Made by a program: the position numbers and the translations under genes
Sequence record: ON000910.1
Length of the DNA stretch: 64,000 nucleotides
Strand: one strand, 5' to 3'
Shown: in pieces, positions 1-64,000 of the stretch
Layout: each line of letters opens with the position of its first letter
How positions within the stretch are numbered: position 1 is the first letter of the stretch
Notes under the pieces: generated by a model
What the model was told of the DNA's origin: nothing
Seen by the model: only the letters and a program-made list of their open reading frames with translations
Database searches by the model: none

Positions 1-156
1 GTTTCGTAATGCATACGCGATGCGTTTTACATTACGTGAAATCTCAGCAATCACTAATTGCTTGTTACCGAGATTCACTTTTGTATAAGCAAACGGTACG
101 TGAAACCATTGATAGCTCATTTCATTTCCCGATGCATTAAAGAACGTAGTTTTCAT

Positions 157-516
157 CTATACCTCTGATAGCGTCTGTGCGTCGATTTGAGACATTTTAA
201 GATTAACGGGACCGCATACAAAGCCTTTGTCTATTCCGCCCCATATACCCACGCTACGCTCGTTAGAATCACACATGCAGAACATATATGCTTTACCTTC
301 GATTAATTTCGGAGGCGGCTTGCGAATTGTACCGAATACGCCATGAACTTCTTCGACTGTATGATAGGCAAAATCGAAATTAGGAACCATCTGTACGATT
401 CTAGATTCTCGAAATCCCCAATTGGGTTCAGTCTCAGTGACTTTATAATACGCGCCGATTTGATATTCGTTACCAGAAGCGTCTTTGATTATTTCTTCGG
501 GTTGATAATTTGACAT
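157..516 (-). CDS. hypothetical protein (119 aa)
   Basis: ORF tiles with neighbours on minus strand. Confidence 0.75.
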   Translation of the reverse strand: MSNYQPEEIIKDASGNEYQIGAYYKVTETEPNWGFRESRIVQMVPNFDFAYHTVEEVHGVFGTIRKPPPKLIEGKAYMFCMCDSNERSVGIWGGIDKGFVCGPVNLKMSQIDAQTLSEV

Positions 517-518
517 GA

Positions 519-893
519 TTAATCTTCACAATTTTCAAGTTCAATTCGAAGCTCGTTTGTTAGAACGACATCTTCCCAATTTGTTTCAGGACAACATACA
601 AACCATTTACCGTCTTTAAACATGTAGTTGTATTCTTGCTCGGGGATGTTGTCGATGTAAATCGTAAGGTCTTCACCACGATCACGAGCGTAGAAAACGC
701 TATCTTCGATTGTACCACTAAGTGAGCTACATTCACCTTGATCGATAAGTGCATTGATTTCGTTTTCTGTACGGTAGAACTGAAGTAGATTGTCAGCTAC
801 ACCACCACCCCATAAACCACCATCCCAGTGACAGTAGATTGAACGAACTTGACCGTTTTCTTGTGTAATGCTAATGCTTGAATTTGTGCTCAT
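519..893 (-). CDS. conserved phage hypothetical protein (SIYCHWDG motif)
   Basis: Start MSTNSS overlaps upstream stop (TAATG); YCHxDG motif common in phage hypotheticals. Confidence 0.75.
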   Translation of the reverse strand: MSTNSSISITQENGQVRSIYCHWDGGLWGGGVADNLLQFYRTENEINALIDQGECSSLSGTIEDSVFYARDRGEDLTIYIDNIPEQEYNYMFKDGKWFVCCPETNWEDVVLTNELRIELENCED

Positions 894-1210
894 TAAATTG
901 CTTCCCATGTTGTGATTGTTACTTCGCGTGCTGGTTCCCATTCATACTGTTCTAAGCATTCTTGAACTGAGTACCAATAAGGGTCGATTGCGTCTGATAA
1001 GATCCAATAACCGACTAGCTCTGGGTCAATATCTCGCTCTTCGCATGAATCTTGACTTAACCAAGATGTTTTGAATTTAGTATACGTGCCTTGTCGTATC
1101 TCTATGACATACTTCGCTTGTGGCACGCCCTTTCTATCTGCAAGATTGACAGTATCAATATGCGAGTAGTTGTGCTCGACTTGATCAAGCTGCTCTTCAG
1201 TGAATACCAT
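893..1210 (-). CDS. hypothetical acidic protein
   Basis: GAGGT RBS before ATG at 1210 (MVFTEEQ). Confidence 0.7.
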   Translation of the reverse strand: MVFTEEQLDQVEHNYSHIDTVNLADRKGVPQAKYVIEIRQGTYTKFKTSWLSQDSCEERDIDPELVGYWILSDAIDPYWYSVQECLEQYEWEPAREVTITTWEAI

Positions 1211-1284
1211 AAGTACCTCAATAAACCAAGGAGCTGAAACAGTGTCGTCAGACACTCAGCTCCGCAGGAACGCCGATTTTTGTA

Positions 1285-2019
1285 CTATTTTTGTACAAAA
1301 TATTCAATCTTGCCGTCTACTTCTTGTGGGATTGCTTTCTCAACAACGCCACTGAAGTTAAATTGCTCAAGCGAGATTGCCGCTTGCTGATCGTCGCTAG
1401 TACCGAATTCATTCACCGGTTTCACGTCAACCTTGATGATGTCTTCGCCAGCTACCGGCTCATTTTCAGGGATTGTGTAGAAAACACCACCCGTGTGATA
1501 CAGAAGCTTCCACTTACCCCAGCCGTCCTCGGTAAACGTCTGAACACGGAAGATAGCGTCGCGCCTTGGCATCTGAATAGTGTAGCGAGTGTCGCACTCA
1601 GGGCAATGACGTACCGAACGACCTCTGAAGTCTTGCGAACGCACACTAAGCAATCTGTGGTCTTCAGTATGACATAGACATTTATCGTCTGGTGTTTGGT
1701 AGTGGTAGCGCATAATCTCAACTGAAGTCGCAATACCGCAGAAGTATGGCGCGTGAATTGCTTCTTTCGGCACACGCTCGTCAATAACGTAGGCATAAAC
1801 GTAGTTCTGTTGCATATTGTCTCTAAACAACAGCACTTCGATTTGCCCGTCAGGCAAGTAATCGTTAGCTACTAGATGTTTAAGATTCTCTGCCCATAAG
1901 TTGACAAAGTAATAACCTTGTGAGTTGCTACAGTAATTTCCGTGTGCGAACGGGAATGAACCTGATACACCACAAAGAGACGACATCCCGATTCTTGCGT
2001 CGATTTTAGTTTTTTTCAT
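1285..2019 (-). CDS. hypothetical protein with Zn-ribbon-like Cys pairs
   Basis: 244-aa ORF; CLCH and CPEC motifs. Confidence 0.7.
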   Translation of the reverse strand: MKKTKIDARIGMSSLCGVSGSFPFAHGNYCSNSQGYYFVNLWAENLKHLVANDYLPDGQIEVLLFRDNMQQNYVYAYVIDERVPKEAIHAPYFCGIATSVEIMRYHYQTPDDKCLCHTEDHRLLSVRSQDFRGRSVRHCPECDTRYTIQMPRRDAIFRVQTFTEDGWGKWKLLYHTGGVFYTIPENEPVAGEDIIKVDVKPVNEFGTSDDQQAAISLEQFNFSGVVEKAIPQEVDGKIEYFVQK

Positions 2020-2023
2020 TTGA

Positions 2024-2176
2024 TACTATATCCGTCATTAGTGAAACACCGAAGCCGATTACAACCATCGCAGGTGCGATGAGCATCATTGGGCTGTGTG
2101 CGTATAAAGAAGGTGTCATTACACCAACTGCATAGATTGCGACTATTCGAAATAGCGTGAATATTGCTTTAGGCAT
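2024..2176 (-). CDS. small membrane protein (50 aa, not in ORF track)
   Basis: Hand-translated MPKAIFTLFRIVAIYAVGVMTPS...; fills the gap; hydrophobic. Confidence 0.55.
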
Positions 2177-2447
2177 TTTTCTTACTCATTTTTTCATTGA
2201 GGTAAGTAATCAGATGTTTTACTGGCGCCTGCACATCTTTAAAGAATGTTTTTTTGTTATCGAACCACATGTCAAAAATTAGCCATGAACTGACACCAAT
2301 CGCCATCCCAGGTAGCAACCCGATGATTGTCGGTACTGCATGTTCATACATTGACGATGCAATGAATACATTGAACGTGATTATAAACGCATGATAGTAA
2401 GTTAAACATACGTGACGTTTCCATATAATTTCTTTTTGTACTGTCAC
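2169..2447 (-). CDS. hypothetical membrane protein
   Basis: Two hydrophobic segments. Confidence 0.7.
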   Translation of the reverse strand: MTVQKEIIWKRHVCLTYYHAFIITFNVFIASSMYEHAVPTIIGLLPGMAIGVSSWLIFDMWFDNKKTFFKDVQAPVKHLITYLNEKMSKKNA

Positions 2448-2449
2448 TA

Positions 2450-2689
2450 CTATTCTCCAAGCTCAAGTTCTTCGATGATTTCTGAAATTGCCATGCCAGC
2501 CGCAACATCTGCGCCTAGACGAGCAACAGCCATACCTCTGATTTCGCCTTCAGTTAGACCGTCGATGATCTCAACTGCGTCGCGAATCGGTGACGTTGCG
2601 TGATGCACAGTCTGACCAATCGGGTCGTTGATGAAGTCGTCTACTGTGTTAACTGCACTGTCAAATATATCTTCTACAAAACCAAACAT
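2450..2689 (-). CDS. small acidic hypothetical protein
   Basis: 79-aa ORF tiling with neighbours. Confidence 0.7.
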   Translation of the reverse strand: MFGFVEDIFDSAVNTVDDFINDPIGQTVHHATSPIRDAVEIIDGLTEGEIRGMAVARLGADVAAGMAISEIIEELELGE

Positions 2690-2700
2690 GATGTTTTCCT

Positions 2701-2931
2701 TTAAATGTGTGTTAGTGTTGCGTTGTCAGCTAGACGAAACAGCTCAGTTTCATCTAAGCGAGTACCATCGGTGAAAATGTAAATGCTGTCATCGTCATAC
2801 ACGGCAACGAAGTGACCGCGAATCAACCCGACATGAGTCGTAAATACTTCTTCAGTGCGAATATTCTGTACGCGAATCGCCATGCCTAGTTGAACGACTT
2901 GTTCAATATCAAACACAGTTAGTTTCAACAT
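2701..2931 (-). CDS. hypothetical protein
   Basis: Start MLKLTV just after upstream stop. Confidence 0.65.
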   Translation of the reverse strand: MLKLTVFDIEQVVQLGMAIRVQNIRTEEVFTTHVGLIRGHFVAVYDDDSIYIFTDGTRLDETELFRLADNATLTHI

Positions 2932-2932
2932 A

Positions 2933-3295
2933 TTATTTCCCTTGATTGAATAGTTCATTTTTGCTGTCAATGTAAAGTGAGCGGTACTTCGCTGGGCGCT
3001 CAAACTTGTACATGCCAGTTTCCATTAATTCACCGTTGTCAAGAAACGCATATGTTTCTTTTTCAACGTCGATACGACATAAGCTAGTGCGCTCATCGTT
3101 CATAACACGATACACGTTTGAATGGTCGATTGATGCATTCTCAAGAAAACCTTTTTCGAACTCATCAAGAGCAACAACTACCCAACCGTCAGCTTGATTG
3201 AATTCATTATTGAACCAACCTAGTACTTCAGTTGTGATTTCAAGTTCAATGTGAGTCGTGCTTGTTACTGCATTGTCGCGTAGATGAGTTTTCAT
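2933..3295 (-). CDS. early hypothetical protein
   Basis: Start MKTHLR follows GAGAACATTATG leader of the early promoter. Confidence 0.75.
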   Translation of the reverse strand: MKTHLRDNAVTSTTHIELEITTEVLGWFNNEFNQADGWVVVALDEFEKGFLENASIDHSNVYRVMNDERTSLCRIDVEKETYAFLDNGELMETGMYKFERPAKYRSLYIDSKNELFNQGK

Positions 3296-3365
3296 AATGT
3301 TCTCTGTATCTCGTTTCGATGTAGCTATATTAGGGGTATTCGTCATTCAATGCAACCACTTTTTG
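3293..3365 (-). promoter_or_regulatory. early sigma70-type promoter with conserved leader
   Basis: AAAAAGTGG-TTGCAT-17 nt-TAATAT-AGCT-ACATCGAAACGA, then GAGAACATTATG. Confidence 0.8.
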
Positions 3366-3384
3366 AATTATTTTCTTCAAACCG

Positions 3385-3407
3385 AAAAAAAGACGCCGAA
3401 GCGTCTT
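3385..3407 (-). terminator. rho-independent terminator
   Basis: AGACGC-TTCG-GCGTCT followed by U6 on minus strand. Confidence 0.85.
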
Positions 3408-3624
3408 AGAAGTATGATGGTTCATAGAAAACCCACATGTACGGTATGAATATCATCATTGACATGAAGAACAAAAACAGACATACGGCGATTCCGATTT
3501 CTGATTCATCTGACTCAGGTATCCACTCCATTGCTCCCGCTGTGAATAGAATAAGAAATGATTCTAACACAGTGAACAAGATAGGCGACTTGATGATAGT
3601 GAAGTGAATCGCATCTAACATCAC
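3406..3624 (-). CDS. small membrane protein
   Basis: Two hydrophobic segments. Confidence 0.65.
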   Translation of the reverse strand: MMLDAIHFTIIKSPILFTVLESFLILFTAGAMEWIPESDESEIGIAVCLFLFFMSMMIFIPYMWVFYEPSYF

Positions 3625-3890
3625 TCACCTCTTGTTGGTGCGAGATCTGGTAAATGGCTCATTATAGTTTCTTTTGACCATACCATGCCATATGCCTCGA
3701 CATAATCCCACTCAACACCTTTCTTCATAGTGCCGTTTAGAATCGCGCTGTGTTCGATGTCGTCTGCAAGATCAGCCAAGAAGTGTTCTTCATGGAAGAC
3801 CCAACCACAGTTGCAGAAAATATAACCTAAATGTTCTCGCTCGCCGTCTTCATGAACAGCGAAGAAATGTGCAGTACTAGGTGCGCTCAT
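3621..3890 (-). CDS. hypothetical protein
   Basis: GGAGG RBS before MSAPST. Confidence 0.7.
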   Translation of the reverse strand: MSAPSTAHFFAVHEDGEREHLGYIFCNCGWVFHEEHFLADLADDIEHSAILNGTMKKGVEWDYVEAYGMVWSKETIMSHLPDLAPTRGE

Positions 3891-3891
3891 A

Positions 3892-4086
3892 TTAGCCTCC
3901 CATAGGCGTATAGAATAAGGCAACAAACGTCATGATGCCGTGAATAAATGATGAAAAGAATAACACAACGCAATTTCTAAACGTAATTGCGTGCATTATC
4001 ACGAGTGTTAGAGCAACAATGAAACACATTGTGATGATTTCATTGTCGTTCATTAGATGGAAGATTAAATCTGGTACTTGGTTCAT
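3892..4086 (-). CDS. small membrane protein
   Basis: Hydrophobic; GGAG RBS. Confidence 0.65.
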   Translation of the reverse strand: MNQVPDLIFHLMNDNEIITMCFIVALTLVIMHAITFRNCVVLFFSSFIHGIMTFVALFYTPMGG

Positions 4087-4125
4087 GTGATACTCCTTTT
4101 TTAAGAGTATACACGAATCAAAACA

Positions 4126-4629
4126 CTACATCAAGTATCTTCTTTCAAGTTTTTCACGTACTACATCAAAAACATTCATCATCGTTTCGAGGTGATAACG
4201 ATCACGGGTCATAAAGCGACCTTCACTATAGCGACTTTTCACAAGAGCAGCTTCGATATTTTCGATATCTTCATCACAATACTCAACCCACCATAGTGCT
4301 TTGACTTTGTATTCGTCATCTACAAGATGGTGTGGGTAGTACAAATATAACTTCGATACATCACCGTCGTAAAGCCGATCAGCTTCTTCTTGACGTAATC
4401 GTTCCATGATTTGATGGCGTTCACGATCAATGATAGCGTTTCTTAACGTCTGAGCAACCGCCATTGTATGACACTGAGCTAACCGATAACGCTGTTCTTC
4501 GGTTAGCATCTTGCAATCACGCCAATAAGGTTCGACTTTCTCAAATACGAAATGCAAATTCGTCATTTGCTCGTCAGTACAGTGCTCGAAGTTCTCACGT
4601 AAGTCGAACTTTCGATATGTCATGCCCAC
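4126..4629 (-). CDS. hypothetical protein
   Basis: 167-aa ORF. Confidence 0.7.
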   Translation of the reverse strand: MGMTYRKFDLRENFEHCTDEQMTNLHFVFEKVEPYWRDCKMLTEEQRYRLAQCHTMAVAQTLRNAIIDRERHQIMERLRQEEADRLYDGDVSKLYLYYPHHLVDDEYKVKALWWVEYCDEDIENIEAALVKSRYSEGRFMTRDRYHLETMMNVFDVVREKLERRYLM

Positions 4630-4916
4630 GCCCCTCGAATCTTGTAAATGGTACCCGTGTTCGGGATTTCTGCATAATGGTCAACGTCGTACAAGTATAG
4701 TGCAGTTGCACCTTCTTGAATCGCGCCGTCCGCTAGTTCTTCAAGTACTTTCTCAAGCCACAAATTCGGTTTGCTCAAGAAGCTTCGCATTTCCAATACT
4801 TGCTTTTCGACATCTTCTTGAACAGTGCCATTTAGTGGAGCTTTAGTTTGCGCATCGATCATGATGCACGGTGAGCCAACTAGATAAACTGGTAACCCTT
4901 TAACAACCATCGCCAA
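4620..4916 (-). CDS. hypothetical protein (start uncertain)
   Basis: ORF tiles between neighbours. Confidence 0.55.
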   Translation of the reverse strand: MAMVVKGLPVYLVGSPCIMIDAQTKAPLNGTVQEDVEKQVLEMRSFLSKPNLWLEKVLEELADGAIQEGATALYLYDVDHYAEIPNTGTIYKIRGAWA

Positions 4917-5313
4917 TCCAACCTTTTGTTTTTAGTTGCTCGTAACCGTTTAGCATGACTTGACAATCAACGCTGTTACGGTCGAGATCGTGAATGAATG
5001 CAAGCTGCAATGCTTTGTCTAATGCTTGCGGTAGTGCGTTATCAAAGACAACTGCTACAACGTCAGTATCTGGAAAACGCTTCGTGAATTCACCTGTTGT
5101 CTTGAAAACGGCGTTTACAGCGTCTTTCACTTCGTCCCATGTGCTATCGTCGATAACACCAAGGCAATTATCTGCATCAACCAAGAACGTGGTATTTGCT
5201 TTGTAGTACTTGCCGTTGAATTTGATTTCACCTTCTTGTGGGATATATTCAAGCCCGTTGTGAAATTCTTCAACTTCTTTGCCGTTGTAACCGTTGAATA
5301 TGATTTGTCTCAT
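4900..5313 (-). CDS. hypothetical protein
   Basis: ATGA overlap with pnuC stop. Confidence 0.7.
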   Translation of the reverse strand: MRQIIFNGYNGKEVEEFHNGLEYIPQEGEIKFNGKYYKANTTFLVDADNCLGVIDDSTWDEVKDAVNAVFKTTGEFTKRFPDTDVVAVVFDNALPQALDKALQLAFIHDLDRNSVDCQVMLNGYEQLKTKGWIGDGC

Positions 5314-5984
5314 GAATTCACCTCAATGTATTCGTTTTTCATGCCTTCTTTATGCCAGATTGCGATAGCATACGCAGCGTTTGCCAAGAAAATACAGTAC
5401 TCGGCAGCAACTACAATAACGCCTTGTGTGCTGTAGTTCACAATGCACACTACGTTGACTGCAACCCAGTACCACCATGCTTCGACTTTACGCTGAATCA
5501 TAAGCATGAATGCCATGATACTTGCTACGGTCGTGAATGCATCTTGTACAGCGAGTTCAGCAGGTACGTGTACGTAATCACTAACAAGTAGTGAACCGCT
5601 AAAGTGCATAATCGGGTCGATGAAGTAAGCTAGTGCAGCAGTACCGACTAATGTCGCGACAATCGAAGCAACGAACTTGCGCATTTTTAAATATCTGATC
5701 TTGACTTCGCTCTCACCTTGCTTATTCCACTGATAGAAGCCGAAAATCGACATCGCAATGAAGAATCCTTGTAAGAGCACGTCGCTATACAACTGAATCT
5801 GGAAGAACAGAATTGCAAACCCGATGCAGTTGACAATACCGACTGTGAAGTTGTGCTTCATGTTCATTCTCGCCATGATAACACAGATTAAACCTGTAAG
5901 TGTCGCCCACAGCTCTAAACCAGACACTGCATAATCACCGATAGAAAACACAGTGTGGTTAATGTTAAACAATAAATCAAACAT
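5310..5984 (-). CDS. pnuC: nicotinamide riboside transporter PnuC
   Basis: Multi-TM protein; LELWATLTGLICV, LYSDVLLQGFF, RKVEAWWYW motifs typical of PnuC; near nadR. Confidence 0.9.
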   Translation of the reverse strand: MFDLLFNINHTVFSIGDYAVSGLELWATLTGLICVIMARMNMKHNFTVGIVNCIGFAILFFQIQLYSDVLLQGFFIAMSIFGFYQWNKQGESEVKIRYLKMRKFVASIVATLVGTAALAYFIDPIMHFSGSLLVSDYVHVPAELAVQDAFTTVASIMAFMLMIQRKVEAWWYWVAVNVVCIVNYSTQGVIVVAAEYCIFLANAAYAIAIWHKEGMKNEYIEVNS

Positions 5985-6008
5985 AATATATTTCTCTCAA
6001 AGTAGTTG

Positions 6009-6275
6009 TTAGCGACGTAGGCGATTTATTTTGCTGAAGATATCTTGCCCAAACACGAGCTGCATTATTTCTTCATACGCCCATTGCGTGTCTATTTCTC
6101 GATCTTTTAATTCATCTTCGAGGTAAGATTGAGCTAGGCTAGTAAGTCGTGCTTCTACATCTTGAACTGGTGTATTGCCAAGAACTACTTGAATACTATC
6201 ACGTAGTTCTCGTTCAGCTTCGCGACGTTGCAGTTCTTCACGCAGTTCGTTCTCGCTGTAATCTGTTAAACTCAT
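6009..6275 (-). CDS. hypothetical protein
   Basis: 88-aa ORF, helical/coiled. Confidence 0.7.
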   Translation of the reverse strand: MSLTDYSENELREELQRREAERELRDSIQVVLGNTPVQDVEARLTSLAQSYLEDELKDREIDTQWAYEEIMQLVFGQDIFSKINRLRR

Positions 6276-6616
6276 TTTTTAATCAACCCTGTAATAAATC
6301 GGACGATGAATGGAATGGCAATGATAAACCATACGATGACGCTTTGCTCTAACAGCCACAAGCTGACAAACATTAATACAAAAGCAACGATCAAGTCAAA
6401 CATTAAATACGCGACGACGTGATCATCATTGTGCATAAACCCATTTGTTGCCCATTCATATTTGAATTCTTGGTACGCTCTAGCCCATTCTACGAACGGA
6501 ATTTCACTGCGAAACATGTAGTTTATCAATGTCCCGCCCACAGAAAGTACAATAGGGATGGACAGATTGATCAACCACATCATGACCAGTATTGAAGAGA
6601 TCGTTTTTATTAACAT
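6272..6616 (-). CDS. membrane protein (paralog of next gene)
   Basis: Hydrophobic; MFD-containing TM layout resembles 6610-6945. Confidence 0.7.
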   Translation of the reverse strand: MLIKTISSILVMMWLINLSIPIVLSVGGTLINYMFRSEIPFVEWARAYQEFKYEWATNGFMHNDDHVVAYLMFDLIVAFVLMFVSLWLLEQSVIVWFIIAIPFIVRFITGLIKK

Positions 6617-6945
6617 TTTTTCACCTTAATAACGATGATTCGAATCAGAATCAGAATGAATATGATAGCTGCGATTACAGGAAACGCAACGCTCAGTAAC
6701 CATAACAAGCCCAATATAACAACGTCAAACACCATGAATGTAAACGCCCAGAACGCCATATCGTCTTTATCTTTAGTAATTTCATGCATCATTTGATTGG
6801 TGAATATGTGACGATATTTGAAAAGTTGTAGCTTATCGAGATATCGATTCCACTCGATGTCCATCATAAACACACACTTCATGATTATTGTAGCTAACAA
6901 CGTAGCTACAACAATACCGATATTACAAATCCATATTAATCCCAT
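6610..6945 (-). CDS. membrane protein
   Basis: Three hydrophobic segments. Confidence 0.7.
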   Translation of the reverse strand: MGLIWICNIGIVVATLLATIIMKCVFMMDIEWNRYLDKLQLFKYRHIFTNQMMHEITKDKDDMAFWAFTFMVFDVVILGLLWLLSVAFPVIAAIIFILILIRIIVIKVKKC

Positions 6946-7916
6946 TTTACTTTATCTCTCAGTAGTGAAACATGACTTGCTGTTTCGTGTAAACGTTCTT
7001 CCCAATTGTTACCTTTCTGAACAATCATGAATGGCTTATTCAAACGACGAAGCATGGCATGCGCAAGTTCAAACCAACGTTCGCGATCTTCTTGTGACTG
7101 TGTACGAGTCCCGTCTTGAACAAATTCACAGTTCGGTCGAAACAGTACGTATGCATCAATACTTTCAAATGCAGCTAAGGCATTAAGAAGAAACGATGAT
7201 TGATTGAACTGAAACTGACTGTAAACAGCCGACGTGATTGCAGAAGAATCAACGATTACAGTGTCACTTTCTTTACCAGTTGCTTCAATTCGTGCAGTCT
7301 GAGCAATTGCGAACTCTAGAACGTCATGTTCAGTGTAATGATTGTCGCTCATGATGTCGCGTGCTGCTTCAAGTACAAGCTCGTAACCATTTGCTGCCGC
7401 GATTGATGCTGCGTTCCATGACTTACCACAAGACTCGGGACCGATGAATGCAATTCTCTTTACGCGATCTTGCTGTGCGCTCGGGCTGTAAAACTCGTGT
7501 GAATTGTTCTCACGAACCGATGTACTCGAACAAGGCGTGATCTCTCGTGCTTCATCGTAAATAATTCCATCAAAGTTACCGTACTCAGCACAGTAATTGA
7601 TGTATTGCTCAGAACCAACGAATGCATCAATCTCTGGGAAATGCTCGTCGATGTACTCAGCCCATTGCTTTGATACTTCGCGATCTGATTCAGATTTATT
7701 AGATAGACCTTCATCACTCGGGCAAATTACTTTGATACAAATTCGATTACCGAAGTCTTGATGCATCCATTTCATGCGTGTTTCAACTGGAATCGGGTCA
7801 GTGTTTTCAGTGCAAAGCAAAACAGTTACTTTGTCTGCAAGCGATAGCGCGAACTTAATCAGCTTGAAATGACCTTGATGATAGTTATTAAACTTTCCAA
7901 TTACACCTGCGTGCAT
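6936..7916 (-). CDS. nadR: NadR-like NMN adenylyltransferase / ribosylnicotinamide kinase
   Basis: N-terminal GKF...HQGH nucleotidyltransferase motif; C-terminal P-loop GPESCGKS; DGTR motif. Confidence 0.92.
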   Translation of the reverse strand: MHAGVIGKFNNYHQGHFKLIKFALSLADKVTVLLCTENTDPIPVETRMKWMHQDFGNRICIKVICPSDEGLSNKSESDREVSKQWAEYIDEHFPEIDAFVGSEQYINYCAEYGNFDGIIYDEAREITPCSSTSVRENNSHEFYSPSAQQDRVKRIAFIGPESCGKSWNAASIAAANGYELVLEAARDIMSDNHYTEHDVLEFAIAQTARIEATGKESDTVIVDSSAITSAVYSQFQFNQSSFLLNALAAFESIDAYVLFRPNCEFVQDGTRTQSQEDRERWFELAHAMLRRLNKPFMIVQKGNNWEERLHETASHVSLLRDKVKWD

Positions 7917-8092
7917 GATGCCTCCAGTTCTTTAATTTTATCTAATACTTGTGGGTTGACGCGAGCCATTACATCTGCTAGATGTTTCACTCTGCGAATG
8001 TCGCTCGGGTTTGTGCGTAACAATTTCAATGCACTTTCTAACAAGTCGATGTCGGCTGGCAAGCCTTTGCGTTCGTTATCGTTCATTTGCAT
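7901..8092 (-). CDS. hypothetical protein
   Basis: 63-aa ORF tiling. Confidence 0.6.
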   Translation of the reverse strand: MQMNDNERKGLPADIDLLESALKLLRTNPSDIRRVKHLADVMARVNPQVLDKIKELEASCTQV

Positions 8093-8307
8093 ACTCTCTT
8101 GTTTGCTTCATCAACGGTTTTGCTAGAATGACCTACAACGAAATCATTTGCGTAAACTTTTTCACCGCGCTTAACTTTACCGTTGAACGATACACCTCGT
8201 TGAACTTTACCGTTTTTGCCAACGCGATATTCAGTTTCGTCATTGAAACGCAAGAAAACTAACAAGCCTTTTTCGTGCTTCGTCGCGTTTTCGTATACTA
8301 CTTTCAT
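8083..8307 (-). CDS. small basic protein with internal NGKV repeat
   Basis: GAGGA RBS; NGKVQRG/NGKVKRG. Confidence 0.65.
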   Translation of the reverse strand: MKVVYENATKHEKGLLVFLRFNDETEYRVGKNGKVQRGVSFNGKVKRGEKVYANDFVVGHSSKTVDEANKRVCK

Positions 8308-8532
8308 AATTCTCTTCCTCTAATTCTTCCCTGACTTTATCGACTGCTTTGCTAAACTCGTCGAATCCCATTGGTGATAAGTCTTTTAGGGATAGCGTGA
8401 AATGCATACCATCCCTTTTATATTAGAAGCTGCGCGAGACCGCAACTAATAGATTGTAAGTGAACATCACGATTGAACGTGAAGCGCGCCAAATTTGTAC
8501 TCGTGTTTTAAAGCTCATATCTCTTCCCTCGA

Positions 8533-9021
8533 TTACTTGTTATCATATTTGTCAAAGCATGGCATCCATGAGTAACATACAGAAGACCTTACCGTATAAC
8601 CGTTACGACCTTTGCGTGTTTCAACACGATCTTCGTATACGCGACGCTCTAGAAAGATTTTGTCGCCGACGTATATCATATCATCACTTGGGTAATCTGT
8701 CACGCGAATTCTACCAAGATTGTATTTGTCAGTTCTAACTAAACAATCTATTGAATGCTTTCGACTATCACATGATGATACTGACACGACTTTACCGTAA
8801 TCTGTAGTCAGCGTTCTTAGAACTGTGTCAGACTTCGATAACGAAGAGTAAGTCAGACACGCGATAAATGCAATCCCGATTACGCACGCTGCAATTAATA
8901 AATTCAAAACCCATTTCAAATCGTTGTCGATGCTTGTTTTTTTCATAATGATTCTCTCTTCAGTTGATGAGTTCATTATACGCATCTGATTCGACAATGC
9001 AACCACTTTTACATATTCCAC
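8533..9021 (-). CDS. membrane-anchored hypothetical protein
   Basis: One TM segment, Cys pair; true start may be ~8944. Confidence 0.7.
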   Translation of the reverse strand: MEYVKVVALSNQMRIMNSSTEERIIMKKTSIDNDLKWVLNLLIAACVIGIAFIACLTYSSLSKSDTVLRTLTTDYGKVVSVSSCDSRKHSIDCLVRTDKYNLGRIRVTDYPSDDMIYVGDKIFLERRVYEDRVETRKGRNGYTVRSSVCYSWMPCFDKYDNK

Positions 9022-9233
9022 ACGCCAATATCTTCAGGCATCAATCCGTTCTCGACTGCTTTGTGATAATAGTTCTCGTGCTTGACAATACCACGCTGTA
9101 GATAATGACGATTCGCTTTGATGAACTGGTCGGCAGCTTCAATCGAATCTTCGTGTGGGTGCTTGAGTTCAAACGGCGCGCCGTTGTCAATAAGCAAGTT
9201 ACATAGTTCGATCTGCTTGTCTGTTGCTTTCAT
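9009..9233 (-). CDS. hypothetical protein
   Basis: 74-aa ORF. Confidence 0.65.
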   Translation of the reverse strand: MKATDKQIELCNLLIDNGAPFELKHPHEDSIEAADQFIKANRHYLQRGIVKHENYYHKAVENGLMPEDIGVWNM

Positions 9234-9552
9234 GATTAATTTTCTCGTAGTTGCGATATATGTGACGCTTTTTCATTTTCCACTGATATTGCTGGTCGTC
9301 GTTATACGCCTTATTGTCTATCATTTTGTAAATGTAACGAACATCTTCGCCGTCTTTGCTGATTTCAGTGATTTCGATTTGCGTCACTTCGTCGGGGTCG
9401 CTTGCGAATTCTGATACCTTGACAGTTTGATAAACATCACCGACTTTAATATCAGGTTTGAGTATCGAATATCCCGTCATGTGGATCATGAAGAAAATAA
9501 GAATGCCAATCCATGTAGTTACAATTAAACCTACGAATCTCGGGGCGGTCAT
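9199..9552 (-). CDS. TM-anchored protein, (I/V)GxxY family member 1
   Basis: TM then IKVGDVY...VRYIY. Confidence 0.7.
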   Translation of the reverse strand: MTAPRFVGLIVTTWIGILIFFMIHMTGYSILKPDIKVGDVYQTVKVSEFASDPDEVTQIEITEISKDGEDVRYIYKMIDNKAYNDDQQYQWKMKKRHIYRNYEKINHESNRQADRTM

Positions 9553-9986
9553 TTTGTTTTCTCCGTTGTAGTATTGATGTCAACGCTGTCTTCATGGACA
9601 TAAGAATACTTTAGAACCGTAAACGACATTTCTTTCTCGGGTAGCGCATCCAATCCAATGTACTTGTAACGTATTCTCTCAGCATTGTAATTCACGTCAG
9701 TTACAACAATGCCAAAATCAACACTCTGACTTCGCTCCCATCCCACATTGTTTAGAAGATAATAACGGTCACCGATTTCAATCTTATTCGACAGTAACCC
9801 GAAGCAAGCTGACAATGCGATACCTGCTATAGACACGAAGACCCAAATCATAATGATTTTGAGTATTTTCTTATCTTCTTTTTCTTCAGTTACTTTACAG
9901 CGTGTCTTACGAATCGGTGGCTTTTCTGGCACTTTAAAATCAGAACGCTCGTATAATTCATCTTGTTGAAACTGTGCTATTGTCAT
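9549..9986 (-). CDS. TM-anchored protein, (I/V)GxxY family member 2
   Basis: TM then IEIGDRYY...IRYKY. Confidence 0.7.
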   Translation of the reverse strand: MTIAQFQQDELYERSDFKVPEKPPIRKTRCKVTEEKEDKKILKIIMIWVFVSIAGIALSACFGLLSNKIEIGDRYYLLNNVGWERSQSVDFGIVVTDVNYNAERIRYKYIGLDALPEKEMSFTVLKYSYVHEDSVDINTTTEKTK

Positions 9987-9996
9987 GATACTTTCC

Positions 9997-10419
9997 TCAG
10001 TTTAATGTTAATGCTTCAGATTTCGCGGCGTCGAAGTTGCTGCGCTTTACAAGACGCGCCATATTCAAATACATGTCTTCTGGTCGCGGTGTCCAATAAT
10101 TCCAATACGGCGTGTCAACGAACGTACGTTCAATCCATTCGCATATATCATCGAACTGTTCAACGTTGATATTCACACCACGATGTAATAACTCTTCGCA
10201 AAGGTCACGATAACGAACGTAAAGATAATGCAACTTATCAAAAAAGAACGTTTCATGACCTGCACCAAGCACATAATGCTCAGGAATAACTACATTACCC
10301 ATTGTATGCGCTTGTATGCGCTTCTCCACCTTGTTAAAGGGACGAGTTATCTCTTTGTACTCTGCAAGCAAATGCTTGTCTGAGAGCGTTTCAACCGGCA
10401 TACAATTGATTCTAGTCAT
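9997..10419 (-). CDS. denV: pyrimidine dimer DNA glycosylase / endonuclease V
   Basis: MTRINCMPVETLSDKHLLAEYKEITR, matching the T4 DenV N-terminus; LGAGHETFFFDKL. Confidence 0.95.
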   Translation of the reverse strand: MTRINCMPVETLSDKHLLAEYKEITRPFNKVEKRIQAHTMGNVVIPEHYVLGAGHETFFFDKLHYLYVRYRDLCEELLHRGVNINVEQFDDICEWIERTFVDTPYWNYWTPRPEDMYLNMARLVKRSNFDAAKSEALTLN

Positions 10420-10681
10420 TATGTTTCTCGAAATAGTTATAAAGGTGGTGTGTTGACATTTCGTATGTAGTTCTAGCCGATATCGACATCTCTTTGCCCT
10501 CGATGCACACCCAATCATATTGTATGTGCTTACCGTCTTTCGATACATTCACGACTTCGATTATATTCGCTCCTACGCTCGTGTCAACCCAATCTTTGCC
10601 AATTTGAAGATATCTTTCACCGATTTCAGGTGGTGTAATCGTTGGGAAAAGAAAATCTTTGATTTTAGTCAGTAGTTTCAT
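10412..10681 (-). CDS. (I/V)GxxY family member 3
   Basis: PEIGERY...IQYDW. Confidence 0.65.
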   Translation of the reverse strand: MKLLTKIKDFLFPTITPPEIGERYLQIGKDWVDTSVGANIIEVVNVSKDGKHIQYDWVCIEGKEMSISARTTYEMSTHHLYNYFEKHND

Positions 10682-10959
10682 GCTAACTCCAATTTCTCAA
10701 GCTCTTGTTTGAAGTGTTGTTTGTATTCGTCAGAAGAACCGTACATCGGCCAACCATTTTCGAGACCAAGTTCTGAGGCAATCATATCGAATACTTGATC
10801 GCGATCAGCGGTGTCAAGTGACTTGCAATCGTGTGTGTAAAACGTTGCCCAATATTCTTGCTCACACGCACTAGCGACTTTCTCTGCGATTACAGATGGC
10901 AGTACGCGATCTGTATAGCTCGTGAACTCACTATTAACTGCTTTTAAAAGACTAACCAT
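10678..10959 (-). CDS. hypothetical protein
   Basis: GAGG RBS; ATGA overlap downstream. Confidence 0.7.
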   Translation of the reverse strand: MVSLLKAVNSEFTSYTDRVLPSVIAEKVASACEQEYWATFYTHDCKSLDTADRDQVFDMIASELGLENGWPMYGSSDEYKQHFKQELEKLELA

Positions 10960-10960
10960 G

Positions 10961-11251
10961 TTACACCTCTAGTACTTCACGTGAAAAACCAACACAACCC
11001 GGGATATCACGCCAATCAAAGTTCAAGTAAGATTCAGCACACTTGCTCATTGCAGGACGATTCGCTGCTTTGCGGTCTAAATGACGCTCTGCAATCGAAC
11101 AGATAGAAGACATAGCAATAGACACTTCTTGATCTTGCTGTGCGCGATATGCAGCGCGAAGCTTCTCAACATTACCTTTTGTAATCTTGTCTGATTTCAA
11201 TGTAGCAACTAGATTCATGCAAGCTTTGATTGTTTCAGTTGTGTAGTTCAT
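10961..11251 (-). CDS. early hypothetical protein
   Basis: Directly downstream of promoter cassette. Confidence 0.75.
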   Translation of the reverse strand: MNYTTETIKACMNLVATLKSDKITKGNVEKLRAAYRAQQDQEVSIAMSSICSIAERHLDRKAANRPAMSKCAESYLNFDWRDIPGCVGFSREVLEV

Positions 11252-11323
11252 AATGTTCTCTCTGTATCTCGTTTCGATGTAGCTATAATACGCAAAAAGG
11301 GTCGCCGAAGCAACCCTTTTTTT
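11249..11323 (-). promoter_or_regulatory. early promoter embedded in a terminator hairpin (PeSL-like)
   Basis: AAAAAAAGGGTTGC-TTCG-GCGACCCTTTTT; -35 TTGCTT, 17 nt, -10 TATTAT, then AGCTACATCGAAACGA. Confidence 0.85.
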
Positions 11324-11325
11324 AG

Positions 11326-11979
11326 TTAAATTTGTAATTCACTGAAAATGTATTTCTGCATGAGACGTTTAAGCTCTTTTTTCTCTTGAGTTTCGTTTTC
11401 TTTCTGTTCGCGCTCTTGTTCAAGTTTCATTTTCTTGTCTCGTTGCGTCGCCTCGTCAATGTAACCTTGAATCGTTTTTACAGTGCTTTCAGCGTCCCAG
11501 AAGTCTTGAATGTTATGAGAGTACGTAATCACACCCTCATCACCACCCGCGTACATTTCATCAAAGCGAATACAGACATCACCATCTTCGTCTAACACTA
11601 CGCTTGTCAGCGTGAATTCAGAGCAGTCGAATTGTTCAAATTCCGACAAATTGTATTTGATGCGATTTGCAAACTCAGTCGCGTTGTGAAGAACATTTTG
11701 AACTTTATTCTGGAAGAACGTCATCGTTTCTTCGCGTTCTTCGTCAGTTGTCTGACCCATTTCAAGTAGATGTTTAGCACGCGCAATAGCTTTCTTGTCA
11801 GGACAGTCGTTGGTTTGAATTGAGATTGCATTATCGGACTTATGATAATGATGCAACTCATCAACACTAAACCAATACACATAGACGTAATTTTCTTCAT
11901 CTTCGTGCGCAAGTAACCCAATATCAGCGTATGGGATGTGACTTGAATTGCGACTTGCTTCTTTCAATACGTATTTCAT
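11326..11979 (-). CDS. hypothetical protein (paralog of 11988-12389)
   Basis: DEDGDVCIRF motif; C-terminal coiled coil. Confidence 0.75.
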   Translation of the reverse strand: MKYVLKEASRNSSHIPYADIGLLAHEDEENYVYVYWFSVDELHHYHKSDNAISIQTNDCPDKKAIARAKHLLEMGQTTDEEREETMTFFQNKVQNVLHNATEFANRIKYNLSEFEQFDCSEFTLTSVVLDEDGDVCIRFDEMYAGGDEGVITYSHNIQDFWDAESTVKTIQGYIDEATQRDKKMKLEQEREQKENETQEKKELKRLMQKYIFSELQI

Positions 11980-11987
11980 GTTAACCT

Positions 11988-12389
11988 CTATTGGTATTTT
12001 TCAGAAAGACGTTTCAACTCAGCGCGTTCTCGCGCTTCAATTGCGGCTTTCTCGTCTTCTTTTTTCTTTTCGATTCGCGCTTCGCGTTCAAGCTTTCTTT
12101 TTTCTGCTTGTTCGATGAATGAAGCAATCTCTGCGTCTGTTGATTCAGCGGTAAAGAAATCACCAATGTCGTACGTGTAAACGCTGTCGTCAAACACTTC
12201 ACCGCGGAAACGATCTTCAAATAGAATACAGATATCACCTTCTTCGTCGATTGTAGCACTGACAAATCGCATAGAACCATGAATCTCTCGATTTTCATAA
12301 TCACTCAAATAAGGGTGAATCGCGTTCGCGTAACGTTCAGCGTTTTCTAAAATTTCTTCGCACTTTGCTCGGTATTCTTCTAAATTCAT
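11988..12389 (-). CDS. hypothetical protein
   Basis: DEEGDICILF motif; C-terminal coiled coil. Confidence 0.75.
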   Translation of the reverse strand: MNLEEYRAKCEEILENAERYANAIHPYLSDYENREIHGSMRFVSATIDEEGDICILFEDRFRGEVFDDSVYTYDIGDFFTAESTDAEIASFIEQAEKRKLEREARIEKKKEDEKAAIEARERAELKRLSEKYQ

Positions 12390-12390
12390 G

Positions 12391-12984
12391 TTAACCTCGA
12401 ATTAACGGAAAGTCATCTTTCCATAGTGTTAGATACGAATTGCATTGTCCAACCCCACCGCCCGAACCACAGTTAACACCTGGTATGTGTCCTAGATACT
12501 TGCGGTACAAATCAAACGATTTTCTACTACCTTGCTGTTCCCAATGACAACGAATATTGCAAGCTAGACCGCGCTTAATATCTTCGTTGTTTTCTGACCA
12601 CATCGAGCAAGTATTCTCACCAACTGGCGCACTGTGTGTCATACGCGCTTCGATAAATGGCTTGTGTTGAGTACTGAAAAGACAATATTCCCATCTGACA
12701 TTCATCATTCGCGGTGTTTTACGCTCTTCACCGTAGTAGTGTAACACGTGAACCGCTTCGATGATCATGTCTTCTTCATCTTGAATGATTTCAAACAAGT
12801 GCTTGAACGAACATGCACGCAATCGAATCGTGTCGAGATACTTGCTTGCTTGTGCTTGCTGAATTGCTTTAACTTTTAAAAACGTGTCGTGTTGACGACA
12901 ACGCTTTTCATGAGCTGCAACTTCACCTTGTAATATGCTTTGAAAATCGCAGTAGTCGCATACGTGTACTGTCATTTGATGCAT
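12391..12984 (-). CDS. hypothetical protein with N-terminal C2HC zinc-finger-like motif
   Basis: CDYC...HEKRC. Confidence 0.7.
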   Translation of the reverse strand: MHQMTVHVCDYCDFQSILQGEVAAHEKRCRQHDTFLKVKAIQQAQASKYLDTIRLRACSFKHLFEIIQDEEDMIIEAVHVLHYYGEERKTPRMMNVRWEYCLFSTQHKPFIEARMTHSAPVGENTCSMWSENNEDIKRGLACNIRCHWEQQGSRKSFDLYRKYLGHIPGVNCGSGGGVGQCNSYLTLWKDDFPLIRG

Positions 12985-13364
12985 TTGATATCTCCGTGTT
13001 CAATTTTTTCCCAGCCGCCAGTGATTTCATCTGGGTCAATACCGCGACTACTAAGTTCTGCAATCATGTAATCTTTGAAATCGTGACCACTCATGTGATT
13101 CTCAGGTGATTCGAACCAATAAATCACTTTACCGAAGTTGGTTCGCCAGTATTTCTCTGCGTTAGTCAGTTCACAGTAACGTTTAACACCACCGCCACCA
13201 CCATGCATGTGACTTAGAGAATCAAACCATCTTGGCTCTTCATCTAGTTGCTCATCGCCCGCATCGAATTCAATTGGCTCTGGTTTATACGGCATACCGT
13301 ATCTGATACAGAGATAAGTGCCGCTTTCATGCGGCAATCTTTCTCTTACGTCTATTGGTTGCAT
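12972..13364 (-). CDS. hypothetical protein
   Basis: ERLP..SGTYL N-terminus typical of phage DUF551-like proteins. Confidence 0.65.
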   Translation of the reverse strand: MQPIDVRERLPHESGTYLCIRYGMPYKPEPIEFDAGDEQLDEEPRWFDSLSHMHGGGGGVKRYCELTNAEKYWRTNFGKVIYWFESPENHMSGHDFKDYMIAELSSRGIDPDEITGGWEKIEHGDIKCIK

Positions 13365-13918
13365 TATTTCACCAAGTCTTGCAAATTAACAGCTTGGTCA
13401 TCAAGCACACCGCGATGATTGCGAACAACGTATTTTACGTTCTTTTCATATGTGTTCGCGTGGCTGCGCAAGATCTTGCGTGCAGCAGGTGTTTTGCCTT
13501 CTCGAATGTATTGAATAACAGTCTCGATACCAACTTCGTTCGAAGTGAATTTCTTATGACGGTACGACTTATCGACAATCATTTCGGCAATACATTTTTC
13601 AATCAGTGCAATAATACCAGTGCGTGGTGGAGCATTGCGACCGTCACGGTACTGTACGTTCTTCAGACCAATCTTGTCAGCGTACTTACGACATGTGTAA
13701 CGGTGTGCAAACTTAGTAGAACCTGCGTATTTCTTACCTTTGACGCGAGTTAGCAATCCCGCTTTCACACCTTCTTCAAGCTCTTTAGCACATTGACGAC
13801 GCACTGAGTCGATATATGTATCGCTTTTGCTTTCGTCGTAGAAATTCTGACCAAGCTCGTATGCAGTTGGCATGTAAGTTCCAGCGAATGCGATTACTAG
13901 TTGTACTGATTTGTTCAT
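13364..13918 (-). CDS. basic hypothetical protein
   Basis: 184-aa ORF. Confidence 0.75.
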   Translation of the reverse strand: MNKSVQLVIAFAGTYMPTAYELGQNFYDESKSDTYIDSVRRQCAKELEEGVKAGLLTRVKGKKYAGSTKFAHRYTCRKYADKIGLKNVQYRDGRNAPPRTGIIALIEKCIAEMIVDKSYRHKKFTSNEVGIETVIQYIREGKTPAARKILRSHANTYEKNVKYVVRNHRGVLDDQAVNLQDLVK

Positions 13919-13949
13919 AATGTTTTTCTCTCAAGTTTTGGATAAAGTT

Positions 13950-14570
13950 TTATTTGTTTGCAAGTTGTGCTTTTAGTTGCTCAAGACGTTGAATCTCTGC
14001 ATTGATTTCACTGATTTCTTGTGAACGTAGAGTCGTTTTTAACAATCGTTTTGCATTGAAAATTGTTGCCGAACCTCTCGGTTCACCTGTAACATTCTCG
14101 ACGTGTTTCAAATACATTTGCTCAGAAGAAGCAAGACCGTCATGCATCGATAGTAGCTCACGAGCCGATAAATCATTGCGCATCAACGCAACAGCGTATC
14201 CCATCGGCGTATTCAATGAGGGTTGAGAACTATTCTCGTCATTCCCCATAGATTTTTTCTGCTTTCGTTTTTGGTAGTTTTCAGCAGACCTTGCACGTTG
14301 CTTTTCTTTACGAGATTCGAGAATATCACTACCAAGCTTATAAACCCATTCAACTTCGTTGATGAAATCTTCGTCGTCCCAATTACTGAATGCATTTCTA
14401 TATTCATCATACGTAAAGCTTTCATATTTGTGCATCTGATTTTTTGGCACAACAACAAAACCGTTCTCTGTAGCAGGCATGCTGTGTAGAAAATAATTTG
14501 AATTCGTAGTGTGAATTGCAACGTATGCGTCATCGCCGCGAAAGAAAAATCTCAAATCTTTGATGTTCAT
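13950..14570 (-). CDS. hypothetical protein
   Basis: 206-aa ORF; AGGA RBS. Confidence 0.75.
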   Translation of the reverse strand: MNIKDLRFFFRGDDAYVAIHTTNSNYFLHSMPATENGFVVVPKNQMHKYESFTYDEYRNAFSNWDDEDFINEVEWVYKLGSDILESRKEKQRARSAENYQKRKQKKSMGNDENSSQPSLNTPMGYAVALMRNDLSARELLSMHDGLASSEQMYLKHVENVTGEPRGSATIFNAKRLLKTTLRSQEISEINAEIQRLEQLKAQLANK

Positions 14571-14579
14571 AATATGTCC

Positions 14580-14750
14580 TTAAAATGTATCAGATAGTGT
14601 TGTAATCAGTTCGAAAGATTCTAGCTCATGAACTTCGTACGTGTCAAGAACTAATTCAGCTTGTGAAAGCTTTTGTACTTCACACTTGTTATCTCGATGA
14701 GATTTCACAATGAAATCTTCACCGTTAATACGTCTGATTTGATTTACCAT
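14580..14750 (-). CDS. small protein, 56 aa (gene B; not in track)
   Basis: Hand-translated MVNQIRRINGEDFIVKSHRD...; AAGG RBS. Confidence 0.6.
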   Translation of the reverse strand: MVNQIRRINGEDFIVKSHRDNKCEVQKLSQAELVLDTYEVHELESFELITTLSDTF

Positions 14751-14765
14751 TTTATCTGCCTTTTA
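14727..14765. repeat. 39-bp direct repeat copy 1 (copy 2 at 15799-15837)
   Basis: AATACGTCTGATTTGATTTACCA(T/A)TTTATCTGCCTTTTA, 38/39 identical. Confidence 0.9.
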
Positions 14766-14997
14766 GTTTGTTTACAACCGCTATGAATAACTTTTCTACA
14801 GCAATTGCCGACCCAATCACGATTACAAAGATTGAAATAACAGGCCATAACATACCAATCACTAGAACACGTTGAGCAAAGTCACCCGTTGTCTCTTCTT
14901 TGTTGTTTTTAACTTCGTAGTAAATGTAATACGCGATAATCAACAACATAACACCGAAGTACGAACCGAAGTATACGATAGCTGTAATATCAGGCAT
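14752..14997 (-). CDS. membrane protein (gene Z)
   Basis: Two TM segments; ends LKGR. Confidence 0.7.
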   Translation of the reverse strand: MPDITAIVYFGSYFGVMLLIIAYYIYYEVKNNKEETTGDFAQRVLVIGMLWPVISIFVIVIGSAIAVEKLFIAVVNKLKGR

Positions 14998-15262
14998 TGA
15001 TCACCTCCCAATACTTCTTGTAATTCTCTTGAAAGTGTGTCAGTGCATCATCGTATGTCTCACCGTCGAAATTAACATCTGCCGCTTTGACAAAACACAG
15101 ACGCTTAACCATACCTGGCTTACCGCACGGGTAGAACAAGTCTAATTCGTCATTGAACATGCGAACATCAGTAATGTTATCGCGAAGCTCTTCAGCAGTG
15201 TTAATAGGGATTCTGTCGTATACAACTCGCGATTTAATTAACGCTAACATGCTGTGCCTCAC
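14990..15262 (-). CDS. hypothetical protein
   Basis: 90-aa ORF. Confidence 0.65.
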   Translation of the reverse strand: MRHSMLALIKSRVVYDRIPINTAEELRDNITDVRMFNDELDLFYPCGKPGMVKRLCFVKAADVNFDGETYDDALTHFQENYKKYWEVINA

Positions 15263-15470
15263 CTTGATAATGCTCTAATGATACGCTCGTATGATCTGCA
15301 AGCGAAATTAAACCTTTCTTGAGTAAAGCACGACACGTAATCGTCATCGGCAATACACACGGTCTGTTTTGCTGCTCATGAAAGCATAGCTTGTTATTGC
15401 TAGTGTAAGCGTATGCAATCATCGTGCCGTTGCGTAGACCTTCTAGAATGCGCTCTTGTTGTCTTGTCAT
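15234..15470 (-). CDS. hypothetical protein
   Basis: ATGA-type overlap with upstream stop. Confidence 0.6.
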   Translation of the reverse strand: MTRQQERILEGLRNGTMIAYAYTSNNKLCFHEQQNRPCVLPMTITCRALLKKGLISLADHTSVSLEHYQGEAQHVSVN

Positions 15471-15769
15471 AGTCCCAACGCCCATCGCTCTTCTTTGCTT
15501 AGTTTCGCTAACGCAGATTGCTTTAGACTCTCTCTATGCGCGGCTGTGCTTTCGTCAAGTGACTCGTACACTGTAATTTCTTTAACATCCCAATCAGGAT
15601 ACGCTTCATTTCGCCAGTCGCCTTTTGCAGGCTTGCGACCCATGACACCAGTCTTACCTTTAGTACAAGCCCATGCATCATCTTCGTTTGTGAAATACGC
15701 GGTTGGTTTCATCATACCGCGACCTTCAGTCATGTCAGTTTGATAGCGTACAACATAAATCTTTTGCAT
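15467..15769 (-). CDS. hypothetical protein (gene Y)
   Basis: DMTEGRG motif; TAATG coupling. Confidence 0.75.
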   Translation of the reverse strand: MQKIYVVRYQTDMTEGRGMMKPTAYFTNEDDAWACTKGKTGVMGRKPAKGDWRNEAYPDWDVKEITVYESLDESTAAHRESLKQSALAKLSKEERWALGL

Positions 15770-15822
15770 TACAGTGCTCCCATTACTAGTTCTTCTTGAA
15801 TACGTCTGATTTGATTTACCAA
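15769..15822 (-). pseudogene. 17-codon chimeric mini-ORF (start of gene B fused to end of gene A)
   Basis: TTG GTA AAT CAA ATC AGA CGT ATT CAA GAA GAA CTA GTA ATG GGA GCA CTG TAA. Confidence 0.7.
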
Positions 15823-15823
15823 T

Positions 15824-16072
15824 TTATCTGCCTTTTAAGTTCAAATCACAGCCGATTTTCCAGTCATAGCCCCGCACACTCACAATCGCTTCGTATCTAT
15901 GCGGCAAGTTATAATCAGTGAGATCATCATACCGAAACTGACCTATCTCATCGTCTAACAACGTAGCGCGGTGATTGAGAGATTTCTCAGTTATCCCCAA
16001 CTCTTCTAAACGGCTTCTAAGAATCTCAAGAGCCTCATTTTCTTGTTGTTCGTGCATTCTTACTAAAAACAT
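15824..16072 (-). CDS. hypothetical protein (gene X, apparently inserted)
   Basis: TAATG-coupled to gene A; ends LKGR like gene Z. Confidence 0.7.
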   Translation of the reverse strand: MFLVRMHEQQENEALEILRSRLEELGITEKSLNHRATLLDDEIGQFRYDDLTDYNLPHRYEAIVSVRGYDWKIGCDLNLKGR

Positions 16073-16114
16073 TACAGTGCTCCCATTACTACTAGTTTCT
16101 TCTTGAATACGTCT
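16070..16114. repeat. ~45-bp direct repeat copy 1 (copy 2 at 15767-15807)
   Basis: CATTACAGTGCTCCCATTACTA...TTCTTCTTGAATACGTCT; copy 2 lacks 3+1 nt. Confidence 0.9.
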
Positions 16115-16656
16115 AGACGTTGCTCAAATGCATTGCCTTCAGCGTCGTTGCTCATGATGTACCAATCTTTGTACTTGCCACGCTGCTCAAATGTGATGTC
16201 AGTCATACCAAGAATCTCTGTTGCTTTCTCAGCTACTAAATCACGTGCTGCTTGACCACGTACGTTAGTTTTCTTTGGCGCTTCAGTTTTCTCAACTGCC
16301 TTCGCTTTCGGCTCAACTGCTTTCTCAACTTTTGGCGCAGTGACTTTCGCAACTAGCTCTTCGTATTGACCAACGAAGTCATTTTGTGCAATCGCCATTT
16401 CAGCAATTTGACCCGCAGTGTGCTGAACATCATTCAACTCAGCTTGCAAGTAAGCTTTCGCTTCTTTAAGTGTGTCACCGCATACTTCAGTCACTGATAC
16501 GTGTGCGTCTGAGTTTTCGTCGTAACATACAGCAGCGCGTAGTACAATCTCATCTGCTTCTTCAGTAGCAAAGATAGTGAAATCTTTGTATAAAATAGTG
16601 CTGATACCGAATTCGCGAATGTCTTTGATTTTGATGTTGTTTAGATTGCTTGGCAT
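16072..16656 (-). CDS. early hypothetical protein (gene A)
   Basis: 194 aa; downstream of early promoter; Lys/Ala-rich linker. Confidence 0.8.
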   Translation of the reverse strand: MPSNLNNIKIKDIREFGISTILYKDFTIFATEEADEIVLRAAVCYDENSDAHVSVTEVCGDTLKEAKAYLQAELNDVQHTAGQIAEMAIAQNDFVGQYEELVAKVTAPKVEKAVEPKAKAVEKTEAPKKTNVRGQAARDLVAEKATEILGMTDITFEQRGKYKDWYIMSNDAEGNAFEQRLDVFKKKLVVMGAL

Positions 16657-16750
16657 AATGTTCTCTCTTAGTTAAGTCGTTTAAGATTGTGTATCTCGTT
16701 TCGATGTAGATATAATACTAAATCACCATTCACCACGCAACCACTTTTTG
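16654..16750 (-). promoter_or_regulatory. early promoter with conserved leader
   Basis: AAAAAGTGG-TTGCGT-17 nt-TATTAT...ACATCGAAACGA. Confidence 0.8.
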
Positions 16751-16791
16751 CAAAAAACTTAAACTTTTTTCTTTTATTTTTCTTCAGACCT

Positions 16792-16817
16792 AAAAAAGCC
16801 CCAATTAAGGGGCTTTT
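16792..16817 (-). terminator. rho-independent terminator
   Basis: AAAAGCCCC-loop-GGGGCTTTT. Confidence 0.8.
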
Positions 16818-16818
16818 A

Positions 16819-17142
16819 TTACTTGTAAACAGTCATTGTCACTTGATGCGGGTGTACTTCTGCTACATCATCAAGTGTCGCCATGTCTAAATCCATGTCA
16901 CTGGCACAGTTATCACCAGTAATGTGATAATCGAATGTCTGGAAGTAACGCTCTACACCGTCGATGTCAACAGCATGTACGACAGAACGAACGTCATACC
17001 AACGATGCTCAGAATCGGTTTCTTCTTGGACGACTCGCTTGCTCAAACATTCTACAAATGTTTCATACATCGAATCTGGCTCGTTTGAATAACCATGTTC
17101 GTCGTTGTACGCTTTTACTGCGTCATATAGTGCTTGGCTCAT
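16819..17142 (-). CDS. acidic hypothetical protein
   Basis: Start MSQALY overlaps upstream stop. Confidence 0.7.
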   Translation of the reverse strand: MSQALYDAVKAYNDEHGYSNEPDSMYETFVECLSKRVVQEETDSEHRWYDVRSVVHAVDIDGVERYFQTFDYHITGDNCASDMDLDMATLDDVAEVHPHQVTMTVYK

Positions 17143-17486
17143 TTTGCCCACCCCATTTTGTATAGCAGTTCGCAAGTTGCTTCAACGTCATTTTCGACAT
17201 CGGCAACCCATTCGAATAGCTTTTCGTTAATATTACATACGGCATACACGTCCATGTAACCGCTCATATACGTACTTTCTTCTTCAAGAACTTTCACGTA
17301 TGATTCGTCGTATTGAACAACTTTACCGTCGGCATCGACTTCAATCGAATACGATTCTTCGGGATCATCTTCAACTAGCTTCATGACATCTAGAAACTTG
17401 TCTAAACACGGGTCTGTCATCGGTATAAAACGATGCCATGTTTCACCTTCGTGATCGTTATATTCTGTATAACGTACGTATTTCAT
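17139..17486 (-). CDS. acidic hypothetical protein
   Basis: EYNDHEGETW motif. Confidence 0.7.
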   Translation of the reverse strand: MKYVRYTEYNDHEGETWHRFIPMTDPCLDKFLDVMKLVEDDPEESYSIEVDADGKVVQYDESYVKVLEEESTYMSGYMDVYAVCNINEKLFEWVADVENDVEATCELLYKMGWAK

Positions 17487-17785
17487 CCCAACACCCTTTT
17501 CACTTTCAAATATGTTTCGTAATCGGTCTTCTGAATTTGCGCTTCAGAACCGATTACACCTTTAAGACGATAATTTATATTGTCATCGTCTGAATCAAAA
17601 TGCATACGAGTACCACAGTCAATGCATTTCACTTCATTCCAATAACAATCACACGTCGGGTCGTAATTGCCCGTGTTAGACTTGAGTTCATAAGCCACAC
17701 GAGTATGCTGGCAACGACTGCGCTCTTGTTCTAACTTATGCTGAAGCTCGGCAATCTGCGCTTCTAATTCAAATACGCTGTCCAT
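17483..17785 (-). CDS. coiled-coil/zinc-ribbon protein (paralog of 18364-18669)
   Basis: CQHTRV...CIDC. Confidence 0.75.
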   Translation of the reverse strand: MDSVFELEAQIAELQHKLEQERSRCQHTRVAYELKSNTGNYDPTCDCYWNEVKCIDCGTRMHFDSDDDNINYRLKGVIGSEAQIQKTDYETYLKVKRVLG

Positions 17786-18355
17786 CTAAATCCCCTTTAG
17801 AAAATGCTTACGACACATACTACGGTAATCAGTATCACCGATATGTGTCTGCTCGCCTTCTGTTACGCGCTCACCATCGATGTACAAGCCGATATGAGTT
17901 GCTTTCTTATGACAACCATCAACTGAACACATTGCTTTGATTTCGCGAATCTCATCGGCATGACACATCAACGCAGCAGACCCCGCAAACAAATTACCCA
18001 TGTAATCATTACGTATGCCATAACAAAGTACTGGTATGTTGTACTGATCAACCAGAGTAGCAAGCTGAAGTACTTGTTTCTCAGTTAGAAACTGACATTC
18101 GTCAACGAAAATCGCAGCAGGAACTAGTTCAAATAACGCATAGTCTACGAAGTCGAAGTCCTCAGAGTACAATACTGCATCATGCTCAAGCCCAATACGA
18201 CTTGAGATCTTACCAGTTCCACCAAAACGATTGTCTTGATAGTAGTTAAAATACCACACAGTAGAACCAGTCTGTTCATAGTTATGAGCAGCTTGTAATA
18301 GCTGTGCAGATTTGCCCGCGTTCATAGCGGAATAATTGTAGTAAAGTTTTGCCAT
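17786..18355 (-). CDS. tk: thymidine kinase
   Basis: YSAMNAGKS P-loop, FVDECQFL, YGIRNDY, C-terminal Zn Cys pairs. Confidence 0.96.
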   Translation of the reverse strand: MAKLYYNYSAMNAGKSAQLLQAAHNYEQTGSTVWYFNYYQDNRFGGTGKISSRIGLEHDAVLYSEDFDFVDYALFELVPAAIFVDECQFLTEKQVLQLATLVDQYNIPVLCYGIRNDYMGNLFAGSAALMCHADEIREIKAMCSVDGCHKKATHIGLYIDGERVTEGEQTHIGDTDYRSMCRKHFLKGI

Positions 18356-18363
18356 GTTAGTCC

Positions 18364-18669
18364 TTAATATGGATATGGTGGAACTGGCTCACCGTCAATC
18401 GCTGCTTTAACTTGCAAGTAGATTTTGTACTTCTCTTCTTCAATACTCAAATCACTACCAATCTCACGTTGCATATGATAGTTTAATATATCAACATGAG
18501 AGTAGAAACGATGTACGGTCTTGCAGTCAATACAACGAACATCACGCCAATCACCACTGTCATTTGAACCAATAGTATACGTGACTCTTGTATGACGACA
18601 TTTATCACGCTCTTCGTCAATCTCTTTCTGGAGTGATAACATCTGTTTTTCCAATTCAACTATTCTCAT
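18364..18669 (-). CDS. coiled-coil/zinc-ribbon protein
   Basis: CRHTRV...CIDC. Confidence 0.75.
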   Translation of the reverse strand: MRIVELEKQMLSLQKEIDEERDKCRHTRVTYTIGSNDSGDWRDVRCIDCKTVHRFYSHVDILNYHMQREIGSDLSIEEEKYKIYLQVKAAIDGEPVPPYPY

Positions 18670-18711
18670 TAGATAATCACCGATATAGTTCCCTGCGTAT
18701 GCGCAATAAAC

Positions 18712-19023
18712 TCAAGAATCATTGCTCAACCTCACGTACTCTTGAAAATCCCACTCTGGTAAATCGCGTGGTAAATCTTCGTGTACGACTTCATCAACAC
18801 CCATTCGCGCCATGCTGTTTTCTAGTTGTTCAATGTGCGTAAGTGTATTACCAAGAGCTTCTTTTAGGCTAGCATTTTCCAATAGCATTTTCTCAACTTG
18901 ATTCATATGCCATTCACTACCACACTTGACAATCACATCACCGTATTTGTCCACCAACGATAGTCTAGAACGTACATACGGCGTTGCTATAAATTCACTT
19001 ATCTTCATTCTTCTCGTAATCAC
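18712..19023 (-). CDS. hypothetical protein
   Basis: Coiled-coil segment. Confidence 0.65.
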   Translation of the reverse strand: MITRRMKISEFIATPYVRSRLSLVDKYGDVIVKCGSEWHMNQVEKMLLENASLKEALGNTLTHIEQLENSMARMGVDEVVHEDLPRDLPEWDFQEYVRLSNDS

Positions 19024-19918
19024 TTAGATTATACGCCTTCATATTCGTATAACCAGTATCTGATTCTTTGTATTTCGTCTGTGGCTGTGCATTAACAACA
19101 AACGAACCGAATTTCTTTGTTTCAAGCCAGTCGATTATCTCATCTAACCACGTCTCAATACCGAAGTAATCACTCCATACTTGTAGACGACGAAACTTAC
19201 GAATCGCATCTGCAACGCTGTCTTCATCTACGTCAGTTAGCTTACACTTAGGGCCAGGTAAATCAACATGCTTAACATCGATAAAATCAGGATGTGACAA
19301 GCTCTTCATTTCACGCCATTTACCATGTACGTCGCGCATATGACGGTCATTGGCATACAGATCAGTTGTAATACGACCAATCGAGTATCTAATACCCTCT
19401 TTGAATTGCTTCTCTGTTACATGACCTTGAGCATGACCAGCAGGTGAGATGAAACGTATGATTTCGAAATCACATGAGAACGGTTGACCATAATCACCTT
19501 GTAATACGAAATTGTGAATATCACAACGACCTGTCATACTGACATTACGACATGCATTCGGCTTTAATGTTCTATTCGTGTAATCTTTTTCTTGAGTGTC
19601 AGAAAGTAAAACTACGTCTTTCCCGTTGACATTGATTACACGCTTTTCGTATAAGTCAGATTGAGCTTCTAACGGAGCGCGTGTCTCTACACCATGCGTG
19701 TCATGTTCATCGAGATAGTCATTTGGTAGATAATCTAAACTCCAACGACCACAACATGAACCACAAGACGCTGGACATAAAAATCCCTTGCGTATGTTCT
19801 CTTGAATGCGCATGGTCTTAGGTACATATAGATTACCCTTATATCGAAAGGGTGTTTTACTCACCATCGACATATACATGGCAATCTTGTCTACTGAATC
19901 AACTTTCACGCAATGCAC
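18995..19918 (-). CDS. Cys-cluster (YkgJ/CxxxCxxCC-like) putative Fe-S/Zn protein
   Basis: CPASCGSCC near N-terminus plus C...C.IH...PFSC. Confidence 0.65.
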   Translation of the reverse strand: MHCVKVDSVDKIAMYMSMVSKTPFRYKGNLYVPKTMRIQENIRKGFLCPASCGSCCGRWSLDYLPNDYLDEHDTHGVETRAPLEAQSDLYEKRVINVNGKDVVLLSDTQEKDYTNRTLKPNACRNVSMTGRCDIHNFVLQGDYGQPFSCDFEIIRFISPAGHAQGHVTEKQFKEGIRYSIGRITTDLYANDRHMRDVHGKWREMKSLSHPDFIDVKHVDLPGPKCKLTDVDEDSVADAIRKFRRLQVWSDYFGIETWLDEIIDWLETKKFGSFVVNAQPQTKYKESDTGYTNMKAYNLSDYEKNEDK

Positions 19919-20219
19919 CTTCTACTACTTCAGTCCAGTGAGCACCACCGTTATAGTGATACGTCTCGAAATGAATATCACCGTTTTCTTGCACGTCAGC
20001 GCGTGCAATATGATATAGGTCTTCGCGCTCGGCTTCAAAAGTGACAGTGTAAGGTTTGTCACAAACCAAAACTAGCCCATAATCGACGTGATTATCCAAG
20101 AGATATTCGACTTTAGAATCGTAATAGCTTGGTAAATCTGTTACGAGTTCTTCAGCTAGTTCTTCAATCGACTTTCTAGTGGGATGCAATACCCCTTTAT
20201 TATATTCCATCTGGCTCAT
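19899..20219 (-). CDS. acidic hypothetical protein
   Basis: FETYHYNGG motif; GAGGA RBS. Confidence 0.75.
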   Translation of the reverse strand: MSQMEYNKGVLHPTRKSIEELAEELVTDLPSYYDSKVEYLLDNHVDYGLVLVCDKPYTVTFEAEREDLYHIARADVQENGDIHFETYHYNGGAHWTEVVEGALRES

Positions 20220-20367
20220 TGTCTTTCCTCGTTTAGCTTACGACATAACTCATAAGCCCCGTTGTAAGTGAAATGATATGAAACAGTTCTTCGGTCGTAG
20301 TTGTCTGAGAATATAACGACTTTCCATAACAACCCGTATAGAGAAGAACGAACGGCGTACATTTTAT

Positions 20368-20553
20368 TCATCGCTTAAACCCGTGCTCTAACATTGCCCC
20401 ATAACCAGTCCCGTTCTGACCACCATGAAAGAACACGTATAACGGCTTGTTATCATGTTCAGTAATAGCAATTATAGTCACTGGCTGACCGTCTATGTTG
20501 TGATAACGACTAGCAGGAGCAGCAGAGACTTTAACAACGTCACCTACGTTCAT
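20368..20553 (-). CDS. small KOW/SH3-like protein
   Basis: MNVGDVVKV N-terminus. Confidence 0.6.
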   Translation of the reverse strand: MNVGDVVKVSAAPASRYHNIDGQPVTIIAITEHDNKPLYVFFHGGQNGTGYGAMLEHGFKR

Positions 20554-20984
20554 AGCTCAACCCCTTGCATAGACAACCACGTTTCAAGCTCACGTTTAGC
20601 ATCGACTAGATTGTTTCTCAGTGCATGAAAATCTTTAGAGTGAACTCGATTGCGCTCGACTGTGTGATAATCACTGTAATGGAACATGGCGTAATCAAAC
20701 CCCTCTTTATCAATACAACGCTGTAAGATAGATTTATCTTGAGCTGATAACGTAAGATCTTGTGTTTCAATAGAGCCGAGACAACGTAACTCGCGAATAT
20801 CGTAAGTACTAAAGTCAATAGTACCCCAAGCGTGAACATGACCGAGTAGAATATAACGACCATGTTCTTCTTTGTATAGATCATTCATGTCAGTCATATA
20901 CGCTCGTTTGCCTTCGTTGGCATGGTCGTCTGTCATTTCAATAAGACAGATATCATTTGATGTTTGCCAGAAACGGTAAATCAT
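20550..20984 (-). CDS. hypothetical protein
   Basis: GAGG RBS; 144 aa. Confidence 0.7.
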   Translation of the reverse strand: MIYRFWQTSNDICLIEMTDDHANEGKRAYMTDMNDLYKEEHGRYILLGHVHAWGTIDFSTYDIRELRCLGSIETQDLTLSAQDKSILQRCIDKEGFDYAMFHYSDYHTVERNRVHSKDFHALRNNLVDAKRELETWLSMQGVEL

Positions 20985-21148
20985 GTTAATAACCTCGCTT
21001 TGCTCGTTTCGCTTTAATGGCGCGCTTTACACGACGGGAATATTCAGAGTTGTCGTTACTCTTCAGTAGGAAATCCTCGTACGATTCTGAACGCTTGTCT
21101 AAGTCTATTCCCGCGGGAGTGTTCATATTACCATTATACATTTGCTTC

Positions 21149-21355
21149 TCACTTTATTACTTTAAATCGACTAGACGTTTTGTTAATGGTCATGTTTGCA
21201 CGATAACCATTAACGATTTTCTTACCAGCTACACTTATAACTTGCATTACAAATGAATACTTGTCTTTCCGAACCGTTACTGGCGAGACAATTTCATAGT
21301 TGAACGCATCGCCGAGCAAAGTCTCTTCTAAAACACTACCTTTTTTGAGTTTCAT
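21149..21355 (-). CDS. small hypothetical protein
   Basis: Start MKLKKGS, trimmed from track ORF. Confidence 0.55.
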   Translation of the reverse strand: MKLKKGSVLEETLLGDAFNYEIVSPVTVRKDKYSFVMQVISVAGKKIVNGYRANMTINKTSSRFKVIK

Positions 21356-21671
21356 TATCAACCCCATACACGTCTGGGAAGTACGTCTTGTATTCTTCAA
21401 ATTGACATGGTTTATGTTCGCGTAGATATTCACCATGTTCAATAATTGCCTTTTCACTCGACCAGAAATCTTCAATACAACCACCACATTCACACTCAGG
21501 GCATTGAATTTCAGTATAAGGTGGCATTTCCCAGCCGTCGTGATGGTCGTAATCATGAATACAATCAGCAACTGCGAAGTCTTTATGACATACAGTACAG
21601 CGACATTCATCTAATACAGGGCCATCACGCTCTTGTTTGACTCTAGCAAGCAATGATCTTAGATTAATCAT
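21336..21671 (-). CDS. zinc-ribbon protein
   Basis: CRCTVC...CPECECGGC. Confidence 0.7.
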   Translation of the reverse strand: MINLRSLLARVKQERDGPVLDECRCTVCHKDFAVADCIHDYDHHDGWEMPPYTEIQCPECECGGCIEDFWSSEKAIIEHGEYLREHKPCQFEEYKTYFPDVYGVDNETQKR

Positions 21672-21885
21672 TTTTCTTACGTTTGTAAGCTTTATGAGCT
21701 TCAACGAATGGCCATGTGATTGCTGCTAAAAACGCCCCGAGTATAGTCGCAACAATACCGATAATGACAGCACCTAATAGTACCACCAGCCCGACGAAGA
21801 ATTCAATTATCGACCAGATAACCCCAACAATCGCCATAAACACGACTACGAAAACAGTCGCAACACCTACAATTAAATCTTTCAT
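21664..21885 (-). CDS. small membrane protein
   Basis: Long hydrophobic stretch. Confidence 0.7.
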   Translation of the reverse strand: MKDLIVGVATVFVVVFMAIVGVIWSIIEFFVGLVVLLGAVIIGIVATILGAFLAAITWPFVEAHKAYKRKKND

Positions 21886-22193
21886 TATTCACCCTTTGGT
21901 TTAAAACCGTCTTTACCTTCGATAGTCTGAGCAACCCATATGCTTTCGATATCGTCAAAATCATTTGCGATTTGTAACGGCTCGTTCATCAACGCGATGT
22001 CTTGGCTAATGAGTTGTGAGCGAATTTCACTACTAGTATATGCATCACGAGCTTCGTCCCAATTAATCGATTTTCGACCGTATGACTCTTCGTAGTCCAT
22101 TCGATAAACCCAAAACGCAAACGCTCTACCACTTTTATATGAAATAACTAATAAGTGTCGCGTATAGTCTAAGTCTTTCAAATCATCTTTCAT
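21885..22193 (-). CDS. hypothetical protein
   Basis: ORF tiling with overlaps. Confidence 0.7.
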   Translation of the reverse strand: MKDDLKDLDYTRHLLVISYKSGRAFAFWVYRMDYEESYGRKSINWDEARDAYTSSEIRSQLISQDIALMNEPLQIANDFDDIESIWVAQTIEGKDGFKPKGE

Positions 22194-22444
22194 TTTTTAT
22201 TTCCCGTGAAATAGTTGATCGTATTCAGCACACGGTTTCTGATATAGAATAGCACAAGTGCGAACCAGATTAAACTAAAGAAAGCAATGCACTTATGCGT
22301 TTCAATTGATGTAATCGGGAACTTGTTGTCTAACTTGCCTTTGAGTTTGTACATGGCATAATCACCACCAGCAACATACAGATAAGCACCAAGCGCGACA
22401 AGTAGATAAAACGCTAGAATATTAATGATCATAGTGGCTTCCAT
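22190..22444 (-). CDS. membrane protein
   Basis: Two TM segments. Confidence 0.65.
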   Translation of the reverse strand: MEATMIINILAFYLLVALGAYLYVAGGDYAMYKLKGKLDNKFPITSIETHKCIAFFSLIWFALVLFYIRNRVLNTINYFTGNKK

Positions 22445-22818
22445 AGTTGTTGCATTGTTTGATGATGTACTTTCAAGTACTCGACAAAACGCGGTACTTC
22501 GTCTTCAGTAATAGAACGAATGAAGAACGGAGCGAAAATACCTTTACGTTGATGCATCATAAAGATCTCAGCGTAGTACGTATCAAGCGGCGTTTCGCAG
22601 TCTTCAGACAAGTTCGGTTTGACATCCCAACGGAATACTAGATTATAATCAACGTCAGCGTCTTCGAACTCGTCTAAAAACTCTGTCATTGTCTCAAATA
22701 CACCACCAGACTCGTTACTATGGTAATTACTATCAGCACAGTAATACGGATGTTCTACTGCTAGTTCAGCTAAAGTCATTTGATACCCTCTATATTGGCG
22801 ATTATAAATTCTAACCAT
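22429..22818 (-). CDS. conserved phage hypothetical protein
   Basis: HPYYC...DYNLVFRWD...QRKG motifs. Confidence 0.75.
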   Translation of the reverse strand: MVRIYNRQYRGYQMTLAELAVEHPYYCADSNYHSNESGGVFETMTEFLDEFEDADVDYNLVFRWDVKPNLSEDCETPLDTYYAEIFMMHQRKGIFAPFFIRSITEDEVPRFVEYLKVHHQTMQQLWKPL

Positions 22819-23249
22819 TGTACACGATACTCATGCAATTTCGACTTGTCATCCCTTGTAATAAAGCTCAAGAATGCAGACAAATGACTTGCAGCTTTTT
22901 TGTCTTGAGGCGGAATATCAAGCGAATCTAAGAATGGTACCTTGATTTTATCCAGTTCTTCGTATGTTGTTCTAAGCTCATGTGCATTACGCTTGTCATT
23001 AAACAAGGTTTCAGCAATCTGGCAACAAGTGTAATCGTTTAACACTGTACTGTCAGTTTTCGATTCAGCGAGTAGCTTCTCAGCAGCCGCTTTGATATGT
23101 TCTTGTAACGTCATAGGGAAATTCTCTGTGAATTCTTCTACAGTTGGACCAATGGCGGGATACGAATGCAATTCAGCTAGTATCTCATCTGGTGTTTTAG
23201 AGCTTAGTATCTCATCGAGAATACCAAGCCGTTCATCTAGACTAAGCAT
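22776..23249 (-). CDS. YTC...WL family paralog 1
   Basis: AAAEKLL...DYTCCQIA...YRVQWLEFII. Confidence 0.75.
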   Translation of the reverse strand: MLSLDERLGILDEILSSKTPDEILAELHSYPAIGPTVEEFTENFPMTLQEHIKAAAEKLLAESKTDSTVLNDYTCCQIAETLFNDKRNAHELRTTYEELDKIKVPFLDSLDIPPQDKKAASHLSAFLSFITRDDKSKLHEYRVQWLEFIIANIEGIK

Positions 23250-23718
23250 TTCTACGGTTCTCGTATTCGCTTGGTTGAGTCAAGATAAACTCTAGCCATT
23301 GGCGACGATATTCAGTAAATAACTCAATGTCAATTTTACCATCGTCTTTAATTGCAATATCATGAATAAACGTACCGCGGTAATAATCGACGTTTAGGCA
23401 TGCTTTGAGCTTAGACATTGCGCATTCAGACAAGTTGATTTTACCTTGTACTGCGTTGTCATAAACTCGCTTAACAAATGGGGCTGCAATCTCGGATAAC
23501 GTGGTTTTCACGTCAACGTAAGACGAATATTTTTCCAATGGATCTTTTGTAGAACGTACAAGAAACGCAATTTCATTACACGTATAGCCGTACATATCGG
23601 TTAAAATATCACCATCTTCTAGCAGTTCTGCGGCAGCTACTTTGATTTCACTTAGATGTTTCATTACATATTCTCCACGATATGTTTCAGCCATGCTTTG
23701 CGTGCAGCTACGAAACAC
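23242..23718 (-). CDS. YTC...WL family paralog 2 (start probably ~23664)
   Basis: AAAELL...GYTCNEIA...YRRQWLEFIL. Confidence 0.75.
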   Translation of the reverse strand: MFRSCTQSMAETYRGEYVMKHLSEIKVAAAELLEDGDILTDMYGYTCNEIAFLVRSTKDPLEKYSSYVDVKTTLSEIAAPFVKRVYDNAVQGKINLSECAMSKLKACLNVDYYRGTFIHDIAIKDDGKIDIELFTEYRRQWLEFILTQPSEYENRRNA

Positions 23719-24041
23719 TCACTGGCAACGTCTTTACCGCGCATAGAAATCACGTGAATGAAAGCAGACGAATAGAAATTATCAGCTACAATAGACTTTA
23801 GTTCAGAGCGTGATGACTCTTCTAGATCGAAGCCAAGTGTTTCGACTGGATTACGCAATACCGCATATAAGAACGACTTAGCGAGTTCACGAATAACTGC
23901 TTTAACCTCGTTATGAGTGTAAATGCTACTAGATGAAATATCATCGGCAATGCGATTGCACGTATAGCTATTGATGTTTGAAGTGATGTCATCTTCAAGT
24001 AATTCAGTCGCGGCTTGGCGAATGAGTTCGTGTAGATTCAT
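23664..24041 (-). CDS. YTC...WL family paralog 3
   Basis: AATELL...SYTCNRIA...ARKAWLKHIV. Confidence 0.75.
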   Translation of the reverse strand: MNLHELIRQAATELLEDDITSNINSYTCNRIADDISSSSIYTHNEVKAVIRELAKSFLYAVLRNPVETLGFDLEESSRSELKSIVADNFYSSAFIHVISMRGKDVASECFVAARKAWLKHIVENM

Positions 24042-24042
24042 T

Positions 24043-24477
24043 TTACTTTCCCTCGTACTGTGACAAGAATTTCAACCATGCTTTACGTGCTGCTACGAAA
24101 TGTTCTTTATTCAACGGCCCGTATGCACGAGCAATCGCGTGTACAAAAGCACCTGCTAGACCCCAATCAAAATCGTCTTGTAGTTCATCGATTGTATCTT
24201 CTGGTAGAATAAAACCAAGTACACCGTAAGAGTCTGCAATGACAGTTTTAACAAACTCAAGACCTGCTTCTTCTACATGTTCATTACATGGTGCATAAAG
24301 TCTTGCTTTTTCTCTTTTCGACAAGTCATATCGAGCTTCAAACAAATCTGAAACACGATTCACGACAGTACAACAGCTATACTCGTAAGAATCTGCAAGC
24401 AAAGCATTGTCATTAGACATTTCAGTAGCCATTGCGCGAATTTCTTTGATGATTTCTGATTTCTCAATTGCTCTCAT
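24043..24477 (-). CDS. YTC...WL family paralog 4
   Basis: AMATEM...EYSCCTVV...ARKAWLKFL. Confidence 0.75.
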   Translation of the reverse strand: MRAIEKSEIIKEIRAMATEMSNDNALLADSYEYSCCTVVNRVSDLFEARYDLSKREKARLYAPCNEHVEEAGLEFVKTVIADSYGVLGFILPEDTIDELQDDFDWGLAGAFVHAIARAYGPLNKEHFVAARKAWLKFLSQYEGK

Positions 24478-24480
24478 ATC

Positions 24481-24732
24481 TTATCCCTTGTAAGCTGCTT
24501 CAATTTTCTCGATGATTTGACCGTAAGGCAAACCGCTATTGTATAGCTCATTGAACATTTTGTTTACGTTGTTCGCGACTTCACGCATAACATTAGCTGA
24601 AGCAGCAGTCGTTTTGTGACTGATTTTAACACCAGTACGACCGATGAATAGCTTTACTTCGCTCTTATCAGCAGTCAAGATTTTAAGCCAAAGTGAATCG
24701 TGATTGATTTTGCTGCGTGTGATTAAGTTCAT
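24481..24732 (-). CDS. early hypothetical protein
   Basis: GAGAACATTATG leader. Confidence 0.7.
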   Translation of the reverse strand: MNLITRSKINHDSLWLKILTADKSEVKLFIGRTGVKISHKTTAASANVMREVANNVNKMFNELYNSGLPYGQIIEKIEAAYKG

Positions 24733-24795
24733 AATGTTCTCTTTCGTTTCAATGAATATATTATCGGCTATTGCTGGTGGAAGTGTCAAGCACTT
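24730..24795 (-). promoter_or_regulatory. early promoter
   Basis: TTGACA-18 nt-GATAAT, then ATTGAAACGA leader variant. Confidence 0.6.
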
Positions 24796-24967
24796 AGTAG
24801 TTAATTTTACCAGCGCGACGTAAGTCAGATTGAGCTTTCATGACTTTTGCAGAAAACGCGAAATCACCATTTGCATTTGATTCAGCAATAAGGTCGTAGA
24901 ACTGGTCTTCTGTCATTGACATAACAAGTTCAATTGCGTCGATTTTAGTAGCGTTTGCGTAAGTCAT
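24794..24967 (-). CDS. small early protein (57 aa)
   Basis: GAGAACATTATG leader. Confidence 0.65.
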   Translation of the reverse strand: MTYANATKIDAIELVMSMTEDQFYDLIAESNANGDFAFSAKVMKAQSDLRRAGKINY

Positions 24968-25040
24968 AATGTTCTCTCTGTATCTCGTTTCGATAAGAGA
25001 ATAATACAGTAAGTGGCTACGGCACGCAACCACTTTTTGT
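24965..25040 (-). promoter_or_regulatory. early promoter in hairpin (PeSL-like)
   Basis: AAGTGGTTGCG-TGC-CGTAGCCACTT; TTGCGT-17 nt-TATTAT; ATCGAAACGA. Confidence 0.8.
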
Positions 25041-25053
25041 ACTTTTTTTGCTT

Positions 25054-25461
25054 TTATAGTGAATTAATCAAGAATTTTAACCATGCTTTACGCACAAATA
25101 CAAAATCAATATCATCGGCATCTTCAAACACACGCGAGACGCTATGTACAAATGCACTAAGCTTGTTTTGAAAAATCTCGTCGAGATATTCAGCTTCAGT
25201 TGAAGTCAATTCACGACCAAATACAGCTACTGGATTAGTTTGCAAATGGTCACAGAAAGCTTCGCCTTTATCTTTAATAATACGCATAGCTTTTTGTTGA
25301 GCAAGAACGCCAAGCTTGATTTCGACGTGATCATCTAAAATATGACACGTGTAAGCATCTTCATCGCTTAAAATCGCGGTATTTTGACGTAATTCCAGTG
25401 CTTTTTCGCTAATTACACGGCGAATTTCAGTGTTATCAAGGAAATCTGGTAGAATTTTCAT
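25054..25461 (-). CDS. YTC...WL family paralog 5
   Basis: KALEL...AYTCHIL...VRKAWLKFLI. Confidence 0.75.
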   Translation of the reverse strand: MKILPDFLDNTEIRRVISEKALELRQNTAILSDEDAYTCHILDDHVEIKLGVLAQQKAMRIIKDKGEAFCDHLQTNPVAVFGRELTSTEAEYLDEIFQNKLSAFVHSVSRVFEDADDIDFVFVRKAWLKFLINSL

Positions 25462-25465
25462 AGTT

Positions 25466-25783
25466 TTATCCCTTATCTTGGTACATACGTACAGTGTTAG
25501 AAGCAAAATCGATGTCTAAATCGTAGTATTCGCCGACTTGAAAGAAATTATTCTTGGCATTAATCTCGTTAATGCGCTCAATACGTAGCAGTGTATAAGT
25601 CATACCACTATCAATCGTGTAGTCTTGACCTTCAATCATACCGTACTCAGCAGCTAGATAAATGCGAACTGAAGACAAAGCATTACCGTTTTTCGCGTAC
25701 ATGCTCTTATCAAGCTCATGACGCATACCCGCAATTGGGTGACGTGAAACAGTAAATGACTTAGTTTCGTTGATGATTTGCAT
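25466..25783 (-). CDS. early hypothetical protein
   Basis: GAGAATATTATG leader. Confidence 0.7.
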   Translation of the reverse strand: MQIINETKSFTVSRHPIAGMRHELDKSMYAKNGNALSSVRIYLAAEYGMIEGQDYTIDSGMTYTLLRIERINEINAKNNFFQVGEYYDLDIDFASNTVRMYQDKG

Positions 25784-25856
25784 AATATTCTCTCTAGTCG
25801 TTGTCGTTTCGATAAAGCTATAATACAAAAAAGGGCTGCATCGTGCAACCCTTTTA
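25781..25856 (-). promoter_or_regulatory. early promoter in terminator hairpin (PeSL-like)
   Basis: AAAAGGGTTGCA-CGA-TGCAGCCCTTTTTT; TTGCAC-17 nt-TATTAT; ATCGAAACGA. Confidence 0.85.
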
Positions 25857-25861
25857 TTAAA

Positions 25862-27085
25862 TTATTTTCGCTTGGCTCTTTTTGGCATATGACCGCAGCA
25901 CTCATCAATTAATCTTAGTCTCTTAGCTGCACTATAAGCATTCTTTGAATTTGTTCGCCATTCATTGCGAGTCTTGTATCTCAATGCGTCTTCTTTAAGA
26001 TTTGCAAAAGACCATGACATTAATCGAGGTTTCATATGAGCACAACACTCGTCCAACATTCCTCGCTGATTGGCGACAGCAAATGCACCTCTTGATTTTT
26101 TCTTCCATTCAGAACGAGACTTGTAATTCAATGCATCTTCCTTAATGCGTTGTATTGTCCAATATCCAGATTCCTTTCTAGTACTTTCCATATGAGCACA
26201 ACACTCATCAAGCAACCCTCGTTTATGAGCAGCCGAATAAGCCCCAATCGAGTTTAACCGCCATTCAGAACGAGACTTGTATTTCAATGCGTCTTTTTTA
26301 AGTTTTTTCAAAGACCATTTTAACGTGGATCCACCCAACCCACCAGCTTTAGCACGATTTAAAATAATCCATCCATTGTTTCTGTAGTACTCAATGTATT
26401 CTTTCTCGGCAACCTGTGCAAGTTCTTGATCAATGTAATCAGTTATTTTCTCGAATGTAACATTATCAATTCCATAACGCTCTATTAATCCGATGATTTG
26501 ACTTGTTTTGGTCTTATGATCGCGAAAACGAATCTCGGCATTGTAACTCAATCCAATGTAAATCTCATTACCAGCATAGATTCGATATATACAACGTTTC
26601 AGTGCAGTTTTCATAGGTGCATTCATATGAGAACAGCATTCATCTAGAATGCGTTTACTTAAAGCAGCCGAATAAGCCCCTCTTGATTTTTTCTGCCATT
26701 CAGAACGAGACTTGTAATTCAATGCATCTTCCTTAATGCGTTGTATTGTCCAATATCCAGATGGGGTTTGAATACTTGTCATATGAGCACAACACTCATC
26801 AAGCAACCCTCGTTGATAAGCGGTAGCATAAGCACTATTTGAATTTGTTCGCCATTCAGAACGAGAATTATATTTCAATGCATCTTCTTTAAGATTTTCC
26901 AATGACCACTTTGGTCTAGGTCTTGGGTTTTTTTGCATATGAGCACAACACTCGTCAGTCAACCCCTGTTTACGTGCAGACGAATAAGCACCACTTGATT
27001 TTTTCTGCCATTCAGAACGAGAATTATATTTCAATGCATCTTCTTTAAGACGCTCTAATGTCCAATATCTAGGTGGGGTTTTCAT
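25862..27085 (-). CDS. free-standing GIY-YIG endonuclease flanked by 3+3 ~50-aa repeats
   Basis: CIYRIY...IYIGLS...RFRDH...EKEYI...LN; six W..E.LKEDAL.Y.SRSEW......AY......L.DECC.HM repeats. Confidence 0.8.
   Translation of the reverse strand: MKTPPRYWTLERLKEDALKYNSRSEWQKKSSGAYSSARKQGLTDECCAHMQKNPRPRPKWSLENLKEDALKYNSRSEWRTNSNSAYATAYQRGLLDECCAHMTSIQTPSGYWTIQRIKEDALNYKSRSEWQKKSRGAYSAALSKRILDECCSHMNAPMKTALKRCIYRIYAGNEIYIGLSYNAEIRFRDHKTKTSQIIGLIERYGIDNVTFEKITDYIDQELAQVAEKEYIEYYRNNGWIILNRAKAGGLGGSTLKWSLKKLKKDALKYKSRSEWRLNSIGAYSAAHKRGLLDECCAHMESTRKESGYWTIQRIKEDALNYKSRSEWKKKSRGAFAVANQRGMLDECCAHMKPRLMSWSFANLKEDALRYKTRNEWRTNSKNAYSAAKRLRLIDECCGHMPKRAKRK
26105..26171. repeat. 67-bp perfect direct repeat within the GIY-YIG gene (other copy 26696-26762)
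   Basis: Compared base by base. Confidence 0.9.
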
Positions 27086-27146
27086 AATATTCTCCAATTC
27101 AAAAACTGTAGAATATAAAAAAGGGCTGCATAGCGCAACCCTTTTC
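27083..27146 (-). promoter_or_regulatory. early promoter in terminator hairpin (PeSL-like)
   Basis: AAAAGGGTTGCG-CTA-TGCAGCCCTTTTTT; TTGCGC-17 nt-TATTCT; GGAGAATATTATG. Confidence 0.8.
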
Positions 27147-27154
27147 TTTAACTT

Positions 27155-27763
27155 TTACGAATGAAGCTCTTCATCGTACTGACTAGCAGCATATCGACCA
27201 TCAATACGATAATCACCACAATCAGATACGAGTTCATCTGTATCAGAACCAACCGTAAACACTACTAGTTTACCATACGTCTCAACAGCAATTTGTGTCG
27301 GACGTGATACAACAACTGTCGCGTCATGTGCATATGACGATGTACTATCGCTTGCGGCATAAATGTCTATGATCTCACCGACAACTAGCTCGTGCTCTTC
27401 ATCGACAAAATCAGTTTCTTTATACGCATATACAAGACGACCACTCTTCCACTTACAAGGGTACCAATCCCAATCTTTCGCTGACAACTTCAATCGAGCA
27501 TGTACAAGTACCAACTGACCATCGTATTTTGTCTGTGTCTGCTTGTTACCATTTACTTTATCTTCTTCAACTGAGTAAAAAGCACCATTGTCAGATACTA
27601 GCATATAAGTCGGTTGCTCTATACCACGTATACCATCACCCGAGTCAAGGCAATTCAAATAACCAGACCATGTGTTGTAGTACGTCTCAACTCGTACCAT
27701 ACTACCGCTCGGCATAATCGCTTTCTTGTCTACTACTTTCTTATGTCTTTCAATTCGTTTCAT
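27155..27763 (-). CDS. hypothetical protein
   Basis: 202-aa ORF. Confidence 0.7.
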   Translation of the reverse strand: MKRIERHKKVVDKKAIMPSGSMVRVETYYNTWSGYLNCLDSGDGIRGIEQPTYMLVSDNGAFYSVEEDKVNGNKQTQTKYDGQLVLVHARLKLSAKDWDWYPCKWKSGRLVYAYKETDFVDEEHELVVGEIIDIYAASDSTSSYAHDATVVVSRPTQIAVETYGKLVVFTVGSDTDELVSDCGDYRIDGRYAASQYDEELHS

Positions 27764-27773
27764 CTTATAACCC

Positions 27774-28082
27774 TTAGAAAAATTCTACATCACTGCAACG
27801 CTTGTAATCGTCTGCCGTTACTGGCACTCGTTCGTTCATATAGAACACACCGTTCTTACAACAAGCCCAATCTAATTGACCATACTTGTTCTCTTCTTGA
27901 ACATACATATACACAGTACGACCACCGTCTTCGTTGATAGACATACCAATGTCTTTCTCCCATTTCTCACACGGAAATGATAGTAGAAAACGCGAACCTA
28001 ACTGAACCCACGCCTCTTCTAAACTGGCAAACTCACCAGACCAACCACCACGCAACAAATTACCCAATCTGTACTTCTTCAT
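27774..28082 (-). CDS. hypothetical protein
   Basis: 102-aa ORF. Confidence 0.7.
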   Translation of the reverse strand: MKKYRLGNLLRGGWSGEFASLEEAWVQLGSRFLLSFPCEKWEKDIGMSINEDGGRTVYMYVQEENKYGQLDWACCKNGVFYMNERVPVTADDYKRCSDVEFF

Positions 28083-28402
28083 ATCTTAACCTTATTAATG
28101 TTCTCTATAATGTATTTCAACCACGACTTGCGCTCATATTCACGCAACTTACGACGCTCACAAGGCGGATGATACGCACAGATAAAAGAATAACAATCTT
28201 CTAAATCATTCGGCATATCACTCTGGCGTACATACATACGCTGCAAATGCTTTAATTTAAGCTTAATCAAGCTAACCATTTCTGAATTCACACCACGCTG
28301 TAGCTCTAAACAGGTGTACACGCGATGCAACTCACCACAATTCAATAACTCTAGAGCACGAGCACGTACATGGCGATTCACTCTGTAATTCTTAAACAAC
28401 AT
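28079..28402 (-). CDS. YTC...WL family paralog 6
   Basis: Start MLFKNY coupled by TAATG; RALELL...VYTCLEL...ERKSWLKYII. Confidence 0.65.
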   Translation of the reverse strand: MLFKNYRVNRHVRARALELLNCGELHRVYTCLELQRGVNSEMVSLIKLKLKHLQRMYVRQSDMPNDLEDCYSFICAYHPPCERRKLREYERKSWLKYIIENINKVKI

Positions 28403-28548
28403 TACCAATTCCCTGTGAACATCATTACACCACAGAACATCGTGGCGATTAATGCAAAGTCTAAAATACATGTACCAAGGTACAAGTCACTTGGTCGCTC
28501 ACTGTATTGCATGTCGCGACTCATATAAAATAACGCCAATGTAATCAC
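28402..28548 (-). CDS. small membrane protein, 48 aa (not in track)
   Basis: GGAGGT RBS, GTG start: MITLALFYMSRD...FCGVMMFTGNW. Confidence 0.55.
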   Translation of the reverse strand: MITLALFYMSRDMQYSERPSDLYLGTCILDFALIATMFCGVMMFTGNW

Positions 28549-28581
28549 AATTACCTCCGTAGGCAGTTCAAATCTCTTTGC

Positions 28582-28611
28582 ATTCTCTCACATATTGCCG
28601 CTGGCTGTCAA
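28582..28611 (-). promoter_or_regulatory. probable sigma70 promoter pointing away from the DnaA-box array
   Basis: TTGACA-18 nt-GAGAAT. Confidence 0.5.
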
Positions 28612-28718
28612 GCAAGAAGATGCGAAGCGAATTAGATTTTCGTAAATGGTGTAAGGTTTTAGACTGCCGCGTACCACACAGGAGCCGATGAGACTTTCAC
28701 CAATTTTTCACTAAAAAG

Positions 28719-28827
28719 TTATCCACATTATCCACAGACTTATGCACAGTCAAATCATGTTTTTATACACAGATTTCAGACACTTATGCACAAACTCATA
28801 CACATATTATCCACAGACTTATGCACA
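28719..28827 (+). repeat. array of 8 co-oriented DnaA-box-like 9-mers
   Basis: TTATCCACA at 28719, 28728, 28807; TTATGCACA at 28740, 28784, 28819; TTATACACA at 28763; TCATACACA at 28796. Confidence 0.9.
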
Positions 28828-29206
28828 TGTACATTTAAACGAGGCATGGTGCGATATATTAAAAACAATACTATATGTACCATGCTCTGAGACGCTGTGA
28901 GAGCGATTCTAAGCGTTTTTAGTCATTGTTTGACATATCGCTCAAGCACCATCCTGCTATTGCTGCTAGAGCACATAGAAGCAGCATGAGGTAGCCGATA
29001 GGTATATCGTTTAGTAGATTGATTAGTGTTTGCATTACGATAGTTTAAAGCTCAATGATAGAATATCAATTAGGTAATACTGAATGATACAGTTAAACGC
29101 AGTTGTTATTAGCAGAGCCACGAATGGAACTGTTCGTTTTGATTTATCGGTTACAAACAGATATGTAGTGAGAATCAAGATTAAGATTGATAGTGCGAAC
29201 ATGAGT

Positions 29207-29422
29207 TTACCCTACTATTAGATTAAAGCGTGCAGCGACATAGCTTGCTCGTTGGTTGTTGTCATTAGTAATACGAATCATAGGTGGTTTGTTTGTATGT
29301 TCGTTTACGTTATACATGTGAACGACATATTCTTTGCCGAATGTCAAGCCGCTAGGTGGTTCTGGTTTATCGATACGAGTTGAAGTATTGTCTATGCATA
29401 TTGCTTTGATAGTTTGATTCAT
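29207..29422 (-). CDS. small hypothetical protein
   Basis: KAICID...LTFGKEY motif. Confidence 0.7.
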   Translation of the reverse strand: MNQTIKAICIDNTSTRIDKPEPPSGLTFGKEYVVHMYNVNEHTNKPPMIRITNDNNQRASYVAARFNLIVG

Positions 29423-29583
29423 ATTGCGCCTGCCGTTACGTGTAGTAGAACATACGAGACAAAGCCTAGAACAGCAGTGATTACTAGTTTCACGAATCTA
29501 GGTTTGTTAATGAAGCTGAAGATACTCATGCCAGTGAGTATTGCACAGCATAGAAGTGTCATTAGTAGTATTGTCAAGCTCAT
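29419..29583 (-). CDS. small membrane protein (~54 aa, not in track)
   Basis: MSLTILMTLLCCAIL...; ATGA overlaps. Confidence 0.55.
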   Translation of the reverse strand: MSLTILLMTLLCCAILTGMSIFSFINKPRFVKLVITAVLGFVSYVLLHVTAGAI

Positions 29584-29753
29584 AGTGTTACTCCGTATTT
29601 GTGAATCACAATCATGTTAGCTAGATTAACGACAGCGCATATGACAAGGAAGATACAGATGAAAGTTTTGTATTCTTTGCTCATGATGTTTTCAACTGAG
29701 TCGAACGTCAAGACTACAGTGAACACAAGTATAATAATAGATAGTCCGATCAT
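29580..29753 (-). CDS. small membrane protein
   Basis: AAGGA RBS; two TM segments. Confidence 0.6.
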   Translation of the reverse strand: MIGLSIIILVFTVVLTFDSVENIMSKEYKTFICIFLVICAVVNLANMIVIHKYGVTL

Positions 29754-29763
29754 AATGTTTTCC

Positions 29764-30003
29764 TTACAGTTCAAAAACTTCATTTAGATGTAGAGCATTC
29801 TTTGCTGCTTCTACTACATTAGCAGATTGACTCATGATAACGCGCACTGAATTTTGAATGCTCATCATACGAGTTGTTGAGATTCTTCCGTATATGCCAT
29901 ATGCATTATTTTTAATCGTAATTTCTTGTTCTAATATTTCTATTGCATTACGCGCTGAGGTGCTTAGAGTTTCGTTCGCAGCTTTCTCGATGGTGTCAAT
30001 CAT
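29764..30003 (-). CDS. early hypothetical protein
   Basis: AAGGA RBS; downstream of promoter cassette. Confidence 0.65.
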   Translation of the reverse strand: MIDTIEKAANETLSTSARNAIEILEQEITIKNNAYGIYGRISTTRMMSIQNSVRVIMSQSANVVEAAKNALHLNEVFEL

Positions 30004-30029
30004 AGTGTTTTCCTTTCTTGATTTGATAT

Positions 30030-30070
30030 GTGTATGATACGCGAAAGGGCTGACATCTGTCAACCCTTTT
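30030..30070 (-). promoter_or_regulatory. early promoter in terminator hairpin (PeSL-like)
   Basis: AAAAGGGTTGACA-GA-TGTCAGCCCTTT; TTGACA-18 nt-TATCAT. Confidence 0.8.
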
Positions 30071-30072
30071 CT

Positions 30073-30402
30073 TTAGTACATTTCGCAATCTGAGTGCTTA
30101 GACATATCGAAGATATAGAAGTCTCTGCCGCCACTTCCATCATCAGCTACAATCAGTAGGTATTGTTTATCATCTGATAGCCACACGCTTGTGCCGTACA
30201 CTTCAACGCCATAACAGTTGCCTTCTGTGATTGCCTTTTCACAATCGCCGTATTGGAATTCGTGTGCTTTCAGTAGGTCTTGTTCATCAGCAGCGAATAC
30301 GCTATCGGTGCAGTCTACGAGTCCGTGCCATAGATGATCGAGACCAAACTTAGCTGCGATTGCTTCTTCTGTTTCTTTCATTGTTTTAAGTAGTTCTTTC
30401 AT
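30073..30402 (-). CDS. acidic hypothetical protein
   Basis: 109-aa ORF. Confidence 0.7.
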   Translation of the reverse strand: MKELLKTMKETEEAIAAKFGLDHLWHGLVDCTDSVFAADEQDLLKAHEFQYGDCEKAITEGNCYGVEVYGTSVWLSDDKQYLLIVADDGSGGRDFYIFDMSKHSDCEMY

Positions 30403-30404
30403 GA

Positions 30405-30575
30405 TTAAGCTCTCTTCACGTGGATTTCGCAGCGGCTAACTGTCTTTTGGACAATATGGAATCGTGCTTTAATTGATTGTAAGTAATCGATGACTAATGC
30501 TTTATCGCGTGAGCTGTCAATAGTGATTACGTTTTCTTTTACTTTGACGTGTTCTAGGTATTTTGGTAATTTCAT
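30405..30575 (-). CDS. small protein (56 aa, not in track)
   Basis: MKLPKYLEHVKVKENV...; fills the gap. Confidence 0.55.
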   Translation of the reverse strand: MKLPKYLEHVKVKENVITIDSSRDKALVIDYLQSIKARFHIVQKTVSRCEIHVKRA

Positions 30576-30577
30576 TG

Positions 30578-30790
30578 TCAAGCCTTATAGTAGTTTTCTA
30601 CTAGTTGCAGAGTGATTTTACATTCTATGTATTCAGTGCCGTTTTGAGTTTCTTCAGCGATGGTGACATAGAATATTTGTTTGTCTTCATCGTACTCGAT
30701 GTCATCAATGAATTCATATGATTTGAGACGGCATAACTCAGTGATTATGTTCATTATGCGACGATGTTCGATGATTATGTCATGTATCAT
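30578..30790 (-). CDS. small acidic protein
   Basis: ORF tiling; resembles next ORF. Confidence 0.65.
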   Translation of the reverse strand: MIHDIIIEHRRIMNIITELCRLKSYEFIDDIEYDEDKQIFYVTIAEETQNGTEYIECKITLQLVENYYKA

Positions 30791-31002
30791 TTGTTATTAT
30801 GCATCCATTTTTCGAGCGCGACTGTAGTTACAATGACTTCTTGTACTGTTTCACCATCGAAGTATTGCACTTCCCATAGTTGTTCGTCATCGAAGTAATC
30901 TGCATATTCGATATGACCTTTGCCGTTGAACTCATCGTCAAGCATGGCAATAAGTGCATCTTGAATTTCAGCGTGTTGTGACATTACATTTGATACGTTC
31001 AT
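30787..31002 (-). CDS. small acidic protein
   Basis: ORF tiling. Confidence 0.65.
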   Translation of the reverse strand: MNVSNVMSQHAEIQDALIAMLDDEFNGKGHIEYADYFDDEQLWEVQYFDGETVQEVIVTTVALEKWMHNNK

Positions 31003-31196
31003 AGTTTCTTTTCCAATGGTTGTAGTTCAATTACGCGAAAGCCTTGCTTATCGAAATCATATTTGTACAGCACACGATTTGCATCTTCGATTTCAGAAAA
31101 GATTGCCATGACTTTTATCTCATTGTCAATGTCTAGCACAAGTAGATATCTGCCTTCTCGGTCAATGATGCCGTAATTTCTCATTTGCGTCTCCAT
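30999..31196 (-). CDS. small hypothetical protein
   Basis: ORF tiling. Confidence 0.6.
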   Translation of the reverse strand: METQMRNYGIIDREGRYLLVLDIDNEIKVMAIFSEIEDANRVLYKYDFDKQGFRVIELQPLEKKL

Positions 31197-31807
31197 TCAT
31201 CACGAACAGTATTGGTTAGTTGTAGATAGAAAGTATCAAGACCTTCGAAGGTTCTAGCATACGTTGGTGAGTCATCGATCATGATATTGATTTGATTCTC
31301 ACGGCAGTATTCAGCTTTCTTGTTGTTCCAGATTTCGTCATCGACCCATGGGCGACCTTTCTCGTCGTACAAGATTTCAACGCCGTCGTCTTCACATGAT
31401 TGATGAATGCTAAACCAGTGGTCATACTCTAAGTCATCTGGTACATCAGTATCGAGTTCTTCTTTAATGCCAGTGATGATATGCACTTCAACTGGTAGTT
31501 TGCTTAACAGCGCGAAGAACTCTGGTGATTGATCAATTACGCCATGAATATCGATGCCGACTTTGATAACGCCAGTTTCGATAGCGTTCATGCCACGAGT
31601 ATCAGACAACTCAACAATCTTATCGGTGATGCGTTCGTCTAAGTCTTGCACTTCTACCATGATAGTAGTGATGTAGCTATCATTGCCACCATCTAGTGCA
31701 TAGTCTTGACAGCGCATGAGGTACTTTCTTGCATTGCGTAGTTGTTCAATTGTCTCGCAAGACTCAACAACCTTTTGCATTTTTCTTACTAAGTCATATG
31801 CGTGCAT
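31181..31807 (-). CDS. HAD-superfamily (5'-nucleotidase-like) phosphatase with helical N-terminal extension
   Basis: KVGIDIHGVID motif I; HIITG; K..YC....I.IMIDDS motifs III/IV. Confidence 0.7.
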   Translation of the reverse strand: MHAYDLVRKMQKVVESCETIEQLRNARKYLMRCQDYALDGGNDSYITTIMVEVQDLDERITDKIVELSDTRGMNAIETGVIKVGIDIHGVIDQSPEFFALLSKLPVEVHIITGIKEELDTDVPDDLEYDHWFSIHQSCEDDGVEILYDEKGRPWVDDEIWNNKKAEYCRENQINIMIDDSPTYARTFEGLDTFYLQLTNTVRDEWRRK

Positions 31808-31808
31808 A

Positions 31809-32159
31809 TTACTCTCCGAACTTTTCACGTAATTGTTCAATGGTAGATGTAGTTTGTTTGATTTGTTCATCAATCGATTGGCGCTGTTCGATTAGTGATT
31901 GGCGAAACATATTCAATGCTTCGGTTCGTGTTTTGAATTGATTCTTCCATTCTAGAACCAATTCAGCGATTTCGTCATCAGTAGCAGTCGTTTCATTATA
32001 AAGATGATGAAACTGAGTAATCAAGTCGATATGCATTGGTGGTCGTTGAGGTTGACGAGCCATTTTATATTCATGTTCATTAAATGGACTTTGAACAAAC
32101 AAATCGCCTTTTACTATTGCTAGATCTTCGATTGATGTGTTGATTCGGTATGCGTTCAT
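31809..32159 (-). CDS. coiled-coil hypothetical protein
   Basis: 116-aa ORF. Confidence 0.65.
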   Translation of the reverse strand: MNAYRINTSIEDLAIVKGDLFVQSPFNEHEYKMARQPQRPPMHIDLITQFHHLYNETTATDDEIAELVLEWKNQFKTRTEALNMFRQSLIEQRQSIDEQIKQTTSTIEQLREKFGE

Positions 32160-32428
32160 ACAAAGTTCTCTAGTGAATTGCTTTTCACTCGTTGATACAA
32201 TAGACGACCAGAATCAGTCTTAGCAACTTTATTCCAATCACTAGAATTATCAAGAGCGCGACAGATTTCACGACGTAATGTACAGTTTTTCATAGTACCA
32301 TCGCCGCGTTCAACACATGCACGAGCAGCAGAGTACTTTGCAATCATATCTTCACGAATTTTGTATACATCTACGTATGCAGTGTTGTAATTGTTTACTT
32401 CAGTTTTTGCTAATTGTTTAATGCTCAT
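32156..32428 (-). CDS. hypothetical protein
   Basis: GAGGA RBS. Confidence 0.7.
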   Translation of the reverse strand: MSIKQLAKTEVNNYNTAYVDVYKIREDMIAKYSAARACVERGDGTMKNCTLRREICRALDNSSDWNKVAKTDSGRLLYQRVKSNSLENFV

Positions 32429-32440
32429 ATTAATTTCCTC

Positions 32441-32460
32441 AAAGGGGCATTACTGCCCCA
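32441..32460 (-). terminator. hairpin, probable terminator after natV
   Basis: GGGGCA-GTAA-TGCCCC-TTT. Confidence 0.6.
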
Positions 32461-32464
32461 TTAG

Positions 32465-33490
32465 TTAGATGCCAGTGAAATACTGAATGATTTGGTAGTG
32501 ATCGTCATACAAACGTTCTTGCATGTCCATTACTTCACTCAGTGAGTACCATTTCGCTGATACAGCATCATCGGCTGGCTTCACTTTCGGGAAAGTGTTG
32601 TCAGGGTTTGGCTGCACTTTGAAGTGATATGCCATTGTGATGCGAGTGTGTGGGTAAGAGCGATTTGGGTTATCGAACATCTTCTCATCTTTGAGCGAGC
32701 CACGCAAGACTTTCTCTGGGACTTTGATGTTAGTTTCTTCTTGTAGTTCACGAATCGCAGCAGTTAAGAATGTTTCTTTCTCATGCTTATGACCGCCAGG
32801 TAATGCTAAACAGCCTTTGCCTGGGTTGAACTTACGCTCGACAAGAAGAACATGACCTGCACACATCACAACGCTGTCAGCACACGCGATATTCAAGTGA
32901 CCTTGGTATGGATAATCTTTAAACTTCTCGATTTCGCGCACTGAGCTATCGTATTCAGCTTTCATTTCAGTGAAATGCTCTGTTTTGCTCCAATCGTCAA
33001 GAAACATCATTGTTTGCTTGGGAATCAGACCAGACATTACAGGGTGATTCAGTAGAATCTCGCTGAAGTACAGTTCTCTGAAGTCAGTTGCAGAGATAAC
33101 TCTGTTATACATCTTCACTGGTTCAGGTTGAAATAGTTTTAACTCAGGGAATAGCTTGAGATAGTAGCTGCTTTCGTCTTTGTCGTAACCAACGATATGA
33201 GTGGCGCCTTTCGTACTAGCACGAACATTTGACTGCCAAACGTCGTCTTTAGCGTAATCACCTAGTGGTACAAAGCGAACTTTGCTTCGAATGTCATCAG
33301 GTAAAGCAACACCCATCATATCGCGTACTTCTTCGAACGTGAAAGGGTTTTTAACTGAACGATGTCGATTAGAGCTACCGATTAAGATAGTCATCTTGTC
33401 TAGGTCAAGCGCGTCGAATGCTTGTGTGATTGCAGATAGATGACCGTTGTGGAATGGACGAAAGCGTCCGATAAAGATTGCGTGTGACAT
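32465..33490 (-). CDS. natV: bifunctional NMN adenylyltransferase / Nudix (ADP-ribose) hydrolase
   Basis: FIGRFRPFHNGH, NPF, SATDFR; Nudix box LPGGH...AAIRELQEET. Confidence 0.93.
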   Translation of the reverse strand: MSHAIFIGRFRPFHNGHLSAITQAFDALDLDKMTILIGSSNRHRSVKNPFTFEEVRDMMGVALPDDIRSKVRFVPLGDYAKDDVWQSNVRASTKGATHIVGYDKDESSYYLKLFPELKLFQPEPVKMYNRVISATDFRELYFSEILLNHPVMSGLIPKQTMMFLDDWSKTEHFTEMKAEYDSSVREIEKFKDYPYQGHLNIACADSVVMCAGHVLLVERKFNPGKGCLALPGGHKHEKETFLTAAIRELQEETNIKVPEKVLRGSLKDEKMFDNPNRSYPHTRITMAYHFKVQPNPDNTFPKVKPADDAVSAKWYSLSEVMDMQERLYDDHYQIIQYFTGI

Positions 33491-33559
33491 ATTGGGCTCC
33501 CCATTTTGTCATTGATTGAGATTAGATTATTACATCTATTATTGTTTGTGTCAAATACT

Positions 33560-34075
33560 TTAAAACTCTTGACCTGCATCAGAACAAATTGCGTTATTAA
33601 GTATTGCCACGGCTTTTGCGACTACACGATCAGTTAAGCCGATCTCAGGGTCGCAGTTTACATAGTTATGACGTTGCCATAACAACATATCAGTGTCATC
33701 ATCTAAGATGACATAGCTTCGAAAGTCGTATCGCTTACCAAGCAACTCTTCATTGTCTTGAATCCATTTAAGAATCTCATTACCACGAAAAGCCCATGAG
33801 TATTGATGGTCGAGCATATCTGTTTTGCCGATACATTCACCATTAACACCCATATCATTAAGCACTGTATTGATCTCATCGATACTAAGACCACAACGCC
33901 ACACACTTGTAAGAACAATGCGTGCGTCAGTTCTTTTAATGAGATCATTTAAACGGTCGACACATCGCGGCGAATAAATCCCTTGATACTCGCCATTCAA
34001 TAGCACGTCCATGTGCTCATCGGCTTCTAAAGCGTTGTTTAGAACGCCGTCTATGTCCAAGAATATAACTTTCAT
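33560..34075 (-). CDS. HAD phosphatase of the Swiss-army-knife RNA-repair type (HAD_SAK_2-like)
   Basis: MKVIFLDIDGVLN; IVLTSVWR; RGNEI; YVILDD; GLT. Confidence 0.85.
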   Translation of the reverse strand: MKVIFLDIDGVLNNALEADEHMDVLLNGEYQGIYSPRCVDRLNDLIKRTDARIVLTSVWRCGLSIDEINTVLNDMGVNGECIGKTDMLDHQYSWAFRGNEILKWIQDNEELLGKRYDFRSYVILDDDTDMLLWQRHNYVNCDPEIGLTDRVVAKAVAILNNAICSDAGQEF

Positions 34076-34079
34076 TATG

Positions 34080-34541
34080 TTACCACTTGCATAATTCACC
34101 GAGTGCGTCATATGCATCATTCATGCCGTGTAGACTAAAATGATACGAGTATGACACACCGTGCCCGTTGTTTACAACATATTCGAGCATATTTCCTGTT
34201 TTGAGCGTATCGATAACATCATCACTATTACCAAGATAAGTCGTGACAGATGATTGTTGTTGTAACTGATTACTCTCGACTCGCACGTATGGGTTCCCAT
34301 CTAGTGAATACCAGATTTCGTCCGGTTTTGCAGCGGTCAGGTATGCTCTCGTTTCATACAACGTGATTGCTTTATCACAGTCAATTGTGAGCACAGCAAG
34401 ACGATTGACTGAGTTCGTGCTTGCAGTGTGTATTGGCTCATGTGTGCGAACATCAACACGATGAACAGTCATCCAATCATCGTGTACGTGTGCGTTCGCA
34501 ATCAATGGCATTATTGCCAAGCTTAACAATGCGAACTTCAT
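34080..34541 (-). CDS. exported (signal peptide) protein
   Basis: MKFALLSLAIMPLIANA, AxA cleavage site. Confidence 0.75.
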   Translation of the reverse strand: MKFALLSLAIMPLIANAHVHDDWMTVHRVDVRTHEPIHTASTNSVNRLAVLTIDCDKAITLYETRAYLTAAKPDEIWYSLDGNPYVRVESNQLQQQSSVTTYLGNSDDVIDTLKTGNMLEYVVNNGHGVSYSYHFSLHGMNDAYDALGELCKW

Positions 34542-34592
34542 ATTGTGCTTCCTTGTGCTTGTTGCACACGTGCAAATATGGCGCTGTTAGTT

Positions 34593-35354
34593 TTACACTG
34601 TATGCATACCACTGCGTCGCAATGAAGACAGTTCATGGGAGCGCAGTGAGCCACTTTTCTTGAGCTTTGTCTCTTTAGGTTGAACGATTTTCTTTGCTTC
34701 TTCAGTGATGATTTCGACTAATTCAATATCGGTATAATGAGTATCGAGTAGTCGACCTTCTTTACTCACGGGTTGAATACCAACCGAGATTGTCCCGTTT
34801 GCTTGATTGAAAATGGCAGTGACTAAGCCAGTTGCGCCAGTTGCCATGCATCGAGCTTTTTGCAGCAATTCCACTTTAAGCTCATCACGCTCACGCTTTT
34901 GACGATTGTTGATGATCTTATCGTGAATCGAGTGACCTGTTTGCTTACAGCTAATGACCCGCGCAGATGCATAAATATTCGTTTCATGCTCTGCGTATGG
35001 CTTAATCAAAAGCACATTAGGTGCTGCGTTCACTGAGTATTGAATTTCAGTTACGATACCTTTCGCTTCTGAAACTGTGTCTTCAACTTCATCACCAAGA
35101 CGAATTGGCATTGTAGTATTTGTCTCTGCGAAGATAGCTTCATACTCTTCAACTCGATTAGAATTGACGATTTCGACTAATTTCGAGCTAAAAACATGAG
35201 TTTTCACTTCATTTTTAGCGTCTTTTGCTCGAACTTCAAGCAATTCACACCCTGCGATGCACTGTGTGATACCGATTACCGTACCTTCGATGCCAGTTGT
35301 GATTGATTTAACAAGCATGCCGAAGCGATGCCCAGATGTAGTTGCAATACTCAT
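34593..35354 (-). CDS. protein with three tandem SH3/KOW-like repeats
   Basis: Three G..V....(T/S)G..G.V..I modules. Confidence 0.75.
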   Translation of the reverse strand: MSIATTSGHRFGMLVKSITTGIEGTVIGITQCIAGCELLEVRAKDAKNEVKTHVFSSKLVEIVNSNRVEEYEAIFAETNTTMPIRLGDEVEDTVSEAKGIVTEIQYSVNAAPNVLLIKPYAEHETNIYASARVISCKQTGHSIHDKIINNRQKRERDELKVELLQKARCMATGATGLVTAIFNQANGTISVGIQPVSKEGRLLDTHYTDIELVEIITEEAKKIVQPKETKLKKSGSLRSHELSSLRRSGMHTV

Positions 35355-35418
35355 AATATATCACTCTTATTTATTGGAATTTAACACATTATTCACATGA
35401 TTTCATATGAATTTGCTA

Positions 35419-35598
35419 TTAATCTCGCTTTTGTTTCAAATCGTAGATTGTTTTACCGTCTACGTTTGCTAATGCTTCTGCATATGCCGTACGAGCAACA
35501 GACTTACAATCGTTGAACATTCTACCAGACGGCGTGCATAACCATGCACGCGCTTTGTCTAAGTATTCTTGAACTTCTTCAGCAGTTGCTAAGATCAT
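35419..35598 (-). CDS. small protein (59 aa, not in track)
   Basis: MILATAEEVQEYLDKARAW...; ATGA overlap. Confidence 0.55.
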   Translation of the reverse strand: MILATAEEVQEYLDKARAWLCTPSGRMFNDCKSVARTAYAEALANVDGKTIYDLKQKRD

Positions 35599-35918
35599 AG
35601 AGCCAATTCCTCTAGTTCTTCAGCAGAACCTGCGCCAACGTCCATGACTTTCTCTAATGCAATCCAACGAGTGCCATTGTAGTATTGACAGTTATTGTTC
35701 CACATGTTGTGACGCCACAAATCCCATGGTACAGATTGATCGATTACAGCAGTCCATGTACACGATGCAATTGCAGGTACACGAGTATAACTGACATAAC
35801 CAAGTGCTAATACAGCTACAAGAACAGCAGCAGTGATACGAGGGTGTGATTTAGCTTCTTGAGCGAGAATCACAGTGTTGTCAAGCCAGTTAGGCATTTT
35901 CGGCATTTTGAATTTCAT
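35595..35918 (-). CDS. single-TM protein
   Basis: TM then Cys/Trp-rich domain. Confidence 0.7.
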   Translation of the reverse strand: MKFKMPKMPNWLDNTVILAQEAKSHPRITAAVLVAVLALGYVSYTRVPAIASCTWTAVIDQSVPWDLWRHNMWNNNCQYYNGTRWIALEKVMDVGAGSAEELEELAL

Positions 35919-35955
35919 GATTTTGTTCTCTTGTTTCGTTAGGCGTTGAGTGACA

Positions 35956-35993
35956 TATTACTGCCACTCACACGTTTTGTCAACTACTTTTTG
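35956..35993 (-). promoter_or_regulatory. early promoter
   Basis: AAAAAGTAG-TTGACA-17 nt-TAATAT. Confidence 0.75.
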
Positions 35994-35996
35994 AAA

Positions 35997-37262
35997 TTAA
36001 TTGTACAATGCCCAATCTGTTGGTCGAGTTAGTGCAACATAAGCAAGTTGCTGAACAATCTCTGGCTCGGCGTATCCCATGTCTTGAGTGTAGATACACA
36101 CACCTTTAACAGTCGTACCTTGTGACTTGTGAGTTGTTGATGCACCAAGAGACTTAGTTTCAATCATCTGCTCTTTCAAGCCCCAGAAAGCACGCCAGTA
36201 GCGTTTAGTATTACCACGCATCGACTTGTAAGTACCAGCAGCAACCATCAAGTAACGCGCAAAGCGTTCTTTCTGTAGGTCATCCCACAGAACCGTGAAC
36301 TCATACACATTACCATCGTCTTTCTCAACAGTTAGCACAGCAACATCAAACGATTCGTTGTCTACTTTTGGTAACATACCATCGATTGTTTTCTGACGAA
36401 CATCAAGAATCTTAACGATTTCACCATTGTCAATGACACAAACAGGGTACTTCCCGTTTGACTGCATAACTGGCATTTGTGTTACAAGATACTCATTCGG
36501 GATAAATGGTTCGCTCGTGTTGTAAATGTGCTCACGAATAATACCATTGAACGTATCAACACAATCGTTTGTGTAAGCAAGAATACGATAGTCAAGCAAG
36601 TCTTCAGGTGTGTTGATTTTACTCAAGTAAGTGTCTAGCATTTTATTCACGTTCGGAACGTGCAAAACGCCTTGACGCAGCTCTTTTGACCAGTTAGTGC
36701 GTAGCCATTCACCTTGACGTACTTCAGTTGCGACTTGAATCAACGGGTTGTCTTTTGCTTGTCGTACAACTTCAGTCATTTCATAAGTGTTGAACTTAGT
36801 GAACATCGGTGAGATAATACCAGGCTCATGTTTCACTGGTTGAAGCTGATACTTATCACCAACACCTAGAATGCGACACTTGCGTGGCATTGTTTTACCC
36901 ATGATGTCGTATAGCTCATTGTCGATCATACTTGCTTCTTCGACCACAAGCACATCAATTTCGTCTAGACCTTCAACATCACCAGCTTGCTTGAAGTGCT
37001 TCTGATCTTCATACGTGTCTGGGTGAATTTTCAGTAGACTGTGAATCGTTGATACATCACGACCTGTCATTTTGTGTAGCACGTTCTTTGCTTGGTGAGT
37101 TGGTGCTACCATTGCTACGTTCTTGCCTTTTGCGTCAAGTGCCGCGAGAATAGACTTCATTAAGAATGTCTTACCAGAACCCGCGGGACCAGAAATAGTC
37201 ATATGCCCATCAGAGTCGAGAAACGCATTCATTGCACCTTGTTGGCAATTAGTTAAACCCAC
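35997..37262 (-). CDS. dda: Dda DNA helicase (SF1B)
   Basis: GPAGSGKT, APTHQA, TIHSLLKI, VEEASM, GDKYQLQPV, HKSQGTT; GTG start after GAGGA. Confidence 0.95.
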   Translation of the reverse strand: MGLTNCQQGAMNAFLDSDGHMTISGPAGSGKTFLMKSILAALDAKGKNVAMVAPTHQAKNVLHKMTGRDVSTIHSLLKIHPDTYEDQKHFKQAGDVEGLDEIDVLVVEEASMIDNELYDIMGKTMPRKCRILGVGDKYQLQPVKHEPGIISPMFTKFNTYEMTEVVRQAKDNPLIQVATEVRQGEWLRTNWSKELRQGVLHVPNVNKMLDTYLSKINTPEDLLDYRILAYTNDCVDTFNGIIREHIYNTSEPFIPNEYLVTQMPVMQSNGKYPVCVIDNGEIVKILDVRQKTIDGMLPKVDNESFDVAVLTVEKDDGNVYEFTVLWDDLQKERFARYLMVAAGTYKSMRGNTKRYWRAFWGLKEQMIETKSLGASTTHKSQGTTVKGVCIYTQDMGYAEPEIVQQLAYVALTRPTDWALYN

Positions 37263-37272
37263 TATCTTTTCC

Positions 37273-37647
37273 TCATCTATATTTCCAATTGATCGTATGC
37301 ACTTTGATTGAACGCTCTCGACAAATGTCAATCATGTTCTGAGTGCCGCGACCGCCTTTGAATGCCAAACATATGTCTGGCTTGAGATCAGCCATGTCGG
37401 AGTTGCGTTTAAAACCCGCAGAATCGCCATATTTGTCCCACTCAGCTTCGCACGTGATTAAATCAACATCGATGTGCGCTTGATTCGCCCAATCTTGCGC
37501 AAGTCGATCAGCACCAAGTGCGCCGCCTTCTATAATAGTCATTCGCCCTATATAGAAGCTATTGTATAGCTTATCTAACGCAGCATAAACAAGTTTTCTA
37601 TCCCTGAACTTACGACCACCACAGACGAGTACTCTCGGTGACATCAT
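37273..37647 (-). CDS. SLOG family (YspA/DUF2493-like) protein
   Basis: VLVCGGR, IIEGGALGAD, AGFKRN, AFKGGRGT. Confidence 0.85.
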   Translation of the reverse strand: MMSPRVLVCGGRKFRDRKLVYAALDKLYNSFYIGRMTIIEGGALGADRLAQDWANQAHIDVDLITCEAEWDKYGDSAGFKRNSDMADLKPDICLAFKGGRGTQNMIDICRERSIKVHTINWKYR

Positions 37648-38099
37648 TGGTCAATTAACCAACCATATAGACAGAACTCAAGTAGTTGATGAGGCATGAG
37701 CGATGTGCTATCACCAAAATGTCCGTCGAAATGAAACTCAAGTTCTTTACCAGTCTCTTGGTTGAATATGTTTGTTGTGGTATCATGAACCCCACCGCAG
37801 CATTCACAATGCCAGTGATGTTCTTCTTGAGTCACATCGACGTGAGGGAATAGGTCTGTGATTAACTCGAACTCGTCTGGTTCTAGTTCGCGTGTTTTAA
37901 GCAGTGTTTCGATTATATTACGAGCGTCGTATTTTTCGCGTACGACAGTGCAGCCAATTGAAGGGATTTCAACCATAGCTGTCTTGTACATTTCACAGTT
38001 GTAGTTTTGATCGATGTATGATTCCCATGTTGCAGATAGCAAAAGGTCATCATTGAACATGAATTGAAGGGAGTTTTGGTCTTGAATTAGTGTAATCAT
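37644..38099 (-). CDS. hypothetical protein with CECCG motif
   Basis: 151 aa; HFDGHFG. Confidence 0.7.
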   Translation of the reverse strand: MITLIQDQNSLQFMFNDDLLLSATWESYIDQNYNCEMYKTAMVEIPSIGCTVVREKYDARNIIETLLKTRELEPDEFELITDLFPHVDVTQEEHHWHCECCGGVHDTTTNIFNQETGKELEFHFDGHFGDSTSLMPHQLLEFCLYGWLIDQ

Positions 38100-38113
38100 A
38101 TATTTCTCTCAAT

Positions 38114-38136
38114 AAAAAAGCGCCCGTAGGCGCTTT
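38114..38136 (-). terminator. rho-independent terminator
   Basis: AAAGCGCC-TACG-GGCGCTTT-TTT. Confidence 0.8.
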
Positions 38137-38141
38137 GTGTT

Positions 38142-38393
38142 TTACGGTAAACGTAAGTCTTTTGCAGTGATGTAGATGTCCGTGTCAGGGTCGTAGTACA
38201 TACCCTCACGTGCATCGTAGTAATAAACTTTACCATTCAGGTCAGTATATGGACCCTCTAGACCTGAATTAGACAAGTCTGGGTAACGGCTATCATCTAC
38301 TTTACGATGTTTGACAACACGCTCGTGAAACTCTTGTTCAGTTTCTTGCAGTTTGACTTCACCTTTTTTGAAAAAATCGTTAAAACTTTTCAT
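38142..38393 (-). CDS. late small protein, candidate internal head protein
   Basis: MKSFNDF...LQE N-terminus; TATAAATA 25 nt upstream; Tyr-rich YYYDAREGMYYDP. Confidence 0.7.
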   Translation of the reverse strand: MKSFNDFFKKGEVKLQETEQEFHERVVKHRKVDDSRYPDLSNSGLEGPYTDLNGKVYYYDAREGMYYDPDTDIYITAKDLRLP

Positions 38394-38418
38394 GTTAAAC
38401 CTCTTTATTTGTTTAACG

Positions 38419-38426
38419 TATTTATA
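38419..38426 (-). promoter_or_regulatory. T4-type late promoter
   Basis: TATAAATA on minus strand. Confidence 0.7.
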
Positions 38427-38427
38427 A

Positions 38428-39441
38428 TCAATTGTAACTATATACTGAAGGGAAGTAGAATTCGTCAAGCCAGTCATCATACCACTCGTAGAAATCATTA
38501 ACCAATTCAGGTGTGTGATTCGGAAGTGACGTTGTATCTTTTGCATTTTCTAGCACTTCAAGACGTTCTTGCAGCACTTCAGACACATATTCCCACTTGT
38601 ACTTACCTTGTTTCACGTCACGATAGAACGCTGCGTTCTTCAAAGGGAATTCCAACTTACCTACTGTTAGTATATCGATTGCTTGATCGATTACACGCAT
38701 GGCATGTGATATCGCTTTCCAATCTGAACCACTTGCAGCACGCGCTTGATATGCACGAGCACCATATTTGCTCATCATCTTCTCAAGACGACCCGCAGCT
38801 TCTTCAAACGTTATCTCAAGACCGAATACTTTCTCAAGCACACTGAATGCAGGGTCTTTCAAATCGCTCGCGTCTTTAGTTTTAGGCCCATGATACCACT
38901 GAAAACGCACGTGAGCGTCTTCTGCACACAGTTCCCATAGTTGTTTGCACAACTCAGGGCTTGAACCCAACTTCGCTTTAGAATCGACGTTGTGCGTCTC
39001 TACAGCACGGGCGAATTGCATAAGGCTGTTTAGTCGCGTACCTTTGATGCCGTACTTCTGTGCTTGATTGAGCGCGTAACCAGTCATTGCTTTAACGTTT
39101 GATGTCAAATACGTACTTGTTAACTCACGACACATAGCAGAGAATGCAGGGTTGCAGTCATCTGGGTTCTGTAGTGCATTAAATGCCAATTCAATTGCAT
39201 ACGACTGACCTGCAAGAAAGTCACGCATGAACACTTGAACTGGTATATATTCAAAGTCTTCATCGTCTGCACCGTTCTTCTCAAACGATTTGCCAGTCGT
39301 GTGTACTGAGTTCTTTATTGCAACACCGCGCAACAGTTTACGTATTTCAGGTTGAAAGACAGCTTTGTAGTCTGTATCTGACTCTGGCGTGTCTGTGCCA
39401 TAGAGTTTCGAGCCGAATAGACTCGTGAATAGTACATTCAT
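38428..39441 (-). CDS. Pol-beta superfamily nucleotidyltransferase (Nuc-transf/RlaP-like)
   Basis: FGSKLYGTDTPESDTDY motif; GYALNQAQKY; KAISHAMR. Confidence 0.85.
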   Translation of the reverse strand: MNVLFTSLFGSKLYGTDTPESDTDYKAVFQPEIRKLLRGVAIKNSVHTTGKSFEKNGADDEDFEYIPVQVFMRDFLAGQSYAIELAFNALQNPDDCNPAFSAMCRELTSTYLTSNVKAMTGYALNQAQKYGIKGTRLNSLMQFARAVETHNVDSKAKLGSSPELCKQLWELCAEDAHVRFQWYHGPKTKDASDLKDPAFSVLEKVFGLEITFEEAAGRLEKMMSKYGARAYQARAASGSDWKAISHAMRVIDQAIDILTVGKLEFPLKNAAFYRDVKQGKYKWEYVSEVLQERLEVLENAKDTTSLPNHTPELVNDFYEWYDDWLDEFYFPSVYSYN

Positions 39442-39713
39442 TGTACACTCTCCCGCATAGCGATCATTGCGGTGTAGTTCATTACACTCACGTGATCATT
39501 ATCTTCAAGTGCTTTATCGCGCAACTCATAGAGATAGTCGATAGAGCACACATTAGGGTCGAACCAACCATGACGACCTTTCTTGCGTGCATCAGCAAGT
39601 TTTCTAGCCATTTCGTGACTAGAAGCAATGATCAATTGCTTATCAGCCCACTCTTCGTCTGGTTCAATTGATGGGTCAATAGCTAAATTCATGCTTATTT
39701 GAAAGAAGTTCAT
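39438..39713 (-). CDS. hypothetical protein
   Basis: KLADARKKGRHGW...DHVSVMNYTAM motif. Confidence 0.7.
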   Translation of the reverse strand: MNFFQISMNLAIDPSIEPDEEWADKQLIIASSHEMARKLADARKKGRHGWFDPNVCSIDYLYELRDKALEDNDHVSVMNYTAMIAMRESVQ

Positions 39714-39715
39714 AA

Positions 39716-40180
39716 TTACCCCAGTGTCAATGTATTCATCATTTGTGTTTTATAGTTATCACCTAGACCGCAACTGCGTGCAGCTTGAACACCGATGTAG
39801 ATGCGCTTGTTGAATGGTTTCACGATTGACTCTAGAATTTCAACGATGTCGTGACCTAGCATAGGTTGCACGTGCTCGATGAAGATGTGTTCACGATCTT
39901 GAGTACATGCAAATGAAACTGCCTCAATGAGTTTTTCAAGATTCAGTCCACCACATACAACCAATGCACCAACACCAATTTTATTAGCCATATTAGCGTG
40001 ATGTGTTTCTGTAACGATCATTGTACAGTTGTCGATGCCACGTTGCATCATCATACCCAATAGCATAGTGTTTTTACCACTTGCAGGTGAGCCTAGAACA
40101 ACTGTGCTGTACTCGCCATTTAAAATACTCAGCTTAGAAACAGTAGTGTTCGCAGCGCGTAGAATGTCTTTTGGTGTCAT
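39716..40180 (-). CDS. small P-loop NTPase-like protein
   Basis: VLGSPASGKNT Walker A; IFIEH as possible Walker B. Confidence 0.65.
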   Translation of the reverse strand: MTPKDILRAANTTVSKLSILNGEYSTVVLGSPASGKNTMLLGMMMQRGIDNCTMIVTETHHANMANKIGVGALVVCGGLNLEKLIEAVSFACTQDREHIFIEHVQPMLGHDIVEILESIVKPFNKRIYIGVQAARSCGLGDNYKTQMMNTLTLG

Positions 40181-40232
40181 AATATAAATCTCTTTTTGTT
40201 GGATTATTGAACGTTTAATCAGAATATGCCTT

Positions 40233-40262
40233 ATGATAAGCATTTTTTACACTTTAGTCAAC
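40233..40262 (-). promoter_or_regulatory. early promoter
   Basis: TTGACT-17 nt-TATCAT. Confidence 0.7.
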
Positions 40263-40341
40263 AATTATTTTGTCTTTTTTATGAGAAAATTGTAAATCAA
40301 GTAGTGTTGTAGCACTAAATATATCATACACAATATTTTAT

Positions 40342-40430
40342 TCAGTTTCGAGGGTCGTGACTATGTATCGCATTGGTCACTGCGAGTATTGGTTCCAACT
40401 ATAGTCGCTTCCCTCGTTTTTTATTACTGA
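40342..40430 (+). ncRNA. candidate structured RNA or leader
   Basis: CGAGGG/CCCTCG and GTGACTATG/TATAGTCGC stems enclosing two hairpins, then U6. Confidence 0.4.
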
Positions 40431-40445
40431 CAACAAAGGAATACC

Positions 40446-41006
40446 GTGATGGAACTTAAAACATTTGATGAATATAAAGAAACAGAGCTTAAAGAAGCTA
40501 CAATAAAGCAATGGGCTGGTCGTTCTGCATTAGCTGGTGCATCTCTCGGTGCTGCATTTGGCTTCATGACCGCAGCAGCGGGTGCGACAGCAACAGGTGG
40601 TTTGGCAGTCGCTGTACCACTTGCAACATGGGGTGCAATTAGTCTCGGTATTCATGGTCTTATTGGTGGCGCATTATTTGCAGGCGGTCAAGCACGCAAA
40701 GACTACAGCGAACTCAAAAAGACTATGAAGAAAATCGAGAAGTATCGCTCACTGAAACAAGACGATATCACTGAGAAGAAAGTAGCAGCATTTGAAAAAG
40801 ACTTAGAGCGTTCGTTGTTCTTAGTTCGTAAGCTTCGCACAAGTCTCAACAGTGACATTGATATTGCAACAGCGAAAGGCGTATTTCGTAGCGACATCAA
40901 GCAATCTGATCAATATCTTCAAGGTCTTGAGAAGATGGAAGCAGAGCTGATAAAGATTGAAAAGGCTACTAAACGTGCTAAAAAAGCCGCTAAGAAGTCA
41001 AAATAA
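40446..41006 (+). CDS. candidate internal (capsid-packaged) protein with hydrophobic Gly/Ala hairpin
   Basis: LKTFDEY...LKEA N-terminus; AAGGA RBS; ~60-aa Gly/Ala hydrophobic stretch then coiled coil. Confidence 0.75.
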   Translation: MMELKTFDEYKETELKEATIKQWAGRSALAGASLGAAFGFMTAAAGATATGGLAVAVPLATWGAISLGIHGLIGGALFAGGQARKDYSELKKTMKKIEKYRSLKQDDITEKKVAAFEKDLERSLFLVRKLRTSLNSDIDIATAKGVFRSDIKQSDQYLQGLEKMEAELIKIEKATKRAKKAAKKSK

Positions 41007-41007
41007 C

Positions 41008-41037
41008 AAAAAAAGGGAGCTAATTGCTCCCTTTTTT
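41008..41037. terminator. bidirectional terminator at convergent junction
   Basis: A7-GGGAGC-TAATT-GCTCCC-T6. Confidence 0.9.
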
Positions 41038-41527
41038 ATCTGCGACGTTTTTTAAACTTCGATTTTTTCACTTTTTTGACTGCTCGATTTAAAAAGCTTT
41101 CTTTTTTCTGTTTCTTCTTGACTACAGTCTTTGTTATCTTCTTCGCTTCTACCTTTTTAGGTTCAACACGTTTAATCACTGGCGCTTTCTTTACAGGCTG
41201 CTTGATTACAACTTGCTTAACGTGCGTCTTCTTCGACTCAAAAGAATCACCTACTTCGTCGATTAACTCAGCAGCAACAAAACCAATCGCTGCATCACCT
41301 AAATCAAACCCGTCATCTTGCTGTACAACGACTGTCTGTGGTTGTTGCGGTTGTTCTTCAACAACAGGCGGCGTCACATCAAACTTTTCAGTAGTTGGTG
41401 CGTCAACTAGTAGCTGTTCATCTTCTTGTTCAGCATAGTAAGCGTTAGTATCAAGCGTCGCAGGTTTGTTGTCACATGCGGCAAGTGTCAGTGTTGCTAG
41501 TGCAACGAGTATAATTTTACGAATCAT
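41036..41527 (-). CDS. lipoprotein with very basic C-terminal tail
   Basis: Lipobox LAAC after hydrophobic signal; Lys/Arg-rich last ~60 aa. Confidence 0.8.
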   Translation of the reverse strand: MIRKIILVALATLTLAACDNKPATLDTNAYYAEQEDEQLLVDAPTTEKFDVTPPVVEEQPQQPQTVVVQQDDGFDLGDAAIGFVAAELIDEVGDSFESKKTHVKQVVIKQPVKKAPVIKRVEPKKVEAKKITKTVVKKKQKKESFLNRAVKKVKKSKFKKRRR

Positions 41528-42207
41528 AATAGCTCCGTGTGAAATAATTCACTAGTTTCTTCAAAGAATTTAACAGCATCTTTTTCATTGATGAAAGTAT
41601 GCCACTTCATTGATGTATGTTGCGTTTCGACCATTAGTTGATTTATTGCTACGACATATCGACCGCTATCATCTTGACCAAGTGTGACGATTCTATCGGC
41701 TTTCTCGTTGCTGTCAAAATACTGGTCAATTATTGTATCTATACCATGTGCATCTTTATCAAATCGAACTTCTTGATCGATGCCTAAATGCGTCTCAAGA
41801 CGGTCTAGTTTGTGTAATAATGCATCGTTCTGACTCTTCAACACGCGATTCTGAATGCTTTTATCAAACTTAGACACAACCCATGAGTTGATAATACCAA
41901 TAGTCAAACCAAGTAACGATGTACCAACAACAAACATACACCCGATGACATATCGACCACCCGTAGTGACAGGGTACTTGTCACCAAAACCGATTGTACT
42001 CATTGCCATCCATACTGTCCAGAACGAATCACCCGGTGTTTTGATGTTCGCGTCAGGGTTTTGTATTTCGAATGAAAATAGTATATTTGCCGCAGTAAGT
42101 GCTATTGATAGAGCGATTACTATCATCAAACCGAATATCATCAGCATATTATACTGAGCAACTCCATGCTCATCGTATTTTCGAATATGTTTCTTAAATC
42201 GTTTCAT
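41524..42207 (-). CDS. 2-TM potassium channel (KcsA-like)
   Basis: TM1, pore helix DSFWTVWMAMS, filter TIGFGD, P.T..GR, TM2, coiled coil. Confidence 0.9.
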   Translation of the reverse strand: MKRFKKHIRKYDEHGVAQYNMLMIFGLMIVIALSIALTAANILFSFEIQNPDANIKTPGDSFWTVWMAMSTIGFGDKYPVTTGGRYVIGCMFVVGTSLLGLTIGIINSWVVSKFDKSIQNRVLKSQNDALLHKLDRLETHLGIDQEVRFDKDAHGIDTIIDQYFDSNEKADRIVTLGQDDSGRYVVAINQLMVETQHTSMKWHTFINEKDAVKFFEETSELFHTELL

Positions 42208-42538
42208 TGTCGTTCACCGCCAGTGCAATTGTGAATTGAAAGTATTCTTTAAGTTCTGCATAATCAGAATCACTTAGAGTTTCTTTGATGAATTTGATAG
42301 TTGCCTTCAATGCACCGTGAGGCAAGATAACTTGTTCATCGTTGCAGTACTCAATGTCATAACGCTCGGCTAACACATTCAGATGATAATCGCGATATAC
42401 TGAACGTTGAATACTGTTCATGCAGCCATATGCGAAAGCAAGAGCACTGCGGTATTTTTCTTTATTAACGACCGCTGCGTCATTCTGTTCGACAAGTGCT
42501 TCAACAGCGCGTAAGTCAGTAGCGTTCATAACTTTCAT
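42194..42538 (-). CDS. hypothetical protein
   Basis: GAGGA RBS. Confidence 0.7.
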   Translation of the reverse strand: MKVMNATDLRAVEALVEQNDAAVVNKEKYRSALAFAYGCMNSIQRSVYRDYHLNVLAERYDIEYCNDEQVILPHGALKATIKFIKETLSDSDYAELKEYFQFTIALAVNDNETI

Positions 42539-42550
42539 AATGTTTTCCTC

Positions 42551-42808
42551 TTATAAGCAATCAATGTGAACTTCGATAGAATTTAGGTCATCAGACGAGA
42601 ACCACGTAATATCATACGGTTGAACTTCATCTGTGTCGTCATCATGAACATAACCAACACCAATACTACCTCGACGCGGTGAAATTACAAGACATCCGAT
42701 GATTTCACGATACTCAGTGATTGTGTGAACTTCACCATCAGTAGTTGTACAAGCATAGTCGATGTCATATGTTGATTCTAGTGAAGCGATAATTTGTTGT
42801 GCAGTCAT
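42551..42808 (-). CDS. early acidic protein
   Basis: GAGAACATTATG leader. Confidence 0.7.
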   Translation of the reverse strand: MTAQQIIASLESTYDIDYACTTTDGEVHTITEYREIIGCLVISPRRGSIGVGYVHDDDTDEVQPYDITWFSSDDLNSIEVHIDCL

Positions 42809-42884
42809 AATGTTCTCTTTCGTTGTTTCGTTTCAGTAGTTGTATAATACACAAAAGGGCTGACCGAAGTCAACCCTTTTTTTA
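42806..42884 (-). promoter_or_regulatory. early promoter in terminator hairpin (PeSL-like)
   Basis: AAAAAAAGGGTTGAC-TTCG-GTCAGCCCTTTT; TTGACT-18 nt-TATTAT. Confidence 0.85.
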
Positions 42885-42887
42885 AAA

Positions 42888-43919
42888 TTATTTCAAAGTA
42901 TTTTTGTCTAGCTCTTTCAGAACTAGATATTCGCTACAGCGCAACTTGGTGTTGTTGTAATCAGATGGCACAGACACAACATCACGTGGGTTGACTTTAC
43001 AAAGCACGACGCGATTACCAGCAGCTCCACCGAAGTGTGGCAAATAACCCTTAGAACATACGTGCAGACCAGCAGAACACGTTTGATCTTTGTTGTCGTT
43101 CACTTGGTGACGCAACATCCATACACGTGTACCTGGCTTATTGCACATTTTGTTACTGTGAATGTCTTTGTAGTTGTCGCGAATCTTTTTGTACGCTAAG
43201 AAGTGACCATCATCGGTTAGTTCGATGTCAGCAGCTTCTAAGAAGCCGTAAAGCTCTTCGACAGCGCGACGCGATGGGTTCTCGATTAGATTCTCGAAGA
43301 ACTTCACAAGCTTAGTAACTTGAGTCTTGTCACCATTTTCCATTGCTTCGAGAATGCGACCCGTCATACCACCATCGATATCAAGATCTTTATACTTAAC
43401 TACGCCACCTTTCACGACGACATTACCAAGCATGAACTCTTCAAGACCTTTCGCTACATCTAGAAGTTCAACAGCAAGCGCGCCGTCACCATCGATCAAT
43501 GCAGCAACGATTTTAGAGTAGTTCGGTGCTGTAATGTCAGCAGAGTATGCTTCACCATGGTATGTGAATGATACATTCACTGGTGTAATCACGTAAGCAA
43601 ATTCTTCAATTGCTTCATCAAGCTTTTTCTCGATTGTTTTATCAGGTGTTTTTGCTTTCGGCTCTTCTGCCGTACCAGTTTCATTAATCAGAGCGTTCAG
43701 ATTTTCTTTGAACACGTCTTGGCAATGCTGTTTTCGACGTGGGCGTTTCACAACTTGCTTTGCAGTGTTCAAACTGAATTTGCCTTCACGATGTTCAGCA
43801 AGAACACGTCGCAGAGTAGTCGGCGAAGTATTATGCTTCGCCGCGTTGTCTTTCTGTGTCATACCATTAGCAGATGCTTTAACGATAGACTGTTTTGTTT
43901 CGAGTGGCAAATTAACCAT
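42888..43919 (-). CDS. rIIB: rIIB lysis-inhibition-related protein
   Basis: N-terminal HTH; LIENPSRRAVEELYGFL, DGHFLAYK, CSAGLH, KVNPRDVVSVPSDYN. Confidence 0.95.
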   Translation of the reverse strand: MVNLPLETKQSIVKASANGMTQKDNAAKHNTSPTTLRRVLAEHREGKFSLNTAKQVVKRPRRKQHCQDVFKENLNALINETGTAEEPKAKTPDKTIEKKLDEAIEEFAYVITPVNVSFTYHGEAYSADITAPNYSKIVAALIDGDGALAVELLDVAKGLEEFMLGNVVVKGGVVKYKDLDIDGGMTGRILEAMENGDKTQVTKLVKFFENLIENPSRRAVEELYGFLEAADIELTDDGHFLAYKKIRDNYKDIHSNKMCNKPGTRVWMLRHQVNDNKDQTCSAGLHVCSKGYLPHFGGAAGNRVVLCKVNPRDVVSVPSDYNNTKLRCSEYLVLKELDKNTLK

Positions 43920-45981
43920 TTCGTTTTCCTCTCAAGAGTTTAATAAGTTTTGTAGTCGATTCTTCACATGTATTAGAACCAACAAGTTTGAATAGCAATT
44001 CATATTTCGATTCATTTTGAATCTTTTTCAACTTCTCTAAGTGCTTTTCTTGCTCTTGCGTTCGAATCTCGCGAATAGCAGAGAAGTGGTCACACAATCG
44101 GTCAATCGTCTGATTGCACGTGTGATAAGAACGAGCGTAACCAAAGTAATTACGAACCGCATCGTTATTCCACGTCATTGGCAGAACACTGCGATAACCA
44201 TACAGATTGTTATCAACTGTGTATGATTTCCAATCAATTTTACTACGCAATTCACGCTTGTTAAACTTAATATCGAAGATATTTACAGCTTTTTCATTAC
44301 CTTTGATGTGAACGTACTCAGGACGTCGAGCAATGTAAACAACATCAATCCCTTTGATACGCATAATAGTCTCGATCATACCCAACGAACGATGATAATC
44401 AAGACCGTGACCACACTCTGGCACTTTCTCAATGTAATCACGGAATAAACTGACATAATGAAATGAACCACTCTTCAGTACTTCGCGTTTAACATCAGAT
44501 GCTTTAACTGTGCGCTCACCTTTATCATTAATTCGCATTTCATATAGACGAATTGTAGTTGGCGCTGGTTTTTTCTTGACGCTCTTCTTCTGAGGGGTGT
44601 AGTTCGCCTTCAAATCAGATGTTTTCAACACACGATATTCACAATCACGAAGACGTTCTTTAAAGAATGCCAACGGTGCAGTCGTAGACGGCTTATCATC
44701 GTGATGATAGTAAATACTCACGCTTTCTTGGCGAATGTATTCTTTCGTGATTGCAACACCACCAGACTTCAAATCATCAACAATAATCGTAATCGGGTTT
44801 TTCGAGTAATCGTTACGAGGGTTGACCAAGTCGTACGGACGAGCAGCGCGTGTATTACGTTGAACACCTTCTTTATTGCTGTGCTCAGGGCGCATACGTA
44901 CAGTTTTACCCATAATCGGGAAATCTTTCAACATACGACTTGCATACGTAACCACAAGCTCATCGTTGAACTTCAGTTTCTTCAGCACAACGTCATTGAA
45001 TCGTCTGTCACAAGCGCGATACGCATCACCAATGTAATCAAAGTTCTGATCATCAACCCACTTCTGTGCTTCAGCTAGGAACTTAGAGTTAATCTGTTTA
45101 ACACGCTTATTGATGTTATCAATCGTATAGTCATCGTAGTGAAGTTCTTCACGCGACGCGCTAACATCAAGTTCACCAATCGGGAATTCGATGAATAAAT
45201 CTGAGTCTTTAAAATAGTTTCGAATCAGATGAATTTCTTGAATGTGACCTTCACTCAATGGGTAACAAACATTGCCCATAACTGCATACACATCACCAGA
45301 ACGCCATGTATTTCTTTTACTTTCAGTAAAGTAACCGTCCATATGTGTGAAGTTACGCTCAGGAAGCGTCATGTTCGTTTCAACCGATGGCGATTTGAAG
45401 TACGGCATAACGTTTTGAGCCGCGTCTTTGAAACGGTCGAAGTCTTCTTTTCGAACAGGGACGATTACTTCTACACCATCTGGTTCATCAGTCGGTGCAG
45501 GTTCTGACATACAAGTGATTGCAGGTTCACCTTTGTCGAGATATGCTGAATACACAGCTTTAAGACCGTTTTTAGTTGACTTAACAGTGAACGACTGACC
45601 ATTGTTGTAGCTAAACGGTGTCTTTGAACCAAGACCCATCGCACCAATCACATCGTTCGAATCGTCTTTCGTTGAGTCAAAAACAGTAGTGTATACACCG
45701 AAGATCTCATCATCGCTCATACCGCAGCCGAAGTCTTTGACGCTAAACCAAGGTTCGAACTGATTCGGCAAGTGTACTTCGATTGATTTATCGATATTTT
45801 TGTTCATTTGATGAGCATCCCAGCCGTTACACGTCAATTCACGTACAATAGCTAGAATAGGGTCTTTGTATAGTGTAGTCGAAATAATACGAAAGCCTTT
45901 TGCACTTGCTTTCATATTAAAGCCAGCCGTTCGCATCTTACCAGATGTCTGGACTTTACTTTCAGGGGTATGAATAATCAT
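43912..45981 (-). CDS. rIIA: rIIA protein (GHKL ATPase domain)
   Basis: LYKDPILAIVRELTCNGWDAH, KDFGCGMS, GAMGLGSKTPF. Confidence 0.95.
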   Translation of the reverse strand: MIIHTPESKVQTSGKMRTAGFNMKASAKGFRIISTTLYKDPILAIVRELTCNGWDAHQMNKNIDKSIEVHLPNQFEPWFSVKDFGCGMSDDEIFGVYTTVFDSTKDDSNDVIGAMGLGSKTPFSYNNGQSFTVKSTKNGLKAVYSAYLDKGEPAITCMSEPAPTDEPDGVEVIVPVRKEDFDRFKDAAQNVMPYFKSPSVETNMTLPERNFTHMDGYFTESKRNTWRSGDVYAVMGNVCYPLSEGHIQEIHLIRNYFKDSDLFIEFPIGELDVSASREELHYDDYTIDNINKRVKQINSKFLAEAQKWVDDQNFDYIGDAYRACDRRFNDVVLKKLKFNDELVVTYASRMLKDFPIMGKTVRMRPEHSNKEGVQRNTRAARPYDLVNPRNDYSKNPITIIVDDLKSGGVAITKEYIRQESVSIYYHHDDKPSTTAPLAFFKERLRDCEYRVLKTSDLKANYTPQKKSVKKKPAPTTIRLYEMRINDKGERTVKASDVKREVLKSGSFHYVSLFRDYIEKVPECGHGLDYHRSLGMIETIMRIKGIDVVYIARRPEYVHIKGNEKAVNIFDIKFNKRELRSKIDWKSYTVDNNLYGYRSVLPMTWNNDAVRNYFGYARSYHTCNQTIDRLCDHFSAIREIRTQEQEKHLEKLKKIQNESKYELLFKLVGSNTCEESTTKLIKLLRGKRNG

Positions 45982-46150
45982 GTATTTCTCACATATCGTT
46001 AATTACCTCGTTTAGAGCGTCCACTGCTTCTATATGAGGCATCTTGTATTGCTTTTCAAGACAATGAATGATGTCATCGAATTCATATTCAGACTCAATC
46101 ATGTCGCGTATCATGTTGTCAATCATAGTAGTTCTCCTATTTTCAAGCAA

Positions 46151-46178
46151 ATTATACATGACTGACAATACATGTCAA
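46151..46178 (-). promoter_or_regulatory. promoter upstream of the rII operon
   Basis: TTGACA-16 nt-TATAAT with TGACA/TGTCA inverted repeat. Confidence 0.7.
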
Positions 46179-46181
46179 CAT

Positions 46182-46490
46182 TTATCGAGGGATTGTCGTG
46201 CGAAGATTTGCAGCTTCGACTAACGCAGCGCGATAAGCATCTGGGTACTTTTGCTCTACGATTTCAGGTTCGACAATCGTCGCTGAACTACCGCAAGGTA
46301 ATTTGGCATTGTTGCTAACACCACCATAAGTTCTGAGTTCTAGGTATTTACGACGACCATCAGGCAAGTCAACAACGAGCAGTACGTTCATTGAGTAAGA
46401 ACGACCTGAGTTCTTTGCACGCAATACAAAGTCACCGTCTTTAATTTCTCGACCGAAAAAATCTGTTTGTCTAGTCATCACATGCCTCAC
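46182..46490 (-). CDS. hypothetical protein
   Basis: TDFFGREIKDGDFV motif. Confidence 0.7.
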   Translation of the reverse strand: MRHVMTRQTDFFGREIKDGDFVLRAKNSGRSYSMNVLLVVDLPDGRRKYLELRTYGGVSNNAKLPCGSSATIVEPEIVEQKYPDAYRAALVEAANLRTTIPR

Positions 46491-46743
46491 TCAGTGTTGA
46501 TTGACCGAAATACCAGCTACCTGCAAATGTAAGTTTCTTGCAGCCGTCTTTGGTGAAATCTTGCCAGAAGTCTACTTGCCAACCGTTTGTCTCAAGATCA
46601 TGAGCTTCGTAGCCAATTTCTTGTAAGTAGTTGACAACATCAAACGGCGTAAACTCTTGCACGCTGTGTGCAATATTTGAACCTGCTTCAATTTTTTCAA
46701 TCGCGAGGTCAATTACTTCTTTGATTCGAGTTTTATCTACCAT
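46471..46743 (-). CDS. hypothetical protein
   Basis: ETNGWQVDFW motif. Confidence 0.7.
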   Translation of the reverse strand: MVDKTRIKEVIDLAIEKIEAGSNIAHSVQEFTPFDVVNYLQEIGYEAHDLETNGWQVDFWQDFTKDGCKKLTFAGSWYFGQSTLSEACDD

Positions 46744-47141
46744 TTTCGAATAATATCCCCGTTGTTTGTGCTTACATTACCAGCAACATCACCACATTTG
46801 ATATCACCGTTTGTTGATGATACTGAACCATCAACATCGTCACATTCAATATCGCCATTAGTCGTTGTCACGTCACCTTGTACGTTACGACATGCAATAT
46901 TGCCGTTCTCGTTTTGAACAAGAGTACAGTCACCATCAATGTACACGTTTACCACGCGGTCATCAATATCACCTTGCAAACGACCGTCAACGACGACTTT
47001 GCCGTTCTTAACTGTCACACTTGTACCGTGATACTCAGTACCATTGATCTTAATCGTACTACGACTTGCTAGATTTGCTTTAAAATTGGACATAGATTCC
47101 CTTATTTTTCTCATTTTCGTAAACGACATGCCACTCTCCAC
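46737..47141 (-). CDS. small beta-solenoid (DUF4097/adhesin-like) protein
   Basis: Repeated GDV.T.NGDI.C units. Confidence 0.75.
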   Translation of the reverse strand: MESGMSFTKMRKIRESMSNFKANLASRSTIKINGTEYHGTSVTVKNGKVVVDGRLQGDIDDRVVNVYIDGDCTLVQNENGNIACRNVQGDVTTTNGDIECDDVDGSVSSTNGDIKCGDVAGNVSTNNGDIIRKW

Positions 47142-47326
47142 ATGTAAACATCACCGAGCGTAGATTCAGTTGAAACCAAGTAGGTCTCTAGCAATAGTTC
47201 GCTTTTGCGACTAAACAACTGAGTGCCGAATAGTGAATAATGAACATCACCATCTACGATTTTCATTTGTTGTGGTTTGTCGAATGTGTCTAGTAGACCT
47301 TCATAAGTTTCAACTGAAGTAATCAT
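47111..47326 (-). CDS. small hypothetical protein
   Basis: ORF tiling. Confidence 0.6.
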   Translation of the reverse strand: MITSVETYEGLLDTFDKPQQMKIVDGDVHYSLFGTQLFSRKSELLLETYLVSTESTLGDVYMWRVACRLRK

Positions 47327-47901
47327 ATTACTATAATCTCTGCTTTACCTGCGTAACCTTTTTGAAATACAAAGTGCGCATACTCAATCGAGTCTGTGCC
47401 TTTTGTACCGTGAAAAGATGGTCTTCGATGATGAACCATCACTGCTCTCAGGGGTGCTTCATCCCAGAAAGGCTTTCGTTTGATACTACCTAGCCAGTTA
47501 AGACGTTGTAGCATGACAACATAACCACCATTCTTGACTTCGCTCAGTGCTTTCTCTGCAAAATCAACTGATAAGCTGAACGGTGGGTTAGTCATGATCA
47601 TATCGTAGTAATTCACTTGAACATCAGCTTCAAGATAGTTCGCGATAATTTGCGCGTGACTGTCTTCGCGAATGTCCATTGTGTCAATATCAACATGATA
47701 CAGTTTCTTGTAAGCTACGGGATATGCTGCTTTGTGTTCTGAACAACCACCGCATGATGGGTCAAGAACGTGCATAGCAGACATACTCAAATGATGAGTT
47801 GTATGTATGCGACGCTCGAAATGTTCAAGAAACTCTTCAACAATCCAGTCTGGCGTAGCGTAGTAATCGTCTTTGTTGACTTTACCTTTTGTGCTACTCA
47901 T
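47323..47901 (-). CDS. DNA amino-methyltransferase (probably N6-adenine)
   Basis: DYYATP, VLDPSCG (motif I), IMTNPPF (motif IV). Confidence 0.88.
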   Translation of the reverse strand: MSSTKGKVNKDDYYATPDWIVEEFLEHFERRIHTTHHLSMSAMHVLDPSCGGCSEHKAAYPVAYKKLYHVDIDTMDIREDSHAQIIANYLEADVQVNYYDMIMTNPPFSLSVDFAEKALSEVKNGGYVVMLQRLNWLGSIKRKPFWDEAPLRAVMVHHRRPSFHGTKGTDSIEYAHFVFQKGYAGKAEIIVI

Positions 47902-47902
47902 T

Positions 47903-48439
47903 TTAACCGTGTACTGTTAAGTATTTGTCGCGACCAATTTCGTAGATATTACCTTCTGCGTCAAGGTCGGTGAATACATCACGCCAGTTGATGTTGCTGC
48001 TTACAATGACAGGCATATCTTCTAAGCGAATACCCATTAGCTCAGACGTTACATGTCTTGCATAGTCTTCGCTTGTGCCTTCGAACACCCAACAGTCACT
48101 GATTTTCTCGGCTGCATCTTCGAATGACATACAAACGTTGTTATCATACAATGCTTCGCAGATTTCACGTTCTTGTTCATCGAGATTAAACCAAGCAAGT
48201 AGACCGTCGAATTCTAATTCTTCTTCTTGTAAATCACATGGCATGTTGTGCCATTCAAATGCTACATAAGCTGTTCCCTCATGGTTGTCCAAAAAGTCTT
48301 TGAACTCTGACGGGCAAACAGTGTAGTAATCACTCATACCAGCACATGAAATAGTGACAGCAACTTCACCATCATACACATGGTCGATAGCTAATGCTTT
48401 TAGCTCTTCTTCACGTTCACTCAAGCTCATAGTCTTCAC
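47903..48439 (-). CDS. ArdA-like antirestriction (DNA mimic) protein
   Basis: Strongly acidic; C-terminal G..EDYAR......MP......INW..V..DL..EG resembles ArdA domain III. Confidence 0.65.
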   Translation of the reverse strand: MKTMSLSEREEELKALAIDHVYDGEVAVTISCAGMSDYYTVCPSEFKDFLDNHEGTAYVAFEWHNMPCDLQEEELEFDGLLAWFNLDEQEREICEALYDNNVCMSFEDAAEKISDCWVFEGTSEDYARHVTSELMGIRLEDMPVIVSSNINWRDVFTDLDAEGNIYEIGRDKYLTVHG

Positions 48440-48464
48440 TCACATAATTTGTTTCAAGGACTGT

Positions 48465-48500
48465 ATAGTACGATCAAAAAAGGGGGCTGTCAACAACTTT
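48465..48500 (-). promoter_or_regulatory. early promoter for ardA-like/MTase genes
   Basis: AAAGTTG-TTGACA-17 nt-TACTAT. Confidence 0.8.
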
Positions 48501-48520
48501 CTCAAGTTATTTTCAATCCC

Positions 48521-48568
48521 CTAATATTACTAATATCTCTAACTTCACTAAAACTACTAATACTACTA
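48521..48568. repeat. non-coding 3-nt periodic tract (CTA/TAG-rich)
   Basis: CTA ATA TTA CTA ATA TCT CTA ACT TCA CTA AAA CTA CTA ATA CTA CTA. Confidence 0.6.
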
Positions 48569-48599
48569 AGATGATGCCCAATTTTTGGGCCTCAGATGG

Positions 48600-49163
48600 T
48601 TATTTCGCTTCGCTCTTCTTGTTCTTTTTAACCAGATTCCAGAATCGAAAGCCCAATTTCTTGATTTGCTTTAACTGCTCTTCGATTGTCATCTTTCCAC
48701 CGTGTAGACGTTTTGGCATTCTTACTTCTCTTGCATTGAGAAAACCATCTACTTCGATTATACCAGCCCACTCAGGTACATCAGCATGGTCGACAAGACC
48801 TTTCGGGAATGCATACCAGAAGTAATTGCTCATTTTACCATCTTGCAATGCATCACGTTTTGGTGTTTTGGTATACTTGTCACGCCAGTGATCGTAAGAC
48901 TCATTTTCGATTAGAACAGTTTTCTGCTCGTCAACTCGATAATCTGCTTTAGATACTTTGATTTCAATCTCATCACATAAACCACTTGGTCGAATACCAA
49001 ATAAATCAGCTTCATTATCGAACTTGGTGTAACAGTTTGGTATAACCGCTGTGTATCTCTTGTGAATCCATACGCTTTGTACGGCAATTGCGTACTGTAC
49101 ATCTGCTTCTGTAATGTCTTTTGTGTCTTTCTCTTTTTTCATAAATGCCATGATAAGTCTCAC
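48600..49163 (-). CDS. MmcB-like PD-(D/E)XK nuclease family protein
   Basis: EADL...EIEIKVSKADY...NYFWYAFP. Confidence 0.75.
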   Translation of the reverse strand: MRLIMAFMKKEKDTKDITEADVQYAIAVQSVWIHKRYTAVIPNCYTKFDNEADLFGIRPSGLCDEIEIKVSKADYRVDEQKTVLIENESYDHWRDKYTKTPKRDALQDGKMSNYFWYAFPKGLVDHADVPEWAGIIEVDGFLNAREVRMPKRLHGGKMTIEEQLKQIKKLGFRFWNLVKKNKKSEAK

Positions 49164-49203
49164 TCATATACTGTTATGAGTACTTATGTCATGTTTCAGA
49201 TAC

Positions 49204-49228
49204 AAAAAAAAGCTCCCGAAGGAGCTTT
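49204..49228 (-). terminator. rho-independent terminator after rnl2
   Basis: AAAGCTCC-TTCG-GGAGCT-T7. Confidence 0.85.
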
Positions 49229-49338
49229 ATCTATCGCGATAATTATCATCGCCGCAGTCAGGACACGACCAGAATATAATGCCACATACACTTGTTTCAT
49301 TCCTGTTCGTGTGCTTGCAGTATAGTTTACGAAAGTGT

Positions 49339-50346
49339 TTAAAAAGTACCATCAACGATATTCAACCAGTTCTTACGCAAGATCTCGTTGGCTACATTGA
49401 CTAGAGAACGCTTGATAACATCCCAATCATCACGAGGGATTGCTACTTCGTCTCGTTCGTCACGTTCAAACTCATCTTTCGCGTCTTTGACAAACAAACC
49501 ACTTACCATACCGAACTGCTTCGCTTCAACTTTGCCGATCTTACTCAGTACATTGCGCAAGCGGTTTTCAGTTAGATAACAACTAAATGCAGCGTGCAGT
49601 TTTTCTTGTTCTTCTGTAAGAACAACTTTAGCTCGCGGCGTTTTTCCCTGCTTATTCTTTTTCTCTTTGAATTTCTCATTCTTAACCTTCAAGATTGCAC
49701 GAGAACCGTTGTGTAAGCGTTTCTCCGCTTTCAATTGCTTAACTACGAACCCTTCTGCTACGTTTTCACTATCAACGGCAGCGGGCGTGTGAAAGCTTCT
49801 GAAGAGGGGATCGATTTTAAGTAGTTCATCAAGTGTACCGCGTGCGATTTCGTGAGTCGTCTTGACTCCAGCAAACTTACATGCTTTGAGCACAACATCC
49901 CAATCTAGAAACTCACCGGTTTCTGGACATAAGATATCGTAAGCCCAGAAATCTTTATCACCGTAGTTGACTTCTTTTTGAATGCCTTTACCTGCAAGTT
50001 CACCATAGACGATGATCGTTTCATCGTTTTTGATAAAATCATTGGCAAATAGCCAATTTGAGATATCTTGCATTTTTTCGATGTGAGCTTCTACAACGCT
50101 CGTACAACCGTAGAAGTCGTAATCACCCATAGCATTAGCGCCAATAGTAGAAGTGCGTTTAGCGGGCGTTACAGACATCTCTCCAGGTACTTGCTCAGTG
50201 CTTGGTTTGAATTCGACGATAAAGCTGAAGTTGGCACCGTGGATCTTCTCAAGAGCTACCCATTCTTTGACTCCAAGCATGTCACATTTGTCTACGAATG
50301 CTTGACGGTAGCTGTTTTCTAATGATGTGTATTTCACAAAGCTCAT
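49339..50346 (-). CDS. rnl2: RNA ligase 2
   Basis: FVKYTSLEN, EKIHGANFS (motif I), VYGE, AEGFVV, ILKVKNEKF. Confidence 0.95.
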   Translation of the reverse strand: MSFVKYTSLENSYRQAFVDKCDMLGVKEWVALEKIHGANFSFIVEFKPSTEQVPGEMSVTPAKRTSTIGANAMGDYDFYGCTSVVEAHIEKMQDISNWLFANDFIKNDETIIVYGELAGKGIQKEVNYGDKDFWAYDILCPETGEFLDWDVVLKACKFAGVKTTHEIARGTLDELLKIDPLFRSFHTPAAVDSENVAEGFVVKQLKAEKRLHNGSRAILKVKNEKFKEKKNKQGKTPRAKVVLTEEQEKLHAAFSCYLTENRLRNVLSKIGKVEAKQFGMVSGLFVKDAKDEFERDERDEVAIPRDDWDVIKRSLVNVANEILRKNWLNIVDGTF

Positions 50347-50355
50347 AATTTTACC

Positions 50356-50610
50356 TTAAATTCCTAAAAAACGTTCACGATGTGCAAGCTCTTCATGACT
50401 TGCGATTTCTTTTTCTATTTCGTTCTCATTGTAAGAGATTCGACCTTTTGAATCTGACAACATGATGATTGTCACTTCTGGGTTGAATTCGATTTCGAAC
50501 TCTGGCGTGATATAACGCTCTCGACCATCTTCAAAGTATCGAACTTCGACGACGCTGAATTCACATATCGCAAGAGTTTCGAGTCGTTGTCTTAAATGTC
50601 TCATTGTCAT
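50356..50610 (-). CDS. hypothetical protein
   Basis: AAGGA RBS. Confidence 0.65.
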   Translation of the reverse strand: MTMRHLRQRLETLAICEFSVVEVRYFEDGRERYITPEFEIEFNPEVTIIMLSDSKGRISYNENEIEKEIASHEELAHRERFLGI

Positions 50611-50635
50611 ATTCCTTATATGAATTTACCTTCTC

Positions 50636-50664
50636 ATTGTACATATAAACAATAGCATAGTCAA
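50636..50664 (-). promoter_or_regulatory. early promoter (divergent from gene 49)
   Basis: TTGACT-17 nt-TACAAT; overlapping TATAAACA (late-like) on plus strand at 50644-50651. Confidence 0.7.
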
Positions 50665-50683
50665 TAACTTTTTTGAGAAAAAC

Positions 50684-51190
50684 ATGAGCAAACAACTTAA
50701 ACAATCAGAACTGACAGAATGCCGTAATGAACTAATCATGGATCAATTGGACAGATGTGTGTTGTGCGGTACTAAATTGAGTGAAGAGAAAAGCACGCCA
50801 CATACTGACCACGACCACAACACGGGGCATATTCGAGGCGTTCTGTGTCGAGCGTGCAATACTTACGAAGGCGTTGTGATTCATAAGTTTACAAGAAGTG
50901 GTTTGAAAGGTCGTGGAATTGATTACATTCAGTGGCTTAAAAATCTAGTAGAATACCTAGAAGCTGATTACTCAGATAATGATTATCACCCTCAGCACCC
51001 AAAAGACCAAACTAAGATCTTCAGTCGATTAAAACTGCAAGAACAAAAAGAACATTTAGACAGTCTAGGTATTAAGTACCCAGATGGTGCGAAGAAAAGC
51101 GAATTGGAAAAGATTTACAGAAAGAGTTTCTTGAATAACCCGCGTTGTGATTTTGACAACAACAAGTATGGTTATGGAGATGACGAATAG
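50684..51190 (+). CDS. 49: recombination endonuclease VII (Holliday junction resolvase)
   Basis: CVLC...HTDHDH...RGVLCRACN...HKFTRSGLKGRGIDY..WL, colinear with T4 gp49. Confidence 0.93.
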   Translation: MSKQLKQSELTECRNELIMDQLDRCVLCGTKLSEEKSTPHTDHDHNTGHIRGVLCRACNTYEGVVIHKFTRSGLKGRGIDYIQWLKNLVEYLEADYSDNDYHPQHPKDQTKIFSRLKLQEQKEHLDSLGIKYPDGAKKSELEKIYRKSFLNNPRCDFDNNKYGYGDDE

Positions 51191-51191
51191 C

Positions 51192-51220
51192 AAAAAGGGA
51201 GCAATTAGCTCCCTTTTTTT
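51192..51220. terminator. bidirectional terminator (inverted copy of 41008-41037 core)
   Basis: A5-GGGAGC-AATTA-GCTCCC-T7. Confidence 0.9.
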
Positions 51221-51608
51221 ATACAATGATAGTTTCAGTACCGATTGTAATGACTGTTTGTGTCTTGACTTCAATCGTGTTGTTCATGTCTTCGTTCAAG
51301 CTGATCATTTCTTCAATGTCATCGCTCTCGAATGCTTCATGGTCGAACATGATTTCAGTGATTGACCAATCTTCACCTTGAGACTCACTCCAAGCCAGTG
51401 CCATGTCGCGCTGTTCTTCATGTATGCAAACTTCAGCTTCTGTTTCAGAATGCTTACCGTCTAGGTCACTGAAATAAAAGCTAAATGCGCAAATCGCATC
51501 TTCATATTTCTCAACGAACTCAGCCGTAACCCAGCACGTGTGTGCTGCGGTCGCGTTGCTATAGTAGCCAGTTGCTGATACTTCAATTAGTCTAAGATTG
51601 TCGTTCAT
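51219..51608 (-). CDS. acidic hypothetical protein
   Basis: GAGG RBS before MNDNLR. Confidence 0.7.
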   Translation of the reverse strand: MNDNLRLIEVSATGYYSNATAAHTCWVTAEFVEKYEDAICAFSFYFSDLDGKHSETEAEVCIHEEQRDMALAWSESQGEDWSITEIMFDHEAFESDDIEEMISLNEDMNNTIEVKTQTVITIGTETIIV

Positions 51609-51610
51609 TG

Positions 51611-51949
51611 TTATGCCTCGTCGTCGCGATATACAGCCGCGATGTTTTTGTAGTGTGTATGCACCCATAGCGCACGATCTTGATCGTCTGGCTTCATGAT
51701 ACCTTCGATAATGCGTGGGTCAGGTACGTTTTTGATATTACCTAGTGGTAATAGAACTTTGTCACCTACTTTGATGACCTTTTGGTCTACGTCTTCGCCG
51801 ACAGAAATCACAATACCGTGAAGCGGAACTTCGGGTTGAGTAGCACGCCCGAGAACGATACCACCTTCAGATTTGATTTCTTCACCTTCTTTAACTGCTT
51901 TAGTGTCGATGATGATTTGTTCGCCCATTGCGTGTGCTTTAAGTGTCAT
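51611..51949 (-). CDS. 31: gp31 co-chaperonin (GroES-like, head assembly)
   Basis: LKAHAMGEQIII...SEGGIVLG...HGIVISVGEDV...VGDKVLLP. Confidence 0.9.
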   Translation of the reverse strand: MTLKAHAMGEQIIIDTKAVKEGEEIKSEGGIVLGRATQPEVPLHGIVISVGEDVDQKVIKVGDKVLLPLGNIKNVPDPRIIEGIMKPDDQDRALWVHTHYKNIAAVYRDDEA

Positions 51950-52155
51950 TATTTCTCTCGTCTTTTGTATTTGTTTCGTGTTGCTTCAAATGCTGCAATG
52001 CGTTCGTCTGTAGCTTTCTTTCGCTCTTCAAACTCACGACATTTCTTGCGCATATTACCATCTTCGATGTCATAATCTCGACTCTCAGGACCACGTTGGT
52101 CCCAACCAATCCAGAAGTTATTCACGTCATCGAGTAATTCTTTTTCTGTAGCCAT
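51949..52155 (-). CDS. small charged protein
   Basis: TAATG coupling to gene 31. Confidence 0.65.
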   Translation of the reverse strand: MATEKELLDDVNNFWIGWDQRGPESRDYDIEDGNMRKKCREFEERKKATDERIAAFEATRNKYKRREK

Positions 52156-52249
52156 TATATAGATCTCACGAAAGTTGATGATTTGATGAGTTAGGGCCCA
52201 TCACTCCTATTTGTTGATCGCTGTTTTATCAGCGCACTGCGACCGTCTC

Positions 52250-52459
52250 TCAGTGCGGACTATTTAGTTCAAACCCGCGGAAGTCGTCGTATGTTCTTGT
52301 GTATACGTCGCCTAGTTCGCTCGTGTAAGTGATAGCATTGTACCACTTACCGTCGAACTTGAGTTTGCCTTTACTCGTTACTGTATACACATTGCCCGTC
52401 TTCTTGTGAATAATCCACTGTCCGACGCGCAAGTGTTCAGCAAACGGGTCATTAGTCAA
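52250..52459 (-). CDS. small DUF1653-like protein
   Basis: G..Y.H.KTGNVY.V...Y......VYTR. Confidence 0.65.
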   Translation of the reverse strand: MTNDPFAEHLRVGQWIIHKKTGNVYTVTSKGKLKFDGKWYNAITYTSELGDVYTRTYDDFRGFELNSPH

Positions 52460-52727
52460 ACGATTTCACTTCGCGTAAATTAGCTCGTTTGAATGAACGC
52501 CAGCCATTAGCTTCAAGATCGAAGTAACCGCATGTCGCTTTTTGCTTTTCTGTTTTCTCTGGCTTTGTCTCACCTTCAGCTAAAGGCTTTTCTTTCGGGT
52601 GAAACTCAGCAGGGATGAAGTCGAGATTGCGCGTACCAGTTACAGTCTTAATAGAACCATCTGCTTTCTCAAATTCAAATGTGACTTTACCATTTTTCAG
52701 CAAGTCGTCGATATTCACTTCAATCAT
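52452..52727 (-). CDS. WYL_2/DUF2693-like SH3-fold protein
   Basis: VTFEFEKADGS...GTRN...YFDLEANGWRSF. Confidence 0.8.
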   Translation of the reverse strand: MIEVNIDDLLKNGKVTFEFEKADGSIKTVTGTRNLDFIPAEFHPKEKPLAEGETKPEKTEKQKATCGYFDLEANGWRSFKRANLREVKSFD

Positions 52728-52736
52728 GTTTTAACC

Positions 52737-53345
52737 TCACATAAAGAAATAGGGATTTTCAAGAGTCTTGAACTCGTTTACGACTGTCATCTTAAACGTC
52801 TTCAAGTCGATGTTAAACACTTTATTTGGCTCAACATGCTCTGGAGTTAAAATCGTTCGCGTGCTGCTAAACGATGTACCGTCTTCGCTCATGAATAACG
52901 GGCTAATTTCATTACGAAATACACGCAAATTGCCGTTAATGAAGTGAAAACAAGCAAACGTACCGTCAAGTTCGTTTAATTTGCCGTAGCAAATCGCTTC
53001 AGCGATGTGTGCAGTATCCCATTCTTGAGTCTGTTTTTTCATGTAATGATCTTTAAGAATGCCATTATGCCACACGTGTGAATCATGCAACTGACCGTTC
53101 TCTTCAATTGTTACAATAGCGGGATGTGCTTGAGCACTTGTTCCCGTTGGTGCTTGTACATGACAGATATAAAAATCTGCACTATCAGGCACATTAGTTG
53201 TATTGAACGCCCCTGTAAACTTGTGAACCGTCACATGACCGTTCTTAAACGTACTCACAGAGTGAGTACGCGAACCACGATGAATATTGCTTTTTGATAA
53301 TTCAATAAGCTCTTGCTTGCTTCTAGCAGCAAATAATCCACACAT
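52737..53345 (-). CDS. class II (Ntn) glutamine amidotransferase-like protein
   Basis: MCGLF (Cys2), RG, HVWHNGIL, WDT, LDGTFAC; TAATG-coupled to queC. Confidence 0.85.
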   Translation of the reverse strand: MCGLFAARSKQELIELSKSNIHRGSRTHSVSTFKNGHVTVHKFTGAFNTTNVPDSADFYICHVQAPTGTSAQAHPAIVTIEENGQLHDSHVWHNGILKDHYMKKQTQEWDTAHIAEAICYGKLNELDGTFACFHFINGNLRVFRNEISPLFMSEDGTSFSSTRTILTPEHVEPNKVFNIDLKTFKMTVVNEFKTLENPYFFM

Positions 53346-54061
53346 TAATGACCTGCCTTAGCAAATACTTGTTCCCATGGGATATCAATCGAGTAAGGTG
53401 CTGGGTCTTTAATACCCGCTTTACCGAAGTTCATGATGCGTTCAGCACATGACGGACATTTACCACAGCTTTCACCTGCGTCGTTGGGGTCGTAACACGT
53501 TAGACTATCTTCAAACGGTACTCCGAGCTTAACACCAATAGCGATTTCATCTGCCTTTGACATACGAGCGAACGGAGCAAGTAATGCAATCTCGTGTTGA
53601 CGATTCAGTGCAGATATATTGTTCATGCCATCAAGGAAGTCTTGTGTGCAGTCCCAGTAACCGTATGCGTCATGCACTTGAATGCCAGTAAACACCGCTG
53701 CACAGCCATTTGCTTGCGCGAATGAGAACGCGATTGTGTTCAATAGCATATTACGATATGGAACTTCAGTTGGCGGTTGAGGGTCGCCTAGAACGTCTTG
53801 AATAGTTGGCATAGCAACATCTGAACCAGCGATATTTGCACATACAGGTGCTACCACTTCACCTAAGAATGAGATGTCGATTAGACGATGCTCGATACCG
53901 AGCTTTTGACAAGTCAATTTAGCTTTTTCTAGCTCAATTGACTGTTTTTGACCGTAGTAGAACGATAATGCAAACACATTGTCTTTGCCGTATTCATCTA
54001 CTAGTTTGTACGTAAGGATTGTTGAGTCCAAGCCACCGCTTAGAACAGATACTACTTTCAT
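53345..54061 (-). CDS. queC: 7-cyano-7-deazaguanine synthase
   Basis: VLSGGLDS, YYGQKQ, VPYRN, YWDC, TCY...CGKCPSCAER. Confidence 0.96.
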   Translation of the reverse strand: MKVVSVLSGGLDSTILTYKLVDEYGKDNVFALSFYYGQKQSIELEKAKLTCQKLGIEHRLIDISFLGEVVAPVCANIAGSDVAMPTIQDVLGDPQPPTEVPYRNMLLNTIAFSFAQANGCAAVFTGIQVHDAYGYWDCTQDFLDGMNNISALNRQHEIALLAPFARMSKADEIAIGVKLGVPFEDSLTCYDPNDAGESCGKCPSCAERIMNFGKAGIKDPAPYSIDIPWEQVFAKAGH

Positions 54062-54116
54062 TTTTAACCTCTCAAGTATATGAGTGCTCACAATTGAACA
54101 CTCATCATAGCTCTTA

Positions 54117-55025
54117 TTACTGACGGAATAAACAACTTCCGTTAGTGTGCGAGACAACTTCACTACCAAGTGCTTCTGGTAGTAGTTCTTCATGCGTTGC
54201 ACGTGCTGGGCAGATATTCCAACCACCGCGACGTGTGTATAACGCTGTTACCATAAGCTCTTGTGGGTCGAACTTATCAAGTAACGCTTTGTAAATCATT
54301 TCAACACATTCTTCATGGAAATGATTCTCTTTACGGAATGACACAATGTATTGCATGAGACTGTCAATAGTTGGTGTTTTATCACCTTTCATGTATACAT
54401 ACAGATCACCGAAATCTGGTTGATGCGTCACGCGACAGTTAGAACGTAGATTCGGTGTGAACACTTTCATGCGCTTCACGTGAGATTCTTGCAGTAAATC
54501 AGCATCTGCACCGCTTTCTGAGTCGAATACAGTGTCTTCAGATACAAATTTGTCAAGTTCTACGTAACCTGTCATACCGTGCGGCTGCGTTGATCTGATT
54601 GTGAAGAAGCTCACTTGTACTTCAGCACCGATGACTTCAGATAGATCACGCGACGCGATAGCTTCAATTGCACCTTGTACTTCAGCACGAGTCGCAGCGA
54701 CTTTAGCCATGTTGAAGCTGTTCCAATACAGTTTCATTGATTTACTTTCAACGATATTCGGTGAATCGCTTGGGTACACGACTTTCGCCATACCAGATAC
54801 AGGCAGACCTTGTTCAGTCAGTGCCGATACTTCGAAGCCATGCCATGTATCAAACCCTGCAAAGTCTTCGTTTGTGATACCGTAATCAGTTCGATTTAGC
54901 TCACGCGGGATTGGTACAAGTAAATCTGGTCGAACGTCTACGATATTAACGAAATCGCTGTAATCGCCAGCTTTTTTACCTAAATGCTCAGCCGCAATAG
55001 CTGATACTTCATCATAATTGCTCAT
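54117..55025 (-). CDS. queF: preQ0 reductase (long, bimodular QueF)
   Basis: IVESKSMKLY, SNCRVTHQPDFG, FHEECVE, YTRRGG. Confidence 0.95.
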   Translation of the reverse strand: MSNYDEVSAIAAEHLGKKAGDYSDFVNIVDVRPDLLVPIPRELNRTDYGITNEDFAGFDTWHGFEVSALTEQGLPVSGMAKVVYPSDSPNIVESKSMKLYWNSFNMAKVAATRAEVQGAIEAIASRDLSEVIGAEVQVSFFTIRSTQPHGMTGYVELDKFVSEDTVFDSESGADADLLQESHVKRMKVFTPNLRSNCRVTHQPDFGDLYVYMKGDKTPTIDSLMQYIVSFRKENHFHEECVEMIYKALLDKFDPQELMVTALYTRRGGWNICPARATHEELLPEALGSEVVSHTNGSCLFRQ

Positions 55026-55040
55026 GTATACCTCATAAAG

Positions 55041-55056
55041 AGCGCCCGTAGGCGCT
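55041..55056 (-). terminator. hairpin between dpdA and queF
   Basis: AGCGCC-TACG-GGCGCT, same core as 38117-38136; weak U tract. Confidence 0.5.
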
Positions 55057-56431
55057 ATTCTTGTTCTTTGAAAGCTGGGAATTCAGCAGTTGTACCGCGA
55101 CGAATACGCATAGATGGTAGCTTGTCAATATGACTTGCGTGCCATCGCTGATATGCAGCAACGTCTTTCACATCAAGTAGTTTGTCTAAAACGTCTAGAC
55201 GACGAATCGCAGACCATTTCTTAAACCCTTCTTGCGGTTCTTTTTCTTCTACAACCCCGCCGAAGAATGATGATAAGTCAACTGCTTTCGGTGTATTCAA
55301 GTCAAGAGTTTCGGAGATGATTGCTTGGAAATTATTGACTTGTGATAAGATTATACACATATTACAAGCAACTTCAAACACAATATCTTCGTCTGTCATC
55401 GTTTCTTTGTCGAGTTCTTTCAACCACAATCGTGTTGCGAACTCCTTGAACTCTTCTTTACCCCGCGGTAATACATGACCGAAACGACCCCACACTTCAT
55501 CTAGCATTTCATCTAGTTCACGCGACGGTAATTTCTTACCATCTTTAAAGATACCGTGACCTGAGATCTTACGACGACGACCGAGCTTATCTGTGTATTC
55601 ACGATTGGTTAAACAACCAGTGTGAGTTGATGAGTCGTAGCTAATGTGAAAATCGTCACCGAAATAACCGCTTCTGATAAGAGCTACAGCAGGCAACAAT
55701 CGCTTAACAGAACCGACACCTAGCATATGCACAGATTTTTTTGCTTTATCTGGGATATTGAGCTTCGGAATGACACTCATCATGTCAATAGACTCACGTA
55801 CGCCGTTACCAATACATGTATCGGCAGCAGCACACCCAGCAATGTGATGCTCAACGCCTTCAAGTTGTGACATTATACCATCACTGAATGCCTTAAAGTC
55901 ATCGTCTGAGTTGCCTTGTAAGATTATGTACGGTTTACAATCGCTTTCTTTCTCAAGATATGTTTCAATCTGAGCGCGAATGTTCTTACCTGTTTTAACA
56001 CCGTATTTGTACGCTAGATCATACATGAAGACCTTGTCTTTCGTGTTGATACGAGCAGAACCACCACCTTGTGCTTCATTGTGCAACGGGATTTCATCGA
56101 AACACATGCCAATATCACCAGACTCTGCTTGATTCTCGTAAACTGCTTTACGAAGTTCTGGTGTATTCTCTAGACCTAAGTTAACAATCTGAAGACCGCC
56201 AGAATCGACATGAATCTTGTATACAGAATCACCGAACAATTCTTTAATTTGCTTACCGACTTTCTTTTCAGTGTATGCGTTATACAACATACTGATTTTA
56301 TGAACACCGTCGAGATCTTGTGCTGTGTCTAGTATTTTACGCAAATAGGACGTGTCAACCACGTCCATTAGTTTATGTGCTGCACCAAGACGAGCATGAC
56401 CCGTCGCAGACATAACGTATTCAATTATCAA
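55055..56431 (-). CDS. dpdA: TGT-like DNA 7-deazaguanine transglycosylase (DpdA2 type)
   Basis: HVDSGGLQI, FDEIP, IILQG, HMLGVGS, SYDSSTH; located inside the que cluster; TTG start after GAGGT. Confidence 0.8.
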   Translation of the reverse strand: MIIEYVMSATGHARLGAAHKLMDVVDTSYLRKILDTAQDLDGVHKISMLYNAYTEKKVGKQIKELFGDSVYKIHVDSGGLQIVNLGLENTPELRKAVYENQAESGDIGMCFDEIPLHNEAQGGGSARINTKDKVFMYDLAYKYGVKTGKNIRAQIETYLEKESDCKPYIILQGNSDDDFKAFSDGIMSQLEGVEHHIAGCAAADTCIGNGVRESIDMMSVIPKLNIPDKAKKSVHMLGVGSVKRLLPAVALIRSGYFGDDFHISYDSSTHTGCLTNREYTDKLGRRRKISGHGIFKDGKKLPSRELDEMLDEVWGRFGHVLPRGKEEFKEFATRLWLKELDKETMTDEDIVFEVACNMCIILSQVNNFQAIISETLDLNTPKAVDLSSFFGGVVEEKEPQEGFKKWSAIRRLDVLDKLLDVKDVAAYQRWHASHIDKLPSMRIRRGTTAEFPAFKEQE

Positions 56432-56452
56432 TGTGAACCTCGTCTTAAAAAT

Positions 56453-56460
56453 TATAAATA
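56453..56460 (+). promoter_or_regulatory. T4-type late promoter for the HNH gene
   Basis: TATAAATA 33 nt before ATG 56494. Confidence 0.75.
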
Positions 56461-56493
56461 TTAACACAGTAATGCTTATTTAAAGAGAGTACA

Positions 56494-57195
56494 ATGTTAA
56501 CACACGACAATCTTATACTAAACAAATACACGAAATGGTACATTTCTCTAATCGAGAATCGAATTCAAAACACACCCGACGGCTATAGTGAAAAACATCA
56601 CATTTTACCTAAATGTGCGGGTGGTAGTGATGAATCACATAACCTAGTGCGATTGACAGCACGTGAGCATTATATAGCTCATTTGCTATTGGCTAAAATG
56701 TTCAATGGAAATTTGAAACATCGCCTGAAGTTTGCACTAACAGCATTCAATATGTCGAACAGCTCACAGCAACGCGAGTTCAATATGAACTCTAGGTTAT
56801 TTGAGTCGATGACAAAAGATGCTAGAAAAGATGCTGCAAAGCATCATATAGGTAAGTTTGCTGCGATATGCATTGCTACTGGTGAAACTGAATACATTCG
56901 AGTTGACGACGAACGCTATCTTCGTGGTGAATATGTTGCGAAGAGCAAAGGTGTTCTGAAGGGAACGACAAAAACTGAAGAACATAAGCGAAAACTCGCT
57001 AAGTCTAAAGTCGGGAGTCAAAACCCGCAATCGAAGTATCTATTTCACACACCAAACGGGGTGTTTGAATCGTCTCGTTTAGCAGCCGAATCTAATAATA
57101 CCACTAATGTTACTGTGTATAACCGATGTGTGAAATACACATCGGCTAAGTTCAAAGATTGGTACGTTACGCCTGTGAACGAGCAAGAGACATAA
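56494..57195 (+). mobile_element. free-standing HNH homing endonuclease (Mob-like) with NUMOD3-type motif
   Basis: EKHHILPKCAGGSD...NLVRLTAREHYIAHLLL; KTEEHKRKLA; antisense to the cluster, overlaps folE 3' end by 29 bp. Confidence 0.88.
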
Positions 57196-57841
57196 ATTCT
57201 GCTCGTGCTTCAGGCTCATTTCTAAACGCACCTGATAGATGACTTGTAACAGTACTTGAGTTGTTGTCTTCAACACCACGCGCTTTGACACAATAATGTT
57301 TGCAGTCTAACATCACCGCCACGTCTTCAGTTTCAAGAATGAACTTCAGTGCTTCAGCGATTTGAACAGTCAAACGCTCTTGAATCTGTGGGCGTCGAGC
57401 AAAGTACTCGACGATGCGATTCATCTTAGAAAGACCAAGTACTTTCTTATTTGGGATATATGCAACTGTTGCAAAGCCGTCGATTGTTACGATGTGATGC
57501 TCACATTGTGAAAGAACAGTAATGCCTTTTTCACAAACCATCTGATCGTAGTTCATTTTGTTGTCTACAGCAGTACATTTAGGGAACATATCTGGTGATA
57601 GACCGCTCATGAGTTCATTGACCATCATCTTAGCCCAACGCTTCGGTGTATCAACAAGTGAATCGTCAGTAAGGTCAAGACCTAGAGCTTGCATGATGTC
57701 AGTGAATCGATCTTCAAGAATTACTTTCTTTTCATCATCAGTTAGACCGTTTTCAACAGTCGGCGTGTGCATTCCGATTTCACGAAGATGCGCTTCAACT
57801 TTTTGTCCAAGAATTGGATCTACTTTATTTTTGTCTAACAT
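57167..57841 (-). CDS. folE: GTP cyclohydrolase I
   Basis: DTPKRWAKM, SQCEHH, GLSKMNRIV, RRPQIQERL, HYCVKARGV. Confidence 0.97.
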   Translation of the reverse strand: MLDKNKVDPILGQKVEAHLREIGMHTPTVENGLTDDEKKVILEDRFTDIMQALGLDLTDDSLVDTPKRWAKMMVNELMSGLSPDMFPKCTAVDNKMNYDQMVCEKGITVLSQCEHHIVTIDGFATVAYIPNKKVLGLSKMNRIVEYFARRPQIQERLTVQIAEALKFILETEDVAVMLDCKHYCVKARGVEDNNSSTVTSHLSGAFRNEPEARAEFMSLARSQA

Positions 57842-57870
57842 TCTATTTCCTCTTAGTCAGAAAACAATAA

Positions 57871-57890
57871 TAGCACGCCGAAGCGTGCTA
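57871..57890 (-). terminator. hairpin between queD and folE
   Basis: TAGCACGC-TTCG-GCGTGCTA then TTATTGTTTT. Confidence 0.65.
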
Positions 57891-57908
57891 CTAAACATTA
57901 ATTGTTGA

Positions 57909-58841
57909 TTACTTATAGAGTAATTCTTTGTTGATTTTGATGTCAACGACTGCGCCTTTCGAAAGACCTTCAGATACCCATACACGCTGTACACCCATAC
58001 GCTGAAACTCGTCTTCGTATGTTTTTGCAATGTAGTTCGCGAGATTTTCAACTGTAGTTTCAGTGTTGATTACGATTGTTTCTTCTGAATCGATGTTCAA
58101 ATAGAAATTACCACGCTGTGAACAATACGCTACCGCACCTTCCGCAGTTAGATTGTCGTTCCATACGATGTAGCCGCTCATTTCTTCAGCAATGCGCTTC
58201 AGTACTTTGCGACCACGACTGTTTAACATGGCATCAACTGCAATGAACGAACGATGTCCATGCGCAATGTTCTGACACCCGTAAGAAGAGCTAGAACGCA
58301 AGCCATGAGCGTAATGAAATGAAACGTGCGTGTTTGCCCATGATGGCAAGTCAAAGCTCTCTGAAAGCTCTACAGTGACGTGTGTGACCGGATAGCCTTG
58401 TAGTTTAAGCTGCTTCAGCAACATATTTTCAAGATACTCGGTTAGATAGTTCATGTACAGCGTATCCGACGGGATGTGAAGATCAGTATCGAATAGCGAT
58501 ACATCGACGATCTCTTGATACCAGTCATTGACAGACGAAACAGCAGTGAATAACGGAGAGTCGATTTGTGTACGGTCACGATTTTCAATATCGCTTAACA
58601 CATATTCACTGTATCCGTTGACAAGAACTAGACGGTGATCAATTGCGTGTTCAGATTCGTCTACTAACTGCTTGATCGCTTTCTTGCAACCGCTGAAGTC
58701 AATTACGACTTGCTCAGTTTCATCTACTTCGCCGGTGATTTCAACACATAGATTGTAACTCATACCGTTAATTTTACCGTTTTCATCAACGTATGCGTGA
58801 TCGATGCATGTGATGTTGTTTAAAAACATTGTACTTTTCAT
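57909..58841 (-). CDS. queD: 6-carboxytetrahydropterin synthase-like (double-length QueD)
   Basis: IDHAY...SYNLCVEITG...VIDF...IDH; second module YAHGL...CQNIAHGHRS...TTVENLA. Confidence 0.85.
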   Translation of the reverse strand: MKSTMFLNNITCIDHAYVDENGKINGMSYNLCVEITGEVDETEQVVIDFSGCKKAIKQLVDESEHAIDHRLVLVNGYSEYVLSDIENRDRTQIDSPLFTAVSSVNDWYQEIVDVSLFDTDLHIPSDTLYMNYLTEYLENMLLKQLKLQGYPVTHVTVELSESFDLPSWANTHVSFHYAHGLRSSSSYGCQNIAHGHRSFIAVDAMLNSRGRKVLKRIAEEMSGYIVWNDNLTAEGAVAYCSQRGNFYLNIDSEETIVINTETTVENLANYIAKTYEDEFQRMGVQRVWVSEGLSKGAVVDIKINKELLYK

Positions 58842-58895
58842 ATGTTTCTCTCTTGTTAAAGCTCTATTATAAGTCCGAATTACTTATATTAAACA

Positions 58896-59348
58896 TTATT
58901 CGTCTTCGAACATAATAACTTTCACACCACGAGCATCTAGCCAATGCCACCAATCGGGTTGTGAACCGCTGTAAATCGAACCTACAATGAGAATTTTGAT
59001 ACCAGCCGCGACTATCAGCTTGGCACAGTTATGACACGGCGACGTTGTAACATACATAGTCGCGCCTTCAGTAGATATGCCAGCGCGTGCAGCGTAGCAA
59101 ATCGCGTTTTGTTCCGCATGTATCTCGTGAATTTCTGACCATTCGCGATGTGATAAATCGCCATAGTCTTCGATTTTGTTACAGTGTGTCACACCCGCAG
59201 GAACACCATTGTAACCGTGTGAGATAATACGATCATTCTTGACGATGACAGCACCTACTTGCTTCTGCTTGCAGGTGCTTTTCTTAGCAAATGACTTGGC
59301 GATGTCAAGATACACCAAGTCATAATAGCTTTTATTCTTCGGGTACAT
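58896..59348 (-). CDS. cd: dCMP deaminase
   Basis: HAEQNAI, SPCHNC, GYNG motifs. Confidence 0.95.
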   Translation of the reverse strand: MYPKNKSYYDLVYLDIAKSFAKKSTCKQKQVGAVIVKNDRIISHGYNGVPAGVTHCNKIEDYGDLSHREWSEIHEIHAEQNAICYAARAGISTEGATMYVTTSPCHNCAKLIVAAGIKILIVGSIYSGSQPDWWHWLDARGVKVIMFEDE

Positions 59349-59665
59349 TACGATAACAGAGCAGATTTAACTAGTTCATCAAACTGCGCATCAGCTTTTT
59401 TTACGTAAACTGGTGCGTTGATTGTGTTGAAGTCAGCAAGAGCAACAGCAGATAGGTTACGAATGTGATATACTGCGTTGCGCGTCTCTGCGTATACTTT
59501 GTTGTCGATTACTTTGAATGATTCAATCGGCGCAGTTAATGCGTGCTCGCCTTGCTCATGACCAACCATTGAATTGAAGAAACGACCTTTGATGCGATTC
59601 GTCTCAACGAATTCTTTAGAAGTAAGTTCGATTGCAGCAGTGAAGTTAACGTTGAATGTAGTCAT
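59348..59665 (-). CDS. hypothetical protein (paralog of 59727-60026)
   Basis: GH...T..I.......VYA.T....Y. Confidence 0.7.
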   Translation of the reverse strand: MTTFNVNFTAAIELTSKEFVETNRIKGRFFNSMVGHEQGEHALTAPIESFKVIDNKVYAETRNAVYHIRNLSAVALADFNTINAPVYVKKADAQFDELVKSALLS

Positions 59666-59726
59666 AATATATTTCTCTCAAAAAGTAATCAAAAATAGTG
59701 AATTCGTTTGTATTAAAGAAGAATTT

Positions 59727-60026
59727 CTAGTTGTTGTAAAGCGGAATGTTAATACCGCGTTCAGCAGCGTCTTTAATCATTTGCGTAATCTCGTCAAAAG
59801 ACACGTTGGTTAGTTGATAACGACTCTTAGAGTGCGTCACAGCATACACAATACCGCCATTGATTTCAACATACATGACATTAGAAGTCATGATTTCGCC
59901 TGCGTCATTGAATCGCTCGATTGAGTGACCGCTTGCTTGACCAACTAGAATGTGAGTTTTATTCGGGTTGAACCCTGTGTTCACAAACTGCTTCATTGAT
60001 AGTTCTAACTTACCAGTAATATCCAT
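59727..60026 (-). CDS. hypothetical protein
   Basis: GH...MTSNV......VYAVT..SRY. Confidence 0.7.
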   Translation of the reverse strand: MDITGKLELSMKQFVNTGFNPNKTHILVGQASGHSIERFNDAGEIMTSNVMYVEINGGIVYAVTHSKSRYQLTNVSFDEITQMIKDAAERGINIPLYNN

Positions 60027-60038
60027 GTTTGTTACCTC

Positions 60039-60233
60039 TTAAAATTCGATGTTTGATGCTTGAACTGTCTGAACAGCACCGATTTTAGCAGGTTTGCCGA
60101 AACAGTCAACACCGCCTGTGATTCTAACAGTGTAGTTGTCTTTGTTACCAAGACGGTTTACTGAGTTTTCGTCGTGTGAAACGATTTCAACTTCAGTGTA
60201 TTTGCCAAAACCTTGATTGATGCGTGCTTTCAT
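60039..60233 (-). CDS. small early protein
   Basis: GAGAACATTATG leader. Confidence 0.7.
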   Translation of the reverse strand: MKARINQGFGKYTEVEIVSHDENSVNRLGNKDNYTVRITGGVDCFGKPAKIGAVQTVQASNIEF

Positions 60234-60316
60234 AATGTTCTCTCTTTGTTAGTAGTCGATGTCGTTTCGATGTAGCTATAATAGGCGTTTCGTGAAATTC
60301 ATGCAACCGTTTTTTT
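60231..60316 (-). promoter_or_regulatory. early promoter with conserved leader
   Basis: AAAAAAACGG-TTGCAT-17 nt-TATTAT-AGCT-ACATCGAAACGA. Confidence 0.85.
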
Positions 60317-60327
60317 GCTCTAAAACG

Positions 60328-60352
60328 AAAAAAGGTAGCCGAAGCTACCTTT
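60328..60352 (-). terminator. rho-independent terminator
   Basis: AAAGGTAGC-TTCG-GCTACCTTTTTT. Confidence 0.85.
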
Positions 60353-60358
60353 CTGTAT

Positions 60359-61234
60359 TTAAGCACCAATTCGTTCTAACGTTGCTTGACTCAATTTCGA
60401 ATCACTTTGGGCTTCAAGAGAACTAACATCACTCCAAACGGTGATCTCATTTCCATTGATTACCCAGATCTTACCAGAAATCATTGCTATACGTTGCTCA
60501 TCATCGTAGAAAAGCTCGTCTTCAGGTTCATAATACCACTCTAACGGGTAAAATGATTTATACCAAGCAACATCATCATTGATGCTACCTGCCGAAAGTT
60601 CAACAATACCAGCTTCGATGTTTAACGAGTGACCGCCACGAAGATACCAAATACCATCACCACCCGTTACTTTAACAATAGCAGCGTCGTTGATTGTAGG
60701 TAAATCGAGCAATTCAGTTCCCATTTCTGTATCATAACCAGTCGGGTTATCAGTGTAAACAGGCTTTGGGTCTTCAATAGGAACGATTCGTTCCATCACG
60801 AATGACGCACCTTCAGATTCATTTGATACTCTCAATTTGAAACCTAAATCTTTGGCAAATCGTTCAGCCATTCTTTTGTATAATCGAGTACGCTTACGGG
60901 AATCAGAACGATTTGTGTCATTAAATGCTGCGAATGTGATTCGATTTACGATGTTGTTTTGCATCACGTGCTTAATTTCAGAAATAACCGTGGCGAAAAC
61001 AGTCATCGCGTCTTTAGAATCACCCTTTGCTAGGCTGTAATTGTAAGACATTGCACCCGCTGGCTTATGCATAAAATCCACGCCTAGAGCTTTGCGATCT
61101 TCTTCATAATACAGACCAATCATATACTCAGCGCCGTCTATTTCGAAGTAACTCTGATTACCACGTCGTGCTGTTATGGGTGCAGCGCGGTTAAACGCTT
61201 CTGTTAGCTCGTTTTGATATTCGCTAAATTTCAT
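60359..61234 (-). CDS. candidate internal head protein (291 aa)
   Basis: MKFSEYQNELTEA N-terminus resembles T4 capsid-targeting / gp21 cleavage leaders. Confidence 0.7.
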   Translation of the reverse strand: MKFSEYQNELTEAFNRAAPITARRGNQSYFEIDGAEYMIGLYYEEDRKALGVDFMHKPAGAMSYNYSLAKGDSKDAMTVFATVISEIKHVMQNNIVNRITFAAFNDTNRSDSRKRTRLYKRMAERFAKDLGFKLRVSNESEGASFVMERIVPIEDPKPVYTDNPTGYDTEMGTELLDLPTINDAAIVKVTGGDGIWYLRGGHSLNIEAGIVELSAGSINDDVAWYKSFYPLEWYYEPEDELFYDDEQRIAMISGKIWVINGNEITVWSDVSSLEAQSDSKLSQATLERIGA

Positions 61235-61282
61235 TTTAAGATTCCATTATTTCTGGGTTTAACCACGGCGCATCGAATGCAT

Positions 61283-61369
61283 TCACGTATTTGGTAACTC
61301 TCGGACGAGTTTATATTTCGCAGGGCGATCTAACGACTCGTTGAGTCTTTGATATTCGCTAAATTTCAC
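61283..61369 (-). pseudogene. 28-codon remnant with the same N-terminus as the downstream gene
   Basis: GTG-KFSEYQRLNESLDRPAKYKLVRELPNT-stop; 21-bp identity between 61348-61368 and 61213-61233. Confidence 0.65.
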
Positions 61370-61659
61370 TCTAAAAATTCCCCGTCTGGTATCGTGTCTT
61401 TGTCGATATTACCATTCAATGGTAGATCATCATCAAGACCGACATCTATTGATTTTAAATGTATTTCTAAGTCGTCGATTGATTGTTCAGTATAGAGGTA
61501 CTTGCTTCTGTAATCGAAAAATGAGTAGCAATCTTCAGTGTATTCTACTTTCAAAATCGTTTCATGACCTGCATGAACATATACTACGGGGTCGCCGAAC
61601 GCGCTAATATCCGTATAACTCATCTTCGTGTTTTTCAATAATGCAATTGCTTCTCTCAT
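61366..61659 (-). CDS. acidic hypothetical protein
   Basis: 97-aa ORF. Confidence 0.65.
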   Translation of the reverse strand: MREAIALLKNTKMSYTDISAFGDPVVYVHAGHETILKVEYTEDCYSFFDYRSKYLYTEQSIDDLEIHLKSIDVGLDDDLPLNGNIDKDTIPDGEFLE

Positions 61660-61662
61660 AGA

Positions 61663-61947
61663 TTAACCTATAAAATTGTTTAATGGGCTGCTCAATCTAT
61701 CAAGTTCTTCTAGTATTACATCACCATGACACGCTTTAGGCTTACAATGACAACCGAGAATCTTTCCTTTTAGTTGCATAAACTGCTTTTTAAATTCGTC
61801 GTCTTGTAATTGAATGCGTAACCACTCGCGATAAAGCTCAATAACTTCGCTTCGAGTGCCGTCAATCCCTGATTTAAATGGGTTCCCAAACGGGGTGCCG
61901 CGACCAATGTACACATCAAAAGAATGATGAGCAATGTTAACTATCAT
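61663..61947 (-). CDS. DUF4326 family protein
   Basis: YIGRGTPFGNPF...LKGKILGCHCKPKACHGDV. Confidence 0.88.
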   Translation of the reverse strand: MIVNIAHHSFDVYIGRGTPFGNPFKSGIDGTRSEVIELYREWLRIQLQDDEFKKQFMQLKGKILGCHCKPKACHGDVILEELDRLSSPLNNFIG

Positions 61948-62242
61948 TATTTAGCACCACTCTAAACCCAACACCGTGAATGACATTAACACAATCAACA
62001 AGACTACCGACAATCGGCACTGCTTTAACTTCAGCACGCTCGTAACCTGCGTATCGTACAAGCTGAAGAACAACCTTTTCATCACAATCTTTGTACATCG
62101 TGTAAGAACCGACTAAGAAGATGTCATTGTCATCGGCTATATTGTTGATGATCTCTCTTCGAGCGTATCTAGCTGCTTGCGTGCGCATATAACGCTCGAA
62201 ATCACCATTATCGTTTTTCATTCTATTGATTTGTCGTCTCAT
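61937..62242 (-). CDS. hypothetical protein
   Basis: GAGGT RBS before MRRQIN. Confidence 0.65.
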   Translation of the reverse strand: MRRQINRMKNDNGDFERYMRTQAARYARREIINNIADDNDIFLVGSYTMYKDCDEKVVLQLVRYAGYERAEVKAVPIVGSLVDCVNVIHGVGFRVVLNNDS

Positions 62243-62271
62243 AATAACCTCAAAAAGCGCCATAAAGGCGC

Positions 62272-62451
62272 TTACTGTTCTGAATATCTAACACCTTTGA
62301 GAAATGCCTCAAGGCAATATTCATTATACGATTCGTAAACAACTTGACCGTTGTCTTTTATCTGCCATAGTGATTGATTGTGTTCGTCAATTTCTTCGTT
62401 CAGAATGAACCCTTGACGTTCAACCATATCTCGTATTTCATGCTTTCTCAT
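62272..62451 (-). CDS. small protein (59 aa, not in track)
   Basis: GAGGTTATTATG; MRKHEIRDMVERQG... Confidence 0.6.
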   Translation of the reverse strand: MRKHEIRDMVERQGFILNEEIDEHNQSLWQIKDNGQVVYESYNEYCLEAFLKGVRYSEQ

Positions 62452-62496
62452 AATAACCTCGTTTTAGAGTGGCGACTCAAGCCGCCACTATTTTAA

Positions 62497-63873
62497 TTAA
62501 AGGACTCGACCACCACAGTGTTCGCCTTTCTCTAGTTTAGTACGTACATATGGAATACGTTCTTCACTCAGATCTTTCCAGTATTGATCAGTGTTCGGTG
62601 TTGTGCTGTGACCGTAACCGTAGTTGTGACCGATTTCGTGCAAGAATACACGAGTGTTGTGGTCATAGTTTGCAAGATCATACATCTTAGATTCAGTCTT
62701 GGTGTTTGCAGCCCATGCGAAAATCGCAAAGGTTGTGTGCTCGTCGTATGACGGTGCAACGCCGTAGATTGAAGTTACCCCACCTGTATAACCAGGTGAA
62801 GGCAAGTAACCTTCATCACCAGTCATGATCATATTCGCACGACATGACTCAAAGTTGTTATTGAACCCTGCGTATGCTTTCATCGACGCGCTTACTAATG
62901 CGTTTTCACGCTGCATCTTCAAGATCTCAATAGCACGCACTGAACTGTATTCATACAGTGGAATACGACCTTCCAAGTGAGGGAAGTTTCTCAGGTCATC
63001 AGTCTGCGGTGAGTAAGTCTGATATAGACCAGAACTGTTACCAGTCAGAATCGGTTCAATTAAGCCTAGTTTGTAACCAACCTGTACTGAGTTCGAGTTC
63101 ACTTGTTTTTGCCATGTTTCCCACCACTTCGGGTCTGCCATGTGGAAGTATGATAGATTACCATCACCACCCATCCCCGGGATTAATGTCGCGTTCACCA
63201 TCAAGTACGGACGGTCAAACGTCTTATTCGCTTGATCAATCGATGTCTTGATGCTTGATAGATCTTCAGTTGTGTGTAACCAGTTCAACGCTTTAATCCA
63301 GAAGCCTGCCAGATCACCACCGTAGTTCATGTCGTTAACTGTGTAACATACACGTTTACCGAGCTGATAACGACAGCTCTCGCGGCGTAAGTTAGCCCAA
63401 CCCACATCAAGCGAGCCGTTTACATCAAACTTGCTTGAGTCTGCATTCATGCGAAGCGTGTATTCAAAGCCGTTATCAAAACATGCGCTACCTGATACAG
63501 AACATGCCCACTTCAATGGTGCCATAGCAAGTGTACTAAGAGCACGCATATCATCACTTGGTGACATTGTACGCATGTCTGTTGAATCTTTCCAGAACCC
63601 GTAACCGTTACTGTCCATCGAAATGTAAGTGCTATTGACGGTCTGACTGATTTCACCGGTTTTCTTATACTCAGCGTCAGCTTCTTGCATCGCGCTGTTT
63701 AACCAGGTACGTAACACTGAGTTGTGATAACCGTTCGTCATATGAGGGAACGTGAACTCAGTTGTGAAAGGACTCGGTGTTTCGACACCTTCAGCCGGTA
63801 GTCCCGTGAATGTAGCCGCTGTCGTTGACGCAGTAGAACATAACAATGCTAATGAAAGCCAAAGTTTTTTCAT
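62497..63873 (-). CDS. secreted zinc metalloprotease (metzincin-type motif)
   Basis: Signal peptide MKKLWLSLALLCSTASTTAA; HEIGHNYGYGH = HExxHxxGxxH. Confidence 0.8.
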   Translation of the reverse strand: MKKLWLSLALLCSTASTTAATFTGLPAEGVETPSPFTTEFTFPHMTNGYHNSVLRTWLNSAMQEADAEYKKTGEISQTVNSTYISMDSNGYGFWKDSTDMRTMSPSDDMRALSTLAMAPLKWACSVSGSACFDNGFEYTLRMNADSSKFDVNGSLDVGWANLRRESCRYQLGKRVCYTVNDMNYGGDLAGFWIKALNWLHTTEDLSSIKTSIDQANKTFDRPYLMVNATLIPGMGGDGNLSYFHMADPKWWETWQKQVNSNSVQVGYKLGLIEPILTGNSSGLYQTYSPQTDDLRNFPHLEGRIPLYEYSSVRAIEILKMQRENALVSASMKAYAGFNNNFESCRANMIMTGDEGYLPSPGYTGGVTSIYGVAPSYDEHTTFAIFAWAANTKTESKMYDLANYDHNTRVFLHEIGHNYGYGHSTTPNTDQYWKDLSEERIPYVRTKLEKGEHCGGRVL

Positions 63874-63928
63874 TTTATACCTATATTTTTAAGTTTTATT
63901 TTTATCTGTACAACCTAACCAGACGTGA

Positions 63929-63996
63929 ATTGCAGTACATCGCTGCAATGTGAAACTAGTATAGCATCATGTCGTTGATATTAAACTAGTTTCACA
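63929..63996 (-). promoter_or_regulatory. inverted-repeat-bracketed promoter upstream of the protease
   Basis: TGTGAAACTAGT-24 nt-ACTAGTTTCACA; GTTTAA-17 nt-TATACT between the arms; also ATTGCAG-7 nt-CTGCAAT. Confidence 0.5.
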
Positions 63997-64000
63997 ATCT

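Follow-up and report, generated by a model that had tools for sequence, protein, structure and literature searches.

Vibrio phage XZ1 carries a probable scar of microhomology-mediated recombination in a variable early-gene array

Vibrio phage XZ1 is a virulent, T4-like phage of 250 kb and a KVP40-like member of Schizotequatrovirus (record ON000910.1). The window analysed here, the whole 64,000-nucleotide (64-kb) stretch of that record, contains an array of small genes in which an orphan, X, stands between two genes, A and Y, that abut one another in close relatives. How did X come to lie there, and how did partial copies of two neighbouring gene boundaries come to lie at its 3′ side? The genes, in transcription order A, X, Y, g3, g4, Z and B and all on the minus strand, are arranged as follows.

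16693-16817, minus strand: promoter/terminator element, a predicted stem-loop terminator (16817-16794) followed by a repeated early-promoter/5′UTR cassette, PeSL-like
16656-16072, minus strand: gene A, 194 aa, phrog_13185, function unknown, conserved left anchor of the variable array
16072-15824, minus strand: gene X, an 82 aa orphan specific to XZ1
15769-15467, minus strand: gene Y, 100 aa, phrog_5370
14752-15470, minus strand: g3, g4 and Z, the remaining variable cassette array
14997-14752, minus strand: gene Z, which is without annotation in the GenBank record
14750-14580, minus strand: gene B, 56 aa, phrog_16019, conserved right anchor

The PeSL-like cassette heads the operon that runs from A through X and Y to B, and belongs to repeat families D3/D5, with other copies at ~3.3, 11.3, 25.0, 25.8, 27.1, 42.8 and 60.3 kb. 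The A protein shows 100% amino acid identity with its counterparts in R10Z, phi-ST2, R11Z, Va3, phi-Grn1 and PVA23, and XZ1 and R10Z share every nucleotide across 16817-16092 as well as the first 213 nt of Y. From phage to phage, the number of small ORFs between A and B varies from zero to five, and relatives show at least six different contents of this interval. A is directly adjacent to B in KVP40, in PVA8 and in some ten further records; the order is A-g4′-Z′-B in QD01 and VS2; A is followed by g3 in PVA23 and by another ORF in phi-Grn1; and D484/6E35.1a read A-o183-X′-o351-Z′-g4′, placing an X homologue in the same array. In six relatives (R10Z, VH7D, phi-ST2, R11Z, Va3 and ValKK3) A and Y are joined directly by a TAATG overlap, the ancestral-type state, and only in XZ1 among the relatives compared does a 303-bp segment lie between them. 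Elsewhere in the window, direct repeats of 4-19 nt, located where genes start or stop, bound other cassette indels between XZ1 and R10Z, and two other XZ1 cassettes (indels 21887-22184 and 29766-29996) have duplicated RBS/start flanks. Searches with X and its neighbours against Pfam, PHROGs, NCBIfam, PADLOC and PDB sequences returned only PHROG families of unknown function, and none of the seven genes from A to B had any match in Pfam, NCBIfam or PADLOC.

The 303-bp segment is made up of X, a 39-nt copy of the boundary between the Z tail and the B start, and a 41-nt copy of the A tail. The parental sequences, their copies and the joints are located thus.

16070-16114, minus strand: A tail, parent copy, 45 nt, with AGACGTATT, then the SD GGGAG, then TAATG (A stop/X start, joint J1)
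15799-15837, minus strand: 39-nt filler, a 38/39 copy of the Z-tail/B-start boundary whose left edge is joint J2 (TAAAA, 15837-15833)
15799-15807, minus strand: joint J3, the 9-bp microhomology AGACGTATT in a single copy, at the passage from B-start to A-tail sequence
15767-15807, minus strand: A tail, second copy, 41 nt, an exact 18-mer (15807-15790) plus an exact 22-mer (15788-15767)
14727-14765, minus strand: Z-tail/B-start boundary, parent copy, source of the 39-nt filler, containing the 9-mer at 14727-14735

The anatomy and its microhomologies are directly visible. Exactly three copies of AGACGTATT exist in the 64 kb, in the A tail (16106-16114), the scar (15799-15807) and the B start (14727-14735). 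A 38-nt Z-tail/B-start pattern is found exactly at 14727-14764 and with one mismatch at 15799-15836 (38/39 once the T at 15837 is added), with 0 matches in shuffled sequence, and the repeats of the scar are beyond chance expectation. The single mismatch changes B's ATG to TTG at 15822-15820, and the filler also includes the stop codon of X (15826-15824). The second A-tail copy carries the SD GGGAG (15781-15777) and TAATG (15771-15767) and lacks, between its 18-mer and its 22-mer, one A of an AAA run and one GTA of GTAGTA. The A-tail copies lie 303 nt apart and the Z-tail/B-start copies 1,072 nt apart. Reading through J3 (15837-15767), B-start sequence is followed by A-tail sequence, that is, downstream DNA is joined head-to-tail to upstream DNA. 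The intervening segment does not occur twice in tandem; only its 39-nt and 41-nt ends are duplicated, and X stands where a first copy of Y-g3-g4-Z would be, which is consistent with a crossover between two parents or with later replacement. A first-pass annotation of this locus had described the order A, X, a fusion of B start to A end, Y to Z and B, the 9-mer shared by A and B as fusion point, and a ~41-bp copy of the A end short of 1 nt and one GTA, and had taken the whole as a gene-capture scar involving a 9-bp microhomology. Its coordinates and counts all hold, and the joint is a real illegitimate-recombination scar at that microhomology. Its 38/39-bp copy of B's RBS and start, with ATG changed to TTG, is likewise present, although the last codons of Z within that copy had been overlooked.

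The parent A tail is identical across all ValKK3-like relatives. Since every relative has this canonical tail, both deletions in the scar are derived, and the substitution is derived also. These three changes fall within 71 duplicated nt, compared with none in 939 flanking nt between XZ1 and R10Z. Because the scar copies differ from their parents at these positions, they are no simple assembly duplication; moreover, three such changes beside an A and a Y start identical to those of R10Z argue for a real, aged event. SNPs near the scar show A to be identical to that of four relatives, with XZ1-private SNPs clustering at 15517-14661, from ~270 nt to the right of the scar. This pattern is only suggestive of a switch of parent at the scar and supports no particular path.

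X is itself a composite. Codons 1-80 are X-like, and Z is the source of the final two codons and of the stop. X shares 55-57% amino acid identity with X′ of D484/6E35.1a, which runs 8 codons beyond the point where X switches to the KLKGR-stop tail of Z, the native C-terminus of the Z homologues in D484 and QD01. As X is 8 codons shorter than X′ and ends with the native KGR stop of Z, there is a third joint, and two microhomology joints, J2 (TAAAA) and J3 (the 9-mer), enclose filler templated 1,072 nt downstream. The positions of J1 and J2 are approximate because the closest relative of X has 55% amino acid identity. X is an intact ORF with 45 invariant columns in alignment with its homologues, and it begins at the TAATG of A in an in-frame overlap. 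It has no match in Pfam, PHROG, NCBIfam, PADLOC or PDB, and a single-sequence AF2 model is of low confidence (pLDDT 59). No terminator-like site was found 3′ of X, nor any promoter or terminator motif on either side of it.

Taken together, these observations make it likely that the scar was left by microhomology-mediated illegitimate recombination within the hyperplastic array of early genes that this T4-like vibriophage carries. The agents would be the phage's own recombination and replication machinery, acting during co-infection or between concatemer copies. J1 would be the edge of the insertion at the TAATG stop/start overlap of A. At J2, codon 80 of X would have been fused to the last codons of Z at the TAAAA match, which may represent a deletion, later or earlier, inside an X to Z array as in D484-like phages. 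At J3, the first codons of B would have been fused to the last 32 nt of A at AGACGTATT, and a novel joint of this kind would be diagnostic of unequal crossover, being equivalent to the junction of a tandem duplication or of a circle. Three joints call for no fewer than two events, or for a single complex one; how many events there were, in what order, between which partner genomes and under what selection, if any, is a matter of inference. As the duplicated A tail includes its SD and TAATG, X and Y have the same translation start signal on one polycistronic early mRNA.

The fusion at J3 also creates a short reading frame.

15769-15822, minus strand: chimeric mini-ORF, TTG start, 17 codons, its TAA (15771-15769) overlapping the ATG of Y as TAATG

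Its translation is (M)VNQIRRIQEELVMGAL, and, as first annotated, it runs in frame from the TTG at 15822 to the TAATG of Y. When the fusion is rebuilt with the canonical A tail, that is, with no shift, it is in frame with Y. In all likelihood the mini-ORF arose as a side product of the fusion. Its start is weakened, in that the change of ATG to TTG would reduce its translation, and the 1-nt slippage deletion disconnects it from Y. The initial view was that the frameshift had been kept for coupling to Y. This is unsupported, as Y retains an SD of its own, 7 nt upstream and inside the perfectly conserved 22-nt block, no RNA structure that would make Y dependent on upstream translation is present at the scar (z = +1.4 and +0.6), the mini-ORF starts with TTG, and any -1 deletion gives the same reading frame.

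By what path did the scar form? The path first proposed is that a close relative with the order A-X-B looped out a circle between 9-mers, that a single crossover in the ~45-nt A tail integrated it into an A-Y...Z-B genome, and that the 1-nt deletion was then kept for termination-reinitiation coupling to Y. The geometry fits exactly, mini-circles of orphan ORFs have been found by inverse PCR in the T4-type phages RB49 and phi1 (PMC2839356), and the duplicated RBS/start flanks at 21887-22184 and 29766-29996 are of the kind that Campbell-type integration leaves. The relatives bear out one half of the proposal, the direct A-Y adjacency, but no A-X-B genome was found across the collections searched. 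A tblastn search with X of 50,697 phage records recovered no A-X-B or X-B genome, only XZ1 and 18 D484-like records, and none of the other ValKK3-like and KVP40-like records contains X, whose relatives are confined to the D484/6E35.1a clade. Neither IMG/VR, queried with X and with the X/X′ alignment, nor JGI metagenomes contained an A-X-B genome; protein libraries of 5.8 billion and 1.84 billion entries did not yield X beyond XZ1 and D484-like records; an exact 21-mer of J3 had no further match in IMG/VR, metagenomes or GTDB genomes; and A as query in IMG/VR returned VH7D and KVP40 again and nothing else. As no sequenced genome has X beside a ValKK3-type A tail or B start, the donor is hypothetical. 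Moreover, a circle from A-X-B leaves the third joint, between X and the Z tail at TAAAA, unexplained: the donor would need X already fused to the Z tail and so would itself descend from a Z-B genome. Nor is a circle required, since a single unequal crossover at the 9-mer suffices for the same product where the circle needs two events, and T4 offers the precedent (PMC9391042). Circle integration is therefore one possible path, and with its coupling to Y we regard it as unlikely.

Alternatively, unequal exchange at the 9-mer between sister or concatemer copies may have doubled, in one lineage, the 1,072-bp unit from A tail to B start (Y-g3-g4-Z), the first copy being later swapped for a D484-like X through recombination in A and at TAAAA. 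J3 has the form of the cross-repeat joint of T4 segmental amplifications at 6-10-bp microhomology, after which headful packaging favours loss of the extra DNA (PMC9391042), and the 1,072-nt spacing of the Z/B copies equals one unit. Yet this sequence of events calls for at least three illegitimate or homologous steps, a duplicated Y-Z array occurs in no relative, and nothing is left over of a first Y-g3-g4 copy, and we consider it doubtful.

The joints may also be ascribed to a single episode of MMBIR/FoSTeS-like template switching, in which synthesis passed from X to the Z tail at TAAAA, proceeded ~25 nt into B, returned to the A tail at AGACGTATT and continued into Y, error-prone synthesis producing the substitution and two slippage deletions. 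Replication of T4-type phages is largely recombination-dependent and proceeds by join-copy synthesis. All three joints lie at microhomologies, the filler is short and templated 1.07 kb away, and the three changes are clustered within the duplicated nucleotides. However, a single genome fits serial simple events equally well, and later recombination with R10Z-like phages may have homogenised the flanks, so that the excess of changes may reflect age only. Such an episode seems to us rather improbable.

A reversed polarity is very unlikely. Here the XZ1 arrangement would be the older, and the A-Y relatives would have lost X between the two A-tail repeats. The 18- and 22-nt direct repeats do flank X, a crossover in the 22-mer restores A-TAATG-Y precisely, and cassettes are distributed mosaically among these phages. 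Yet the lack of X in all other ValKK3-like and KVP40-like records would call for its repeated loss or for a deletion allele that spread, and the illegitimate events behind J2 and J3 would still be required. Lastly, an assembly artefact or a chimeric assembly from a mixed phage stock is extremely improbable: the structure is present in one genome record only, ON000910.1, but the duplicated pieces differ from their parents by one substitution and two deletions, X is intact with conserved homologues and overlaps A in frame at TAATG, and assemblers collapse repeats rather than create diverged ones.

The preferred reading, microhomology-mediated illegitimate recombination, makes the XZ1 scar a clear instance, from nature, of something that T4-type phages are already known to do, and not a new mechanism. 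Because one genome still contains the joint together with both of its parental sequences, the event can be followed at the level of single bases. Matches of 5-9 nt at gene ends sufficed to install an orphan gene while every neighbour remained translatable. We also considered that the three changes are an adaptive clean-up after integrase-free capture, and that translation-initiation regions serve giant T4-like phages as portable recombination-and-expression adaptors for orphan genes, an idea that we hold to be quite unlikely. Were it true, the weak start and 1-nt deletion would prevent a B′-A′-Y fusion protein and give Y a stop/start overlap again, the splitting of a 45-nt direct repeat into 18 and 22 nt by the two deletions would protect X from being looped out, and the adaptors, for which the duplicated RBS/start flanks of the other XZ1 cassettes are also invoked, would form a recombinase-free analogue of integron cassettes.

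Several known types of insertion do not match the locus. An integron-like or integrase/att cassette was rejected, with no recombinase among the genes from A to B and no significant structure in the RNA or DNA of the scar. A homing-endonuclease insertion was also rejected, as X has no endonuclease domain (Pfam, NCBIfam, PADLOC) and the nearest GIY-YIG-like ORF, which scores below threshold, lies at a distance of ~10 kb. X is not a moron, beginning as it does at the TAATG of A and having no terminator-like site after it, and it is not a PeSL-flanked cassette, there being no promoter or terminator motif around it.

MMBIR/FoSTeS is an established model of template switching with templated insertions in human and yeast genomics, although we know of no demonstration of it in this phage group. 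The XZ1 scar resembles its products in having several microhomology joints, filler from a nearby locus and clustered slippage mutations.

PeSLs have been described for nt-1/KVP40 (Comeau 2014, PMC4122927), and integrase-free gain of cassettes via mini-circles in T4-type phages was proposed in 2010 (Arbiol 2010, PMC2839356). The claim of integrase-free acquisition made for XZ1 at first reading thus agrees with the lack of a recombinase signature nearby but is not new. Both cases involve gain or loss of single ORFans in a hyperplastic T4-like region, no integrase and a circle-integration model; the crossovers reported for PeSL cassettes likewise lay near translation starts, between the -10/SD and the ATG (PMC2839356, PMC4122927); and XZ1 has a PeSL-like cassette at the head of the operon (16693-16817). 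However, X has no promoter/stem-loop cassettes at its flanks, the only nearby PeSL-like element being upstream of A. Moreover, the XZ1 exchanges occurred within coding sequence and where a stop overlaps a start, at matches of 5-9 nt, and third-party filler is present.

Models of phage mosaicism invoke illegitimate or homeologous recombination, for which homologies of 5-13 bp are usable (Martinsohn 2008, PMC2327257). The XZ1 scar agrees with them in that modules without other relationship meet in a novel joint, on a gene boundary or close to one. Most mosaic joints, however, carry no footprint or trace of their formation, whereas XZ1 retains both parental partner sequences.

A close parallel in form is provided by T4, in which tandem amplifications and deletions arise at 6-10-bp microhomologies, each joint retaining one copy (Srikant, Guegler and Laub 2022, PMC9391042). 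Microhomology-bounded T4 rearrangements are also attributed to Kumagai 1993 and Wu 1991, as cited there. Both systems involve a T4-type phage, small accessory genes, a downstream-to-upstream joint with a single microhomology copy (9 bp in XZ1) and no dedicated recombinase. They differ in that XZ1 duplicates just 39 and 41 nt and has a foreign ORF in the place of the first unit. Moreover, the XZ1 event is natural, aged and marked by secondary mutations, compared with amplification in the laboratory. The scar in XZ1 offers a natural counterpart to the laboratory experiments on amplification and deletion in T4.

The window aligns to Vibrio phage XZ1 (ON000910.1) with 100% identity, record positions being window positions plus 124,000. 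The XZ1 genome is 249.5 kb and belongs to the KVP40-like Schizotequatrovirus of the T4 superfamily. Every gene of the A-to-B region lies on the minus strand in a compact early operon, upstream of which are a stem-loop terminator and a repeated promoter cassette (16817-16693). In transcription order the layout is:

16656..16072, minus strand, gene A, first
16072..15824, minus strand, gene X, after A
between X and Y, spacer of 54 nt
15769..15467, minus strand, gene Y, after the spacer, with g3 then g4 next
14997..14752, minus strand, gene Z, after g4
14750..14580, minus strand, gene B, after Z

A, Y, g3, g4, Z and B belong to PHROG families, all without known function; X has no PHROG family, and no function could be assigned to any A-to-B protein. 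Gene Z (14752-14997, minus strand; 81 aa, phrog_17783) has two predicted membrane-like hydrophobic stretches and is unannotated in the XZ1 GenBank record, though annotated in relatives. Inside A, three imperfect 24-nt tandem-like repeats (16274-16354) encode a lysine/alanine-rich linker, within which VH7D has an 18-nt deletion. KVP40 has a second locus (L015, 32108-39338) whose product is 52% identical to A residues 103-187.

XZ1 has an insertion of 303 bp where A meets Y in its nearest relatives, and all elements of the scar between X and Y that the first-pass annotation had described are present. The 64 kb contain the 9-mer AGACGTATT three times, in the A tail, the B start and the X/Y spacer. 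A 38-nt pattern comprising the last codons of Z, the RBS of B and its first eight codons is exact at 14727-14764 and recurs at 15799-15836 with one mismatch (ATG to TTG at 15822-15820); it had no match among 100 shuffles. The 45-nt A tail has a second copy at 15807-15767, made up of an 18-mer and a 22-mer that are both exact; this copy is short of one A in an AAA run and one GTA in GTAGTA. A mini-ORF of 17 codons crosses the scar, and its TAA overlaps the ATG of Y.

To the left of TAAAA (15837-15833) X resembles X', its counterpart in D484, and not Z; to the right, 38 of 39 positions are identical to the Z/B boundary. X' ends ...DLNLKSKHEIRRTK and X ends eight codons earlier, ...DLNLKGR. The native C-terminus of Z is KLKGR-stop, which Z' of D484 (41% identical to Z) keeps as ..EKLKGR and QD01 and VS1 nearly keep as ..KLKGL. 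Since the likeness to X' stops at TAAAA and identity to Z/B lies beyond it, X is fused to the Z tail at this 5-nt match (J2). The insertion has three joints, namely J1 (the A/X overlap at TAATG), J2, and J3, where the B start meets the A tail at the 9-mer, and the 39-nt piece is filler between two microhomologies. The copy of the RBS and start of B that had been reported is there, but it actually starts within the upstream gene, and the X/Z-tail joint had been missed. An A-X-B-type donor would already need J2 and must therefore descend from a genome that once had Z-B. The X'-o351-Z' order of D484, o351 being another ORF of its clade, would yield J2 by a simple deletion of ~0.6 kb.

Thirty other records share the A-to-B region with XZ1. 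The A-Y...Z-B arrangement predicted by the first-pass annotation is found in six (R10Z, VH7D, phi-ST2, R11Z, Va3 and ValKK3), where A leads into Y via the same TAATG, followed by g3-g4-Z-B. In PVA23 Y is precisely absent and the TAATG of A leads into the g3 coding sequence, whilst in phi-Grn1 an unannotated 52-codon ORF starting at this TAATG replaces Y (L006 2939-3097). The PVA23 deletion (L007 2936-2945) takes out Y from its start codon to precisely the next one, without a scar; both are clean, scarless ORF-level changes at one boundary. B directly follows A in KVP40, PVA8 and ~10 more records, QD01 and VS2 have A-g4'-Z'-B, VS1 has one ORF more, and nt-1 has yet another content. Given this variety, A and B are conserved anchors flanking a hyperplastic interval. 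Separately, 18 XZ1-private SNPs, at which six relatives agree against XZ1, cluster at 15517-14661 (g3-g4-Z and the 5' portion of B), whilst XZ1 does not differ from R10Z in A or in the first 213 nt of Y; the cluster points to an unsampled lineage as the source of a separate recombination patch.

A tblastn search with X returned, besides XZ1 itself, 18 D484/6E35.1a-clade records from V. crassostreae at 54-56% amino-acid identity. There X' occupies the same interval (A'-o183-X'-o351-Z'-g4'), which makes X a member of this array's own cassette pool. No further relatives of X were found in IMG/VR, JGI metagenomes, a word-indexed library of 5.8 billion proteins or a HMMER scan of 1.84 billion representatives, and a 21-mer across the B-start/A-tail joint had no match in IMG/VR, metagenomes or GTDB genomes. 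The A-X-B relative that had been predicted was not found in any of these tblastn, IMG/VR, JGI metagenome, protein library or joint 21-mer searches. A single-sequence structure model of X was of low confidence (pLDDT 59) and was set aside.

J3 links downstream to upstream sequence and retains one copy of the 9-bp match, supporting the core of the earlier proposal, integrase-free illegitimate recombination at that match. This signature can arise along three paths, by unequal crossover of two genomes, by tandem duplication or at the point where a circle closes. One unequal crossover between an A-X-..-B and an A-Y..Z-B genome is possible, as are a tandem duplication whose first copy was then replaced and a single replicative event with multiple switches. 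The circle proposed earlier is possible but unproven, as is its A-X-B donor, which was not found: it is topologically equivalent to the unequal crossover yet requires two steps, and the model omits the X/Z-tail joint.

The 1-nt deletion had further been explained by selection for translational coupling to Y. All relatives have the canonical A tail and an ATG start for B, so that both deletions in the second A-tail copy and the scar TTG are derived. When the joint is rebuilt with a canonical A tail, the ATG of B reads in frame into Y, adding 19 residues to its N-terminus; the 1-nt deletion shifts the fusion into the frame of A, ending at TAATG. Selection for coupling is unproven, and several points stand against it. 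Any 1-nt deletion anywhere in the A-tail copy gives the same outcome, both deletions sit in slippage-prone repeats, and ATG to TTG would lower mini-ORF translation, contrary to what selection predicts. Moreover, Y keeps its own SD (GGGAG, 15781-15777, 7-nt spacer) within the still-exact 22-mer, and no RNA structure requiring translational opening was found around the scar. Elimination of an aberrant fusion protein suits all three changes better. Another effect of the deletions may be to stabilise X, since they split a 45-nt direct repeat in two (18 and 22 nt), and neutral decay or error-prone repair synthesis is equally possible as the cause. The 71 duplicated nt contain these 3 changes, versus 0 differences between XZ1 and R10Z in 939 flanking nt (Fisher p ~2e-4 for the 57-nt spacer), which shows the scar to be older or faster-evolving than its flanks, although homologous recombination may simply have renewed the flanks. 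An assembly error is unlikely, even with the structure known from one record only, given the diverged duplicate pieces, the intact conserved ORF of X and its joining via the TAATG overlap.

When the 64-kb window was aligned to R10Z, other cassette differences were bounded by short direct repeats that lie at the start or stop of a gene:

16818, 610-nt two-ORF block absent from XZ1, bounded by TAAT at a TAATG stop/start overlap
21887-22184, 298-nt ORF, flanked by the 10-mer direct repeat AATGAAAGAT
29766-29996, 231-nt ORF, flanked by a ~19-nt imperfect RBS-plus-start repeat (AAGGAAAACAYTATGATYG)
61289-61297, 778-nt block in R10Z absent from XZ1, bounded by the 9-mer TTACCAAAT

AATGAAAGAT is the start codon and next codons common to the inserted ORF and the downstream gene; this ORF occurs only in XZ1 and ValKK3, and the 231-nt ORF is common to XZ1, ValKK3 and VS1. 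The site at 61289-61297 looks like another microhomology-bounded indel. In all ValKK3-like relatives the 610-nt block is found between the terminator preceding A and the gene whose end is at 16819; QD01, VS1, VS2, PVA8 and D484 have no ORF at the equivalent position, and KVP40 has one. Against R10Z, extra or replacement segments of XZ1 at 18682-18994 (313 nt), 22780-23265 (486 nt) and 56431-57179 (749 nt) have no obvious flanking repeats. Among the cassette differences in the window, only the A/X/Y scar has a boundary duplication of at least 22 nt, and only there was third-party filler found. A 411-aa ORF (25862-27097, minus strand) has six copies of a ~52-aa repeat (..LKEDALKY.SRSEW....AY..A....L.DECC.HM), strongly diverged in R10Z. 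Its core matches GIY-YIG below threshold (17.9 bits against a cutoff of 22.6), and it may be a homing-endonuclease-like gene; matches to TcdB_N (below its cutoff) and Insulin (no individually significant domain) were taken as spurious.

Microhomology-bounded deletions also occurred elsewhere in the T4 genomes studied (PMC9391042). Mini-circles that carry orphan ORFs and arise between repeated promoter/stem-loop cassettes have been observed in RB49 and phi1 and were put forward as vectors that need no integrase (PMC2839356). The XZ1 scar therefore fits known T4-family behaviour. The same promoter/stem-loop elements have been described in nt-1 and KVP40 (PMC4122927). A family of dispersed 57-84-nt repeats in XZ1 lies at 3281-3364, 11239-11331, 16693-16758, 24955-25047, 25774-25866, 27098-27156, 42832-42890 and 60229-60315. 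These repeats, which on the coding strand run from a stem-loop or GC-rich box through a -10-like TATTAT to a conserved 5'UTR with terminal RBS and ATG, resemble these promoter-early/stem-loop (PeSL) promoter-terminator cassettes. However, in contrast to the PeSL shuffling of T4-type phages, the XZ1 exchanges use coding microhomologies and a stop/start overlap, outside PeSLs. The scar is a well-preserved natural case of cassette turnover driven by microhomology, a process known before from T4-type phages.

Follow-up and report, generated by a model that had tools for sequence, protein, structure and literature searches.

A conserved array of eight co-oriented DnaA boxes in an early-type region of the KVP40-like Vibrio phage XZ1

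The window analyzed here, a stretch of 64,000 nucleotides (64 kb) from sequence record ON000910.1, belongs to Vibrio phage XZ1, a member of the Straboviridae (genus Schizotequatrovirus) that infects V. alginolyticus and has a genome of 249.5 kb; an earlier note, made from the letters alone, had correctly recognized a KVP40-like phage of the T4 type. Position 1 of the window is position 124001 of the record, and the 1-kb stretch around the array described below is 100% identical to XZ1. The locus is common to 28 phage records, all of which are KVP40-group Vibrio phages. The surrounding genes are small, have no known function and are all encoded on the - strand, and the surroundings have the look of a T4-type early region. 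Sizeable non-coding gaps are few in this densely packed region, and the array is situated in one of them (~28549-28918). The earlier note had described a larger, gene-free gap (28550-29206); the array is indeed non-coding, but the proposed gap holds two small - strand ORFs, one immediately to the right of the actual gap (28919-29035) and the other at 29035-29202 (phrog_32164), which is annotated in KVP40. On its left side, the gap adjoins a 48-aa ORF of the - strand (28402-28548; phrog_16778, E 2e-33), which has a GGAGG-5 nt-GTG start and is the first gene downstream of a sigma-70-like promoter. The records of R10Z, R11Z and PVA23 end within the gap; these ends are plain permutation breaks, and a physical genome end at this site was rejected.

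The array itself extends from 28719 to 28827 on the + strand and consists of eight DnaA boxes in the same orientation. Pattern searching and reading of the sequence identified seven exact TTATNCACA sites, starting at 28719, 28728, 28740, 28763, 28784, 28807 and 28819 (boxes 1-5, 7 and 8), and one weak box, TCATACACA, that starts at 28796 (box 6) and carries a single mismatch to TTATNCACA. Boxes 1, 2 and 7 are perfect copies of TTATCCACA (three of the eight), boxes 3, 5 and 8 read TTATGCACA, and box 4 reads TTATACACA. The start-to-start spacings are 9, 12, 23, 21, 12, 11 and 12 bp, and the members of three box pairs (2-3, 5-6 and 7-8) are separated by 3-bp spacers. The pattern search thereby confirmed the co-orientation, the spacings and the numbers of perfect and consensus-fitting boxes given in the earlier note, and the exact repeat reported there corresponds to the 21-mer TTATCCACAGACTTATGCACA, a box pair with a GAC spacer that is present exactly twice on the + strand, at 28728-28748 and at 28807-28827, the latter copy being the pair nearest to an AT-rich element.

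Exact TTATNCACA sites occur 13 times on the two strands of the 64-kb window, compared with 4.3 +/- 2.1 expected from shuffled sequences, and seven of them fall within 109 bp. When the background outside the array is taken as the Poisson rate, the probability of seven same-strand sites within 109 bp is ~1e-20, or ~1e-15 after correction for all positions and both strands. The genome-wide count that had been proposed as a check gave 24 exact sites on both strands of XZ1; the 17 sites outside the array are scattered, and ~16 are expected from composition. A piecewise scan of the whole XZ1 genome detected no second box cluster. The array is a real cluster of DnaA boxes and the only one in the XZ1 genome.

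Conservation in relatives, another of the checks called for, was found in nine phages that represent three lineages. The seven exact boxes are all kept in ValKK3, VH7D, Va3, phi-Grn1, phi-ST2 and R11Z, and the array is also matched in R10Z and PVA23 (blastn with the array as the query), whereas VS1, VS2 and QD01 retain five exact boxes together with near boxes. In nt-1, which is classified in another genus (Mylasvirus), and in CZ01, the array is 84% identical, while the flanks are far more diverged. Searches for further relatives returned only KVP40 and VH7D from IMG/VR, and a metagenome scan with an 18-mer of the flank gave 52 chance matches and no relative. In an alignment of nine array-bearing phages, which cover the three lineages and two genera and include nt-1, variable columns account for 5 of the 64 specified positions of the boxes, 22 of the 37 spacer positions and 4 of the 8 free fifth “N” positions. 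The difference between specified and spacer positions (Fisher p = 3e-8) and that between specified and N positions (p = 0.007) are contrasts between classes of columns in related sequences and not counts of independent events. Only one indel, of 1 nt and located in a long spacer, occurs across the alignment. In every lineage, boxes 3, 4, 5 and 7 match the consensus and box 6 is weak. The substitution pattern tracks the DnaA consensus, including its free fifth position, and this is the signature that would be expected where the selected property is recognition by a protein of DnaA-box specificity. Judged from the alignment, the array is selected as a set of DnaA boxes, and the fixed pattern of strong and weak boxes fits a simple sink less well than an ordered nucleoprotein complex.

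The KVP40 lineage provides a natural negative for this locus. KVP40, phi-pp2 and TCU-VP03 have nearly unchanged flanks on both sides, with the AT-rich element and the spacing preserved, but lack the boxes: two invariant anchors, ACACAGGAGCCGATGAG and ACGAGGCATGGTGCG, lie 164-165 bp apart in these three phages and 163 bp apart in ten array-bearing phages, and the interval between the anchors contains no DnaA box, with only remnants such as TTAC. The whole KVP40 genome carries 10 exact TTATNCACA sites, none of which has C or G at the fifth position, and a scan of the whole genome revealed no box cluster anywhere, indicating that the array has not been relocated in KVP40. Since KVP40-type relatives exist without the boxes, the array is dispensable for this kind of phage; likewise, since the flanks are conserved in this lineage without the boxes, the function of the flanks, whatever it is, needs no DnaA. 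Whether the array was gained or lost depends on the rooting of the tree of the flanking 202-aa gene, in which KVP40 is placed on the longest branch. Loss in the KVP40 lineage is favored by the genus-level taxonomy, in which nt-1 belongs to Mylasvirus.

No significant DnaA homolog was found in XZ1 by tblastn with E. coli DnaA (best E 0.21), and no Vibrio phage was among the matches listed (40 of 51) in a search of a phage collection for DnaA homologs. As the phage encodes no DnaA of its own, host DnaA is the obvious ligand. The E. coli DnaA-box consensus is recognized by Vibrio DnaA, and it is highly probable that host DnaA binds to the array, which would then serve as a cis-acting binding platform. 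The degenerate form of the 21-mer box pair is present in more than 120 bacterial genomes from many phyla, and 31 of the 120 bacterial pair loci that were fetched have a DnaA-type Walker A motif within a few kb. With regard to a possible capture of a host origin, no Vibrio is among the matches listed for the 21-mer pair, and the pair has no plasmid match. Phased, co-oriented arrays of three to nine boxes were also found in more than 120 IMG/VR contigs, and some of these arrays are probably coding repeats. A cluster of DnaA boxes on a viral or mobile genome is a known kind of element; the present one is new for T4-type phages and is unusually well supported by comparison. The earlier note knew of no description of such an array in KVP40-like phages, and a literature search likewise found no paper that ties KVP40-like or other T4-type phages to DnaA boxes.

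Conserved elements are present on both sides of the array. The sigma-70-like promoter at 28582-28611 on the - strand (TTGACA-18 nt-GAGAAT, with an extended -10 TG; 10 of 12 matches) reads away from the array and toward the small early-type ORFs; the array is located upstream of it, with 108 bp between the -35 element and box 1. The promoter blocks TGTCAA and ATTCTCTCACA are invariant in nine phages and recognizable in nt-1. The conserved non-coding segment between the promoter and the array (28612-28718) includes the invariant ACACAGGAGCCGATGAG (28676-28692) and a T5-N4-A5 palindrome (28704-28717) that adjoins box 1, and its folding is not significant on either strand. On the other side, an AT-rich element of low stability, GATATATTAAAAACAATACTATATGTACCA (28853-28882), begins 25 bp 3′ of box 8 and may act as a DNA unwinding element. 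In its left part, GGTGCGATATAT, every lineage examined, KVP40 included, has the same sequence, apart from one changed base in phi-pp2. The element belongs to the 0.01-0.1% least stable 20-30-mers of the window; genome-wide, however, it is only about the 12th least stable locus (25-mers). An imperfect palindrome, GAGGCATGGTGCG...TGTACCATGCTC, is centered on the element (28840-28889, + strand) and could form a hairpin or a cruciform. The z-scores for folding of its + strand RNA are -3.8 in XZ1, -4.4 in KVP40 and -0.6 in nt-1, and consensus folding of the right flank detected no compensatory changes in it. Farther to the right, a small + strand stem, ACGCT...AGCGT, followed by TTTTT (28892-28920) lies beside the stop codon with which the upstream ORF of the - strand ends; it looks like a + strand terminator and folds weakly (z-score -0.5), and the terminator scan made no call. 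TAAGCGTTTTT is unique in the XZ1 genome, in which no recurrence of the flank motifs was found, and the gap has no Rfam match. A promoter scan detected no convincing promoter that reads into the AT-rich element; candidate sources of transcription into it are - strand read-through from the upstream ORFs and a weak site at 29069-29042.

We tentatively favor a reading in which the array serves, with the assistance of DnaA, as a module for starting replication or unwinding the DNA, one that the phage can do without. Vibrio DnaA in its ATP-bound form would assemble into a head-to-tail oligomer on the co-oriented boxes, with their conserved strong/weak pattern, and the end of this oligomer, 25 bp from the conserved AT-rich palindromic element, may help to open that element. 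The T4-type machinery of the phage (gp32, gp59, gp41, gp61 and gp43) would then enter the opened DNA. An R-loop formed at the AT-rich element by a stalled read-through transcript is a possible contributor, and the neighboring early promoter may add transcriptional activation. The family has the complete T4-type set of replication and recombination genes, which, as annotated in KVP40, comprises rnh, gp59, gp32, gp41, gp61, gp43, gp45, gp44/62, uvsX/Y/W, gp46/47 and topoisomerase II. Because T4-type phages possess several origins, which are redundant, and recombination-dependent replication in addition, a module of this kind could be lost, as in KVP40.

Several features speak for a DnaA-assisted origin. 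The complex looks ordered, to judge from the fixed positions, the fixed strong/weak pattern and the single orientation of the boxes, and the location in a non-coding site adjoining a conserved early promoter also appears to favor this reading. A further one is a likeness to the left half of E. coli oriC (R1, R5M, tau2, I1 and I2 together with the DUE), which similarly has co-oriented strong and weak boxes spaced by 11-12 bp and an AT-rich element on the 3′ side of the TTATCCACA strand, beyond a G+C-richer spacer; the polarity in XZ1 is that of R1 to the DUE. This match in polarity carries little weight, as the AT-rich side was distributed 50:50 with respect to box orientation among 112 viral and 115 bacterial arrays, so that a match had a prior of one half. 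Unlike oriC, moreover, the XZ1 array lacks GATC sites, a right-half array of opposed boxes, a convincing IHF site, clear DnaA-trios and 13-mers (neither a regular run of 3′-(G/A)AT-5′ nor 13-mer repeats were seen on inspection of the array region); in addition, the phage brings its own helicase loader, and the array is dispensable. In the plasmid and prophage origins of P1 (oriR), RK2 (oriV) and pSC101, mobile elements open their DNA by means of the host initiator, aided by DnaA boxes that lie in tandem and in one orientation along the border of the origin. These replicons also have iterons for their own Rep proteins and use host DnaB/DnaC, whereas no Rep gene or second set of iterons is visible at the XZ1 locus.

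Within the same family, the origins of T4 pair a promoter with A+T-rich DNA, have no motif in common and are each redundant and dispensable, and one of them, oriE, has evenly spaced direct repeats and an early promoter (PMC3016281). The XZ1 locus corresponds to T4 oriE, oriF and oriG in that direct repeats, a sigma-70-type early promoter and A+T-rich DNA lie no more than a few hundred bp from each other; the repeats, 9-12 or 21-23 bp apart, and the TTGACA-18-GAGAAT promoter reproduce the anatomy of oriE, and the likeness is one of anatomy only. The T4 repeats are not described as DnaA boxes. T4 oriF and oriG also depend on MotA-activated middle promoters; asiA is annotated in KVP40, but no gene is annotated there as motA, and the middle-promoter origins of T4 therefore cannot be directly copied in this family. 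Neither GC skew, which is negative on both sides, nor gene orientation switches at the array. The same is true of T4 oriA and oriC (PMC3016281), and the missing switch thus weighs only weakly against an origin. Further points against an origin are the KVP40 flanks, which are conserved without boxes, the AT-rich element, which is not exceptional genome-wide, and the lack of DnaA-trios, GATC sites, a skew or orientation switch and a convincing promoter into the AT-rich element. The position of the very similar eight-box cassette of T5-like phages, far from their mapped origins (10.1101/866236), also counts against it.

A rather unlikely alternative is that the array acts as a sink, which would titrate host DnaA, amplified by the phage copy number, and thereby block host initiation or derepress DnaA-repressed host genes, to the advantage of the phage. 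Eight consensus boxes in each genome, at the copy numbers of a burst, would outnumber the DnaA molecules usually available in a cell, and dispensability fits an accessory device for host takeover, as does the location of the array among small early genes of no known function, the usual place for takeover functions. KVP40-type phages reportedly lack several of the host-DNA-degrading enzymes of T4, so that the host chromosome may persist during infection. However, a sink needs a number of boxes and not fixed positions, whereas the positions, the weak box 6 and the spacing have been kept across genera without turnover; the boxes are confined to a single locus, with no enrichment elsewhere; and titration would be strong only late in infection, when halting host initiation matters little. 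The closest known device is datA of E. coli, likewise a DnaA-box cluster outside the chromosomal origin that could lower the level of active DnaA, with which the earlier note had compared the array in view of its co-oriented boxes and two near-IHF sites (12/13); the note also remarked on the absence of GATC. datA requires a specific, functional IHF site located between its essential boxes. IHF-like matches of this quality occur at chance frequency (126 in the window, with 115 +/- 10 expected), and the one inside the array (28753-28765) has at least two mismatches in the VS1/QD01 and nt-1 lineages. The absence of GATC was correctly observed, and no GATC-free stretch in the window is longer than the one that holds the array (27371-29748); with 135 GATC sites in 64 kb, about one such gap is expected by chance, and the absence is not significant. 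As the IHF-like site is at chance level and not conserved and the lack of GATC carries no significance, the analogy with datA is left without specific support. What stands of the earlier proposal is the host-DnaA array, which is genuine and selected, and not the IHF and GATC arguments; the alternative of origin or sink is only partly supported, and a transcriptional role is as viable as a sink.

Such a role would assign to array-bound DnaA the part of a roadblock or insulator between early units transcribed in the same direction, or that of a promoter modulator, which we consider improbable to about the same degree as a sink, and it is similarly improbable that early expression would in this way be coupled to the DnaA-ATP status of the host. 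The array falls exactly in the interval that separates the last ORF of the upstream - strand run from the next conserved promoter on that strand, and no strong intrinsic terminator in the - direction was found between these units. In a T4-like metagenomic contig (L172), an array of five to six boxes is located directly upstream of sigma-70-like -10/-35 elements and small ORFs. DnaA is an established transcription factor that can block transcription in an orientation-dependent manner and that stimulates lambda pR. On the other hand, box 1 is 108 bp upstream of the -35 element, too far for ordinary promoter control; known DnaA-regulated promoters have one or two boxes and not eight; and the KVP40 lineage has the same promoter and flanks without boxes. 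A hybrid of this explanation with a DnaA-assisted origin can also be conceived, in which a transcript stalled at the AT-rich element could prime replication.

The closest precedent in a virulent phage, by analogy, is the cassette in the injection-stop (iss)/first-step-transfer region of T5-like phages, which has eight DnaA boxes, with 3-bp-separated pairs, in a non-coding early region; the boxes were first noted in 1987, the region has been compared across 25 phages, the T5 origins map away from the cassette, and its function is not known (Davison, 10.1101/866236). Both phage types are virulent and have about eight boxes, 3-bp-spaced pairs and a conserved non-coding region among the earliest genes. 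In T5_ev219, TTATCCACAgacTTAATCACA is followed after 37 bp by TTATCCACAgacTTATCCACAtgt, which has the same GAC spacer as XZ1 and is almost identical to the XZ1 pair unit TTATCCACAGACTTATGCACAtgt. A further, quite improbable function for the XZ1 array is one that has been proposed for the injection-stop region of T5, namely a membrane or positional tether, in which membrane-associated DnaA would capture the array and anchor incoming or replicating phage DNA. However, the genomes of T4-type phages are circularly permuted and enter the cell in a single step, so that no fixed region is the first to enter. Furthermore, the T5-like boxes, about half of which are non-consensus, form two inverted-repeat modules in the terminal repeat, whereas those of XZ1 form one co-oriented array at an internal locus; the T5-like phages (Demerecviridae) and XZ1 (Straboviridae, with a circularly permuted genome) have no homology outside the boxes; and the T5 model is itself only a proposal.

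It is very improbable that the boxes are instead iterons for a phage-encoded protein that shares DnaA-box specificity, with host DnaA not being the ligand; a phage protein has been proposed in this way for the iterons of T4 oriE. Roughly two thirds of the genes of these phages lack a known function, and T4 oriE has evenly spaced direct repeats for which no ligand is known (PMC3016281); by contrast, the repeat in XZ1 equals the DnaA consensus down to the degenerate fifth position, T5-like phages and bacteria from many phyla use this pair unit as well, and XZ1 has no homolog of DnaA domain IV. Finally, the chance that the array is a by-product of a + strand coding region, a non-coding RNA or a fortuitous repeat is negligible: all three + frames are open across it in XZ1, QD01_174 is annotated across it and the right flank folds well as + strand RNA, but the chance probability given above, the lack of an Rfam match and of covariation, and variation that tracks box versus spacer and not codon position all oppose this. 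DnaA boxes are free of stop codons in the + frames, so that open frames across the array are expected. Coding across the array was rejected, as XZ1 has no conserved start codon and the lineages, owing to the 1-nt indel between them, share no reading frame.

Replication that proceeds independently of the host initiator has its textbook example in the T4-type phages. They load their own helicase and have no known need for DnaA, both of which count against a DnaA-assisted origin; to our knowledge, their origins are poorly defined outside T4 oriF and oriG. The array suggests that, despite having replication machinery of its own, a virulent phage still makes use of the host initiator or interferes with it. 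It is possible, if somewhat doubtful, that a virulent T4-type lineage with a full replisome of its own recruited host DnaA to license one of its replication starts; if so, phage DNA synthesis would be coupled to the DnaA-ATP level of the host, that is, to its growth state, and the T5-like cassette and the arrays of viral contigs would be signs of a “DnaA-sensing” module that is widespread among virulent phages and has escaped study until now. The array is an easily mutated handle on the start of first-round replication in T4 relatives without MotA and on whether virulent phages read or manipulate the DnaA status of their hosts, for which the KVP40 lineage offers a natural “knock-out” and nt-1, QD01 or CZ01 on Vibrio natriegens a BSL-1 system, and it may also help to explain the DnaA boxes of T5.

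Groups of candidate DnaA boxes were also found in phages beyond the KVP40-like relatives. Escherichia phage T5_ev219 carries two co-oriented DnaA-box pairs, separated by 37 bp (locus L270 301-390, corresponding to positions 6449-6538 of the record), in which the boxes flank a GAC spacer as they do in XZ1; these pairs overlap in part an annotated "hypothetical protein" of 35 aa. Parts of the XZ1 array are matched at 83-100% identity in five Microviridae-like records of 4.7-5.6 kb, which represent small ssDNA phages (Dipodfec virus UOA04_Rod_1057, bajarodmic virus 581, Gokushovirus WZ-2015a, and faecal phages); the matching stretches are putative DnaA-box pairs or arrays of these genomes' own. 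A further group of five to six co-oriented boxes is located at L172 5800-6000 in the 77.7-kb T4-like IMG/VR contig IMGVR_UViG_3300044675_004257, which encodes a gp39-type topoisomerase with 39% identity to that of XZ1. Immediately downstream of these boxes come TATAAT and TTGCCA-17-TATAAT elements together with a series of small + strand ORFs.

The whole genome of the array-lacking phage KVP40 (244.8 kb, L271-L275) contains only 10 exact TTATNCACA sites, the fifth base of every one being A or T, and neither TTATCCACA nor TTATGCACA occurs anywhere in it. In XZ1, GATC is scarcer than expected over the window as a whole (135 observed vs. ~231 from base composition). Several deposited genomes were linearized within the non-coding gap around the array, namely MT612988 and MT612989 (R10Z and R11Z), ON190025 (PVA23), and ON190024, OQ164647, and OM782678. 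Because the two ends of the R11Z record meet at window 28622/28623 without gap or duplication, this record end is an arbitrary permutation break.

To the left of the gap, a 411-aa protein encoded on the - strand (window 25862-27097) matches phrog_20046. Its core, a weak match to GIY-YIG/homing endonucleases, is flanked by a ~55-aa module (...LKEDALKY.SRSEW...AY.AA...L.DECC.HM) repeated approximately six times; its Pfam matches to "Insulin" and "TcdB_N" are artefacts of the Cys-rich repeat. An extra ORF of ~180 aa, for which a Pfam search returned no match, is inserted immediately to the right of the conserved hairpin in phi-Grn1 (L006 1520-2065) and phi-pp2 (L009 1521-2060). As the first of these phages has the array and the second lacks it, the insert has the appearance of a mobile ORF.

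The phage has the heptamer GTGCGAT after its last DnaA box and before its AT-rich element (window 28849-28855), and the complement of this heptamer is found between R1 and the right 13-mer of E. coli oriC (L143 ~140-146); this likeness is probably a coincidence. The annotated CDS QD01_174 (L011 1573-1878, + strand) spans the array of phage QD01; it is probably a spurious annotation, because DnaA boxes are free of stop codons in the + frames and the ORF lacks conservation. At window 28850-28891 (+ strand), a micro-ORF, (GTG) MRYIKNNTICTML-stop, shares sequence with the AT-rich palindrome. As read from the sequences, the frame of this micro-ORF is retained in XZ1, VS1, KVP40, phi-pp2, and nt-1, the last of which has a 12-nt insertion that leaves the frame intact. 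Because it is cut short in QD01, VS2, and CZ01, conservation over this segment more likely acts at the DNA level.
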